Sequence record: SRR22947727_1356 | DNA: 51,780 nucleotides | Reading direction: 5' to 3' (one strand) | Shown here: in pieces, positions 1 through 51,780 of the stretch | Layout: every line of letters begins with the position of its first letter | Numbering within the stretch: position 1 is the stretch's first letter | The notes under the pieces: generated by a model | What the model saw: the letters and a program-made list of their open reading frames with translations, nothing else | The model's database searches: none | Told to the model about the DNA's origin: nothing | Translations under genes and position numbers: made by a program

Positions 1-36
1 ACCTGAATTAGAACCTGAATTAGAACCTGAGTTAGA
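1..36. repeat. 12-bp tandem repeat (ACCTGARTTAGA x3) encoding (SNSG)n on the minus strand
   Basis: acctgaattaga acctgaattaga acctgagttaga is directly visible and may continue beyond the window edge. Confidence 0.85.
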
Positions 37-393
37 GCCAGCGTCGGCAACATCATTGTCCACCACAGAAACAGCGACCGCCGCGACAACTGCCACTGAT
101 ACCGCCACCGTAGCTGCTACTGCACCCACAGCCAAACCGGCTGTGGCGGCACCCGCAGCCGCCGCGCCAGCCGCCGCAGCACCCCCTGCCGCAGCTCCAC
201 CAGCTGCCGCCCCGGCACCAGCTCCGGCACCAGCCCCGGCAGAAGCACCAGCACCAGCAGAGGCACCACCGCTTGCGCCTGCAGAGGCGCCACCACTTGC
301 GCCGCCACTTCCGGCTGTTCCAGATCCAGCTTGCGCCCATACGCCACTAGCAATGAACACTGATATAACCGAACTAAGCAAAACGTTTTTCAT
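1..393 (-). CDS. Secreted Gly/Ala/Ser-rich protein, YjbE/GfcA-like (3' end runs off the window; not in ORF track)
   Basis: Manual translation from ATG at 393 is open to base 1: MKNVLLSSVISVFIASGVWA|QAGSGTAGSGGASGGASAGASGG...AGAAAAGAATAGLAVGAVAATVAVSVAVVAAVAVSVVDNDVADAGSNSGSNSGSNSG. It has a signal peptide, an AAGGG RBS upstream, and lies directly downstream of yjbH-yjbF on the same strand. Confidence 0.8.
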   Translation of the reverse strand, partial: MKNVLLSSVISVFIASGVWAQAGSGTAGSGGASGGASAGASGGASAGAGASAGAGAGAGAGAAAGGAAAGGAAAAGAAAAGAATAGLAVGAVAATVAVSVAVVAAVAVSVVDNDVADAGSNSGSNSGSNSG

Positions 394-434
394 AGAGAAC
401 CCTTTTCTCATTGCAATTTTGCGCCATGTATAGA

Positions 435-1115
435 TCAAATCACGCGTTCAATCAATATCAAACCGATATTTTGTCCATGCCATTGTTGAGATTTTCTAAT
501 CATGCCGTTTTTTTCAACCCAGTACGTGTTTTTAAATTGTAAACCACCACTCTCACAACTCTCACTCACACGAAGCGTTTTATAGGGTTTTTCAAAGATG
601 AAAATGGTTTCCTGACTCTCCTTTGAGAAAACACAGGAATATTCTATGATCTTGTCTTGATTGTCTGCGGCAAGGTATTTGAACAACCTACGATGATGTG
701 GCTCTCTCTTTCCGGAAATAGTTTTTTCAAGTGAATAGCTCGCAGCGCCAACATCCGCACCCATTAAATCATAATTCATGCCACGGGTGCCAATAAGCAT
801 CCCGTTTTGAGTGGTCACTGTTCTCCCGTCTGCGCTTAACCATACTTCGTTTAAAGTGCTTCCAGGAAAAGCTGAAAGTGTTGCAATTTGATTTTCATCT
901 AAGATTTCTATTAATATAAGAGGAATATTTGACTCATCAATCATTGAGCGAGTAATGACTTTCCTTGGGTCAATCCGTTCATTTACTTCGTTCTTGTTAA
1001 AAATTAACTTTAATTGCTCTACGACTAACATGTCTTGCGATGGTTCTATTTTTGAACTGCAGGCGGCGAACAGAAGCAAAATGGAGCCCAAACAAAATCC
1101 CCTCTTAAGCTTCAT
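435..1115 (-). CDS. YjbF/GfcB family lipoprotein (group 4 capsule)
   Basis: Lipobox LLFAAC; typical C-terminus (VSESC..FKNTYWV..IRKSQQW); ATG at 1115 overlaps the yjbH stop (ATGA). Confidence 0.8.
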   Translation of the reverse strand: MKLKRGFCLGSILLLFAACSSKIEPSQDMLVVEQLKLIFNKNEVNERIDPRKVITRSMIDESNIPLILIEILDENQIATLSAFPGSTLNEVWLSADGRTVTTQNGMLIGTRGMNYDLMGADVGAASYSLEKTISGKREPHHRRLFKYLAADNQDKIIEYSCVFSKESQETIFIFEKPYKTLRVSESCESGGLQFKNTYWVEKNGMIRKSQQWHGQNIGLILIERVI

Positions 1116-3196
1116 TTCCATAATCGTCCAGCCTCATGATAAATTGCATTTTTATCTTTATTGAACAGATATCTGTGGAGCTTATAAGGAGTGTGTACTT
1201 TAGCACCTCCGTCGCGGGTCATAACGTTAAATTCAATTTTTGATGTCGTCCTGTACGGTGATCCAATACTCCAATCTAGAGGTATCTCCACGAATATTCC
1301 TTTATCATATGAGCCTTCTCCAAACTTCTCAAAAGGCACATCTGTAACCGTCGCATAGGCGCCCATTTTCCAACCATTTCCAAATTTTCGCGCCACGCGC
1401 AAAGTGTACCCTCGATCGCCAGCCAAATATTGCCCGGCATCCAATTGTGTCATAAAACCGTTTTTGAAAAAGTAGTAGGCCGACAAGTGACCTGTTGTGA
1501 CTTGATAATTTTGTAGACCCAAGAGCATGTCAAAATTTCGCTGTTGCACTTGGCTAAGTTCGATACCAATACCAAGTGAGCTTGATATTGGCTTCCACAA
1601 TATTTCGCCCGAAACACCAGCAAACATTTTTTCTAAATAGCCAGCAGTCAATTTTCCATAGACGCTTGGCATTATCTTATTTACTTTGGTAATCGTTAAT
1701 TGCTCAATGCCAGGATCACCATCCCGCCCATAAATGTCGTGATCACTGCGCACGTGAGGCAAAACCGAATCTGATTGTCTCAATATTTTATCAAAGCTAC
1801 CAGCGACCGACTTACGAAATCTTCCATCAATATAAAATCCAGACCCCAGAGTGTATTGAGTAAAAAGTTCTGCGCCCACGTCCCAGCGGATAGGAGCGAG
1901 TGGGTCAAAAAGCGAATATTCAACGTATGGCCCTACAGCCCAGCTAAATTTTTTCGATTCAGATTGATCAAACCCTAAAGCGTTACTATCGCGGAATTTT
2001 ACTGTGTCCACAAATTTTTCTGATGGTTGTGCCGAAACCACAGAATCAATTAATTGATTTCGGTTGATTTCTGCCGATAATATAACAAGATCATCCTCTA
2101 TAAACTCTATATAGAAACTATCAAAATTATCGCTTAAATATCGCGATGCTGTTCGTGAAGCGCGACCTAACGCCTGAGCTGTGGATCGATATTTTTGATT
2201 AACAAGCTGTAATTGAGGGGGGGTTTGTTCCAAATTTAAACTTAACAAATTAAAACCGTCCGCCTTGAACACAGATTTCAGCACAGTTTCATTGGTCGAT
2301 TCCAGATAAAATGGCGAACCTTTCAAGACTTTTTGCCGTAAGGGAATAGGCGCAAGTTCCCGACCCGGCCCGTTTGGCGGATCTTTGGGGTCCATCACAA
2401 GATGCGCAGATAGAGCAATTTTATCCCCATGCAAAAAGCTGGATTGTAAGAAATAACCCTTACCAGAATTCCAGGTTAATCCGTAATTCCACGGTGTCTG
2501 ATGCTCAAGATAGGACGTTTCTCGGTTATATCGGTCAGAGGAATATTCAAATTTTGCTGTGAACCCTTTGCCCAGATGCCAAGCCAAACCCCCGAAAGCA
2601 GCCGTGTCACCTTGAAACCATTCGGTTGCTTCCAGCTCTCCGCCGACTCCAGAATTTCGTCTAGCGCGGGTTTTAAAACTCTGGTCAATTTGCCCAAGTG
2701 GAGATTCGAACCCGCCATAAGTGGCCAGCCGCCCGAAGCCCAAACCGGCAGTGACTTCAACGGGGCCAATATTTTTTGTGCCCACAACGTATTCGCCCGT
2801 ATACCAACCGGTTCCGATAAAATCATTTAAGCCAATGGCGAAAGCCGGCATATATTGACCTTCATCAACGGCGCGAAACCGCAGATCAAAACTGCGATCA
2901 TGATTAGAGTAACCACCGGCTTCATTCCCATTTCTTCCATGGGCTGAATAGCGAAAGCTGGCTGATAGTCTGGGTAAGATTTGCGCGGTTAAACTGGTGC
3001 GTCTGTCCCCATCAAAACCGCTTTGGCTGAGTATAAGCCGCCCGTCAGAATCTGAAGCAGCTGTTGGCATATCGATCAATCCAATTGTGCCGTAGCTGGT
3101 ATAGGATTGCGTGTCTGCTGAAAGCAAATTGGGCAATAAGCCAATTGACGCAATGGTGTAAAAAAGTTTAAAAATGCGTCTTAAATTAGCCATCAT
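1112..3196 (-). CDS. YjbH/GfcD family outer-membrane exopolysaccharide/capsule protein
   Basis: 694 aa with signal peptide; motifs YGTIGLIDMPTA, DRSFD, GYLEKMFAGVSGE, GQYLAGDRG, FGEGSYDKG, TRDGG are typical of YjbH. Confidence 0.9.
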   Translation of the reverse strand: MMANLRRIFKLFYTIASIGLLPNLLSADTQSYTSYGTIGLIDMPTAASDSDGRLILSQSGFDGDRRTSLTAQILPRLSASFRYSAHGRNGNEAGGYSNHDRSFDLRFRAVDEGQYMPAFAIGLNDFIGTGWYTGEYVVGTKNIGPVEVTAGLGFGRLATYGGFESPLGQIDQSFKTRARRNSGVGGELEATEWFQGDTAAFGGLAWHLGKGFTAKFEYSSDRYNRETSYLEHQTPWNYGLTWNSGKGYFLQSSFLHGDKIALSAHLVMDPKDPPNGPGRELAPIPLRQKVLKGSPFYLESTNETVLKSVFKADGFNLLSLNLEQTPPQLQLVNQKYRSTAQALGRASRTASRYLSDNFDSFYIEFIEDDLVILSAEINRNQLIDSVVSAQPSEKFVDTVKFRDSNALGFDQSESKKFSWAVGPYVEYSLFDPLAPIRWDVGAELFTQYTLGSGFYIDGRFRKSVAGSFDKILRQSDSVLPHVRSDHDIYGRDGDPGIEQLTITKVNKIMPSVYGKLTAGYLEKMFAGVSGEILWKPISSSLGIGIELSQVQQRNFDMLLGLQNYQVTTGHLSAYYFFKNGFMTQLDAGQYLAGDRGYTLRVARKFGNGWKMGAYATVTDVPFEKFGEGSYDKGIFVEIPLDWSIGSPYRTTSKIEFNVMTRDGGAKVHTPYKLHRYLFNKDKNAIYHEAGRLWK

Positions 3197-3296
3197 TGCC
3201 TCAAATTTATGCAGGGATCGGTAACATTAATTTACCTCCTCTACAATAATCCTTTTTACTTTTTGATCACAAACCGATCCCATCAAAGCTATGATA

Positions 3297-3851
3297 TCAA
3301 AGGTGATTTGCTAAGATTTCATTTATAAAAACATGGCTTGCATGGGCCAAATTATCCTTCCAGGCGCTGGGCGAGTTTTCATCTGCTTGGTCCGATACGT
3401 ATTTAAAACAATAAAAATGGATACCTTCCATCTGTGCCAGCTTTGCCATGGCAAACGCCTCCATATCCACAAGATCTGTTTGCAGTTCAGGCGGTGCCGT
3501 CACAAAACTATCGCCAGTTCCGCAAGACAGGCCATGCCCCTGCGCAGAAATGTAAGGCGCTTCTTCGAAAGGGGTTTGCCCCAAGGCAAATCCCATATCG
3601 CGGGCATCCATATCGCGTTGGAAGAATTGTGTTACCTCTAGTAAGCCGCTTAATTCTGGGTTTAACGCCCCTGCAGTGCCGAAGTTTATTAAATTCATTG
3701 GTTTATAGCGCGCCACATATTCGCTGCCTTTCAGCGCAGCATTCACTTTTCCAACGCCTGTATAAGCTACGTTCCAGCTTGGTATCATCTCATTTGGCAG
3801 CTCTGCTTCTAAAGCAACCAATATTAAGGTGTTTTTCGGATCAAACCGCAC
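3297..3851 (-). CDS. MTA/SAH nucleosidase-like protein (PNP_UDP_1 family)
   Basis: Motifs TGVGKVNAA, NFGTAG, TGDSFV, VDMEAFA, KYVSDQAD. Confidence 0.8.
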   Translation of the reverse strand: MRFDPKNTLILVALEAELPNEMIPSWNVAYTGVGKVNAALKGSEYVARYKPMNLINFGTAGALNPELSGLLEVTQFFQRDMDARDMGFALGQTPFEEAPYISAQGHGLSCGTGDSFVTAPPELQTDLVDMEAFAMAKLAQMEGIHFYCFKYVSDQADENSPSAWKDNLAHASHVFINEILANHL

Positions 3852-4044
3852 GATGCTCTCCGCTAATTGTTCATTCTATATCCAGCTCATTCTACTGGCG
3901 TTCAAAGCTTTGCGAAAGCCGCTTTGAAAGATCCAATATTTTCGCGCTGAAACATGCGTTATTCGTTTGACCATGGGCTGTTGCCTCCATAGGTTCGCGC
4001 ACAGAAAACGGGCACCACTTAGTTTAAAGCGCGGGGTATATATT

Positions 4045-5184
4045 TTGAAACGACTTTCATGGGGCCTTATTGGCGGTGGGCAAGGCAGTCAAATCGGGTT
4101 TGCGCATCGATCCGGCGCGGAAATTGATGGCCGCTTTAAACTGATGGCAGGCGCCATGGATGTGGATCCGAATGTGGCAAAAAGCTATGGCGCATCGCTT
4201 GGGCTTGATCCAAGCCGCGCGTATGGCACTTGGCAAGAAATGCTGCAGGGTGAGCAATCACGCGATGACTGTATCGATTTGGTGACGGTGGCAACGCCCA
4301 ATGCCACCCATTTTGAGATTTCAAAAGCCTTTTTGGAAGCAGGTTTTCACGTCTTATGCGAAAAACCGATGACGATGATAGTGCCTGAAGCGCAAGCGCT
4401 TGTTCAGATTGCAAAAAAGGCCAACCGGGTTTGCGCGGTGAATTATGGCTATTCCGGTTACCCATTGGTGCGGCAGATGAAAGCGATGGTTGAGGCTGGG
4501 CAAATGGGGGCGATCCGCTGCGTGGTTGCAGAATTTGCGGGAGGCTTTATGGCGGATGCGGCAGATTCTGAAAATCCCCGCGTGCGCTGGCGGTTTGATC
4601 CAAAGCAAGCGGGAATGGCGGCTGTAACGGTGGATTGTGGCATCCACGCCTTACACATGGCCTGCTATGTCACTGGGCAAAATGTGACTAAAGTATCCAG
4701 TGATTTTGCCCATGGGATCAAAAGCCGGGAGTTGGAAGATGATAACCTATCGGCGTTCCGCATGAGTGGTGGTGCCATTGGCCGGCTTTGGACAAGCGGT
4801 TTGGCGATTGGGCGCACGCATGGGCTGACATTGCAAGTGTTTGGCGAAATGGGTGGGTTAAGCTGGCAACAAGAGCATCCCAACCAATTGCGCTGGACGC
4901 CCCTCAATGCGCCAACACAAATCTTAGAGCGCGGCGCAGTCGGCCTTTCTGAGGCCGCGGCGCGCGCGAATAGAATAACGGTGGGGCATCCAGAGGGCAT
5001 GGTTTTGGCCTTCGCAAATGTGTATCGTGATTTAAGCGAGGTGATCGACGCGCAAAATTCTGGCACGTCGCCCGATCCCTTGGCTCTGACCTACCCCACC
5101 GCAGAAGAGGGGTGCCATTCGATCGAAGTGGTTGAGGCGATGGTTAAATCGGCCAAAAATAACGGAGAATGGATGACCGTATAA
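4045..5184 (+). CDS. Gfo/Idh/MocA family oxidoreductase (inositol/sugar dehydrogenase-like)
   Basis: GGGQGSQIG NAD-binding start, ATPNATH, CEKP, GHPEG motifs. TTG start at 4045 is preferred; the ORF is open from 3967. Confidence 0.85.
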   Translation: MKRLSWGLIGGGQGSQIGFAHRSGAEIDGRFKLMAGAMDVDPNVAKSYGASLGLDPSRAYGTWQEMLQGEQSRDDCIDLVTVATPNATHFEISKAFLEAGFHVLCEKPMTMIVPEAQALVQIAKKANRVCAVNYGYSGYPLVRQMKAMVEAGQMGAIRCVVAEFAGGFMADAADSENPRVRWRFDPKQAGMAAVTVDCGIHALHMACYVTGQNVTKVSSDFAHGIKSRELEDDNLSAFRMSGGAIGRLWTSGLAIGRTHGLTLQVFGEMGGLSWQQEHPNQLRWTPLNAPTQILERGAVGLSEAAARANRITVGHPEGMVLAFANVYRDLSEVIDAQNSGTSPDPLALTYPTAEEGCHSIEVVEAMVKSAKNNGEWMTV

Positions 5185-5283
5185 CCGCCCCAGCCTGATC
5201 ATCGAAAACCTGCATGGAAGCAGTGCAGAGGCTGAGCTTAAGCGCCGGCTTCTTTGCAGAAAAGAAAAAGGAATGCATTTGAT

Positions 5284-7179
5284 ATGAAGTTTTACAGCTC
5301 AGAGAAAAAGCAGCGCCTAACCCTGTCACAGGCGATGGTGAAGTTTCTACAAACGCAATACAGTGAATATGACGGGGTTGAGCACAGGTTTTTTCAAGGA
5401 ATCTGGGGTATTTTTGGGCATGGGAATGTTTCTGGCCTGAGCCAGGCCCTGGTCGAATATGGCGATGATCTTCCTTATCATCAACCCACTAATGAGCAAT
5501 CAATGGTGCATGCGGCAACCGGATTTGCGCGCACGATGCGGCGCAAGGCGACCATGGCTTGCACCACCTCGATTGGTCCAGGAGCCACCAATATGATTAC
5601 CGGGGCGGCCACGGCAACTATTTGCCGAATCCCGGTTCTGTTGCTGCCGTCGGATTATTATGCCACGCGGTTTCAAGGCAAAGTTTTGCAGGATATTGAT
5701 CATCTTAGTTCGGATGATATGTCGGTGACGGATACGTTTCGCGTTGTCAGCCGTTTTTACGATCGCCTGACCCGCCCCGAACAGATTTTAACAGCAATGC
5801 CTGAAGCCATGCGGATTCTTACCAGCCCATCAGAAACTGGGGCGGTTACGATTGCGTTGCCACAAGATATTCAGGGCTATGCGTTTGATTATCCAGAAAG
5901 CTTTTTTGAAAAACGCGTCTGGCGTATGGAACGGCAGGTGCCACATCCGAACCGCATCGCTGAAACCATTGCCCTGCTGAAATCCGCAAAAAAGCCCTAT
6001 ATCATTGCGGGTGGCGGCATTCATTATGCCGAAGCTTGGCAAGAGTTAGAGGCTTTTGCAACACGGTTTGGCATTCCTGTCGGGGAAACACATGCGGGGC
6101 GCGGGGCGCTGAAAAATGGTTCGCCTTTATTGATGGGGGGCACGGGCCATTTGGGCACGCCGGCCGCTGCAAGAATCGCTGAAGAAGCTGATTTGGTGAT
6201 CTGTATTGGCACGCGCTTGCACGATTTTGTTACCGGGTCTAATTCGGCGTTTCAAAACCCGGACGTTAAATTTGTTTCGATCAACGTGAATGGCCGGGAT
6301 GCGTATAAATTGGGGGCTCTGCCTTTGGCATCGGATGCCAAGCTGGCGCTTGTAGCCCTAACTGAGGCCGCGGCCGCAGCGGGTATCGGCGTGAATGAGC
6401 CTTGGGTTGAAACCGCCATTGCGGCGCGTTTGGCTTGGGATAAAACCAAACGGGAACAGGTTTTTATTCAACATAAAGGCGAAAAAATGAGTCAGGGCCA
6501 ATTGATCGGGTTGATCTCTGATCAGATGCAAACGGGCGATACATTATTGGCCGCCGCTGGCACCGTGCCGGCTGATCTGACCAAATTATTCGATGTAAAA
6601 GATGGCAAGAACCTGCATATTGAGTTTGGTAATTCCTGCATGGGTTATGATATCCCCGCAGCGATTGGAGTGCGTTTAACCGGCACGGATGATGAAATCT
6701 TCGTTCTAATGGGCGATGGAAATTACCAAATGCACCCGATGGAGCTGGTTACCGCGATGCAAGAGCGCGCCAAGATCACTATTATTTTGAACGTGAATGA
6801 CGGATATCAATCCATACATGGCCATCAAAAGGCTTTGGTCGGGCAATCTTTGGGCAATGAATTCAAAATCCGTGATGGGCAATCTGGCCTTCTTGATAAG
6901 GGTGAGTTTATTCAGATCGATTATGTTAAAAATGCAGAAAGCGTCGGGGTAAAAGCGTGGCTTGCAGAAGACGAGTCTGCGTTCAAACAAGCGCTTTCAA
7001 ATGCCCGCGATGAAGCTGGCCCCTGTATGATCGTTGTGCCAACAGAACGCTATCGTTCCCCCCCTGGATCCGAAGTTTGGTGGGAGGTTGTTGGCGCTGA
7101 GGTTACCAATGATCCTGATACCAAAGCGCTGGTCGATGCGCGCGAAGTTGGCCGTGCAAAGCAACGGTTTTACTATTAA
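5284..7179 (+). CDS. iolD: 3D-(3,5/4)-trihydroxycyclohexane-1,2-dione hydrolase-like ThDP enzyme
   Basis: IolD hallmarks GIFGHGNV, NEQSM, TSIGPGATNM, SCMGY, WWEV; ThDP motif GDG...N. ATG at 5284. Confidence 0.8.
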   Translation: MKFYSSEKKQRLTLSQAMVKFLQTQYSEYDGVEHRFFQGIWGIFGHGNVSGLSQALVEYGDDLPYHQPTNEQSMVHAATGFARTMRRKATMACTTSIGPGATNMITGAATATICRIPVLLLPSDYYATRFQGKVLQDIDHLSSDDMSVTDTFRVVSRFYDRLTRPEQILTAMPEAMRILTSPSETGAVTIALPQDIQGYAFDYPESFFEKRVWRMERQVPHPNRIAETIALLKSAKKPYIIAGGGIHYAEAWQELEAFATRFGIPVGETHAGRGALKNGSPLLMGGTGHLGTPAAARIAEEADLVICIGTRLHDFVTGSNSAFQNPDVKFVSINVNGRDAYKLGALPLASDAKLALVALTEAAAAAGIGVNEPWVETAIAARLAWDKTKREQVFIQHKGEKMSQGQLIGLISDQMQTGDTLLAAAGTVPADLTKLFDVKDGKNLHIEFGNSCMGYDIPAAIGVRLTGTDDEIFVLMGDGNYQMHPMELVTAMQERAKITIILNVNDGYQSIHGHQKALVGQSLGNEFKIRDGQSGLLDKGEFIQIDYVKNAESVGVKAWLAEDESAFKQALSNARDEAGPCMIVVPTERYRSPPGSEVWWEVVGAEVTNDPDTKALVDAREVGRAKQRFYY

Positions 7180-7476
7180 GCGTGATCAGACGGCGGACAG
7201 GCTGCTCCAGCTGGGTTTGGCGTGCCTAACAGGGCATTTTGCCCGGGCGCACCTGCTGAGCAGCATGCTCTAGCTTGTAAGGAAACATATGACCGGCGTT
7301 TACTCTTGGCGTGAAAGCCGCGGTCAAGCGAGGGGGTTTTTTCACCAAAAGCGAAGCAGCCCGATGCGTTGAAAGGTCTGGCGTCCTTCCCGGTTTTAAT
7401 CGATCCGGCGCAGGATTTCTTGCCTCTCTGCGAGGGTCAAATCTTAGCCAAACGGGCCGCAGGCCTCTCGCCTGCT

Positions 7477-8655
7477 TTATGTCAAATTGTTTTTCAAAAA
7501 TTGCATTGCGGCATCGGTGCCACCGGATTGATGCGGCACGTCGCTAAGGGCAAGCCCCATTTCCACGCCGCCCAAAGTGCCAATCATCATCAGATCGTTG
7601 AAATCCCCCAAATGGCCAATTCGAAACACTTTTCCAGCCAAGTGTGACAGGCCGTTGCCCAGTGACATATTGAAGCTTTTCAACACCGTACTGCGAAACG
7701 CATCCGCATTATGGCCATCAGGCAATAAAACCGCCGTCAGCGTATTGGAAAAATCCAAAGGCTCTTGGCATAAAACTTCTAGGCCCCAAGCTTGCACCGC
7801 GATGCGGGTTGCCTGCGCGTGGCGCTTATGGCGGGCAAAAACGTTTTCCAACCCTTCTTCAAGTAGCATATCAATCGCTTCGGATAATCCGTAAAGCAGG
7901 TTCGTGGCCGGTGTATAGGGAAAAGCCCCAGAGGCATTTGCCGCGAGTTGATCCCCCCAATCCCAATAGGATCTGGGCAAATCAGCGGTTTTGGCCGCCT
8001 GTCTGGCTTTTTCCGACACGGCATTGAACGACAAGCCAGGCGGTAGCATCAGCCCTTTTTGAGAGCCGGCAACGGTGACATCAACGCCCCAGGCGTCATG
8101 GCAATAGTCAGATGAGCCCAAAGAAGAAATTGTATCGACCATCAATAACGCATCATGTTGCGCGGCATCGATCGCGGCGCGGATGTCACTCATCCGCGAC
8201 ATCGCGCCGGTTGATGTTTCGTTATGTACCACGCAGACGGCTTTGATCTTGCCCTCTTTATCGGCCGCAAGCCGCGCTTCAATCGCTTGGGGATCGGCGC
8301 CGCGGCGCCAATCGGTTTTTAGCAATTCGGTATGCACCCCCAAACGCGCTGCCAATTTGCACCAAAGGCTGGCAAAATGCCCGGTTTCGATCATTAAAAC
8401 GGTATCGCCGGCGCTGAGCGTATTGACCAATGCCGCCTCCCAAGCCCCCGTTCCCGAGGCAGGATAGATGATCACATGCGCGCGGGTTTTAAAAACCTCT
8501 TGCAGACCGGAAAGGCATTTTTTGCCAAGCTCGGCGAATTCTGGGCCACGATGATCGATGGTGGGAAAATCCATCGCCCGTAAAATTCGATCCGGTACGT
8601 TTGAAGGCCCGGGTATCTGCAGAAAATGGCGGCCTGACGGTTTTAAGTGGGGCAT
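7477..8655 (-). CDS. Class V PLP aminotransferase (serine/alanine-glyoxylate aminotransferase)
   Basis: GRHFLQIPGPSNVP, SGTGAWE, HNETSTG, GSQKG (PLP Lys), FPYTP, FRIGHLG. Confidence 0.9.
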   Translation of the reverse strand: MPHLKPSGRHFLQIPGPSNVPDRILRAMDFPTIDHRGPEFAELGKKCLSGLQEVFKTRAHVIIYPASGTGAWEAALVNTLSAGDTVLMIETGHFASLWCKLAARLGVHTELLKTDWRRGADPQAIEARLAADKEGKIKAVCVVHNETSTGAMSRMSDIRAAIDAAQHDALLMVDTISSLGSSDYCHDAWGVDVTVAGSQKGLMLPPGLSFNAVSEKARQAAKTADLPRSYWDWGDQLAANASGAFPYTPATNLLYGLSEAIDMLLEEGLENVFARHKRHAQATRIAVQAWGLEVLCQEPLDFSNTLTAVLLPDGHNADAFRSTVLKSFNMSLGNGLSHLAGKVFRIGHLGDFNDLMMIGTLGGVEMGLALSDVPHQSGGTDAAMQFLKNNLT

Positions 8656-8793
8656 ATGCAAGATACCTTTTTATCGCATTTTTATCACCGAATTATAGTC
8701 AAGCTCAGTTTGGAATAGCAAGCATTGTGATCCTTCTGTGACTGGTTATTATAGATTACAATGCCGCAGCATGAGCCATGAAGAAGATCGCAA

Positions 8794-11699
8794 ATGACCA
8801 AGAATATAACCCGTTTAAAGCGCTCGCTTGAGGGCTATGTCTTAGACAGTGCTTTTGATCGGGGGCGCTATGCAACGGATGCCTCGATTTATCAAATGAT
8901 GCCCTTGGCTGTGATCACGCCCCGCTCTGCGCGCGATATCAAAACCACCATCGAATTTGCGCAAGCGCGCAAGCTGTCGATCTTGCCGCGCGGGGCTGGA
9001 ACCTCGCAAAATGGGCAAACCGTGAACAAGGCTTTGGTGTTGGATAACAGCGTTTATTTTAACCGTTTGTTGGATTTAGATGTTGCGAATATGCGCTGCA
9101 GTGTTGAGCCAGGAATGGTGCTGGATACGTTGAACCGGCAGCTCAAGCCGCATGGGCTTTGGTTTCCGGTGGATGTTTCAACCTCAAGCAGGGCCACGAT
9201 TGGCGGTATGGTTGGTAATAATTCTGCCGGGGGCAGATCCATTCGCTATGGGATTATGCGCGATAATGTTGGGGCGATTGATGCGATCCTCAGCACAGGC
9301 CGGACGGCTCGGTTTGGGCTTTTAAGCGAGGGCGGCGCCGGGCTTGAAAGCCTTTTGCCGGAGTTATTAGCACTTGGACAAGACAATAGCGGAGAAATAG
9401 AAGCACGTTTCCCCAAAGTGCTGCGGCGCGTTGGCGGGTATAATTTAGATGCGCTTTTGCCCGATACGCTGGCGAAACGCCCGGGCAGCACAGCGCAGGA
9501 AGATGATATCAACCTGTCGCATTTATTGGTTGGCTCAGAAGGTACGCTGGCCTATTCCGCCGCGATCGAACTGAAATTATCCCCCTTGCCGGCGCCAAAA
9601 ATTATGGCGCTATGCCATTTTGCAAGCTTTTATGCCGCGATGGATGCGGCCCAGTATTTGGTTGCCTTAGATCCGATTACGGTGGAATTGATCGATCAAA
9701 CGATGATCTCTTTGGCCCGCTCGATCCCGCTGTTTAAAAGCACCGTTGATGATTATATCCGAAATACTCCAGAAGCGGTGCTGGTGGTTGAGTTTGCCGA
9801 GGAGGACTGGGCTAACAACCTTGCAAAAATAGATCAATTGCAAGCGGTGATGGCACAGCTTTCTGACGCACAAGCCGGCAAGCCTCGCCAGAAAATTCGC
9901 GCAGAGGAGGCGGTGGTGGTGATCACCCCGCCCGATCAGCAAGCGCGAATTTCCGAAATGCGAAAATCTGGCTTAAATATCATGATGTCGATGAAATCTG
10001 AGGCCAAGCCGGTTTCTTTCGTGGAAGATTGCGCCGTGCCCTTGCAAGATTTGGCCGACTATACGCAAGGGTTGAAGGATATTTTTGAAAAATATGGCAC
10101 CAGCGGCACTTGGTATGCGCATGCCTCTGTGGGCTGTCTGCACGTGAGGCCGGTGTTGAATATGAAATTATCATCAGACGTGCAAAAGATGAAATCCATC
10201 GCCACCGAAGCGTTTGAACTGGTAAAAAAATATGGTGGATCGCATTCGGGTGAACATGGCGATGGCTTGTCGCGCTCTGAATTCAATCCGGTGATGTTTG
10301 GCCCGCAATTGACGGCGGCGTTTCGCAAGCTGAAAGCGCTTTTTGATCCGGCGGGCGTTTTCAACCCCGGCAAAATCGTAGATGCGCCAGATATGGATAC
10401 GCGGGCGCTGTTTCGCTTTGCACCAGGCTATCACGTTGCGGATTTTCCAACGCAGTTGAATTGGTCGGCTTGGCCGGGCGCGGCGGATGGGTTTCAGGGC
10501 GCGGTCGAAATGTGCAACAATAACGGCGCCTGCCGGAAACGCGACGGGGGAGTGATGTGCCCGTCTTTTCGCGTTACAGGCGCGGAAAAAGACAGCACCC
10601 GCGGGCGGGCCAACAGCTTGCGGCTTGCAATGTCGGGGCAATTGGGGGCAAAAGCTCTGGCCTCACCGGAGATGGCCGAGACGATGAAGCTGTGCGTCTC
10701 TTGCAAAGCTTGCAAGCATGAATGTCCAACTGGTGTTGACATGGCGGCGATGAAAATTGAAACCTCTGCGTTGTACCGCGCAGAAAATGGATTATCGCGG
10801 CGCGACCGGTTGATTGCCTATTTGCCTGATTATGCCCCCATTGCAGCGGCGCTGGCGCCGCTGTTTAACCTGCGCGATAAGGTTCCTGGATTGGCTTGGC
10901 TGAGCCAAATTTTAACGGGGTTTTCTGCCAACCGGCCCTTTCCTCTTTGGCAACGCAGGTGGTTTCAATCCACCGAGCTGGCGGTTACGCCTATCGGGGA
11001 GAGGCCGGTTCTTTTACTTGTAGATACGTTTAGTCGGTATTTTGAGCCTGAAAACCTGCGCAGCGCGCAGCGGGTTTTAACCGCAGCTGGATTCACCCCT
11101 TTTGCGCCGCTGCCAGATCAGCGAAGCAAAAAACCTTTATGTTGCGGGCGCGTGATACCGCGCAGCGCCTTGTTGAAGCCTACGCCCCTTATGCCGCGGC
11201 AGGCATCCCGATTGTTGGGTTGGAGCCCTCCTGCCTGCTGGCTTTAAAGGATGAAATCCCCGCACTTTTAAACACGCAAGATGCACAACAAGTGGCCAAG
11301 ATGGTGCTGACTTTTGAAGAATTATTACTCACCGAAAAAACTGCATTGCGTTTGAAGCCGTTGCAGGCAAAGGCGCTGCTGCACGGGCATTGCCATCAAA
11401 AAGCCTTTGGCGTGATGCGCCCCGTGCAAGAGGTGCTTGGTATGATTGAAGGGCTTGAGGTTGAAACGATCGAGACCAGTTGCTGCGGCATGGCCGGCGC
11501 TTTTGGTTATGGTGCTGAGACCTTCGATATCTCAATGCAAATGGCCGAGGTACGTTTGCTGCCTGCCATTCGCGGCGCGAACGCGCAAACATATGTGATT
11601 GCTGATGGTACATCCTGCCGCAGCCAAATCAAAGATGGTGCTGCGCGCGAAGCAGTGCATGTGGCCAGATTGCTCGATCAGCAATTGATCAAAGATTAA
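8794..11699 (+). pseudogene. FAD-binding/(Fe-S)-binding oxidoreductase (GlcD/GlcF-fused, YdiJ-like), split by a -1 frameshift near 11150
   Basis: ORF 8794-11247 has PRGAGTS, GSEGTL, SGEHGDG, CNNNGAC and CVSCKAC..CP. The C-terminal CCG domain (GLEPSC, HGHCHQK, CCGMAG, DGTSC) continues in ORF 11139-11699. Could be an assembly error. Confidence 0.75.
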
Positions 11700-12466
11700 A
11701 AAATACCCACAGCAATTAGCCGCAAGCCGATTAGGAAAAAGGCGATTAACACGGCTTTTTGAAAATAAACCTGAGAAATTTTACCTCGCAATATTTCCCC
11801 AATCCGAAAGCCGGCCATCACGAATAAAAGCCCCAAAAGCGATTGCTGGAGGATCGCGTTTGTCAGAACGCCGCCCAAATAAAGCCCCAATGAGAGCGGT
11901 GCGGCCCCCACCAAGAAAACAAAACCGGTGGCGGCGATAAACCGTTCTTTTTCGAGCCCCCGCGCGATCATATAGGTGGCCACCGGCGGCGACCAAATTG
12001 AACTGAGCCCCCCCAATATTCCGGCGATCAATCCAACTCCGATTTGAATGGAATAGCTCGGGCCAAGGCGTAATTTCCATCCTATCAATCCATTTAGCGC
12101 CACAATGACCATTGCCGCACCGATGGTGATTGTCAGTAAACCGGTGGGATAACGTGACAAGAAAAAAGAGGTGATAAAAATGCTGAGTAAGATCGTGAGC
12201 GCCATCGGCCAATAGGTTTTCATAGAATCAGCCCGATGCTGCGATTTTATAAATTGGGTAAAATTGGTGAACAGAATCGGGATAGCAAGCAGGGCAACCG
12301 CGTGGGTAGGGCTGAGCACCAGCGTTAAAAGCCCCATCGCAGCAGCCGGTAGGCCGATGCCCAAAAACCCTTTGACGATGCCCGCAATGAACAATGTTGC
12401 AGATATTAAAATCAGAATGCTGGGTGTCTGATTGGCAAATAAAGTGTCGAATAGGTGCTCTTGCAT
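11696..12466 (-). CDS. Sulfite exporter TauE/SafE family membrane protein
   Basis: AGIVKGFLGIGLP and AGILGGLSS repeats, about 8 TM helices; last gene of the sau cluster. Confidence 0.85.
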   Translation of the reverse strand: MQEHLFDTLFANQTPSILILISATLFIAGIVKGFLGIGLPAAAMGLLTLVLSPTHAVALLAIPILFTNFTQFIKSQHRADSMKTYWPMALTILLSIFITSFFLSRYPTGLLTITIGAAMVIVALNGLIGWKLRLGPSYSIQIGVGLIAGILGGLSSIWSPPVATYMIARGLEKERFIAATGFVFLVGAAPLSLGLYLGGVLTNAILQQSLLGLLFVMAGFRIGEILRGKISQVYFQKAVLIAFFLIGLRLIAVGIF

Positions 12467-12530
12467 AAGCGGCTCCAAGAAATGTGTCAGCGCTCTCTTG
12501 CGAACGCAAAAACAGCGCTGGCTGCCTGCA

Positions 12531-14072
12531 TTATTCGGCGGGGTAAACCAATCCGAACAGCTTTAACCGCTGAACCTTGCCCGAGGGCCCTTTGGGTAAA
12601 TCCTCCAGGATATGAATTGTATCTGGTGATTTGAATTTTCCAAGGCGGGTTTGACAATGCGCCAGCAAGTCGGATGCGCTTGCTTGTACCTGTTTCTTCA
12701 GACGAATGCAGGCTTCGACCCGTTCGCCATAATTCTCGCAAGGAACCGCAAAGGCCGCAGCTTCTAAAACTGCCTCATGTTCGAGCAGCGCCTCATCGAT
12801 TTCGCGTGGCGCAATATTCTCACCGCCTTTGATGATTAATTCTTTGATGCGGCCCGATACAAACACATATCCATCTTGATCCAGATATCCCAGATCGCCG
12901 GTTCTGAGCCAGCCATCGGAGGAAATGGTTTTCGCGGTCTCCTCAGGTTGGTTCAAATAGCCTTGCATCACATTGGCGCCGCGCACCAGAATTTCACCCA
13001 CCGTCCCAGCGGGTACGGCGGCAAGGGTGTCATCCCCAATCATAATTTCATTGCCAAACGCCGTGCCGGGAGAACCGATTTTACGGATTGCGGGGGGCAG
13101 GGGATTTGTGGTGATTTGCGATCCGGTTTCGGTCAGTCCCATCGTTTCGATTATGGGGATATTGAAACGCTCTTCAAAGCGGCGATGAATTTCGGGGGAG
13201 AGCGGCGCAGAGGCGGAGCGCGCAAAGCGCAGATATGACAGATCTTTGGCGCTTTCGGGATGGTTCAAAATATAGGCAAATTGCGTAGGAACAGCGGAAA
13301 ACCAGCTGCATTTATACGCAGCGATATGAGACCAAAAGGACGAGACCGAAAATTTATGCGGAAGTACCAACATGCTGGCAGAGACGGTTGTGCCCATCAC
13401 CGTCACGCATAGGCCGTTAATGTGATAAATCGGCAGCACACATAAGGCCCTATCTTGTTTTGTGATGCCATGGCCGGTCGAAATAAAATGCCCTGCAGCC
13501 AGCAAATTATGATGGCTGAGCATCACTCCTTTAGGGTTTCCTGTGGTACCCGAAGTATACATCAGAACACCGATACTATCTGCGTTGGGGTTATCGATCG
13601 GCGCGTTTGGCTTGGATGTGGCAGGGCTATTTTCAAGCCATTGTGGCCCGTCATTTAGATCCAACGGGCAGGTATTTGCGGTGCTCTTGGCCTCTTGCAT
13701 CGCCTCTTGGATCATATCCTGGCAGTCGCTTTGCACGAAGATCAGCGCAGCCTTTGAATGGGCCAATGTATATCCCAATACCTTCGCACCCGCGACCAAG
13801 TTTAAAGGCAGCGCCACATATCCGCCGTAGACGATTCCCATAAATGTGAGGCAGGCACTGATACTATTGGGCGAAGCAATGGCAATACTGCTGTCCTTTG
13901 GAAGCCCCATATTGGCGATATGCTGCGCGATATCGCGGATTTGTGCAGCGCCGTCTGCAAAGCTGACCTGGCGCCCGGTTTCTGGTGAGGCCAGCCAGAT
14001 TCTATCGCCATGCTCGGCTGCGTTTGCATCAATTTGCTGTTTCAGCGTTTTACTTTTCGGCAAGGGGCTCAT
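12531..14072 (-). CDS. sauT: Acyl-CoA synthetase, probable sulfoacetate-CoA ligase
   Basis: AMP-binding YTSGTTGNPKG, ETMGLTE, TGDLG, KGPSGKVQR; ATGA-coupled to sauS. Confidence 0.75.
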   Translation of the reverse strand: MSPLPKSKTLKQQIDANAAEHGDRIWLASPETGRQVSFADGAAQIRDIAQHIANMGLPKDSSIAIASPNSISACLTFMGIVYGGYVALPLNLVAGAKVLGYTLAHSKAALIFVQSDCQDMIQEAMQEAKSTANTCPLDLNDGPQWLENSPATSKPNAPIDNPNADSIGVLMYTSGTTGNPKGVMLSHHNLLAAGHFISTGHGITKQDRALCVLPIYHINGLCVTVMGTTVSASMLVLPHKFSVSSFWSHIAAYKCSWFSAVPTQFAYILNHPESAKDLSYLRFARSASAPLSPEIHRRFEERFNIPIIETMGLTETGSQITTNPLPPAIRKIGSPGTAFGNEIMIGDDTLAAVPAGTVGEILVRGANVMQGYLNQPEETAKTISSDGWLRTGDLGYLDQDGYVFVSGRIKELIIKGGENIAPREIDEALLEHEAVLEAAAFAVPCENYGERVEACIRLKKQVQASASDLLAHCQTRLGKFKSPDTIHILEDLPKGPSGKVQRLKLFGLVYPAE

Positions 14073-15493
14073 TTAGTGCTGGCGCTCCAAAACTCGGATA
14101 AAACATCTTCCAACGCGGGTTTGTTTTCTTCGATCACGCGCACAATGCGCACCCGGTTGACAAAATGCTCCCAGTTGAGATTGCCATCGATCGAATTGCC
14201 CCCCCAAGAGCCGCAACCCATCGATAAAGAGAAAGGCAATCCGTTGTTGAAAAAGCCGCCTGTTGCAAAACAATGTGCCTGATTCACGATCACCCGGCAG
14301 GTGCGGGCTGCCATCGCCAATTCATGCGCGCGGGCATCTTTCGTGGAATGTAGCCCCAAAGAATGCCCGGCGCCTTGATAATCTTGAATGGTCAGGGCAA
14401 GGTTCACCGCCTCTTGAAAATCTTTGGCTTTATACAAAGCAAAAAACTGCGCCATTTTTTCGCCGCTTATGGGGGCATCAGCACCTGCTTTCGTGCTGGG
14501 AACCACCAAGAAACGCGTGTTTGCAGGGGCCCGATGCGTCAGCTCTAAACGCTTTAAAACCACATCAATATCTTTGGCCAGCAAAGCGCCTGTTAAGTTG
14601 CCATTATGCCAATGCGTTGTCATCAAACGTTGCGTTTCTTCTTCGCTCAGTACCAGCCCACCCTGCGCCTCGAGCGCGGCAACGGCCTCATCATACACCT
14701 CTTCTAGGGCAATGACGGTGTTTTCCGAAGAACAGGATGTGGCGTTGTCAAAAGTTTTTGAAGCAGCAATTTTTTCAGCCGCATTAGCAATATTGGCGCT
14801 TTCGTCAATGATTGTGACCACGTTGCCCTGCCCAACCCCCAAGGCCGGTGTGCCCGAAGAATATCCGGCGCGCACGTTATTTTGTGAACCCGTAACGACC
14901 AAAAGATCGGCCAGTTCCATCAAGCGTTGGGTTTTGGCTTTTGAAGGGGGCATCGGCACCATTTGTACCAGATCTGGATTAAGGCCGATGCTGCGTAGGT
15001 TTTGATGAATAAAGGTTAGCAGCGTTGCAAAAGGCTCTGCGCCTTTTGGCGAAGGAGCGATAATAATTGCATTGCCGCTTTTTAATGCGTTGATGATATT
15101 ATTCACCGGCGTTGCCAAAGGGTTCGTTGAGGGAACAATGGCGGCAATCACGCCTTTTGGGCGCAAATAGGTTGAGAGGCCGGTTTCAGCATTATCCTCA
15201 ACATGGCCAAAGGCGGTAACCGCTTTTAAATCGCGCAATAAGCCAAGCGTTTTATTATGGTTCTTTCTCGTTTTATCCGCTGCATTGCCCAAACCGGTTT
15301 TTTGAACCGCCAGCTTTGATAGGCTGCTATTATGCTCTGGTTTCATCAGCGCCCATGCCACCGCCTGACAGGCCAGATCAAAGGTGTTTTGGGAGCCTTG
15401 GGCTTCATAAACCGCCTGCGCCTGCTTGGCTTTTTCGACCAGCGCGTCGATTTCTAAGATATCGGCCTCAATATCCATCAGGATGCCTTTCAA
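14069..15493 (-). CDS. sauS: Sulfoacetaldehyde dehydrogenase (acylating)
   Basis: KNHNKTLGLLRDL, PSTNP, SKTFDNATSCSSEN and VNQAHCFATGG..NGLPFSLSMGCG match SauS as I recall it. Start may be ATG 15478. Confidence 0.85.
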   Translation of the reverse strand: MKGILMDIEADILEIDALVEKAKQAQAVYEAQGSQNTFDLACQAVAWALMKPEHNSSLSKLAVQKTGLGNAADKTRKNHNKTLGLLRDLKAVTAFGHVEDNAETGLSTYLRPKGVIAAIVPSTNPLATPVNNIINALKSGNAIIIAPSPKGAEPFATLLTFIHQNLRSIGLNPDLVQMVPMPPSKAKTQRLMELADLLVVTGSQNNVRAGYSSGTPALGVGQGNVVTIIDESANIANAAEKIAASKTFDNATSCSSENTVIALEEVYDEAVAALEAQGGLVLSEEETQRLMTTHWHNGNLTGALLAKDIDVVLKRLELTHRAPANTRFLVVPSTKAGADAPISGEKMAQFFALYKAKDFQEAVNLALTIQDYQGAGHSLGLHSTKDARAHELAMAARTCRVIVNQAHCFATGGFFNNGLPFSLSMGCGSWGGNSIDGNLNWEHFVNRVRIVRVIEENKPALEDVLSEFWSASTK

Positions 15494-16986
15494 ACATTTG
15501 CCTTTTCCTCATGTGAGGAGAAGGCTGAGTGAAGGCTTTTCAACAACGTTAAAGCCCCCGCTATAATAAGGATCGTGCAAATCGGGCGCGAAAAATACGT
15601 GGCCAAATCATAATGAACCATTTGCATGCCCTGCGCAAAGTTTTGCTCACCAATTTTACCCAGGATCAGGCCCAGCACGATGCCCGGAATAGAATATCCC
15701 GACCGGCGTAGTAAAAAGCCGATAATTCCCGCGCCAAACATCACCATCACATCCAGCACCAGTCCACGCCCGATATAAGCGCCGATACTGGCCAGCATTA
15801 AAATCATCGGAGCTAAAAATTGAAACGGAATTTTCAGCAAATAAAGGATGGTTTTGGTTTCGAGCAATCCGATGAAAAGGATTGATAGGTTAGCATAGAA
15901 CATCGCGGCGAAAACGATCCAGATCAAGTCTGGTGAGTTATAAAACACCAATGGCCCTGGCTCGAGATCGTGCATTTGGAACACGGCGACCATCATCGCG
16001 GTTAACGCGCCGCCCGGCAGACCCAGCGCCAAAAGAGGGATCATTGCGGCGCCAGTGGCCGCGTTATTGGCGGTTTCGGATGAAATCACGCCTTCCAATT
16101 TGCCTTTGCCAAATTCTTTTTTATCTTTTGACCAGCGCACCGCCTCGCCATAGCCCATAAAAGCTGCCAACGTAGCGCCGATGCCCGGTAAAATACCGCA
16201 AAAGAAGCCGACAAAGATTGAGCGTACTACCGCAATTTTATGCGCCCAAAGCTCGGCAATGCTAGGAAAATCAACGCTGAATTTCGGCGCCACGTATTTT
16301 CCGCTGATGTTGCGCTCGGCTTGTACAAATACTTCGGATACTGCGAAAAAACCTAGAATGGCCGGCACAAAAGCGATGCCGGCGGCCAAATCTGTAAAGC
16401 CGAAATTGAAGCGGTTGATGCCGCCCACGGGGTCTTGCCCGATCGTTGCCACCAAAAGCCCCAAAAGCACCGATAGCCAGCCTTTCCAGATCGTGCGCCC
16501 GCCAACCGAGGAGGCAACGGCAAGGCCAAAAAATACCAGCGCAAAAATTTCTGGCGGTCCAATATTCATAATTGCCCATTTGGCAAGTGGCTCTGTTGCG
16601 CTCATCATCACCAAGGCGGATGCGATGCCACCGATTGCGGAGCATAAAACGGCCGCGCCAACGGCTTTTCCGGCCATGCCTTTTTGTGTCATCGGATAGC
16701 CGTCAAAGGCCGTTGGGGCGTTTTCAGGCGCGCCTGGAATGTTGAACAAGATTGCCGTGATCGCCCCCCCATAGGTGCCGGTGCAATAAATCACCGCGAA
16801 GAGCATCACCCCCTGTGCCGGGTTGAGATCGGCGGTAAAGGGCAGTAAAATCGCTGCCAATGTCAGCATGCTAACGCCCGGGATGGCCCCGAATAGCATA
16901 CCGCCAACAACGCCGAAGATGAAAATGCCAATCGTGACGGGATCGCCAAATAGCGTAGCCGTTCCGGCTAGAAAATTCTCAAGCAT
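15490..16986 (-). CDS. tctA: Tripartite tricarboxylate transporter large permease (TctA family)
   Basis: YGGAITAILFNIPG, FDGYPM, GILPGIGA, ETANNA motifs. Confidence 0.9.
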   Translation of the reverse strand: MLENFLAGTATLFGDPVTIGIFIFGVVGGMLFGAIPGVSMLTLAAILLPFTADLNPAQGVMLFAVIYCTGTYGGAITAILFNIPGAPENAPTAFDGYPMTQKGMAGKAVGAAVLCSAIGGIASALVMMSATEPLAKWAIMNIGPPEIFALVFFGLAVASSVGGRTIWKGWLSVLLGLLVATIGQDPVGGINRFNFGFTDLAAGIAFVPAILGFFAVSEVFVQAERNISGKYVAPKFSVDFPSIAELWAHKIAVVRSIFVGFFCGILPGIGATLAAFMGYGEAVRWSKDKKEFGKGKLEGVISSETANNAATGAAMIPLLALGLPGGALTAMMVAVFQMHDLEPGPLVFYNSPDLIWIVFAAMFYANLSILFIGLLETKTILYLLKIPFQFLAPMILMLASIGAYIGRGLVLDVMVMFGAGIIGFLLRRSGYSIPGIVLGLILGKIGEQNFAQGMQMVHYDLATYFSRPICTILIIAGALTLLKSLHSAFSSHEEKANV

Positions 16987-16995
16987 GGGCCACCC

Positions 16996-17553
16996 TTAAA
17001 ACAGTTGATCGAGTTGGGTTTTGGTTTTCAGCATAAACGCGCTGATATCGTAAAACGGGGAAACGTTGCCTTGCGGCAGGGGTGCGTTTAACACCACCAT
17101 GAACAGCAGGATCAATAAGGTATAGATCACCACCGTGCTGCCCAGAATAAAGCCCAGTCTGCGTTCGCCCCAGGCCAGCATGATCAGCGCAATGAACACT
17201 GGTGTTCCGGCATAAAACCCCACGGGTTTTAGCGAGATCGCATAGGCAAAAGGCAGCAATAGGATAAAGCCAGTTTTCAAATAATCGCGCAATCCGCGAT
17301 ATTCGATCTGATCTGGCTCTTCGCTGGCTCCAACGCGGCTTTTCAGGGCTTTTCCACCATGGCGCAGAGTGTAAAACACATTGCCCAAAGCCACCAAAAC
17401 CATCAATAAAAGGATGGTGCGCGGCCAGCCTGTCGCCCCGAATTTGTAAATTTCAATTGGTTGATTGAAGTCATAGGTGACGGCGAAAAAAATGCCTGCA
17501 AGTGCCAGCCAAAAAACGGCTTCTATCAAATCTGATTTTTTAAGATTGCCCAT
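16996..17553 (-). CDS. tctB: Tripartite tricarboxylate transporter small permease (TctB family)
   Basis: 4-5 TM helices, G..WP and C-terminal LP.G pattern; lies between tctC and tctA. Confidence 0.8.
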   Translation of the reverse strand: MGNLKKSDLIEAVFWLALAGIFFAVTYDFNQPIEIYKFGATGWPRTILLLMVLVALGNVFYTLRHGGKALKSRVGASEEPDQIEYRGLRDYLKTGFILLLPFAYAISLKPVGFYAGTPVFIALIMLAWGERRLGFILGSTVVIYTLLILLFMVVLNAPLPQGNVSPFYDISAFMLKTKTQLDQLF

Positions 17554-17580
17554 ATTTTTTGTCTTTTTTTAGGCCAGAAA

Positions 17581-17606
17581 CTGCTTGGAGCGGTGGCTCC
17601 AAGCAG
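17581..17606 (-). terminator. Intercistronic hairpin after tctC (partial terminator or mRNA stabiliser)
   Basis: Perfect 11-bp stem CTGCTTGGAGC-GGTG-GCTCCAAGCAG, followed by TTTCT on the minus strand. Confidence 0.6.
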
Positions 17607-17628
17607 GCGCCTAGCTTACGTTTTTAGT

Positions 17629-18657
17629 TTATTTTACGTCTAAGCCCATGGATTTATAGACGTCACGATACTGCTCGATCGCTGCATTGATCATGTCAAT
17701 CGCTCCATCTGTGTCGCGATAGCTGTCAATCACATTCATGAATTTGCTGTCGTTATAGGCTTGATAGCTGTCTTCGCAATAGGCGCGCTGAAAGGCCCAT
17801 TTCAACCAGTCAACGCGGTCGGCAGGCGCGTCTTTATGTACATAAAAGCCGCGAAAGCGCAAAAGCGGTTCAAAATCCATACCCATTTCGACATGCGTTG
17901 GCACATCAGCAAATGCGGCGGGGCGCTCGTTGAATACGGTTAGGATTGGCTTGAAATTGCCCGCATCCAGAAAGTTGCGCACATCGCCTGGCTGCTCGAA
18001 CAAAGCATCCACTTGACCGCCCAAAAGCGCGCCATAGCGCGGAGCTCCTTTGTCAAATGAGATCTGTTGGATCTGCATGTCCGAGGCCTCGGTGATAAAT
18101 TTCATGATTACCCGTTCCATCGAGCCTTCTTTTGACACGTTGGCAATGGTTGCTTTGCCATCTTGAGCCTGAACCCATGCCACAAAGCTTGGCCAATCGG
18201 TGAAGCGTGTTTCATTGCTTCGAATATACACTTGCGAGAAGGTAACTTGTGAAATCACCAACGGAATCAGATCAACTGCCGGATTGGGTTTGCTCGAATC
18301 CAGCGCATGGGCAGAAGATGCATCATCAATATGTTCAAGAACTGTATAGCCGTCAGCAGGTGCTGACATATAGGCTGTCATTCCAACCGTACCGGATCCG
18401 CCTGGTTTGTGATCGCGGTTGATATTGACTGATGTCAAACCGGTGACGGCTTCGGCCATTGCAGCTGCAACTTGGCCCGATCCACCACCAGGACCATAGG
18501 GAACCACCATGGTTAAAGCCCGCTCGGGAAAGCCACCGGGCTTGGCCATGCTGGCCTCGCTGACCCGGCATTCACCGGCAAAGCCCAAACTTGCCATACC
18601 GGTTAAGGCAGACGCGGTGAGGGCGATAGACAGCGTTCTTTTGAGTGTTATCTTCAT
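17629..18657 (-). CDS. tctC: TTT periplasmic substrate-binding protein (TctC/Bug family)
   Basis: Signal peptide; VVPYGPGGGS, KPGGSG, PADGYT, ALLGGQVD motifs; strong RBS GGAGGAGGAA. Confidence 0.9.
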   Translation of the reverse strand: MKITLKRTLSIALTASALTGMASLGFAGECRVSEASMAKPGGFPERALTMVVPYGPGGGSGQVAAAMAEAVTGLTSVNINRDHKPGGSGTVGMTAYMSAPADGYTVLEHIDDASSAHALDSSKPNPAVDLIPLVISQVTFSQVYIRSNETRFTDWPSFVAWVQAQDGKATIANVSKEGSMERVIMKFITEASDMQIQQISFDKGAPRYGALLGGQVDALFEQPGDVRNFLDAGNFKPILTVFNERPAAFADVPTHVEMGMDFEPLLRFRGFYVHKDAPADRVDWLKWAFQRAYCEDSYQAYNDSKFMNVIDSYRDTDGAIDMINAAIEQYRDVYKSMGLDVK

Positions 18658-19170
18658 TATTTCCTCCTCCTATTGATCTGATCGTATTTTTTTATTGTCG
18701 ATCATAGAAACTATGGTGCCTCTGGGGCCCTATATGTCAACAAAAAAGCCTCTTTATACGTTATGAAAAATGAGAGAAGTTTTTTAAATAAATGCATTTT
18801 TATACTGTTGCGATACTTTATCGTCATATCATTTTATCGTTTAAATTGGTAAGGGCGGCTATCTGCGCAGCTGTGTTTGGGCCTTTTCAAGCTTGCGTAC
18901 TGTCCGTGCAGGGCCGCCATTTTGCCAAGATAGACTGACGCATATTCATGTTTTGAGGCTTTTTTCATTCAACCTCAGATATGTTTGCGCTTCTAGAAAA
19001 TGCTTTGAAACCGATTTCGGGCGCGTCAAATGATCATACAGAAATGAATATTTTTGAGCCATGCTTGCGCAATGGTCGCGCTTAAAAAATACTGCTTGCA
19101 GCGCAGGATCGATTTGGCGTTAAGATAGCGGGTTTGGTAAAATTTCAAGCCGCGTCACAGGAGGGGCCGT

Positions 19171-19293
19171 ATGCGCGCAGAATTCAGCCTTGATAATGAC
19201 CAATATTTTCTTGGGCTAAGCCGGTTAAAGCGCCGGCTGCAGATGAAAACTATCGGCGATGATCTCCGGCCACTGAGACGGGGTTATTTATAA
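19171..19293 (+). CDS. Candidate small protein (40 aa)
   Basis: AGGAGG-6nt-ATG; MRAEFSLDNDQYFLGLSRLKRRLQMKTIGDDLRPLRRGYL*. No recognised homology. Confidence 0.25.
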   Translation: MRAEFSLDNDQYFLGLSRLKRRLQMKTIGDDLRPLRRGYL

Positions 19294-19454
19294 TGGGTAA
19301 AAGTTGCAAATTCTTTTTGCCGCGCTGCTCTTCACATAAAGGTGGGCCCGATGCTCCGAAATTTTAATGGTGCTTTTCTGCGCTGGTTGGACCTTCCTCA
19401 AGCATGTGTATCGGCTAAGGATAGCCCGTTTAATGCGCCGGCTGCGCCAGACTG

Positions 19455-20954
19455 ATGGCCCGCCGGTCTCGCAAATCAGCGGCGTCTAATCAGGCAGCTG
19501 CTGCACCGATTACGGTTGCACAGGGGGGAACTTGGGCGCCTTTGTCAGATCAGAGCCTTGGCAAAATTCAACAAACTGCCTTTACAATTTTAACCGATAT
19601 AGGCGTGTCTGAAGCGCCCGATACGCTCTGCGATATTATCATCGATGCGGGGGGGCGGTGTGAAAACGACCGGCTATTTTATCCACGCGATTTGTTAGAG
19701 GCTGCCGTGCAAGAGGGCCCGAAACAGGTGTTGCTTGCCGGGCAAAACGCCTTGCATGATCTTAAGCTGCGCGGAAGCGCGTCTTATACGGGAACCGGGG
19801 GCGCAGCCCCGACGGTTTTGGATGATGAGACCAAGACCTACCACCCGTCGACATTGGTAGATTTATTTTCTGCCGCTCGATTGGCGGATACGCTGGATCA
19901 TATCCATTTTTTTTCACGCTCGGTGGTGGCGCGCGATATCGAAGATCCGCTGGAATTTGATCTTGGAACCGCGGTTGCTTCGGTTTTTGGTACCTCGAAA
20001 CATGTGGTGGTTTCAGCCAGTGAGGCCGCGCATGTGCCCAAAATTGCCGAGCTGTGTTATGAAATTGCCGGAGGAGAAGCGGCCTTCCGGGAGAGGCCGT
20101 TTCTGTCCTTGAACATAAATCATGCGGTACCCCCGTTGCGCATGCATGCGCAAAGCATCGCGGTTATGCACGCGGCGGTGGATGCGGGAATTCCGGTTCA
20201 TTGTAATGTTTTTGGTCAATTGGGCGCATCTAGCTCGGTTACATTGGCGGGATCGGTTGCGCAGACCTTGGCAGAAGTGTTGGCAGGTTTGGCCTTTGTG
20301 CATGCGTTGGATCCTCAAGCACCCAGAATCGCGGGGCCGCGCCCGATGATTATCGATTTGCGCAGCGGCGGCATGGCTGGCGGGGCGGGGGAACAATCAA
20401 TGGCAACCGCGATGGCCGCGCAAGCCTTGCGTGCGTGGCAGATCCCCTGCTCGGTGATTGCGGGGGCAACCGATAGCAAGCTGGTTGATTTTCAATCCGG
20501 ATATGAAAAAGCAACGACGATTCAATCTGCGATGCAAAGCGGGGCCAATTTGATCACGCAGGCAGCGGGGGCGCAAGCCGCCTTGATGGGCGTGAGCTTT
20601 GCTGCGATGGTTGCGGATAATGATATGCTTGGCGCTATTTTGCGCGCGAATATTCTGCCCGAAATCTCAGAGGAGACCCTTGCCTTAGCCGCGATCACGG
20701 AGGTTGTTGCCGGCGAAGGGCATTTCTTGGGCCGGCCTGAAACCTATGCGCGCATGCGCAGCGATTTTTTATATCCTGACGTGGCGGATCGTGGATTGAT
20801 TGAAGAGTGGCAAGCCAGTGATAAGCTGGATATGGGCAGCCGCGCCGCGCAGCAGGCGCGCATGGTGTTGCAAAACCATTGGCCAAAACACACCTCGCAG
20901 GCTTTGCGAGATCGCTATCTTAAGCGATTTGGCTTGCCGCTGGGCCCAGCTTAA
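19455..20954 (+). CDS. MttB (trimethylamine methyltransferase) superfamily protein, non-pyrrolysine
   Basis: GTGGAAP, PVHCNVFGQLGA..TLAG, DLRSG, ATDSK..DFQSGYEK, GEGHFLG, FLYP..ADR; no in-frame TAG. Confidence 0.85.
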   Translation: MARRSRKSAASNQAAAAPITVAQGGTWAPLSDQSLGKIQQTAFTILTDIGVSEAPDTLCDIIIDAGGRCENDRLFYPRDLLEAAVQEGPKQVLLAGQNALHDLKLRGSASYTGTGGAAPTVLDDETKTYHPSTLVDLFSAARLADTLDHIHFFSRSVVARDIEDPLEFDLGTAVASVFGTSKHVVVSASEAAHVPKIAELCYEIAGGEAAFRERPFLSLNINHAVPPLRMHAQSIAVMHAAVDAGIPVHCNVFGQLGASSSVTLAGSVAQTLAEVLAGLAFVHALDPQAPRIAGPRPMIIDLRSGGMAGGAGEQSMATAMAAQALRAWQIPCSVIAGATDSKLVDFQSGYEKATTIQSAMQSGANLITQAAGAQAALMGVSFAAMVADNDMLGAILRANILPEISEETLALAAITEVVAGEGHFLGRPETYARMRSDFLYPDVADRGLIEEWQASDKLDMGSRAAQQARMVLQNHWPKHTSQALRDRYLKRFGLPLGPA

Positions 20955-21174
20955 GACGGCCGTTTGAAAAGGAAAAAAGGCCTTTAACCGGCCATTGCCG
21001 CAACCGTTTTGCTGCGTGGCCAAAAGCGTATCGCTCTGCCCTTCTGGGTCTGCTGACGCTTGAGAAATAGCGTAATTTCCATAAGGGCAATGATTTTGGC
21101 TTACGCGTTCCAAAAGAGCCTGGCCCGCCAGTTTCGCAATTCAGGGTCTCACCGAGCGATGCGTGGGTTCACGC

Positions 21175-21621
21175 CTACTCTGGCCCGTCTAAAATTTCGG
21201 AAAACGTGGTGAAAAATTTACCCGCCAGTTTTTTCGCGGTGCTTTGCACCAACCGGTTGCCCAACTGCGCCAGCTTACCGCCGATATCGGCTTTGGCCGC
21301 GTAAGCAAGGATGGTTTTATCCCCTTCGGCGCGCAAAGTCACATCGGCGCTGCCTTTGGCATGACCGGCTGCACCGCCATTGCCTTTGCCGCTTAACGAA
21401 AACTTTTCCGGTGCTCCGGTTTGGTCAAGCACAACCTCACCGCTGAAGCGGGCCTTTACTGGGCCAACTTTCAAAACCACCTTGGCCTCTAAATTTGTGT
21501 CGGAATGTTTGATCAGCTCTTCGCAGCCCGGAATACATTGCTGCAAAATTTCAGGATCATTCAGCGCCGCATAAACGGTGCTCATCGGGGCGTTGATTTC
21601 GATTTCGTCATTCAGTTCCAT
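21175..21621 (-). CDS. coxG: CO dehydrogenase accessory protein CoxG (SRPBCC)
   Basis: LNDPEILQQCIPGC, KVGPVKARF, GGKLAQLG; ATG 21621 with AAGGA RBS. Confidence 0.9.
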   Translation of the reverse strand: MELNDEIEINAPMSTVYAALNDPEILQQCIPGCEELIKHSDTNLEAKVVLKVGPVKARFSGEVVLDQTGAPEKFSLSGKGNGGAAGHAKGSADVTLRAEGDKTILAYAAKADIGGKLAQLGNRLVQSTAKKLAGKFFTTFSEILDGPE

Positions 21622-21823
21622 AGGGGTTCCTTCGTTAGCAGCAGGGGAATTTGAGGCGCGCCAAAGCATCCGCTTGCTGCGGTGTCAGCGATAGGCGCTG
21701 TATGCGCCGCCGCATAAACTTTAAAATGATTTTCATATGAACCGCACTTTCCAGATATGATGCGCAGATGTCTGGCAGAGATCTTGCGCATAAACAAGAC
21801 ATCTCAGACGCAGCGTTTTGGCA

Positions 21824-22624
21824 CTAGGCATTTTGGGCCTCTCCTCGGAACGCTTTGCGTCGCAATTGCGTCAATCCGGCTAAGATGGACAACGCAATTT
21901 CTTCGGGGGTAACCGCGCCAATATCCAAGCCCGCCGGTGCTTGCACGGCGCGCACCCGCTCTTCTGGCAATCCGCTTTCGATCAGTTTTATCGCGAGCGT
22001 CTGGTATTTTTTGCGGCTGCCAACAAAGGCTACGAACCCTTTGCTTGCGCCTAATGAGGCGCGCAGCGCTTGCAAATCGCCTTGACCTTGCGTGGCGATC
22101 ACAATCGCATAGCGTTTTGTTGATGGTGGTATGGCGAACCCATCAGATCGCGCGTTGCCTGACACAGACCAATCAAATTGAGGGGCTAGCGCGGCGAGGG
22201 CCATCGCCACCGGCGAGGCGCCAAAAACAATAAGCTCTGGGCGCGGCAAGCAGGGCTCGATAAAAATATCAATTGTGCCCTTTGAAGGGCAGCCATTGCG
22301 CGCAAAGTGCATGCCTTCGCTTTCGTCTCCATTGCTCAATCCCTTTTCTGACAGCAGGTCTTCGGGGGTGATCGAAACCAGCTGCGGAGTGTCTTCATGA
22401 ATGGCGCGCAAGACGCCTTGTTTGACGGCGCTGCGGGCGCAGCCCCCCCCGATCCAACCAAAAACAATCTGACCCTGCGCATCCAGTACAGCTTTGGCAC
22501 CTGGTTTGGCCGCTGTGGCCCCGGCGGTGCGGATAATCGTGGCCAGCGCAAAGGCTTCTTGGCGCGTGCGCATCCCGTCAATCGCCTCGGACATATCATC
22601 ATCGAGCAATTCTTTGGGCATCAT
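21824..22624 (-). CDS. coxF: XdhC/CoxF family molybdoenzyme maturation protein
   Basis: GWIGGGCA, CPSKGT, APAGLDIGAVTPEEIALSI. Confidence 0.9.
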   Translation of the reverse strand: MMPKELLDDDMSEAIDGMRTRQEAFALATIIRTAGATAAKPGAKAVLDAQGQIVFGWIGGGCARSAVKQGVLRAIHEDTPQLVSITPEDLLSEKGLSNGDESEGMHFARNGCPSKGTIDIFIEPCLPRPELIVFGASPVAMALAALAPQFDWSVSGNARSDGFAIPPSTKRYAIVIATQGQGDLQALRASLGASKGFVAFVGSRKKYQTLAIKLIESGLPEERVRAVQAPAGLDIGAVTPEEIALSILAGLTQLRRKAFRGEAQNA

Positions 22625-23802
22625 AAGCGGGCGAGCTCCGTTTCTAAAGTGGCAAGCTCGGCCAGTGATCCGGCAGATTTGAATCCATCAAGATAAGGCA
22701 TTGCGGCGGCCATGCCCTTGGCAATTGGCTGATAGTCTTGCCAGCTTTTCAGCGGGTTTAACCAAATGATTTTACAGCCACGCTTTTTCAGCTGCGCCAG
22801 CGCACCCGCCAGTTGATGCGCCGGGCCGGTATCGTACCCATCGGATAAAATAAGCACCACGGTGCGCCCGTTGACGAATTTTTTTGCATAATTACGGGCA
22901 TAATAATCCAAACTTTCGCCGATTTTTGAGCCGCCTCCAAACCCGTCTGCCATCAGCGACATCCGCGTTAAGGCGCGAAACGCATCTTTATCGCGCATGG
23001 CTTCGCTGATCCGGATCAAACGGGTGTGAAACAAATAGGCATCGGTGGTGGGGTCGTTGCGCATCAGACCCAGTAAAAATGCAAGAAACACTTTTGCATA
23101 CATCGTCATCGAGCCAGAGACATCGCAGATTGCAGATATTTTCAAGCTGCGTTCGGGGCGATTTTTTCGGGCAAGCCGGACTGGCTCGCCGCCTGTTGCA
23201 AGGCTTTGCCGGATAATTTTGCGAAAATGCAATTGAGTCCCTTTTTGCGCCGCCCGGCGGCGGCGCGAACGGCGGTCTTTCAAGGCGGCACCCAGTTTCT
23301 CGGCCAGTTCTTGGGCCTTTGCAAGATCGCTTGGTTGGATCAAAGCGCGTAAATCGGCGCGTTTTAAATTATTGGTTTTGCTGGCGATCAAACGCCCCAA
23401 TCCATCGCTTTCTGCTTCGGTTTCGCCCGTCTCTGGGGTTTCGGGGGCGCCAGATGCCCCTTGATCGGTGCCCGCGGCGCGGCGCGAAGATGACATTTGA
23501 TCTGCCCGTGGACGTTTCTGAGCGGAGATGACTTTTGGTTTAACCCGCCCAGTATTCAACCAATAGGCGGCAAAAAGATCGTCAAACCGTGCGGCATCTT
23601 CTTTGCAGCCGGTGCAGATCGCCTTTAGTGCTGAGCGGGTTTCATGGATATGCGCAGCCGAGACATGGCTGAGACCGGCCAGTGCCAAATCGGTTTCCGC
23701 CACGCCAAGGCGCAGGCCATTTTCCCGCAGATGAGCCAAAAACCCGCTCATTCTAGCGGCAGGGCCGGGATCGCGCCCAGCAAATTGGGTTACGCGGCTC
23801 AT
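22621..23802 (-). CDS. coxE: VWA-domain CoxE
   Basis: MIDAS DVSGSM, LSDGYD, WLNPL; position in the cox operon. Confidence 0.9.
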   Translation of the reverse strand: MSRVTQFAGRDPGPAARMSGFLAHLRENGLRLGVAETDLALAGLSHVSAAHIHETRSALKAICTGCKEDAARFDDLFAAYWLNTGRVKPKVISAQKRPRADQMSSSRRAAGTDQGASGAPETPETGETEAESDGLGRLIASKTNNLKRADLRALIQPSDLAKAQELAEKLGAALKDRRSRRRRAAQKGTQLHFRKIIRQSLATGGEPVRLARKNRPERSLKISAICDVSGSMTMYAKVFLAFLLGLMRNDPTTDAYLFHTRLIRISEAMRDKDAFRALTRMSLMADGFGGGSKIGESLDYYARNYAKKFVNGRTVVLILSDGYDTGPAHQLAGALAQLKKRGCKIIWLNPLKSWQDYQPIAKGMAAAMPYLDGFKSAGSLAELATLETELARL

Positions 23803-24674
23803 GCCGCGCGCCCGGCAAGCCGCTGTGCCACTTCACGGGTGATATGGGCTTGATCGCTTTGGGTTTTTAAAAGCGTGGTCAAGCTGGCCTGCAAAGCCGC
23901 GGGGTTCGCGGTGAGATCGGCGATACCCAACCCCATCAGCGCTGCAGCAAAATCCAGCGTTTCGGCAATGCCGGGGTTTTTTTCTAAATCTTCTGCCCGG
24001 AGTTTTTGCACAAATCCGATGATTTGTTCTGCGAGCTTGGCTTCTATATTGGGGCATCGGCTGTTTAAGATGGCCAATTCGGTTTCGCGATCTGGATAGT
24101 CAACATAGGTGTAAAGGCAACGCCTGCGCAGCGCGTCTGATAAATCGCGCGTGCCATTTGCAGTCAGAACCACAATGGGTTTACTCACCGCTTTTAATGT
24201 ACCCAGCTCTGGCACGGTGATTTGAAAATCTGCCAAGATTTCCAAAAGATAGGCTTCAAATTCTTCATCTGCGCGGTCGATCTCATCGATCAGCAACACC
24301 GGCGATTGGGGTTGGCGAATGGCGGCCAAAAGTGGGCGTTCGAGTAAGAACTCCTCTGAAAAAATGCGCTTTTCAACCGTGGATCCAGTTTCCCCTGCCT
24401 CGGCGCTGCTGCGGATCGCCAAAAGTTGGCGCTGATAATTCCATTCGTAAATAGCCTGTGCGGCATCCAGACCTTCATAGCATTGCAAGCGGATGAGCTT
24501 GGTTTTTTGCACCGTTGCCAACACTCGCGCCACTTCGGTTTTGCCAACGCCAGCGGCCCCTTCCAACAGGATCGGCCGCTGCAGCGAGATCGCCAGATGC
24601 AAGGCAACAGCCAAATCATCCGATGCCATATAGCCTGCCTCGGCCATCGCGGTTTGCACTGCGCTAAAGCTCAT
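23799..24674 (-). CDS. coxD: MoxR-type AAA+ ATPase CoxD
   Basis: Walker A GAAGVGKT, LQCYEG, Walker B LLIDEID, DALRRRC. Start 24674 or 24683. Confidence 0.9.
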   Translation of the reverse strand: MSFSAVQTAMAEAGYMASDDLAVALHLAISLQRPILLEGAAGVGKTEVARVLATVQKTKLIRLQCYEGLDAAQAIYEWNYQRQLLAIRSSAEAGETGSTVEKRIFSEEFLLERPLLAAIRQPQSPVLLIDEIDRADEEFEAYLLEILADFQITVPELGTLKAVSKPIVVLTANGTRDLSDALRRRCLYTYVDYPDRETELAILNSRCPNIEAKLAEQIIGFVQKLRAEDLEKNPGIAETLDFAAALMGLGIADLTANPAALQASLTTLLKTQSDQAHITREVAQRLAGRAA

Positions 24675-24692
24675 GTCTGCCATCCTCAAAAG

Positions 24693-24713
24693 CGGGCGGA
24701 AAAGATCCGCCCG
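24693..24713 (-). terminator. Hairpin between coxL and coxD (partial terminator)
   Basis: CGGGCGGA-5nt-TCCGCCCG stem followed by CTTTT on the minus strand. Confidence 0.55.
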
Positions 24714-24721
24714 TGCTTTGT

Positions 24722-27139
24722 TTAGCCATGCAAGCCTAAATCATTTGCGATCTTCCAAACCCGCCAATGGTCGTGGGGCATGTGCGCCTGACGCAATCCA
24801 AAGGCGCGGAAGGCATCATGCACGGCGTTTGAAAAGGCCGGAACGCCCCCCACATTCGGGCTTTCACCGACACCTTTGGCTCCGATGGGATGATGCGGCG
24901 AGGGCGTGGTCGTATGATCGGTGGTATAATGGGGTGTTTCCCAAGCCGTTGGCAGGAAGAAATCCATTAAGGTTCCGGTTTTTACATTGCCCATCTCATC
25001 ATAGGCGATTTCTTGGCCCATCGCGATCGCCAGCGCTTCGGTTAAACCGCCATGCACCTGGCCCTCAATAATCATCGGGTTGATCCGCGTACCGCAATCA
25101 TCTAGCGCATAAAATTGCCGGATTTCATGCTCGCCCGTATCCACATCTAATTCCATCACGCAGATATAGGCGCCGAATGGGTAGGTCATGTTGGGCGGAT
25201 CATAGTAACTGACCGCTTCGAGGCCCGGTTCAAGCCCCGGTATCGCCTGATTATAGCTGGCAAAGGCGATGTCTTTCATGGTTTTGAAGCGCTCTGGCGC
25301 GCCCTTAACGACAAAGCGGTCTACGTCAAACTCGACGTCATCATCATGCACTTCCAGAAGATAGGCGGCAATCATCTGCGCTTTGGCGCGAATCTTACGT
25401 CCCGCCATTGCGGTGGCGGCGCCGGCCACTGGCGTTGAGCGCGAGCCATAGGTGCCAAGCCCGTAGGGGGCTGTATCGGTATCACCTTCCTCAATGGTGA
25501 TCGAATCTGCTGGTAGGCCAATTTCTGTGGCCAGAATTTGGGCAAATGTTGTGGCATGGCCTTGCCCCTGACTGATCGTGCCAAGCCGTGCGATGGCAGA
25601 TCCCGTGGGATGAATGCGAATTTCGCAGCTGTCAAACATGCCCAGCCCCAAAATATCGCAGTTTTTGACCGGTCCAGCTCCAACGATTTCGGTGAAATGG
25701 GTCAAGCCAATTCCCAATAATTTGCGCGTCTCGCCGCGCTGAAACGCGGCCACGCGCGCGCTTTGTTCTTTGCGCAGATCGTCGTAGTTCACAGCTTTCA
25801 ACGCTTTGTCCCAAGCCGTGTGATAATCGCCGGAATCATATTCCCAGCCTAACGCTGAATTATACGGAAATTGATCCTTTTTGATAAAGTTGATCCGGCG
25901 CAATTCGGCTGCATCCATGTTCAGTTCAATGGCCAAAACCTCGACCATCCGTTCGATGAAATAAGCCGCTTCGGTGACGCGGAAGGAACAGCGATAGGCC
26001 ACCCCGCCAGGGGCTTTGTTGGTGTAGACACCATCGACTGCCAGATAGGCGGTGGGGATATCGTAAGATCCTGTGCAAATATTCATGAAGCCGGCTGGAA
26101 ATTTGGTGGGATCTGCGCAGGCGTCAAACCCGCCATGATCGGCTGTTGTATGGCACCAGAGCCCAGTGATCTTGCCGTCTTTGGTGGCCGAAATCTTCCC
26201 TTGCATCCAATAATCGCGGGCAAAAGCGGTGGTCATCAGATTGTCCATTCGGTCTTCGATCCATTTTACCGGCTGGCCAGTGACGATGGAGGCCACAACC
26301 GAGCAGACATAGCCCGCATAAGCCCCAACTTTATTGCCAAACCCGCCTCCAATATCGGGCGAGATCACGCGAATATTATGCTCTTCAATACCCGAAATCA
26401 GCGAGACCACGGTGCGGATCGCATGCGGCGCTTGAAACGTGCCCCAAAGCGTCAGCTTGCCATTGACCTTATCCATTGAGGCCACGCAGCCGCAGGTTTC
26501 CAAGGGGCAAGGATGGGTACGATGATAATAGATCATTTCTTCAGCCACCACATCGGCTTCGGCCAGCACCTGCTCGGTTGCGTCTTTTTCACCAGCTTCC
26601 CATGTGAAGATGTGGTTGTGATGCTTGCGCGGCCCATGGGCGCCATCGGCTGTTGGATCAAGATCTTCGCGCAAAACCACGTCTGATTTCAGCGCTTCAA
26701 ACGGATCCGTCAGAACCGGCAGTTCTTCATATTCAACCTCAACGGCTTCGATTCCATCCGCGGCGGCAAAACGGTCTTTGGCGATGACAAACGCCACTTC
26801 CTGGCCTTGAAACAACACTTTGCCATCGGCCAAAACCATTTGCTTATCGCCGGCTAAAGTGGGCATCCAATGCAGGCCCAAAGGTTCAAGATCTTTGGCT
26901 GTCAGCACGGCCAACACGCCGGGCACTTTCAAAGCGGCTTCGGTGTTTATATCCACCACCCGGGCATGCGCATAGGGTGAGCGTACAAAATCTCCCGACA
27001 GCATCCCATCAAGTTTGATGTCATCGACATAATTGCCTTTGCCTTGGGTGAAGCGCGCATCTTCAACGCGCTTGCGCGAGGATCCCATGCCTTTGAGGCT
27101 TGATTTGCGCTCTTCGCGGTCTGGAGTCATATCATTCAT
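24722..27139 (-). CDS. coxL: Aerobic CO dehydrogenase large subunit, form I
   Basis: 805 aa; diagnostic form I active-site motif [29 protein letters not shown]. Confidence 0.97.
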
Positions 27140-27630
27140 TCTGCAGCCTCCTTCGCGGCGTTCATCTCAGCCGCAGCGGCGAGAATGGATTTGACAATAT
27201 TTTGATAACCGGTGCAGCGGCAGAGGTTTCCCGACATTCCAAAGCGTATGTCTTCTTCGGTTGGGGATGGATTTTCCTCGAGCAGTTTTGCCGCACGGGT
27301 GATCATTCCCGGCGTGCAATAGCCACATTGCAAACCATGATGCTCTTTGAACGCGCTTTGCAGCGGGTGAAGCGAATCGGGGCCGCCCATACCTTCGATC
27401 GTGGTCACATCTGCACCATTGGCTTGGCCAATAAAAACCGTACAGGCTTTGACCGATTTGCCATCCATGGTAATGGTGCACGCGCCGCAATGCGATGTTT
27501 CACAACCGATATGTGGGCCCGTGATGTTCAACCGTTCGCGCAATGTATAAATCAGCAATTCGCGCGGCTCGGCGAGAAACTCTTCTTCCTGGCCGTTCAC
27601 GGTTAGTTTGATATGTAGTTTATCTGTCAT
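27136..27630 (-). CDS. coxS: CO dehydrogenase small (2Fe-2S) subunit
   Basis: [23 protein letters not shown]. Confidence 0.95.
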
Positions 27631-27642
27631 GTTTTATTCCTT

Positions 27643-28497
27643 TCAAGCCCGGGACCAAGCGCGCTGTATCGCGCGGGTCAGGATAACGCCAGCCACGTGC
27701 ATTTTAAACGCAACGGGACCGCGGTTATCTTCGGTTGGGTCGATATCACCCAGCGCCGCGCTAACGGCTTGCTTGATCGCCGCGTCATCAAGTTGGGTTC
27801 CGATTAAGGCAGCACTGGCCGCTTCTGAGAAGATCGGCGTATCGCTAAGATTGGTCATTGCGATCGAGGCGCTGCTGCAGCGGCCGCCTTCTTTGGAAAG
27901 CAATACCGCCGAAGCAGCGGTGGCGTAATCACCGATTTTGCGCTTTTGCTTTTCATAGGCATATCCGGCCGCATGCGCGTCAAACGAGATTTCTGTCAAA
28001 ACTTCTTCATCCTCGCGGGCCGTCATATAAGCGGCTTCGTAAAACGCGCGCGCATTTACCGCGCGCGTGCCATTGGGCCCAACCAAAGTGAATGAAGCAT
28101 CAAGGCACTGCATAAGGCCGGGCATGTCATTCGCAGGGTCTCCATTGGCTACGTTACCCCCGACCGTGCCCATATACCGCACTTGTGGATCTGCGATTTG
28201 AAGCGCGGCTTCTTTTAACAAGGGCGCTGCATGTGCCAAGCCTTGATCCGCAATCACTTGCGCTTGGGTGACCATCGCCCCCATTCTGACCCGCGATCCC
28301 TCAACGGAGATGTCAGACAAATTAGGGATGTCTTGTAAATCGATCAGGTGCGGAATATCCGCCATGCGCAGTTTCATCATCGGAATCAGGCTGTGGCCGC
28401 CGGCCATAACCCGCGCATCGTCGCCGTGCTCTGATAGAATGGCGATGGCATCTGTCAAAGCGCTGGGCCGATGATAGCTGAATGGTGCTGGTATCAC
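27643..28497 (-). CDS. coxM: CO dehydrogenase medium (FAD) subunit
   Basis: AGGHSLIPMMKLR, IADPQVR..GTVGGN, KRKIGDY; GTG start at 28497 with GGGAGG RBS. Confidence 0.95.
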   Translation of the reverse strand: MIPAPFSYHRPSALTDAIAILSEHGDDARVMAGGHSLIPMMKLRMADIPHLIDLQDIPNLSDISVEGSRVRMGAMVTQAQVIADQGLAHAAPLLKEAALQIADPQVRYMGTVGGNVANGDPANDMPGLMQCLDASFTLVGPNGTRAVNARAFYEAAYMTAREDEEVLTEISFDAHAAGYAYEKQKRKIGDYATAASAVLLSKEGGRCSSASIAMTNLSDTPIFSEAASAALIGTQLDDAAIKQAVSAALGDIDPTEDNRGPVAFKMHVAGVILTRAIQRAWSRA

Positions 28498-28629
28498 TGC
28501 TTTTCCTCCCCTAAAAGCATTCGTTGGGAAAAGTGTCAGTGAAAGTGGTTTTTTGCACATGCTCTAATACATTAACGCCGCGGAATTTCTCACCAGTTGC
28601 GAATGATCTGCACGAATTGCGCTTCTTTG

Positions 28630-29799
28630 CTAAAGCCCGAGGGTTTCTTTAACCCGTTTGAGATTCGACCGGCTGACGGGAACAGGCGGCAGTTTAGGGT
28701 TTTCAAACCGGCACAGACCCGAGTCTTTGAGGCGTTCAAAATGCTGCACCTTAGCGCTGTTGACCAGATAGCTGCGATGGGTTGTGAGAAAGCTGTATTG
28801 GGCTAAGCGTTTGGTGGCTTCGGTGATAGGCCAAACGCAAAAATGCCGCACGCCATCGTTTTTATACACATATGTATAATGCCCTTCAGCCCGAATAAAG
28901 GCCACGTCAGCGGGCGCGATAAACAACGTGGTGCCGTTGTTCTCGGAGGGAATCCGTTGTGCCCGCGACGCGGCGGATGACGCAGGGCCCGCAGCTGGCT
29001 TTGGGCTGGGCGCTGGCGTTGGATCCGGCGCCCCCGACGAGACGAGCGCCGCGCTTTCTGGGTTTGGGCTTGGCATTTGGGTAGGTTGTGGCACCAGAAA
29101 CGTCACACCTGTCCATAAAAACGCTCCTAAAATGAGGAAGCTTGAGCAGATTACGACCAACGCCAGAACTTCGTTTGTAATGCTAGGCCCCAACTCATTA
29201 AACGCCGGAGCTTTGACAAAGCGGGTGCCCCAGATGGCCACGAAATGAACCGCAAAAACCGCCAAACCGAAACAAACCGTTCCCAGTAATATATTACGGT
29301 TTGAGCGCTGCTCATAGGCGATCCAGATCGCTGCAACGCACAGGCTTATCGCGGATAAAAATGCCAATGAGATACCTTGAACCGTATAAATGGGGCGGCA
29401 TAATTGCAGACCGGCCATGCCCAGATAATGCATGGTTAAAATGCCAAACCCGACAAGGCTGCCGGACAGAAAAAGAATTTTTGGGCGGCGCTCGAAAAAA
29501 TGCAAAAGCCCCAAAGCAACGCCCACGATCAAAATTGCCAAAAGCGCAGATGCCAGCGTGATTGCGGCATCATAGTAAAATAAAACCGGCATTTGCAGGC
29601 CCAACATGGCCACAAAATGCATCGACCAAATTCCGCCTCCCAAAGCCACGGAGGCAAGCGATACCGCAATTTTACGCTGCGAAAAAGACTTTTGGGACAG
29701 GTCTTTGGTAAGCGTTAGGCCGGTGAAACCCGCAACCAAAGCGATCAGAAAAGACACGACGACAAGGCCGCTATTATGGCTAAACTCTAACGTTGTCAT
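28630..29799 (-). CDS. coxC: CoxC: MHYT membrane sensor + LytTR DNA-binding domain
   Basis: GGGIWSMHF, MHY and VHF MHYT repeats; Pro-rich linker; LytTR motifs AEGHYT, THRSYLVN, PVSRS; upstream of coxM. Confidence 0.85.
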   Translation of the reverse strand: MTTLEFSHNSGLVVVSFLIALVAGFTGLTLTKDLSQKSFSQRKIAVSLASVALGGGIWSMHFVAMLGLQMPVLFYYDAAITLASALLAILIVGVALGLLHFFERRPKILFLSGSLVGFGILTMHYLGMAGLQLCRPIYTVQGISLAFLSAISLCVAAIWIAYEQRSNRNILLGTVCFGLAVFAVHFVAIWGTRFVKAPAFNELGPSITNEVLALVVICSSFLILGAFLWTGVTFLVPQPTQMPSPNPESAALVSSGAPDPTPAPSPKPAAGPASSAASRAQRIPSENNGTTLFIAPADVAFIRAEGHYTYVYKNDGVRHFCVWPITEATKRLAQYSFLTTHRSYLVNSAKVQHFERLKDSGLCRFENPKLPPVPVSRSNLKRVKETLGL

Positions 29800-30056
29800 G
29801 CTTCACACATGCATTTACCAACGCAAAAAGCAATCTTGAAGGCGTTTATGGCGGCCAACTTCTGCGAGTTTGCCGATAAATTCTCAACCCATTTGGCCAA
29901 ATCTGCAGCGCTAATTCATGGTGCAGGCGTAAAAGGCAAGGCCGCTTTTTGTGGGTTCAAACCGGGTATCGTTTTGAACGCTGCCGGATCAGGGCTTGTC
30001 AGATTTTGGGCAAGCCCCTAGGGTTTTGCGCAAATTCCTTTTCAGAGAGATTGTTG

Positions 30057-30839
30057 ATGCCCACCCTGTCTGATGTTGTTGACCTGAGCGCCTATCCTTT
30101 GCACGATCATGCTTTGCTTGAACGCTGCCGGGCTGCTTTTGATCGCGAGGGGGTGCTAACCTTGAAAGGCTTTTTGCGCCCCGAAGCGGTCATAGATTTG
30201 GTGAAAGAAGCGCAGCGGGAACGCAAGCATGCATTTTTCACCGCATCAACGCATAATGTTTACTTAACGCCCAAAGATCCTAGGCTGCCTGAAGATCATA
30301 TTTTTAACCGTCAAGTTAGCTCGTCAAAAGGCTGCATCACCACGGATCAAGTGCCCGCAGGGTCTGGCCTGCATAGCCTTTATAATTCGCACGTGTTTCG
30401 CGGCTTTATCGCCCAATTGGTGGGAGAGCAGGCGCTGTTTGAATATGCCGATCCGCTATCTTCGATCAACGTGCATTACGCGGGCGAAGGCCAAGAATTG
30501 AATTGGCATTTCGACAATTCGGAATTTGCCATCACTCTGCTGTTGCAGGCCCCTTTGGCAGGCGGTGATTTTGAGTATCTGCGCGATCTGCGCGATGCAG
30601 AAAATGACGATATGAATTTTTCTGGCGTGCAAGCGGTTGTTGAGGGCAAGCGCCAACCCGAGGCGCTTTTGGTTGAGCCTGGCACTTTGGTGCTGTTTCG
30701 TGGACGCAATGCGATGCACCGGGTTACTCCAACGCAAGGCGCGCGGGATCGCATTCTGGTGGTTTTGGCATATAATTCCAAGCCGGGTATCGCGCTGTCG
30801 GAGGCCGCACGGATGACGTTTTTCGGCCGTCTAGGCTAG
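30057..30839 (+). CDS. Fe(II)/2-oxoglutarate dioxygenase (BesD/HalD-like fold, HxD triad)
   Basis: WHFD...GGDFEY...HRVTP..R motifs. ATG at 30057. Confidence 0.75.
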   Translation: MPTLSDVVDLSAYPLHDHALLERCRAAFDREGVLTLKGFLRPEAVIDLVKEAQRERKHAFFTASTHNVYLTPKDPRLPEDHIFNRQVSSSKGCITTDQVPAGSGLHSLYNSHVFRGFIAQLVGEQALFEYADPLSSINVHYAGEGQELNWHFDNSEFAITLLLQAPLAGGDFEYLRDLRDAENDDMNFSGVQAVVEGKRQPEALLVEPGTLVLFRGRNAMHRVTPTQGARDRILVVLAYNSKPGIALSEAARMTFFGRLG

Positions 30840-31024
30840 GGTGTGGTGCCGTTTTAAGCTTTGCCATATTGCAGGCGGCCAACGCCATATGGAAAGGCGA
30901 TTGTTTTTTATCATGTTTCACATATAAGCGGCGCATCGTTTGATCTGCAGCATCTATGTTGCAAAAAAGGGCCATGCTCTCCATATCTTCTGGGACACTG
31001 GCGCAGGGAATGGGCAGAAACCAT

Positions 31025-32788
31025 ATGGCTTCGAAACTTTTTTCGGAAAAAGACAAATCAAATATTGCTTGGTTTTGGCGCCGATATCTTAAAAGAAAAA
31101 CCCCATGGTTGGGCTTGATATTGGCGTTGGTGCTTTTGGAGGGCTTCGTGCTGCAAAAGTTTTTGGCCATCACCGAAACGGGATTACGAGTTATTTTTGA
31201 GCAGGGCGACATCATAGATCTGCTGTGGATTTGCCTGATGGTGTTTTTGATTTTTACGGTTCGCGCCTTGGTTTCTTTTGTGGTGCCCACTTTATCCGTG
31301 CGTCTGGCCAGTGGCGCTGTTTTAGAGCTGCGTTCGGATCTGATCCGCCATGTTCTTTATATGGATCAAAGGTTTTTTGATCGCACCAATTCTTCGGATC
31401 TTATTCTTCGCTTTGTCAATCAAGTGGAAGCGTTGAGTCAATTCGTTGGCCGCACCACGGTGGAAGCTGTGCGCGATGTGGCCACGATTGTAATCATTTC
31501 AGGGTATTTAATTTATAAATCGGCGCTGCTTTTTGGCGTTGCGCTGCTTCTTTTGCCGATCATTTTTTTGCTGATGCGGATGGTGTCTGAAACCATCAAA
31601 CGCATTCAGGCGCAATCTGAGCAGGCGCTGGGCAGTTACATGAATACAATTGAAGAAATGTCTGGGGGCATGCGCACGATTAAAATGACTGGACAAGAGG
31701 CGGCTGAGGTCGATCGAATGATTTCTGAATCGGGCAATATCAAAAAATTAGCGGTCAACCTTCATATGGCGCAGGCGCTTGTTTTGCCTTCGATCGATTT
31801 ATCTTCAGCGGTAGTATATATGGTTGTGATTGGCGGTGGTGGATATCTCGCGCTTTCAGAGGCCTCGGCCTTAGACGGGGCGTCGATTATCGCTTTTCTG
31901 TTGGGTTTGGTGATCGTTTTTGATCCCGCCCGGCGCCTGTCGCAATTTTTCACAAAATTGCAAACCAGTTTGATCTTGCTTGCATCGGTGCGCGGGGTGT
32001 TGCAAACGCAGCCCGATGTTTCAGATGAAGGCAATGTCTCAAAGTTTACCGATACGCGCATCGATATCACCCTGCATGATATCGGGTTTTCCTATGAGGC
32101 TGATCAAACATTATTCGATGGTATCAGCCTGCAGTTTAAAGCGGGGCAAAAAACCGCCATTGTCGGCTCGACCGGTTCGGGAAAAACCACGCTGCTTAGT
32201 TTGATGGCGCGGCTTTATGATTTAAATAGCGGTGCGGTTCTGTTTAATGGACAGGACATTAAAAAGTTCACTTTAAAATCGGTGCGCGAGAAATTTTCAA
32301 TCGTGGCACAGGATGTGGTTATTTTTAACAAAAGCATCGCAGAAAACATTCAATATGCAGATCCTAAAGCCAGCGCAGAGGCGGTGCGTGCGGCGGCAAA
32401 ACTGGCGCGCATTGATGATGTGATGATCGAACGCGGGGATCAGCCCGTGGGTCCAAAAGGCAGCCTGCTTTCGGGTGGTCAAAAGCAGCGGATCGCGATC
32501 GCGCGGGCCTTTTTAAAACCGGCGCCGATCCTGCTTTTGGATGAGGCAACATCAGCGCTTGATGCGCTGACAGAACAAAAAGTTAATGCCAGTTTCAAGG
32601 ATCTTCAGGCCGGTAAAACCACCATCGTTGTGGCGCATAAATTTTCGAGTGTGGTTGATGCAGATCATATTTATGTGCTTGAGGCCGGCAAATTGATTGA
32701 ACAAGGCACTCATGCCGATCTAATGGCCAAAGCCGGGCTATATGCCAGCATGTTTTCTGCGCAGGATGATATTTTAATACCTGGATGA
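31025..32788 (+). CDS. ABC exporter, fused permease/ATPase (MsbA-like)
   Basis: N-terminal TMD; GSTGSGKT, LSGGQKQRIAIARA, LLLDEATSALD. Start 31025 or 30956. Confidence 0.9.
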   Translation: MASKLFSEKDKSNIAWFWRRYLKRKTPWLGLILALVLLEGFVLQKFLAITETGLRVIFEQGDIIDLLWICLMVFLIFTVRALVSFVVPTLSVRLASGAVLELRSDLIRHVLYMDQRFFDRTNSSDLILRFVNQVEALSQFVGRTTVEAVRDVATIVIISGYLIYKSALLFGVALLLLPIIFLLMRMVSETIKRIQAQSEQALGSYMNTIEEMSGGMRTIKMTGQEAAEVDRMISESGNIKKLAVNLHMAQALVLPSIDLSSAVVYMVVIGGGGYLALSEASALDGASIIAFLLGLVIVFDPARRLSQFFTKLQTSLILLASVRGVLQTQPDVSDEGNVSKFTDTRIDITLHDIGFSYEADQTLFDGISLQFKAGQKTAIVGSTGSGKTTLLSLMARLYDLNSGAVLFNGQDIKKFTLKSVREKFSIVAQDVVIFNKSIAENIQYADPKASAEAVRAAAKLARIDDVMIERGDQPVGPKGSLLSGGQKQRIAIARAFLKPAPILLLDEATSALDALTEQKVNASFKDLQAGKTTIVVAHKFSSVVDADHIYVLEAGKLIEQGTHADLMAKAGLYASMFSAQDDILIPG

Positions 32789-32953
32789 TGGTGTTTGCGC
32801 GCCTTTAAAACCCTGGTTGAGGCGGTCAATATTTTGCGCAGATCTTCGTAAAAGGCTTTGAAACCTTTCGCCAAATGCCGTGAAATGGGCCAATAGGCTT
32901 GATTAATCTCACGCGACGCGCCAACACTGTTGTGTATCGTATTGGGGGCCGGC

Positions 32954-33298
32954 ATGCTCAAACCTATCTTGATTATGTTCAATCTGTTTCTTTGGGCGTC
33001 TTCGGCGCAGGCGTTTCATCTGTGCACGGATATCCGGGCTGTGGTGGTGCGTGGAGCTGAAATGCTGTTAGAAGGTCAAGAAGAGGTGGCAATTGACGGG
33101 ATGATTGCGGCCCAAATGCAGGCACATGGGCACATGCATACGCCCGCTTTGCGCGGCGCTATGCTGCGTCAGTCACTCAAATTGAGCCGAAAAATTGCCA
33201 ATAGCGATTTAAGGCAAGTGACGGCTGTGAATTATTTTGGTGATCAGTTTCATACGGATTGTACCCGCAATAAAATCTGGTCGGGCATCGGACATTAG
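32954..33298 (+). CDS. Hypothetical secreted protein
   Basis: Signal peptide MLKPILIMFNLFLWASSAQA; two Cys near the ends of the mature part. Confidence 0.55.
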   Translation: MLKPILIMFNLFLWASSAQAFHLCTDIRAVVVRGAEMLLEGQEEVAIDGMIAAQMQAHGHMHTPALRGAMLRQSLKLSRKIANSDLRQVTAVNYFGDQFHTDCTRNKIWSGIGH

Positions 33299-33475
33299 CG
33301 TTTAGAGTAACCGTTTCCTAAAATTATTCTGCTGTTGGTTTCAAGGTTGGTAAAGCCATTAAATGCAGCGCGCTGCGAGGCGAGAAAATGAGTTTAAGGC
33401 TTGTAAACCCAGAAAAAATCACTCAACTTCCCTGACACCGCGCCCAAATTGGGTTTTTCAGAAACAGGATGTCTT

Positions 33476-34633
33476 ATGGGAATAAAATTCCGCCTGCCTT
33501 TGGTATGGAATGTCTATTTTTCGTTTTTTATCTATGCGTTCAGTCTGGGGGCTATTTTCCCGCGGCTTGGGGATTTGCAATTGCAAATGGGCATTGGGCC
33601 TGCGGCGCTGGGGCTGTCGGTTACCGGTGCCGCGCTGGGGGTGCAAGTCTCATTATTGATGGCCAGTTCAGTCTTGTCGCGGTTGGGATTTCGAAAAGTA
33701 ATGTTCTTTGGCATGCTGTTGATGGGTATTGGTGAAGCTTTGGCCGGTTTGGCCACCAGCCCTTATGTTTTCTTTGGATGGTTTTTTCTGGCGGGTTTGG
33801 CGATTGGCGTTGTGGAGGTTGCGGTGAATGTCGAAGCCGACCGGGTTGAGGCGCTGGCGGGTCGGCGGATTATGAACCGGTCGCATGCTTTTTGGAGTTT
33901 AGGGTTTTTCGCCACGGGTTTGCTGGGCGCGTTCGTGGCGCAGTTGGGCGTGCCTGCAGGCCTGCATTTAAGCTTGACCGGGCTTGTTTCGGTTGCGTTA
34001 ACGCTGTTATTTTTGGCAAGGTATCAGCCAGCGCCAATCCGCGGCGCCGATCATGATGGCCCGCCAAAATTGGCCCGTCCAACCCGTGGGATCATGATTT
34101 TGGTTGCCTTTACATTATCTGCCATGCTGCTCGAAGGGGCTTTGATTGATTGGTCGGTGATTTATATGCGCGATGTTTTTGAGGAAAGCGCTTTTGTAAA
34201 TGGATTGGCGCTGACATTAGGAGCTTTGGGGCAATTTATCATTCGGTTTTTTGCTGATCCCGTGGTGGATCGCCATGGCGCTGAGCGGGTGGCGCGGGTG
34301 TCTTTGATCGCGCTGGCTTTGGGCGCTGGCGTGGTGTCGTTTACGCCCAATTCCACTTTGGCCCTGATTGGGTTTGTATTTTTGGGTGCGGGAACTGCAG
34401 TTATTTTCCCTTTGGCGATCTCGGCGGCGGCGCAAAGAGGCGATCGCTCATCCCCAGAAAATGTAGCGGCTTTGGCGCAATTCTCGTTTGTAACGTTTCT
34501 TTTGGCGCCGCCTTTATTGGGTTTTGTGGCAGAAAATTTTGGTATTCGCTATTCCTTTGGTTTGGCGCTGCCTTTGATCTTGGGCAGTTGGCTAACCGTG
34601 GGGGCGCTGACCCATGCGGGGCGGAAGGCATAA
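33476..34633 (+). CDS. MFS transporter (sugar/fucose permease-like)
   Basis: About 12 TM helices; NVEADRVE, HAFWSLG, EG..DWS motifs. Confidence 0.9.
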   Translation: MGIKFRLPLVWNVYFSFFIYAFSLGAIFPRLGDLQLQMGIGPAALGLSVTGAALGVQVSLLMASSVLSRLGFRKVMFFGMLLMGIGEALAGLATSPYVFFGWFFLAGLAIGVVEVAVNVEADRVEALAGRRIMNRSHAFWSLGFFATGLLGAFVAQLGVPAGLHLSLTGLVSVALTLLFLARYQPAPIRGADHDGPPKLARPTRGIMILVAFTLSAMLLEGALIDWSVIYMRDVFEESAFVNGLALTLGALGQFIIRFFADPVVDRHGAERVARVSLIALALGAGVVSFTPNSTLALIGFVFLGAGTAVIFPLAISAAAQRGDRSSPENVAALAQFSFVTFLLAPPLLGFVAENFGIRYSFGLALPLILGSWLTVGALTHAGRKA

Positions 34634-34741
34634 AATCTGCGTTGATCCGCTTGGCCCGTCATCTCTTGTCGCAAATGAAGCTGCAGCAAGGGGTCTTGGT
34701 CGGTTAGAGCAAGGCTAGAGATATGAAGAGGAAGCCCCGTT

Positions 34742-35710
34742 ATGTCCCAAGCGCTGGTGTCAGATCAGGCCAGGTTAAGCATTCTTTGCGTGATGGGTGC
34801 GTCTTTGGCGTTTTCCTTAAACGATATTACGGTAAAATATTTTACCGATAGCTTACCGCTTCATGAAGTTATTTTATTCCGCTCGCTTTTTGGAATGGCA
34901 TTCATTTTGTTCCTTTTCGGGCGAGGGGTGCCCTTAAAAACCATGTTTTCAACCCGCCGCCTGTCGCGCCATATCTTGCGCGGGCTAAGCGTGGTGGTGG
35001 CAAATTTTGCTTTTTTTGCAGGCTTGGCTGCCTTGCCACTGGCGGAGGCCTCGGCGATTTTCTTTATCGCGCCGCTGTTAATAACGGGATTTTCGGCATT
35101 TTTCTTGGGGGAATATGTAGGTGTCTGGCGCTGGACGGCGCTTTTGGTCGGCTTGCTCGGCGTTTTGATCATCGTAAAGCCCGGCAGTGCAGCGTTTCAA
35201 TGGGCGGTGATTTTGCCGCTTTTATCCGCGATTGCTTATGCCACCTTGCACACGATCACCCGTTCGATGGGGCTCGCGGAATCGCCCATCACCATGTCGC
35301 TTTATATCCAATTGGTCTTTATTGTCGTGTGCCTTGGGATGGGTTTGATGTTTGGAGATGGAAGATTTGCCGGGTTGGGTCATCCTTCGGCTGAGTTTAT
35401 ATTGCGCGCATGGGCATGGCCCAGCGGCAGAGATGTTCTTTTATTCGTAGCTGCGGGGTTTTTCAGCGCGTCTGGTGGCTATCTTATCAGCCAAGCCTAT
35501 CGCAGCAGTAGCGCTGGTTTGGTGGCCCCTTTTGAATATTCTACGGTCATTTTGGCCGTTTTATGGGGTTATATATTTTGGCAGGAAGTGCCGGGCTTAA
35601 GTTCGGCCTTTGGAATCTTTTTAATCATTGCCTCGGGGGTTTTTGTAGCGATACGTGAGTTTAAACGACAAGTGCCGCCTGCCTCGCAAAAGCTATCGGC
35701 GCGCCGCTGA
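34742..35710 (+). CDS. DMT (EamA) family transporter
   Basis: Two EamA repeats; FLGE.VG..RW, VAPFEYS. Confidence 0.9.
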   Translation: MSQALVSDQARLSILCVMGASLAFSLNDITVKYFTDSLPLHEVILFRSLFGMAFILFLFGRGVPLKTMFSTRRLSRHILRGLSVVVANFAFFAGLAALPLAEASAIFFIAPLLITGFSAFFLGEYVGVWRWTALLVGLLGVLIIVKPGSAAFQWAVILPLLSAIAYATLHTITRSMGLAESPITMSLYIQLVFIVVCLGMGLMFGDGRFAGLGHPSAEFILRAWAWPSGRDVLLFVAAGFFSASGGYLISQAYRSSSAGLVAPFEYSTVILAVLWGYIFWQEVPGLSSAFGIFLIIASGVFVAIREFKRQVPPASQKLSARR

Positions 35711-35743
35711 GCCGGGCAGTGGCTGCGCTGAAACTAGGGTGCA

Positions 35744-36640
35744 TTAGCGCGTTTTCAGCCCGTTTTCCCGCGCTACAAAATCTACCAAATGGGGCACGTA
35801 ATCCTCTGGGCCATCGCCACCCATGGCCATGGCGCGCGCAAAACTACTTTTCGCGGCATTTCCAATTGGATTTGCAATGCTTGCCTCATTGGCCATGCTT
35901 TCAAGATAGCGCAGATCTTTGAGCGCGTTGGTCATGGTGAATTTATGGGCCTCACGATTGCCATCTAGCGCGTAACCCATAAAGGTTTGATAAAACCCAC
36001 AATCCATCCGGCTACCGCGGATCACGCTGTCAAAGCGCTTGGCATCAATTCCCATTTTAGCCCCTAAGGCCAGCGCTTCGGAATACATGGCGGCATAGCC
36101 CAGCGATAGAAAATTATTTAGCAATTTCATACGGTGGCCATCGCCAACCGCGCCGATATGCACGAGCGTTGCAGCCCAGCTTTCGATCACTGGTTTGATC
36201 CGCGCAAAAACCGGCTGATCGGCGCCCACCATCGCAGATAGCGCGCCCTCTTCTGCTTGCACCGGCGTGCCCCCTAACGGGGCATCCACCATATGAATGC
36301 GCTTTGATTTCAAATTTTCTGCTAGTTTTAGGGTGGAGGTGGGGTCGGATGTTGAGCAATCGATGATAACGGCGTTTTCTGACAGATTAGGGGTGAGTTC
36401 CGCGATAATCTGTTCGACCTGAGGCGAACCTGGGGCACAGATGAATACCAGCGTTGAGCCTTTGGCCAGCTCTTCTAGGCTGCCGGCTTCTTGCGCGCCC
36501 AGCGACACCAGATTTTCAACCGGCACGCGGTTTTTATGCGCGATTACGGTCACAGGATATCCCGCGCGTAAAATATTTTTGGCCATGCCATGGCCCATCA
36601 GGCCCACGCCGATAAATCCAATTTTTTCGTTTTGCTGCAT
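35744..36640 (-). CDS. NAD(P)-dependent oxidoreductase, beta-hydroxyacid dehydrogenase family
   Basis: GFIGVGLMGHGMA, DCSTS, DAPLGG, MKLLNN. Confidence 0.9.
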   Translation of the reverse strand: MQQNEKIGFIGVGLMGHGMAKNILRAGYPVTVIAHKNRVPVENLVSLGAQEAGSLEELAKGSTLVFICAPGSPQVEQIIAELTPNLSENAVIIDCSTSDPTSTLKLAENLKSKRIHMVDAPLGGTPVQAEEGALSAMVGADQPVFARIKPVIESWAATLVHIGAVGDGHRMKLLNNFLSLGYAAMYSEALALGAKMGIDAKRFDSVIRGSRMDCGFYQTFMGYALDGNREAHKFTMTNALKDLRYLESMANEASIANPIGNAAKSSFARAMAMGGDGPEDYVPHLVDFVARENGLKTR

Positions 36641-36785
36641 GCCAACCTCTTTTCTGAAATTTTATGTTTGCATTAATCGTTAAATCAGGTTGCATCGCAA
36701 GGGCTTCTTACGCCTAAAGGCGATTGCCTTTGCCCCTGTTTATGGGGTTTACGGACAGTATACCCCTTAAGTGTTGTGACTCGCC

Positions 36786-36815
36786 AAAAAAAAGAGACGC
36801 TATTTCTAGCGTCTC
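36786..36815 (-). terminator. Rho-independent terminator of the candidate sRNA
   Basis: Perfect 9-bp stem, GAAA tetraloop, 8 U's. Confidence 0.85.
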
Positions 36816-36884
36816 GAGATACCGAATAATCTGGGAGGATATATTTTCGGTTTTTACGATCTGGGAGGAGGAAGACCGTACTCT
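36786..36884 (-). ncRNA. Candidate trans-acting sRNA with two anti-SD loops (cuckoo/CcsR-, AbcR- or MmgR-like)
   Basis: Minus strand: hairpin TACGGTC-TTCCTCCTCCCA-GATCGTA, hairpin ACCGAAAAT-ATATCCTCCCAG-ATTATTCGGT, then terminator GAGACGCTA-GAAA-TAGCGTCTC-T8. A -10-like TATGGT lies just upstream. The 5' end is approximate. Confidence 0.8.
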
Positions 36885-36898
36885 ATGGCTACCATACT

Positions 36899-36942
36899 TT
36901 TCTGCACCGCAGAAATACTTATTTTGAATTGCTGCTATGCAG
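36899..36942. promoter_or_regulatory. Two CTGC-N3-GCAG palindromes (PhaR/AniA-type operator) upstream of the sRNA
   Basis: CTGCACCGCAG at 36902-36912 (extended TTTCTGC..GCAGAAA) and CTGCTATGCAG at 36932-36942, 30 bp apart. A third copy lies at 37070-37080. Confidence 0.5.
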
Positions 36943-37147
36943 AAAAATCATAGCTCATACATAATCATCCGTGGTTTTGTGCAGATAGGGGAAGGAATGC
37001 GTGAATTTTATGCAGCGAAAACTTTTATCTGGGTATGTGCGAATTTAGCGCGCAAGCCTTCGGGCGGATCTGCTGCGCAGATCCTGGCTGGGGTACCGAA
37101 TCGCACCCTATTTTCGGACGCACCATAATGGCCCAGCCCCCCACTTT

Positions 37148-38200
37148 TTAGGTGATGAGGTATAAAGAATTGAGCGGGTGCTTGATATTAATTTTCTGCA
37201 CCTCAGAAAAGCCGGCCTCGGCGCAGAGGTTGCGCAACACAGAATCGGATAGACCCACCGTTCCCATACCTTCTCCGCCCTGCCACATTGAGGTGGTCAT
37301 ACAAAAATGTAGACTGATGCCCAATTTAAACACGCCATACGGGCCTGAATTATCAACTGGATCTTCTGTGGCTTCGATATCCATCAGCAAAAACATCCCA
37401 TCCTGGGCCATAGAATGTTTGAGGGTTCTTAAGCCAAGCCCCGGGTTTGGCAAATCGTGAATTAAATCAAACGTGGCGACAATATCATATTTGCCCGGGC
37501 TGCCTTCATCCATATTCCAATGTTTAAATGTGATATTACGGTCAACGCCAGCCTCTTTTGCGTTGACGCCGGCCTGTTCTATATTTGGCAAGAATGCATC
37601 ATAGCCAATAAATTCTGACTCGGGAAATAGCTTCGCCAACTCAATCGTGGACCTGCCCGTACCGCAGCCAAAATCGGCAAATCTGGCGCCTTTTTTTAAG
37701 CGCTGAGTCAACGCTGGGATATGGGGCAACCAATCTTTTACCAAGAAATTACGATAGCGCGCGCAGCCCGTGTGATCCAGCGCCTGCCAAAGCGCTGGCG
37801 GATAATCTTCAAACCCGACGCCGCCACCAGATTTGAAGGCCTCGCGCAGCTTTTCATAGGGCAATAATGCGCTGTTCAGCAATTTAAAGGCACCATATTG
37901 GGCAAAGCGGCCGCCGTCTTCCACCAATAGCTGTGCTTGATCTGGGCTTAGCCAGGCTTCGCGCGTGGCTTTATCAAACATCACATAGCCGCTGAGCACG
38001 ATCCCGTGCAGCCATTCGCGAACATAACGTTCGTTTAACTTCAGGCGCGCTGCCAGTTGCGCTGAGGTAGAGCGCCCGTGTGTGTACAAATCTTTAAAAA
38101 GCCCCAGTTCAATGCCAAGACTGCACAGCCGCACTGAGACGGCCCCCGCCATATCCCTTCCGGCTTGTTCCAACAGGGCTTTGGGTTTTGTATCGCTCAT
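37148..38200 (-). CDS. Class I SAM-dependent methyltransferase with N-terminal wHTH (Rv2258c-like)
   Basis: ELGLF..ERYVREWL N-domain; DFGCGTG; FDLIHDL; HFCMTTS; AGF. Confidence 0.85.
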   Translation of the reverse strand: MSDTKPKALLEQAGRDMAGAVSVRLCSLGIELGLFKDLYTHGRSTSAQLAARLKLNERYVREWLHGIVLSGYVMFDKATREAWLSPDQAQLLVEDGGRFAQYGAFKLLNSALLPYEKLREAFKSGGGVGFEDYPPALWQALDHTGCARYRNFLVKDWLPHIPALTQRLKKGARFADFGCGTGRSTIELAKLFPESEFIGYDAFLPNIEQAGVNAKEAGVDRNITFKHWNMDEGSPGKYDIVATFDLIHDLPNPGLGLRTLKHSMAQDGMFLLMDIEATEDPVDNSGPYGVFKLGISLHFCMTTSMWQGGEGMGTVGLSDSVLRNLCAEAGFSEVQKINIKHPLNSLYLIT

Positions 38201-38358
38201 CAGCTTGTTTCCTAGGGTTTTGCGAATCTGCTCTGGCCAAAGGCATGGGGAGGGGTTGGGCCGCCCATGCGCCGTTACATCTGCCCTGCCATATTATCAA
38301 TTTTGGGTATTGTGATAAGAATTTATTTGCAAAATTCCGCAGCGTTTTTTGCGCAGCT

Positions 38359-39294
38359 TTAGAGGTGAAGCTCTTCTAGATAGGGTGGGTTACATCCCGC
38401 GCGTTCGCAGTTCAGCGCTGCCGCTGTTGCGGCGACTTCTAACAGGCTTTGCAAATTCTCAGGGCTTAAGGATGAAAGTGCCTTATGCGTGTCCCAGCCA
38501 TTTTTGGTGATCTGCGCGATTAAAGTGCCCATAAAGGTGTCGCCCGCCCCCACCGTATCGGCCAGAGGGGATGCAACACCCGCAGGCACCGCGATTTTGT
38601 GCTGCGCGGTTGCGCCGATCGCGCCTTTTTGGCCCATTGTCAGCACCAGCAATGCGGCATTGCTCAGCGCGCGGATCTTTTCAAATGCCTCTAGCAAAGG
38701 CAGCTCTGGAAGCAGATAGGCCAGATCTTCATCGCTTAGCTTGACCAGTGTTGCCGAGCTCAATAGCCGCAACACGCGCTCTACATATTCTGCTTTATTG
38801 GCAATCAATCCCGGCCTGGCATTGGGATCTAGGCAGGTCATCATGCCTTTTTCGGCGCAGCTTTCAAAAAACGCCTCCCAGGCTTGGGCATCCGCACCGG
38901 TGATCAAGGCCAAAGAGCCAATATGAAACGCCGTTGCCTTGGCGGGACAAGTCTCGATCAATTGCTGATAGGATATCTGGCGTTCCGCTGTGCCCTCACG
39001 GTAGAACTGATAGCTTGGAATGCCATCCGCCAGCGAAACAACCGCCAGCGATGTTGGCTGCGACACGCGCTGGGCGGCCAAGGCAATATTATCTTGTGCC
39101 AGGCGCGCTTCCAGCATTGCTCCCAAAGCATCTTCTGAAACGGGCGTCATATAGGTGACATCTTGGCCTTGCCGGGCTGTCGCTATTGCGCAGTTGTAAC
39201 AAGAACCGCCTGGAATGGCTTGGTACAAAGCCGCCCCATTCGGCGTGTCGGTTTGTACAAAGTCAATCAGGTTCTCTCCACCCACAAGAATCAT
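38359..39294 (-). CDS. PfkB family carbohydrate kinase (fructokinase-like)
   Basis: MILVGGENLIDF, PGGS, DPNARP, KLSDED, DTVGAGDTF. ATG 39294 with AAGGA RBS. Confidence 0.9.
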   Translation of the reverse strand: MILVGGENLIDFVQTDTPNGAALYQAIPGGSCYNCAIATARQGQDVTYMTPVSEDALGAMLEARLAQDNIALAAQRVSQPTSLAVVSLADGIPSYQFYREGTAERQISYQQLIETCPAKATAFHIGSLALITGADAQAWEAFFESCAEKGMMTCLDPNARPGLIANKAEYVERVLRLLSSATLVKLSDEDLAYLLPELPLLEAFEKIRALSNAALLVLTMGQKGAIGATAQHKIAVPAGVASPLADTVGAGDTFMGTLIAQITKNGWDTHKALSSLSPENLQSLLEVAATAAALNCERAGCNPPYLEELHL

Positions 39295-39475
39295 ATGATC
39301 GTTCCTTCTTTCTAATTTTGAGCCGGTATCATCGAAAACGCGCTCGGCCAAAGGGGCATTATAATCACACCGGCTTAATAAGCCCTCCAAACCAGCAACG
39401 CCAGAGCGGATTTATTAGATTTACAGCATTGAACTGGGGTCTTTGCCACCCGAACCAGCGGTCTGTCAAACCCCG

Positions 39476-40867
39476 TTACAAAGACGCTAAAAACTTGGAC
39501 ACTTCTTGTTGAAACACTGGCCATCCGGCATCTTGTTCCAAAATAAGATGGTTTGTTGAGTCAAGCGGCACAAAGCGGGCATTGGGCATTTTATCTGCCA
39601 TTATCTGAGATTGATCCATTGGTACGCGTTGATCGCCGCGGCTATGCATGATCAATGTTGGCAGGGTGATCTGGTCTAAGCGGTTGGTCACATCAATTTC
39701 GGCATTCACCCGAGAGATTGCGGCCGCATTTTCTGCGCTGGTGCTCAGTTGCATCAACCGATCAAACGCATCTTTTTCCGCCTGGTTCGAATTGGGAATC
39801 ATAGTGTTTGCAAAAAACTGCCGGAAGGCCGGGATATCAGAGTCCCACCCGGTTTGAATCATCTGAATTTCCAAGTCAGTTTGCGATGGGTTGGCGGATG
39901 GTCGCTTATTGGCGCCTTGCGCAAACCCGCCTAAGAAAATTAAACCTTTGACGCGCTCGGGATGGCGATATGCAAATTCAATCGCCGAGGCGCAGCCTTG
40001 CGAAACACCAAAGAGCACGCATTTTTCATCTTGAATGGTGTTTGAGACCGCCATGATATCATCCACAAACGCGTCAAATGATATTGTTTCCGGGTGGCGC
40101 TCTGACAGCCCATTACCGCGTTGATCAAAGCGCAGCAATTGATGCTCAGAAGAAAGGTTTTCGAAAATATGGCGCCATAACGGGCTGCGCCAATCAGCAT
40201 CCAGATGTGTTACAAAATTTGGCGATTTTAAAAGCACCGGGCCCCGCCCCAAACTGGCCATGGCAATTGCGCAGCCATCGGCACTTGTACAATAGCTGAT
40301 TTGCTGATCGAGCTGTTTTCCCAAAATTGCGCTGCGCGGATGGCTCGGATTAAAATCTGGCGCGCTCATAAAGCATGCAATTGGACGGTCTATATTTTTA
40401 AGCCGTTGAAGACCTTGGGCATCAAAGGCCAGTTGCGCCTGCGTTGACATTTTGCCGAGGCAGTGCTCAGAGGTGCAGATAGATCCCGGTTTTGAAATAC
40501 TTTCCAACCGCGAGGCGATATTGACGGAAGATCCGAAAACATCCCCTGCCAATTCTATAACTGGTCCATGATGCAGCCCAATCCGATACACGAAAACATC
40601 GCTGTTGGGATCTTCATCGCAGAAGGCTTTCACCCCGCTTAGCAGCGCTGTTGCAAAATCAAACCCGTCTTGAGCAGCCTCAAAAAGGCATAAAAACCCA
40701 TCCCCGGTGGTTTTAATCAAGCGTCCGTTATAGCGGGTTAAAAGCGGATGAAGCAGCCTAGTATGTAGGGTTTGTTGGCGGGTGATGACGCGGTGTTCAT
40801 CCCTCTCAACCAGCCGCGAGAAGCCAACAATATCCGAAAATAAAACGGTTTTTTCCTGCGTGTCCAT
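39476..40867 (-). CDS. Class III adenylate/guanylate cyclase fused to a C-terminal alpha/beta hydrolase
   Basis: Cyclase: FSDIVGF, KTTGDG, VNIASRLE. Hydrolase: FDQRGNG, GVSQG, HSRGD, NH. Confidence 0.85.
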   Translation of the reverse strand: MDTQEKTVLFSDIVGFSRLVERDEHRVITRQQTLHTRLLHPLLTRYNGRLIKTTGDGFLCLFEAAQDGFDFATALLSGVKAFCDEDPNSDVFVYRIGLHHGPVIELAGDVFGSSVNIASRLESISKPGSICTSEHCLGKMSTQAQLAFDAQGLQRLKNIDRPIACFMSAPDFNPSHPRSAILGKQLDQQISYCTSADGCAIAMASLGRGPVLLKSPNFVTHLDADWRSPLWRHIFENLSSEHQLLRFDQRGNGLSERHPETISFDAFVDDIMAVSNTIQDEKCVLFGVSQGCASAIEFAYRHPERVKGLIFLGGFAQGANKRPSANPSQTDLEIQMIQTGWDSDIPAFRQFFANTMIPNSNQAEKDAFDRLMQLSTSAENAAAISRVNAEIDVTNRLDQITLPTLIMHSRGDQRVPMDQSQIMADKMPNARFVPLDSTNHLILEQDAGWPVFQQEVSKFLASL

Positions 40868-40959
40868 ATTACCCTACAGAGTTATGTTATGGGGCAAGCG
40901 CTGGTGCATTTGGCTGTTTGTCACCAGCTTTTGCGGCATATGCCTGCTATCGTGAAAAT

Positions 40960-41937
40960 TTAGACAACATTTTCTTCCGGTTGCGGTTCTGAAAGTTCAT
41001 CAATGATCTTTTTAAGGGTTTCCAATTCTTCCAGATCCAGCGGATGTTTCGTAAGCTTTAGCTGAAAATTCTCACCTTCAAAATTCTTTGTTTCAGCGCG
41101 AGACGTATCACTAATATCAACTTCATAGGCGATCACACCGCGCTCTAACCCTTTCAATTCAAGCTGTTGGGGGGCGTCAAAGCTAAAATAGTCTTTCACT
41201 TGAAAATAGGTTTCCTCAGAGACCAATATTCCCGATGGCATCGCGGCGCTTTCCAAACGTGAGGCCAAATTAACTGCAGCGCCCACCACGGTATAATCAA
41301 GCCGGTCTTCACTGCCGAAATTGCCCACGGTGCAATATCCGGTATTGATCCCAACGCGGATTTCCAAATCTTTTTTTAAGCCAAAATGTTTGCTCCAATA
41401 ACCCCATAACTCGGCCATTCGTTGTTGCATTTCAACCGCCATCGCTACGCATCTTCGGGCATCTTCCTCAATTCCGAAGCTTTCCGGATCGCCAAAGAAA
41501 ATCATGATCGCATCACCGATATATTTATCAATTGTCGCGCCATGTTTCAGCGCGATCTGCGACATTTCGTTTAAATAAAAATTTAATAACGCGGTAAGCT
41601 CTTCGGATTCCAATTTGTCAGATATGGCTGTGAAATTTACAATATCAGAGAAAAACACAGTGATTTTTTTACGGTAGCTTTTTACCTCGACATTCTGCTT
41701 GCCGCTAAAGATCGATTCGTAAATTTGGGGCGAAAGATATTTTGCCAATTGCCCCGATACGTCTTCCATTTGCTGGGTTTTCGACTGCGCCTCAGCCTTT
41801 GCGTCTTCGGCAACCTTTTTTTGTTTTTCCAGCTGGGTTGCCAATGACTTACGCAAATTGGCTTCTAAGCGTAGGCGTGAAAGTTCCTTTTTCAGATCTT
41901 TCAATTCTGTTTCTTGGTCTTTGGGCGTTTCAGTCAC
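40960..41937 (-). CDS. Class III adenylate cyclase with N-terminal coiled coil
   Basis: FSDIVNF, DKYIGD, GNFGS..RLDYT, VNLASRLE; heptad-rich N-terminus. Confidence 0.9.
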   Translation of the reverse strand: MTETPKDQETELKDLKKELSRLRLEANLRKSLATQLEKQKKVAEDAKAEAQSKTQQMEDVSGQLAKYLSPQIYESIFSGKQNVEVKSYRKKITVFFSDIVNFTAISDKLESEELTALLNFYLNEMSQIALKHGATIDKYIGDAIMIFFGDPESFGIEEDARRCVAMAVEMQQRMAELWGYWSKHFGLKKDLEIRVGINTGYCTVGNFGSEDRLDYTVVGAAVNLASRLESAAMPSGILVSEETYFQVKDYFSFDAPQQLELKGLERGVIAYEVDISDTSRAETKNFEGENFQLKLTKHPLDLEELETLKKIIDELSEPQPEENVV

Positions 41938-42399
41938 AGATTCTTTCCTCGCACCAGGGTTTTAAATTGGGCCAAAGCTGGAATGGTTATATACATTGAT
42001 TTTGCGGCTTTACGGCTTTGGTTTCACAACAGTATTCAGCAAGTCGAAGGTTGTGACAACATTCTAATTGTTCGTTTTGACAAACAGACAAGAATATTGA
42101 TGAAAAGACGAAAATTAATCAGCCGTCACGGAATAATAATTCAATCACTTTACCGATATTTTGCCTGAGATCAGCGGGAATTGTTCGGCCTTAGAGAAAC
42201 CACGTTTCCCCGCTCTTGACTCTGAAAAAGTATTTTTAACAATTTAAACCAATTTTTTAAAAATCTTTTGCTGAGTTTTGGTTTTCTTTGATTGGATATG
42301 ACCCAAGGGAATTTGGTTTCCCCATAGACAGGTTAAAATAATCTTCGTTAATCTAGATCTTAAAACGTGGGTGACGTTTGTAATGCGAAAACAGGCGGA

Positions 42400-45159
42400 A
42401 TGAATAAGATGAATTCTTTAGAACAATCAGATTTGAACGCAGTTTTAATTGAAAGTTTGGACACTCTTCCAAGCGGCGTATGCGTTTGGACAGAAGATGA
42501 TCGCCTGGTTTTCGTAAATCGATTTTTCAACGAACTTCAAAAAGAGGTTGGGGTGTCTCTCGAACCGGGCATCTCACGCTTAGAAGTTGTGCAACAAAAT
42601 ATTGATTGTGGATTTTTAAAGTTACCTCCCGATTTAGATATTGAGGCCTATCTGCGGCAGAGTAAGGCCGATATGTATGCCCAAGATGGGGGCTCGCGGA
42701 TCGAGCTGCCCCTGCGCGATGGCGGGGTACTGCTTTTGACCAATAAGCCTTTGAGCTCGGGCAATTACCTGCAGCTCTATACCGATATCACCACGCTTAA
42801 AAAGCATGAGGCCGAGCTAGAAGATAAAGAGCGGCGTTATGTTGGGGTAACGCATGCGCTGAATGCATTTGTCTTCGAGTGGAATATTGAAAATGGCCAG
42901 ACCAGCTTTTCAATCCCCGAAGGCGTTGGGCCGGCAGCTGAAAAAAATATGAGCAGGCTGCAAATGGATCGTTTGGATGCTGTGTTTGAAGAAGATCGTG
43001 CGGCGTATAAATCCGCGATGATCGCGCATTTTAAAAAGCAAACCCCGCTATTTTCATGCGATCACCGAATCCGATCGGATACAGGCCAATTGAATTGGTA
43101 CCGCACACGCGGCAAAGCCCTTTGGAATGAACAGGGGCGTGCGGTCAAATTCTATGGGTTGGTTGAAAATATCGATGATCAAAAGAAAATACAGCTGCGC
43201 ATGGCAAATATCGAAAAACGCTCGCAGGATGTGTTGAACAGTATTTCAGCCGGGATTATGGTCTGGGATGCCAAGGATCATCTGGTCTGGGTGAATAAGT
43301 TTTTTGATCGCTTCGGCGTGCCGCTTGAACCAGGGCAACCCTATATTAACGAAACTGGAAAGCTTGTTGATGGGGGCATTTTTTCTTTAGATGAAGGGGT
43401 TGATAAGCAAGAATTCTTAAAAGACCGAGTGGCGCAACGCCAGGCGTTGACCGGAACGGCTATAAATTTGCTGCCAAGGATGGCAGATGGGTCGCATCTT
43501 CAAATCACCAGTAAACGCCTCGAAGATGGCGGCATGGTGCAAGTGTTTGTAGATGTGAGTGATTTGACCAACCGTGAAGAAGAGCTGAATAATTTGGTGG
43601 AAGAGCTCAACACAGCCAAACAAGCGGCGGATGCGGCCAACCAAACGAAAAGTCAGTTTTTGGCCAATATGAGCCATGAATTGCGCACTCCATTAAACGC
43701 CATTATTGGCCTTACTGAAATGTTGAAGGAAGATTGTGTTGATGATGGTTTGGAGGATTTTATCGAGCCGCTTGACCGTGTCTTTAGCGCCGGCAAGCAT
43801 TTGCTGACGCTGATCAATGATGTTCTAGACCTATCAAAAATTGAGGCGGGCAAAGTCGAGTTATATAATGAAACATTCGAATTAGAGCCTTTGCTGCATG
43901 GCGTGATTCAAACCACCCAAACGCTGGTCGAGCAAAATAATAATGAAATTGCTTTAACTTTCTTGGAGTCGATCGATGAGGTGACAAATGATCAAACGCG
44001 GATAAAGCAGATTTTTCTGAATTTGATTTCCAACGCCACCAAATTTACCGAAAATGGCCAAATATCTTTGACCGTCAGCCGGCAATCCACGCCGCAAGGC
44101 GATTTGGTCAAAGTGGATGTTGCCGATACTGGTATTGGCATGGATGAAGAACAGGTGGGCCGTTTGTTCAATGCTTTTGTACAAGCCGACAGTTCGACCA
44201 CCCGCAAATATGGCGGAACCGGCTTGGGGCTCACCATTTCAAAGCAGCTTGCGCAGCTGATGGGGGGTGATGTCAGCGTGCAGAGCGAAAAGGGCACAGG
44301 CACGGTATTCACCGCAAGTTTCGCGTTGAACAATGCCGGGCATATGCATACCGAAAACGCCAGCGCTGAACCTTTGATAACGCGGGTGATCCCCGGCGGT
44401 GAACCAACGGGTAAGAAAGTGCTTATCATCGATGATGATCCAACGATCAGTGCGTTGATGCAGCGGCAACTAGTCAAAAACGGGTATGCGGTGCTTATCG
44501 CCAGATCGGGCAAGGAAGGCCTGTCTTTGGCCAAAATCCACCAGCCCGATGTGATCACCTTGGATATTTTGATGCCAGAGATTGACGGATGGTCAACGCT
44601 TCGAGCGTTGAAGGCCGATCCCGAAAGTCGTCATATCCCAGTGATTATGGCGTCAATTTTGGATGAAAAAAACAAAGGTTTTGCCTTGGGTGCGGCAGAT
44701 TTTCTATCCAAGCCGATCGAGCGGGATTATCTTATTTCTTCGGTGCAACGGCTTATCGGCCAGAAAAAAGCCGCAACCATCTGCGTGATCGAAGATGATC
44801 AAGACCTGCGCTTTACCGTGAAAGAAATCCTAGAAAAAACCGGCGCGACAGTGCTTGAAGCGGGCCATGGGAAACAGGCATTTTCTGTCTTGGAAAACCA
44901 CAATGAACTGCCCGATTTGATTTTGCTTGATCTGTTGATGCCCGTGATGAACGGGTTTGAGTTTCTGCAAAAGCTGCAGGCAACCAAGTTTAAATCAACT
45001 CCGGTTTTGGTGTTAACGGGTGCCGATCTAAGTTCTGAAGAGCGCAAAATTTTATCGCAGGAAACCTTGCGCGTGATTGAAAAAAATACCGAAAGCGTGG
45101 CGCTTATTGCCAATGACATCGCGCAAGCGATCGAAACAATCAGCGGGGCGGTGCGCTGA
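42400..45159 (+). CDS. Cytoplasmic PAS-domain hybrid histidine kinase with two receiver domains
   Basis: Three PAS-like domains; H-box FLANMSHELRTPLN; N box NLISNATKF; DTGIG, GGTGLGL; REC domains IIDDD/TLDILMP and VIEDD/LLDLLMP; no TM segment. Start 42367, 42400 or 42409. Confidence 0.9.
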   Translation: MNKMNSLEQSDLNAVLIESLDTLPSGVCVWTEDDRLVFVNRFFNELQKEVGVSLEPGISRLEVVQQNIDCGFLKLPPDLDIEAYLRQSKADMYAQDGGSRIELPLRDGGVLLLTNKPLSSGNYLQLYTDITTLKKHEAELEDKERRYVGVTHALNAFVFEWNIENGQTSFSIPEGVGPAAEKNMSRLQMDRLDAVFEEDRAAYKSAMIAHFKKQTPLFSCDHRIRSDTGQLNWYRTRGKALWNEQGRAVKFYGLVENIDDQKKIQLRMANIEKRSQDVLNSISAGIMVWDAKDHLVWVNKFFDRFGVPLEPGQPYINETGKLVDGGIFSLDEGVDKQEFLKDRVAQRQALTGTAINLLPRMADGSHLQITSKRLEDGGMVQVFVDVSDLTNREEELNNLVEELNTAKQAADAANQTKSQFLANMSHELRTPLNAIIGLTEMLKEDCVDDGLEDFIEPLDRVFSAGKHLLTLINDVLDLSKIEAGKVELYNETFELEPLLHGVIQTTQTLVEQNNNEIALTFLESIDEVTNDQTRIKQIFLNLISNATKFTENGQISLTVSRQSTPQGDLVKVDVADTGIGMDEEQVGRLFNAFVQADSSTTRKYGGTGLGLTISKQLAQLMGGDVSVQSEKGTGTVFTASFALNNAGHMHTENASAEPLITRVIPGGEPTGKKVLIIDDDPTISALMQRQLVKNGYAVLIARSGKEGLSLAKIHQPDVITLDILMPEIDGWSTLRALKADPESRHIPVIMASILDEKNKGFALGAADFLSKPIERDYLISSVQRLIGQKKAATICVIEDDQDLRFTVKEILEKTGATVLEAGHGKQAFSVLENHNELPDLILLDLLMPVMNGFEFLQKLQATKFKSTPVLVLTGADLSSEERKILSQETLRVIEKNTESVALIANDIAQAIETISGAVR

Positions 45160-45524
45160 TGGTGAAAATATTATATATCGAGGATAATGAAGATAACGTT
45201 TATATGCTGAAGCGGCGCTTAACGCGCAAAGGCTTTGACATGGTGATCGCGGGTGATGGGCTTGCCGGGGTGGCTATGGCGCATAGTGAATCCCCCGATT
45301 TAATTCTTATGGATTTGAGTTTGCCCAAAATGGATGGGTGGGCTGCAACGCGGGCGATCAAGGCAGATCCCGCCACGCAAGGGATTCCCGTCATTGCTTT
45401 ATCCGCGCATGCGATGGAAGAGCATAAGCAAAGCGCCCTGCAGGCAGGTTGTGATGATTATGATACAAAGCCGGTGGACCTGCCCCGATTGCTGGCCAAA
45501 ATTAACGCAGCATTGGGGCGGTGA
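45159..45524 (+). CDS. Single-domain response regulator (DivK/CheY-like)
   Basis: YIEDN, LMDLSLP, SAHAM, KP; TGATG-coupled to the kinase. Confidence 0.9.
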   Translation: MVKILYIEDNEDNVYMLKRRLTRKGFDMVIAGDGLAGVAMAHSESPDLILMDLSLPKMDGWAATRAIKADPATQGIPVIALSAHAMEEHKQSALQAGCDDYDTKPVDLPRLLAKINAALGR

Positions 45525-45525
45525 A

Positions 45526-46569
45526 ATGACTAATAAAGAACAGGCAAAGATCCTTGTTGTCGATGATATTGAAGCAAATCGCTTCACTTTAGAGCGCCGG
45601 TTGAAGCGCGATGGATATGCCAATGTTTCTTTAGCCGATTGTGGCAAAGCCGCGCTAAGCTCTGTTGAAAACGCTGAATTTGATTTGGTGCTTTTGGACC
45701 TTATGATGCCTGATATGAGCGGTCTTGAGGTGCTTAAAATCTTAAAGTCTGATCCACGTTATCGCAAAATACCAGTTGTTATGGTCACTGCCTCTGATGA
45801 GGTTGAGACGGCGGCTGAGTGTATTTTAAGCGGGGCTGATGATTTCATTACCAAGCCGTTTAACGCCACATTGCTGAAGGCGCGGGTTGGCGCCTGCCTT
45901 GAAAAGAAGCGTTTGCAAGATAGCGAAGATCTGTATCTTAGCCGAGTGGAAAGCGACAAGCAGCGCTCTCAAGAGGTATTGAAAACAGTGCTGCCCAACG
46001 ATGTCGCCGTAGAGCTTCAATCCACTGGGCGCGTGCATTCTCGGCGCTATGATGACGTTGCTATTTTGATCTGTGATCTGGTGGGGTTTACCGCGTTTTG
46101 TGAGCAGAATGATCCTGAAATTGTGGTTAAAACTTTGCAAACGCTGGTGGAAGCGTTTGAACAGGTGTTCGCCAAATTCGGTTTAGATAAGGTGAAAACG
46201 GTGGGCGATGCGATCGTTGCCGTGGGCGGCTTAGCGCGGCCAACACCCGAAGCGGTGAAATCCTGCGTCTCTGCCAGCTTGATGCTGCGCGATATTGCCA
46301 ATGCGTTTGAGCCTTCTTTTGGGTTACATGTGGGCATCCATAGCGGCTCATTGGTTGCTGGCACCGTGGGCAAATCAACCATCCAATTTGATATTTTGGG
46401 CAAAGATGTGAATATCGCCTTCAATATTTGTGATTTGTCCGAGAGCGATCAGATTTTATTGTCAAGCGATGCATGGATGCATGTGCGCAATGAGGTGGTG
46501 GCAAAATCTGCAGGTTTGGCGCGGTTGAAAAGTGGCCAAGATATCGAACTTTTTGAGTGCGGCGTGTAA
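45526..46569 (+). CDS. Receiver domain + class III cyclase domain protein
   Basis: REC: VVDD, LLDLMMP, KP. Cyclase: CDLVGF, KTVGD, GIHSG, VNIAFN (Arg missing). ATG 45526. Confidence 0.85.
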   Translation: MTNKEQAKILVVDDIEANRFTLERRLKRDGYANVSLADCGKAALSSVENAEFDLVLLDLMMPDMSGLEVLKILKSDPRYRKIPVVMVTASDEVETAAECILSGADDFITKPFNATLLKARVGACLEKKRLQDSEDLYLSRVESDKQRSQEVLKTVLPNDVAVELQSTGRVHSRRYDDVAILICDLVGFTAFCEQNDPEIVVKTLQTLVEAFEQVFAKFGLDKVKTVGDAIVAVGGLARPTPEAVKSCVSASLMLRDIANAFEPSFGLHVGIHSGSLVAGTVGKSTIQFDILGKDVNIAFNICDLSESDQILLSSDAWMHVRNEVVAKSAGLARLKSGQDIELFECGV

Positions 46570-46573
46570 AAGC

Positions 46574-47146
46574 TTACCGCCAGGTAACGCTCTGCTCAAG
46601 ATTGGGCCGTGGGCGCTCTGGAGGTGTTTTAGTTTCGGTACCTAAATAAATCAAACCAGCCACGCGCTCATGGGTGCTTAATCCAAGGCCATTTTCTACA
46701 AAGCTGCGATTGTGGCTGGCCCATCCCGACAGCCAATTCGCACCCCAACCGGCGGCAAGGGCGGCATTCAGCAAAGCGAGGCAGACTGCGCCGGCCGAAT
46801 AGGTTTGTTCAATTGTGGGAATTTTCTCTGATGGTTTTTGAACCTCGATCACGGCCACTGCCACATGGCCTTGGTCAAAAGGTTGGCGGGCTTTTTCAAC
46901 TGCAGAGGCGTCTAATTGCGCCTCGAGCGCGCAAGCTTCGGCAATGCCGGCCAATTCATCCAAACTGTCTGACGTTAAAACGATCAGGCGCCAAGGTTCT
47001 AATTTACCATGGTCGGGCGTGCGCAGCGCTGCCGTTAAAATATCACGCAATTGTTCTTGATCTGGCGCGGGGAGGCTTAAGGTTTTTGCTGGCCTTGAGC
47101 GTCGCGTTAATAAGAAATCTAAAGCGGCTTGGTTGCGTTTGGGCAT
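46574..47146 (-). CDS. Nitroreductase family protein (YdjA-like)
   Basis: TRRS, PDHGKLEPWR, GWGANWLSGW. Confidence 0.9.
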   Translation of the reverse strand: MPKRNQAALDFLLTRRSRPAKTLSLPAPDQEQLRDILTAALRTPDHGKLEPWRLIVLTSDSLDELAGIAEACALEAQLDASAVEKARQPFDQGHVAVAVIEVQKPSEKIPTIEQTYSAGAVCLALLNAALAAGWGANWLSGWASHNRSFVENGLGLSTHERVAGLIYLGTETKTPPERPRPNLEQSVTWR

Positions 47147-47222
47147 TTACTCGTGATCCATTTTAAAGGCGCCATGGGCCCCTATTTATTTGAAATTAGG
47201 GCGTTTGCGCGATCTATTGGGT

Positions 47223-48200
47223 TTAATAATCAGACAGCGCGATCCGATCCATGATTTTAACAAGCTCGACGCTGATGCCAGGTTCCGACATCGCGTGGCC
47301 TGCGTTTTTGATCATTTTTAAATCGCATTTGGGCCAAACTTTGGACAGCTCGATCGCAGTTTTGGGCGGGCAAATCATATCATATCTGCCTTGCACGATC
47401 CACCCGGGGATATGGGCGATCCGCTCCATGGCGTTTAAGATTTGTCCGTCATGGTCCAAGAACCCGTTATTGATGAAATAATGGTTCTCTAATCTTGCGA
47501 AGGTGCGCGCGTAATCGCTTGGTGCTTCACCTCCACGGCCATCCGAATACACCGAGGCCAATGCGGTTTCCCAAGCTGACCATATCCGGCCAAACTGTAT
47601 TTCAACGCGCAGATCTCCGCTGAACAAACGGCGGTGAAAGGCTGCAATCAAATCATCTCGTTCGTCTTCCGGGATTTTTTCTATAAATTTTTCCCAGGCG
47701 TCGGGCCAAAACTGGCTGGCCCCGCCGCCATAAAACCACGCCAATTCATTCTGAGTCATTGTGAATACGCCGCGCAGAATGAGATGGCTCACCCGTTCTG
47801 GATGGGTTTGAGCATAGATCAACGCCAATGTGGCGCCCCAACTGCCTCCGAATAAAGCCCATTTTTCAAGACCCAGTCGCTGCCGCATCGCTTCCATATC
47901 TTGCACCAGATGCCAGGTGGTATTGTTGGTCACGCTGGCCTGCGGCTTGCTGCGCCCGCAACCGCGCTGATCAAAAAGGATAATATGGTATTGTTCTGGA
48001 TTGAAATAGCGCCGCATGATCGGGCTACAGCCTCCGCCGGGCCCGCCATGAACAACCACAACCGGGCGCCCCTGTGGGTTTCCACATTGCTCGATATAAA
48101 TGTGGTGACCATCCCCCGTATCGATAATCTCTGCAGAAAATGGATCGACGGTAGGATATAAATGCTGATATGCGCGTTTTTGATCTGAGAATTTATCCAT
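47223..48200 (-). CDS. pip: Proline iminopeptidase
   Basis: [31 protein letters not shown]. Confidence 0.95.
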
Positions 48201-48249
48201 GAACGCACTATATGTGATTTACAGAGCAAAAGACCAGACGGAGAACCCT

Positions 48250-48993
48250 ATGAGCGGCGCAGAATTTACCGTAGATGCTAAAGAGATTGCCAAATTTGAG
48301 GCGATGGCCGCAGAGTGGTGGGACCCCAATGGTAAGTTTAAACCGCTTCACATGCTTAACCCTTGCCGATTGGATTATATCATTGCGCAGATAGCGTCAG
48401 AATTTGACCGCGATCTTGCGCAAGACAACCCCTTTGAGGGATTGCGCATTCTGGATATAGGATGCGGGGGTGGTTTGCTCTGCGAGCCGATGGTTAGATT
48501 GGGCGCAACGGTCACCGGGGTGGATGCAGCAGCGCGCAATATTCCTGTGGCGCAAGCCCATGCCGATCAATCAAACCTGCAGATCGAGTATATCGCTGGC
48601 ACGGCCGAAAGCCTTGTGGAACAGGGCCGCGAGTTTGATGCGGTATTAAATATGGAGGTGGTCGAGCATGTCGCCGATCCGCAAGGATATTTAAAAGCCT
48701 GCCAAGAGCTTCTGAGACCGGGGGGGCTGATGGTGTGCTCTACGATCAACCGCAACGCCAAAAGTTTTGCCATGGCGATTGTGGGTGCGGAATATGTGAT
48801 GCTATGGTTGCCCAAAGGCACGCATGAATGGTCAAAATTTATCACCCCGGATGAATTGTCTGGTTTTATCGAAGCTGCGGGCCTTTCGGTTGTGGATCGC
48901 AAAGGCTTTGTTTTCAATCCGCTTAGCTGGCAATGGCGATTGTCTGACCGGGATCTCAGCGTGAATTACGTGACCGCCAGCGTAAAGCCCTAA
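48250..48993 (+). CDS. ubiG: Ubiquinone biosynthesis O-methyltransferase
   Basis: [36 protein letters not shown] 48250. Confidence 0.95.
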
Positions 48994-49685
48994 TCCGGAT
49001 TCAGCATATAGCCTTCGCCGCGAACTGTTTGCAGATAGCGGGGTTGTTTTGAATCCGGCTCAATTTTTCGGCGCAACCGGGTGATTTGAACATCGATTGC
49101 GCGGTCTTGGCCTTGGCTTTGATCGCGCCCTAGTTCGCTCATCAGATCCTCGCGGCGGATGGGCCTGCCCGCGCTTTGCGCCAAAATGCCCATTAACGCG
49201 CTTTCAGTGGCGGTCAGGCGGATTTGCTCATCGGCTTTCCAAAGCTCTTTGCGCTGCATGTCATATCTGATCTGCCCAAGCGTAATTATTTTAGGCCCCG
49301 CGCCTTGATCCAGATCGGTTGGAACGCGGCGTAAAATTGCATATAGGCGCAACAGCAATTCTTTGGGCTCGAAAGGTTTTGAAAGATAATCATCAGCACC
49401 TGCCTCAAGGCCGCCAATGCGATCCTCGATCTCGCCTTTCGCGGTTAACAGCAAAATTGGTGTGTCAATTTTGCGGCGAAGATCTTTGGTCAGCGAAATC
49501 CCATCCTGACCGGGCATCATCACGTCACAGATGATCAAATCAAAGGCAAGCCCCCCCAGCAAGTTGCGGGCATGGTGGCTATCATCGGCGGTGGTCACAT
49601 TGAAATCATTGCGCAGCAAATATTTCTTGAGCAGATCGCGAATGCGCTCATCATCATCAATGATCAAAATATGTGGAATCAACAT
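48990..49685 (-). CDS. petR: OmpR-family response regulator (PetR-like)
   Basis: REC domain plus [24 protein letters not shown]; follows the MarR gene, near petA. Confidence 0.8.
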
Positions 49686-50210
49686 CTAAGCCCCATCCTC
49701 GCGCAGTTGGGAATAAGCTGTCATCATATCCGGATCCATCATCGCTTCTAACACTTTGCGAAATCCGGCAACTGCCTCGGGACCGACTTGCCGGAACGCG
49801 CTGCGCATTCGCCGGCGCTGTGCATCGGATAGCTTTTGTTCGAGGGCATGGCCGGTTTCGGTCAATGCCAAATGCCGTTCCCGCTTATCGCGCTGCCCGA
49901 CTTGGCTGGTGACCAATCCATCTGCGATCAATTTGCGCAATACGCGGTTTAGCGATTGTTTGGTCACGCCTAAAATTTGCAGCAGGTTGTTCACATTCGT
50001 GCCCGGCGCGCCGTTGATAAAATGCAAGGCCCTGTGATGTGCCCGTCCATAGCCGTGCAATTCAAGTATCCTATCTGGATCAGCGGTAAAACCACGATAG
50101 GCGAAAAACATTGCCTCAATGCCCTGCCTTAATTGATCATCCGTCAGGTAAAGCAGCGTTTCACCCATAGCGCGATGCCCGAGGGGGTGCGATAAGGAAG
50201 GGTTCTCCAT
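49686..50210 (-). CDS. petP: MarR family regulator (PetP-like)
   Basis: MFFAYRGFTADPD, GRAHHRA, VTKQSLNRVL. Confidence 0.8.
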   Translation of the reverse strand: MENPSLSHPLGHRAMGETLLYLTDDQLRQGIEAMFFAYRGFTADPDRILELHGYGRAHHRALHFINGAPGTNVNNLLQILGVTKQSLNRVLRKLIADGLVTSQVGQRDKRERHLALTETGHALEQKLSDAQRRRMRSAFRQVGPEAVAGFRKVLEAMMDPDMMTAYSQLREDGA

Positions 50211-50243
50211 GCCAAATCTCCGACTGATTTCATCTGGCAGTTT

Positions 50244-50262
50244 ATGTCAGTCTTGTTGACAT
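50244..50262. promoter_or_regulatory. Palindrome ATGTCA-N7-TGACAT in the petP/ilvE divergent region (possible PetP operator)
   Basis: Perfect inverted repeat that includes a TTGACA -35-like hexamer. Confidence 0.45.
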
Positions 50263-50376
50263 TCCAAGCGTCAACTGTTAGCAAAACCGAGTTTATTGGT
50301 AACTTTATACCACAATTGACGCAGTTTTTGAAATAATATGAATAAATTGCTATAAGAATCTGAGAAAGGGCGCGCT

Positions 50377-51246
50377 GTGGAATTAGTATATGATGATCGC
50401 GATGGAAAGATTTGGCTTGACGGCCAATTGGTTGATTGGCGAAGCGCGCAAGTTCATGTGCTGAGCCATGCGATGCATTATGCCAGCTCGGTGTTTGAAG
50501 GCGAGCGCGCTTATGGTGGCAAGATTTTCAAAAGTCGGGCGCATTCAGAGCGCTTATTGGCTTCGGGAAAATTGATCGATTTCGAAATTCCTTATTCTGT
50601 GGAGGATATCGAAGCCGCGAAAGAGGCGGCTTTGCAGGCTAATGGCCTGAGCGACGCTTATGTGCGCGCGTTTGCATGGCGCGGCGCGGGGCCGGATATG
50701 GGGGTTGCCTCCTCGCGCAATCCCGTACGCATGGCGGTGGCTGTGTGGTCTTGGGGCAATTATTATGGCGATGCCAAGATGAAGGGCGCCAAGCTGGATA
50801 TCGCAAAATGGCGCCGGCCCGATCCGGCCACGGCGCCTTCGCAAGCCAAAGCTGCGGGGCTTTATATGATCGCAACCATGTCAAAACATGCGGCCGAAGC
50901 CAAAGGCTGCAGCGATGCAATGATGTTTGATTATCGCGGCTATGTTGCCGAGGCCACGGGCGCCAATATTTTCTTTGTCAAAGATGGCGAAGTACATACG
51001 CCGACAGCGGATGCATTTTTGAACGGAATAACCCGTCAAACGGTTATCGAAATGCTTAAAGAAAAAGGTATTCGTGTGATCGAGCGGCATATTATGCCAG
51101 AAGAGCTGGAAGGGTTTGAGCAATGCTGGCTGACGGGCACAGCAGCCGAGGTCACACCGGTTGGCCAGATTGGCGATTATCATTTTGACGTGGGCGCTTT
51201 GACGCGTGATATTTCTGAAAGTTATGAAATATTGGTTCGAAAGTGA
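50377..51246 (+). CDS. ilvE: Branched-chain amino acid aminotransferase
   Basis: HYASSVFEG, KAAGLY, EATGANIF, LNGITR, TGTAAEVTP. Confidence 0.93.
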   Translation: MELVYDDRDGKIWLDGQLVDWRSAQVHVLSHAMHYASSVFEGERAYGGKIFKSRAHSERLLASGKLIDFEIPYSVEDIEAAKEAALQANGLSDAYVRAFAWRGAGPDMGVASSRNPVRMAVAVWSWGNYYGDAKMKGAKLDIAKWRRPDPATAPSQAKAAGLYMIATMSKHAAEAKGCSDAMMFDYRGYVAEATGANIFFVKDGEVHTPTADAFLNGITRQTVIEMLKEKGIRVIERHIMPEELEGFEQCWLTGTAAEVTPVGQIGDYHFDVGALTRDISESYEILVRK

Positions 51247-51260
51247 TTTAAGAGCCAACG

Positions 51261-51289
51261 GAGGGATGGGCGTTGATGCCCATACCCTC
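51261..51289 (+). terminator. Hairpin after ilvE
   Basis: GAGGG-ATGGGCG-TTGA-TGCCCAT-A-CCCTC; no strong U tract. Confidence 0.45.
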
Positions 51290-51535
51290 AATCTGTGAAT
51301 ATTCGTAGATCAGGCGGGTCTTTCAAAGGTGGAGCAAAGCGGTAATGGCCATGCGGTTTAAAGGACCCGTGAAAAGGCTGCTTTTGGCGCCAAAGTTTAA
51401 AGACAAAAGATTCGTTTTTGCCGTTTAAACGGCGGTGGGAGGTCTGATACGCCCATGAAACCTGCAAGAGAGCGAATATTTTCAGGATCTTTTGAAAAAA
51501 AGCCAAAAAAATTGGTTAAAAATGGGTTTAGAGCC

Positions 51536-51594
51536 GCGCCAAAACGGCGCGGTTTCAAGAGTGTGCTGGACGAAGTCCATAAGCGGGGCTAAAT
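51536..51594 (+). promoter_or_regulatory. petA promoter with upstream RegA/PrrA-like box
   Basis: GCGCC-N5-GGCGC at 51536-51550; CTGGAC-N17-CTAAAT at 51566-51594, close to the alphaproteobacterial CTTGAC-N17-CTATAT consensus. Confidence 0.5.
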
Positions 51595-51674
51595 AGCCCC
51601 ATGAAAGAACAGAGGCCGCATCTTGGTCTCACGTTGTAAGAACGATCATTTAGACGAAGAATGGAGTTTACCTC

Positions 51675-51780
51675 GTGTCACATGCAGAAGATCACGAAGG
51701 CACCCGGAGAGATTTTCTCTACTATGCCACAGCAGGCGCCGGCGCCATAACAGCGGGCGCAGCGGTTTGGCCTTTGGTCA
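51675..51780 (+). CDS. petA: Cytochrome bc1 Rieske Fe-S subunit (5' part; not in ORF track)
   Basis: GGAG RBS and GTG start: [35 protein letters not shown]..., with Tat motif RRDFL. Confidence 0.92.

Follow-up and report, generated by a model that had tools for sequence, protein, structure and literature searches.

A predicted cuckoo-type small RNA gene with putative PhaR-type operators in its promoter region

In Alphaproteobacteria, the Hfq-type sRNAs AbcR1 and AbcR2 (ar15) have C-rich loops and repress the mRNAs of many periplasmic solute-binding proteins. The cuckoo, CcsR and NfeR1 RNAs are widespread, and the inputs known for them are heat and oxidative stress (RpoHI/II) and nitrogen and redox status (NtrC, LsrB). 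Cuckoo RNAs are common in Rhodobacteraceae, with 31 Rhodobacteraceae genomes reported (PMC4615179). The published matcher defines them as two to four adjacent hairpins of 24–50 nt, each with 6 bp or more in its helix and joined by linkers not exceeding 10 nt, the loops of 9–27 nt each carrying CCUCCUCCC or a variant from an IUPAC set (PMC4615179). For PhaR, published motifs (PMC12542648, PMC6201568) include the Rhodobacter operator CTGC-N3-GCAG, and the site of R. sphaeroides is CTGCNNNGCAG (PMC12542648). The -35 element of phaP promoters is reported to be flanked by two PhaR sites (PMC12542648, PMC6201568), and the promoter of the mmgR sRNA is described as carrying a dyad between -35 and -10 and as being repressed by AniA/PhaR (PMC8401924, PMC12542648). 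The nfeR1 promoter of Sinorhizobium meliloti is reported to contain the LsrB motif TGCA-N6-GCAT at -72 to -57 and the NtrC site TGC-N11-GCA (PMC10746234).

Here we describe a locus on the minus strand of a 51,780-nt stretch of DNA (sequence record SRR22947727_1356; the window), which most probably encodes a genuine regulatory sRNA of the alphaproteobacterial cuckoo type, whose members block ribosome-binding sites. Its features are collected in Table 1.

Table 1. Features of the sRNA locus and its surroundings in the window
Feature	Position	Strand	Description or basis
Predicted sRNA, ~101 nt	36786..36886	-	Sequence, fold, covariance-model matches
Hairpin 1 (HP1), loop UUCCUCCUCCCA	36855..36880	-	6-bp stem ACGGUC/GAUCGU
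Hairpin 2 (HP2), loop AUAUCCUCCCAG	36821..36851	-	Stem ACCGAAAAU/AUU(A)UUCGGU, one bulged A
Intrinsic terminator	36786..36815	-	9-bp stem GAGACGCUA-GAAA-UAGCGUCUC (36794-36815), then U8 (36786-36793)
-10-like hexamer TATGGT	36891..36896	-	By eye from aligned promoters
Box 2, palindrome TTTCTGCGGTGCAGAAA	36899..36915	-	Putative PhaR-type operator, close to the -10-like hexamer on its upstream side
Box 1, composite TGC-rich element	36925..36950	-	CTGCATAGCAG at 36932-36942, an exact CTGC-N3-GCAG
Third CTGC-N3-GCAG site	37070..37080	-	Inside palindrome GGATCTGCGCAGCAGATCC, 37066-37084
Upstream neighbour, winged-HTH + SAM-methyltransferase protein	37148..38200	-	Pfam HTH_65, Methyltransf_31
Downstream neighbour, 3-hydroxyisobutyrate-dehydrogenase family	35744..36640	-	Pfam NAD_binding_2, NAD_binding_11

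Hairpins, fold and family

The initial annotation had proposed two hairpins and a terminator with a run of eight U on the minus strand, and sequence and fold agree on all three elements and their positions. The minimum free energy fold of a 121-nt stretch consists of the same three hairpins (-34.2 kcal/mol, z = -3.28), one of 200 shuffled versions folding equally well, and the terminator was also recovered by a terminator scan. ViennaRNA lengthens the HP1 stem to 8 bp and gives it a loop of 10 nt. This loop contains an exact CCUCCUCCC (36863-36871, minus strand), supporting the proposed kinship with sRNAs that carry such loops, and the HP2 loop holds AUCCUCCC, which matches the motif at seven of nine positions; the terminator loop as the third hairpin is free of it. 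HP2 also includes UCCUCCCAG at 36831-36839, which 11 of 12 copies in the alignment share, and the canonical cuckoo RNA of genome G084 (L059) has UCCUCCCAA in its place. The 5' end of the RNA would lie at about 36883-36886 and its 3' end at the end of the U8 run.

With 24–26 nt and 6–8 bp for HP1, 31 nt and 9 bp plus one bulge for HP2 and a linker of 3–5 nt, both hairpins agree with the published cuckoo definition in number, size, helix and linker; the motif is exact in the HP1 loop, and the HP2 loop has the 7/9 match. The RNA, which the initial annotation could not assign to any family, can be placed by these structural features among the two-hairpin cuckoo-type RNAs, although it stays below the Rfam cut-offs for ar14 and mmgR. 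At gathering thresholds no Rfam family matched anywhere in the window, and the Rfam comparison proposed earlier yielded a sub-threshold match to RF02344 (ar14; 18.0 bits, E 0.45, gathering score 58.8). This is a weak structural match that places both anti-SD loops in register, and the same model scores 27.8 bits for the copy in G002 and 23.6–30 bits for the paralogs described below. AbcR/ar15 gave no Rfam match for the window at E <= 10. The top sub-threshold matches in E-value mode (mir-3036, sroB, DdR6 and MESTIT1) were rejected as chance or terminator-driven. A neighbouring DUF1127 gene, as in CcsR/CIN1, was not found: there are ten ORFs of at least 20 aa over 36641-37147, none of them on the minus strand directly upstream with the length of DUF1127. 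As predicted from sequence and fold, the anatomy is that of a two-module cuckoo RNA (CcsR/NfeR1/ar14-type) without a DUF1127 partner, and the sRNA gene taken alone is an unremarkable new member of a known family.

Copies, covariation and neighbouring genes

The window contains one copy of the sRNA. The initial annotation had called it single-copy, which does not hold for the nearest genome, G001, with at least four stand-alone paralogs (four at E <= 1.3e-5 plus one weaker candidate) and, elsewhere from these copies, a DUF1127-linked cuckoo locus. Further matches were found in G002 (three), G114 (two) and G169 (one), and homologs are present in two genomes of a second genus. The window sRNA scores 124 bits with covariance model R1 and 102.7 bits with R2, and R2 also matches the canonical DUF1127-linked three-hairpin cuckoo RNA in G084 (37.2 bits, E 2.5e-4). 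A scan of 151 genera, which scored 27 candidates per genome and whose counts are minima, gave matches in at least 5 of the 151 at E <= 0.1 (R1) and in at least 4 at E <= 0.01 (R2); the R1 matches L052, L054 and L057 are terminators only. At BLAST level full-length matches among 41 relatives were restricted to G001 and G002. Matches of about 15–28 nt (most 15–25 nt, E 0.002–1) in 16 other genomes were taken as chance.

Comparison of the copies also bore out the expectation that stems and loops would be conserved in relatives. The plan of three hairpins recurs in the paralogs and in the homologs of the second genus. In an alignment of 12 copies, which was fitted to the model and thus leans towards structure, 96.9% of the cells are paired and 21 of 24 base pairs show compensatory changes on both sides (HP1 6/6, HP2 7/9, terminator 8/9) with the loops staying constant. 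None of 500 shuffles reached the observed values, and 39–47% of the cells were paired when the partners were slid. When the window is aligned with G001 and G002, the core shows almost no variation, and the approximately 20 nt directly upstream have diverged.

The hairpins might be chance structures lying near a distant terminator of the upstream methyltransferase gene, with no gene of their own. Indeed, the motif CCTCCTCCC by itself is no more frequent than its reversed control (7 vs 11 in G001, 8 vs 12 in G002) and no Rfam family reached its cut-off, and the case for more than chance therefore comes from the comparison, that is from conservation and paralogs, and not from this motif alone. 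The terminator stem, however, is separated by 333 nt from the closest stop codon upstream on the minus strand, that of gene 37148-38200, in agreement with the about 330 nt noted before, and this gene is separate from the sRNA. Together with an invariant core next to diverged flanks, compensatory changes across multiple paralogs and a conserved promoter motif upstream of the sRNA, this distance makes chance hairpins a very unlikely and already disfavoured explanation, whose probability we regard as close to negligible.

We also considered that the element might act in cis on the dehydrogenase gene, as a leader or attenuator whose hairpins and terminator would control read-through. This gene is co-oriented and starts 146 nt beyond the U-run, and contigs of two RNA libraries run from the sRNA into it (X10, 36554-36886; X13, 36273-36870), but contigs cannot show single transcripts, and DNA carry-over is indistinguishable from read-through in them. 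Moreover, the terminator is strong (9 bp, U8), and upstream of dehydrogenase homologs at 80 loci in other genomes no such sRNA was found, the single match having 20.2 bits and an E-value of 0.13. The nearest downstream ORF is convergent in five of seven copy contexts, so the sRNA is not a leader there, and we give the leader little probability. In total, contigs from four RNA libraries (four studies) cover the sRNA, one of them spanning the whole 1.3 kb, although such contigs carry no ends, strand or level; the end of the X10 contig at 36886 is a weak hint only of the 5' end. Both the gap of run X12 (36790-36869) and the breaks between contigs at 36870 go together with a strain SNP at 36872, and we draw no conclusion from them. 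The locus appears to encode a transcript of its own, an sRNA of about 100 nt that has two anti-SD loops and ends in a terminator, and a trans-acting translational repressor, as already suggested in the initial annotation, is the best reading of its sequence and agrees with the convergent downstream ORFs.

Promoter region and its PhaR-type boxes

The -10-like hexamer reads TATGTT in G002 and TATGCA, TATGCT or TATTGC in other copies; it is inferred from the aligned promoters, because a scan with the sigma-70 consensus found no promoter at the sRNA, where the -35 of the window copy is poor. Box 2 contains CTGCGGTGCAG (36902-36912), which is an exact CTGC-N3-GCAG and at the same time an exact TGCRNYGCASMA, the Bradyrhizobium PhaR consensus, and altogether it matches three independently published PhaR motifs exactly. 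This site ends 5 nt upstream of the -10-like hexamer of the putative promoter, and with the exact site in Box 1 two PhaR-type operator sequences (36902-36912 and 36932-36942) are located at the predicted core promoter. The whole window contains four CTGC-N3-GCAG sites against 1.04 expected, three of the four in the 507-bp spacer that holds the sRNA. As for the palindrome at 36899-36915, a sigma-54 promoter, a lux-box, a Fur/Irr-type site and a plus-strand terminator were rejected by eye for misfits in spacing or orientation, and no plus-strand gene ends there.

Box 1 is more ambiguous. Its 17-mer (up to three mismatches) is strongly over-represented compared to the control (G001 17/1, G002 18/0, G114 14/3, G169 13/2), and the promoter of paralog D lacks such a box. 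Its TGCATAGCA deviates at one position from the S. meliloti PhaR core YGCRNYGCR; Box 1 also fits an LTTR box, overlapping the LTTR-like T-N11-A element TGAT-N6-GCAT (36937-36950), and the NtrC-type TGC-N11-GCA. As it fits the motifs of several regulators, the regulator acting on it is ambiguous.

In G001 the box found as Box 2 stands at phaP too: the same bipartite motif lies directly upstream of a Phasin_2 gene (phaP; 33 bits vs a cut-off of 24.9), which is followed by phaR (PHB_acc_N, PF07879; 98.7 bits), and also upstream of the DUF1127-cuckoo locus. Loci resembling it are present in G002, G114 and G169, and phaR occurs in all four genomes searched. When the family was scanned for PhaR boxes with CTCCTCCC behind them, 29 of 401 genomes gave 33 matches compared to about 34 in the reversed control, and thus no overall enrichment; only a subset of these matches looks real.

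The same cuckoo-type sRNA could instead have its boxes bound by an LsrB/VtlR-like LysR activator (Box 1) and/or NtrC, as is the case for NfeR1 in S. meliloti, in which case the RNA would signal the state of nitrogen supply or redox and not PHB. Besides the overlap of Box 1 with TGA(T)-N6-GCAT, an exact TGCA-N6-GCAT occurs in G114a, G114b and the DUF1127 promoters of G001, G002 and G084; this sequence and TGC-N11-GCA are the reported LsrB and NtrC sites of PnfeR1 (PMC10746234). Box 1 of the sRNA and DUF1127 loci furthermore has a conserved CATAGC centre, unlike the phaP box. Nevertheless, Box 2 with its exact fit to the three PhaR motifs is placed like the PhaR site of the mmgR and phaP promoters, and the bipartite arrangement is common to phaP-phaR, so that we consider control by LsrB or NtrC in place of PhaR unlikely. 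New in this locus is what these matches suggest, namely predicted PhaR-type operators in the promoter region of a cuckoo-type sRNA.

Candidate targets and comparison with known systems

The sequence CTGGGAGGA-N2-12-ATG occurs 14, 10, 8 and 6 times in the four genomes and not at all in the controls, and 17 of 20 ORFs downstream of such sites encode solute-binding proteins, the CUGGGAGGA-type leaders belonging to TctC, DctP and SBP_bac_1 genes. In general, strong GGGAGGA ribosome sites complementary to the sRNA loops lie mostly in front of genes for periplasmic solute-binding proteins. For G001 sites without the CU prefix this applies to 9 of the 18 ORFs behind them, and as the share amounts to 50% without and 85% with extended complementarity, the signal for targets largely reflects strong SD sites as such. 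Within the window TGGGAGGA is present only as the sRNA's own antisense, and there is no candidate target among the window genes.

A roseobacter counterpart of MmgR (ar8), that is a PhaR-repressed sRNA mainly limiting phasin synthesis and the load of PHB granules and not a broad regulator of transporters, would share the promoter logic with a dyad between -35 and -10 and PhaR repression. Paralogs B, C and D have RF00519 (suhB/mmgR) as their best Rfam match or tied with ar14 (27–30 bits), and the phaP leader in four other genera carries a CUCCUCCC hairpin. On the other hand, every suhB/mmgR score is below the gathering score of 41, the window copy is unreported at E <= 10, and the RF00519 alignments rest on the terminator with the anti-SD motif out of register. 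The RNAduplex energy of the sRNA with the phaP initiation region of G001 (-21.0) lies within the background of -19.7 +/- 4.4 (n = 33), a result that is uninformative on phaP because the method ignores intramolecular structure. We regard such a phasin-directed RNA as distinctly unlikely.

On balance, we slightly favour a stand-alone trans-acting cuckoo-type sRNA that is controlled by PhaR boxes and acts on mRNAs of solute-binding proteins. Transcription would start at about 36883-36886 from a sigma-70-type promoter with CTGCGGTGCAG of Box 2 within the -35/-10 spacer and Box 1 just upstream of the -35 position. PhaR would occupy the boxes and keep the gene off as long as PHB granules are absent, whereas under carbon excess accumulating PHB would draw PhaR onto the granules and the sRNA would be made. 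Its loops could then pair with strong GGGAGGA-type ribosome-binding sites, mostly of ABC, TRAP and TTT periplasmic solute-binding proteins, and lower their translation, probably together with Hfq, resulting in less uptake capacity once carbon is already stored. An LsrB-like LysR regulator may act at Box 1 in addition to PhaR or in its place, as it does at the NfeR1 promoter.

More tentatively, and with somewhat less than even confidence, the PhaR/PHB regulon of roseobacters, and probably of Alphaproteobacteria beyond them, may have cuckoo-type anti-SD sRNAs as its post-transcriptional arm. If this is true, titration of PhaR by PHB granules would jointly derepress the paralogous sRNAs and the DUF1127-cuckoo operon, and the derepressed sRNAs would throttle the translation of solute-binding proteins and couple carbon storage to nutrient uptake. 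The PhaR operator in the core promoters of both the stand-alone sRNAs and the DUF1127-cuckoo locus would add carbon-storage status to the known inputs of these RNAs, and PhaR would be able to influence the synthesis of transporters indirectly. Two points in S. meliloti data that have gone unremarked would also be explained: the DUF1127 partner of the NfeR cuckoo RNAs is SMc02051, a small protein under strong repression by PhaR, and many transporters behave as if 'activated' by PhaR. Marine roseobacters process dissolved organic carbon and have genomes with a wealth of ABC, TRAP and TTT uptake systems; for them the model would provide a concrete and testable circuit between PHB storage and uptake capacity.

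Compared to known systems, the window sRNA shares C-rich loops with AbcR1/AbcR2 but differs in sequence family and loop motifs. MmgR/ar8 (RF00519) is similar in size and has an anti-SD stretch, and its reported promoter dyad, AniA/PhaR repression and tie to PHB metabolism (PMC8401924, PMC12542648) are predicted for the window sRNA; according to reviews and the Rfam consensus, however, MmgR combines a single small hairpin with an unpaired CUCCC stretch and a terminator, and a link to phasin mRNA was not seen for the window sRNA. The cuckoo RNAs CcsR1-4 of Rhodobacter sphaeroides (RSs0680a-d) are described with two adjacent hairpins, CCUCCUCCC loops and several copies per genome (PMC4615179, PMC8034643) and the cuckoo family with hypervariable stems and constant loops (PMC4615179). 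The window sRNA and its relatives agree with this in their adjacent hairpins, variable stems and constant loops, in the exact CCUCCUCCC of the HP1 loop and, in G001, in copy number. Unlike the Rhodobacteraceae clusters reported at DUF1127 (CIN1; PMC4615179), the window sRNA is located outside a DUF1127 neighbourhood, and unlike CcsR it does not form a tandem array cut out of a 3' UTR. It possesses a promoter region of its own, its terminator is a separate element free of the motif, and the HP2 loop carries a 7/9 motif variant; CcsR is driven by an RpoHI/RpoHII promoter, whereas the promoter region of the window sRNA shows PhaR-type boxes. NfeR1/ar14 of S. meliloti is likewise described as a stand-alone sigma-70-type gene with anti-SD hairpin loops (PMC7143759, PMC10746234). 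The ar14 RNAs differ in having three hairpins with the motif also in the terminator loop, but NfeR1 resembles the window sRNA in having a conserved TGC-rich motif upstream in its promoter (LsrB box TGCA-N6-GCAT, at about -65; PMC10746234) and in its targets, which are reported to be mostly mRNAs of transport proteins (PMC7143759, PMC10746234), as predicted for the window sRNA.

Structure, conservation and copies of the sRNA

Folding of positions 36780-36900 with ViennaRNA returned exactly three hairpins at -34.2 kcal/mol (z = -3.28), a fold equalled by 1 of 200 shuffled sequences, and the hairpins, loops, terminator and U-run that the initial annotation had placed on the minus strand were all found as described. 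The terminator stem lies 333 nt from the nearest upstream minus-strand gene end (37148-38200, encoding a winged-HTH methyltransferase). The CCTCCTCCC motif alone is not significant, with 7 occurrences in the nearest genome, G001, against 11 for the reversed control. Position 36872, which flanks the hairpin-1 loop on its 5' side, is polymorphic between strains: the window has U, and A stands in G001, G002 and contigs of runs X6 and X10. It falls outside the CCUCCUCCC motif.

Features of the sRNA locus and paralogs in the nearest genome
Feature	Location	Strand	Description
Hairpin 1	36855-36880	minus	stem of 6 or 8 bp, loop UUCCUCCUCCCA
Linker between hairpins 1 and 2		minus	short, A-rich
Hairpin 2	36821-36851	minus	9 bp and one bulged A, loop AUAUCCUCCCAG
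Terminator stem	36794-36815	minus	perfect 9 bp, GAAA loop; also reported by terminator scan
U-run	36786-36793	minus	eight U residues
Box 2 (window)	36899-36915		TTTCTGCGGTGCAGAAA; exact CTGC-N3-GCAG
Site within Box 1 (window)	36932-36942		CTGCATAGCAG; exact CTGC-N3-GCAG
G001 copy B	L031 1506-1603	plus	sRNA paralog
G001 copy C	L056 1501-1599	minus	sRNA paralog
G001 copy D	L062 1501-1601	plus	sRNA paralog, without PhaR-type boxes
G001 candidate E	L066 1501-1608	plus	weak; single anti-SD hairpin

G001 shares 76% of the window's sampled words, and G002 belongs to the same genus. In the three-way spacer alignment of window, G001 and G002 only two positions differ from hairpin 1 to the U-run, the ~20 nt immediately 5' of this core diverge heavily in G002 and a block farther upstream is conserved again, as would be expected of an RNA gene and its promoter. 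Using covariance models built from three (R1) and eight copies (R2) we found four matches in G001 (copies A-D, E 5.7e-18 to 1.3e-5) and a weak fifth (E 0.049), so that the sRNA, annotated initially as single-copy, is in fact one of several paralogs. Further copies of the same plan are present in G002 (three), in G114 from a second genus (two) and in its congener G169 (one), and R2 matches at least 4 of 151 genomes at E <= 0.01 (one genome sampled per genus), which is a lower bound with 27 candidates scored per genome. The covariation check proposed with the annotation was run on 12 aligned copies: 21 of the 24 base pairs changed on both sides and 96.9% of cells were paired (70.0% in shuffles, 39–47% in the slid-partner control), values reached by none of 500 shuffles, in an alignment that was fitted to the model and is thereby biased in favour of structure. 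Every copy also adopts the same fold individually. The loops stayed constant, that of hairpin 1 being CUCCUCCC(A/G), with close variants in copy D (UUCCUCCC) and G169 (CUUCUCCC), and that of hairpin 2 UCCUCCCAG in 11 of the 12 copies and UCCUCCCAA in a cuckoo RNA of G084.

The element might instead be the leader of the gene behind it, and two contigs from RNA runs do extend from the sRNA into the downstream gene. The nearest downstream ORF is convergent in five of the seven genomic contexts of the copies, which argues against a leader function, and no sRNA-like element precedes the homologues, in 80 other genomes, of the dehydrogenase that lies downstream in the window. Eight runs recorded as RNA contain part of the sRNA stretch; the data examined were contigs from four runs, which cover the sRNA, one stopping at 36886 and another covering the entire 1.3 kb, and are uninformative on start, end, strand and level. 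Taken as a separate gene, the predicted sRNA is with high probability real. Elsewhere in the window, segments 1-4000 and 40001-44000 have a G+C content of 0.44–0.46 (0.49–0.56 in the remainder) and could be islands or AT-rich genes.

Promoter boxes and PhaR

The most interesting feature of the sRNA is the PhaR-type operator in its promoter. Aligned upstream regions of copies A, C, G114a, G114b and G169 have a common layout, in which a TGC-rich Box 1, CTGCATAGCAGCA(A/T)T..., is followed after ~12-19 nt by the palindromic Box 2, CTTCTGC-N3-GCAG, then by a -10-like element (TATG(G/C/T)N or TATTGC) and ~10-15 nt later by hairpin 1. In copy C a good -35, TTGACC, stands between the two boxes, and copy B carries related TGCA-N9-TGCA elements; copy D has none and is probably under different regulation. 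CTGC-N3-GCAG occurs four times in the 51.8 kb (1.04 expected), three of them inside the 507-bp spacer of the sRNA, and Box 2 is the sole exact TGCRNYGCASMA of the window. The third spacer instance lies in a perfect 8-bp palindrome, GGATCTGC-GCA-GCAGATCC, at 37066-37084, ~190 nt 5' of the sRNA; several TGCA(C/T)AA half-site-like words lie between it and Box 1. G001, and to a lesser degree G002, conserves this region.

The Box-1 17-mer, allowing 3 mismatches, is strongly over-represented, with 17 occurrences in G001 (control 1), 18 in G002 (0), 14 in G114 (3) and 13 in G169 (2). Among the best of these are the promoter of the G001 Phasin_2 gene, which is followed by phaR, with look-alikes in G002, G114 and G169, as well as the DUF1127-cuckoo promoter; the motif is also present upstream of the G084 DUF1127 gene (L059) and in G002 (L158). 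PhaR recognizes CTGCNNNGCAG in R. sphaeroides (PMC12542648) and TGCRNYGCASMA in B. diazoefficiens footprints, where the two phaP1 sites lie 6 bp to each side of the -35 (PMC6201568). In S. meliloti the core is YGCR-N-YGCR with AT-rich arms, two sites flank the -35 at phaP1 and phaP2, and the mmgR sRNA promoter has an EMSA-confirmed PhaR site (PMC12542648). The mmgR promoter carries a dyad between -35 and -10, and AniA/PhaR represses it (PMC8401924). From these motif matches and the occurrences at phaP and DUF1127-cuckoo promoters we read Box 2 as a putative PhaR operator inside the core promoter.

For Box 1 the assignment is ambiguous. Its centre CATAGC, conserved in the sRNA and DUF1127 loci, is one position off the S. 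meliloti PhaR core. Box 1 overlaps TGCA-N6-GCAT, a motif that is perfect in G114a, G114b and three DUF1127 promoters and departs at two positions in the window, and it also fits TGC-N11-GCA; in the NfeR1 promoter these are the LsrB box and the NtrC site, respectively (PMC10746234). At the G001 DUF1127-cuckoo locus, Box 1 with the exact TGCA-N6-GCAT lies ~100 nt 5' of the start codon.

The PhaR-repressed S. meliloti protein SMc02051 is a DUF1127/CcaF1 ortholog adjoining NfeR cuckoo RNAs (PMC8034643), thus a pairing of PhaR with cuckoo loci may be old and widespread. In the literature searched we found no paper stating this link; neither 'NfeR1' nor 'DUF1127' occurs in PMC12542648, and PhaR and PHB are unmentioned in the NfeR1 target preprint. 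A crude family-wide scan gave no overall enrichment (33 matches, ~34 in the control, by our own tally), despite which inspection revealed real cases in further genera. At the phasin genes of four other Rhodobacteraceae genera (L219 in G370, L230 in G387, L243 in G241, L236 in G308) a -35-like element stands between two PhaR-type boxes, and the 5' leader (~1500-1720 per locus) holds, ahead of the start codon, a short hairpin whose loop carries CUCCUCCC. This cuckoo-like cis module might sequester the gene's own SD or serve as a decoy for the sRNAs.

Candidate targets

Sites that match the complement of the conserved hairpin-2 loop and lie ahead of a start codon (CTGGGAGGA-N2-12-ATG) number 14, 10, 8 and 6 in the four genomes, with none for the reversed control; of these 38, seven are antisense to the sRNA genes themselves or were counted twice. 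Among 20 ORFs of 50 aa or longer that follow such sites, 17 encode periplasmic solute-binding proteins (TctC, DctP, SBP_bac_1/6/8, Peripla_BP_4, NMT1). At control GGGAGGA sites without the CU prefix in G001 the share is 9 of 18. The prefix is present on 38 of 173 GGGAGGA sites (31 of 166 without the seven; ~6% expected). Hence it is chiefly binding-protein genes that carry the strongest SDs of these genomes, extended complementarity adds a modest signal, and the target evidence can largely be put down to SD strength. The binding-protein sites agree with transport proteins as NfeR1 targets (PMC7143759) and with the 30% of PhaR-'activated' proteins that are transport-related in S. meliloti in rich medium (PMC12542648). 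We infer that the loops would pair with binding-protein SDs and repress translation, which suggests that PHB status might gate a set of anti-SD sRNAs damping uptake-protein synthesis.

Relation to known anti-SD sRNAs

Cuckoo RNAs (PMC4615179) comprise 2-4 adjacent hairpins, each 24-50 nt long, whose helices have 6 bp or more and whose loops of 9-27 nt carry CCUCCUCCC; linkers do not exceed 10 nt. The family was reported from 31 genomes of Rhodobacteraceae, where it usually forms tandem units of two hairpins downstream of a DUF1127 gene. In hairpin size, linker length and helix length the window sRNA conforms; the motif is exact in hairpin 1 and a 7-of-9 variant in hairpin 2. R2 also matches the canonical DUF1127-linked three-hairpin cuckoo RNA of G084, and elsewhere in G001 (L151 1497-1820 and L034 1500-1613) two anti-SD hairpins lie behind a canonical, CcaF1-like DUF1127 gene (Pfam, 50 bits). 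In additional genera a CTGC-N3-GCAG box lies shortly 5' of a one-hairpin sRNA with terminator (L220 in G183) or 5' of arrays of at least four CCUCCUCCC hairpins (L238 in G292, L232 in G173, L228 in G228). In G107 (L058, 1501-1589) a plain hairpin, a hairpin with UCUCCUCCCA loop and a terminator follow an ORF, and may be a one-module, 3'-UTR-type relative.

The Rfam search suggested in the initial annotation assigned the sRNA to neither ar14 nor mmgR/suhB. The ar14 model aligned both loops in register and gave 18 bits (cut-off 58.8; paralogs 23.6-30), and mmgR/suhB gave 27-30 bits for paralogs B-D (cut-off 41) with the anti-SD stretch misaligned and left the window's copy unreported. By those thresholds the sRNA is not a member of either family, and unlike the CcsR (CIN1) locus it has no adjoining DUF1127 gene. 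Judged by its predicted anatomy it is built as cuckoo RNAs are and would work as they do, forming a stand-alone variant with two modules that lies outside both Rfam families and CcsR.
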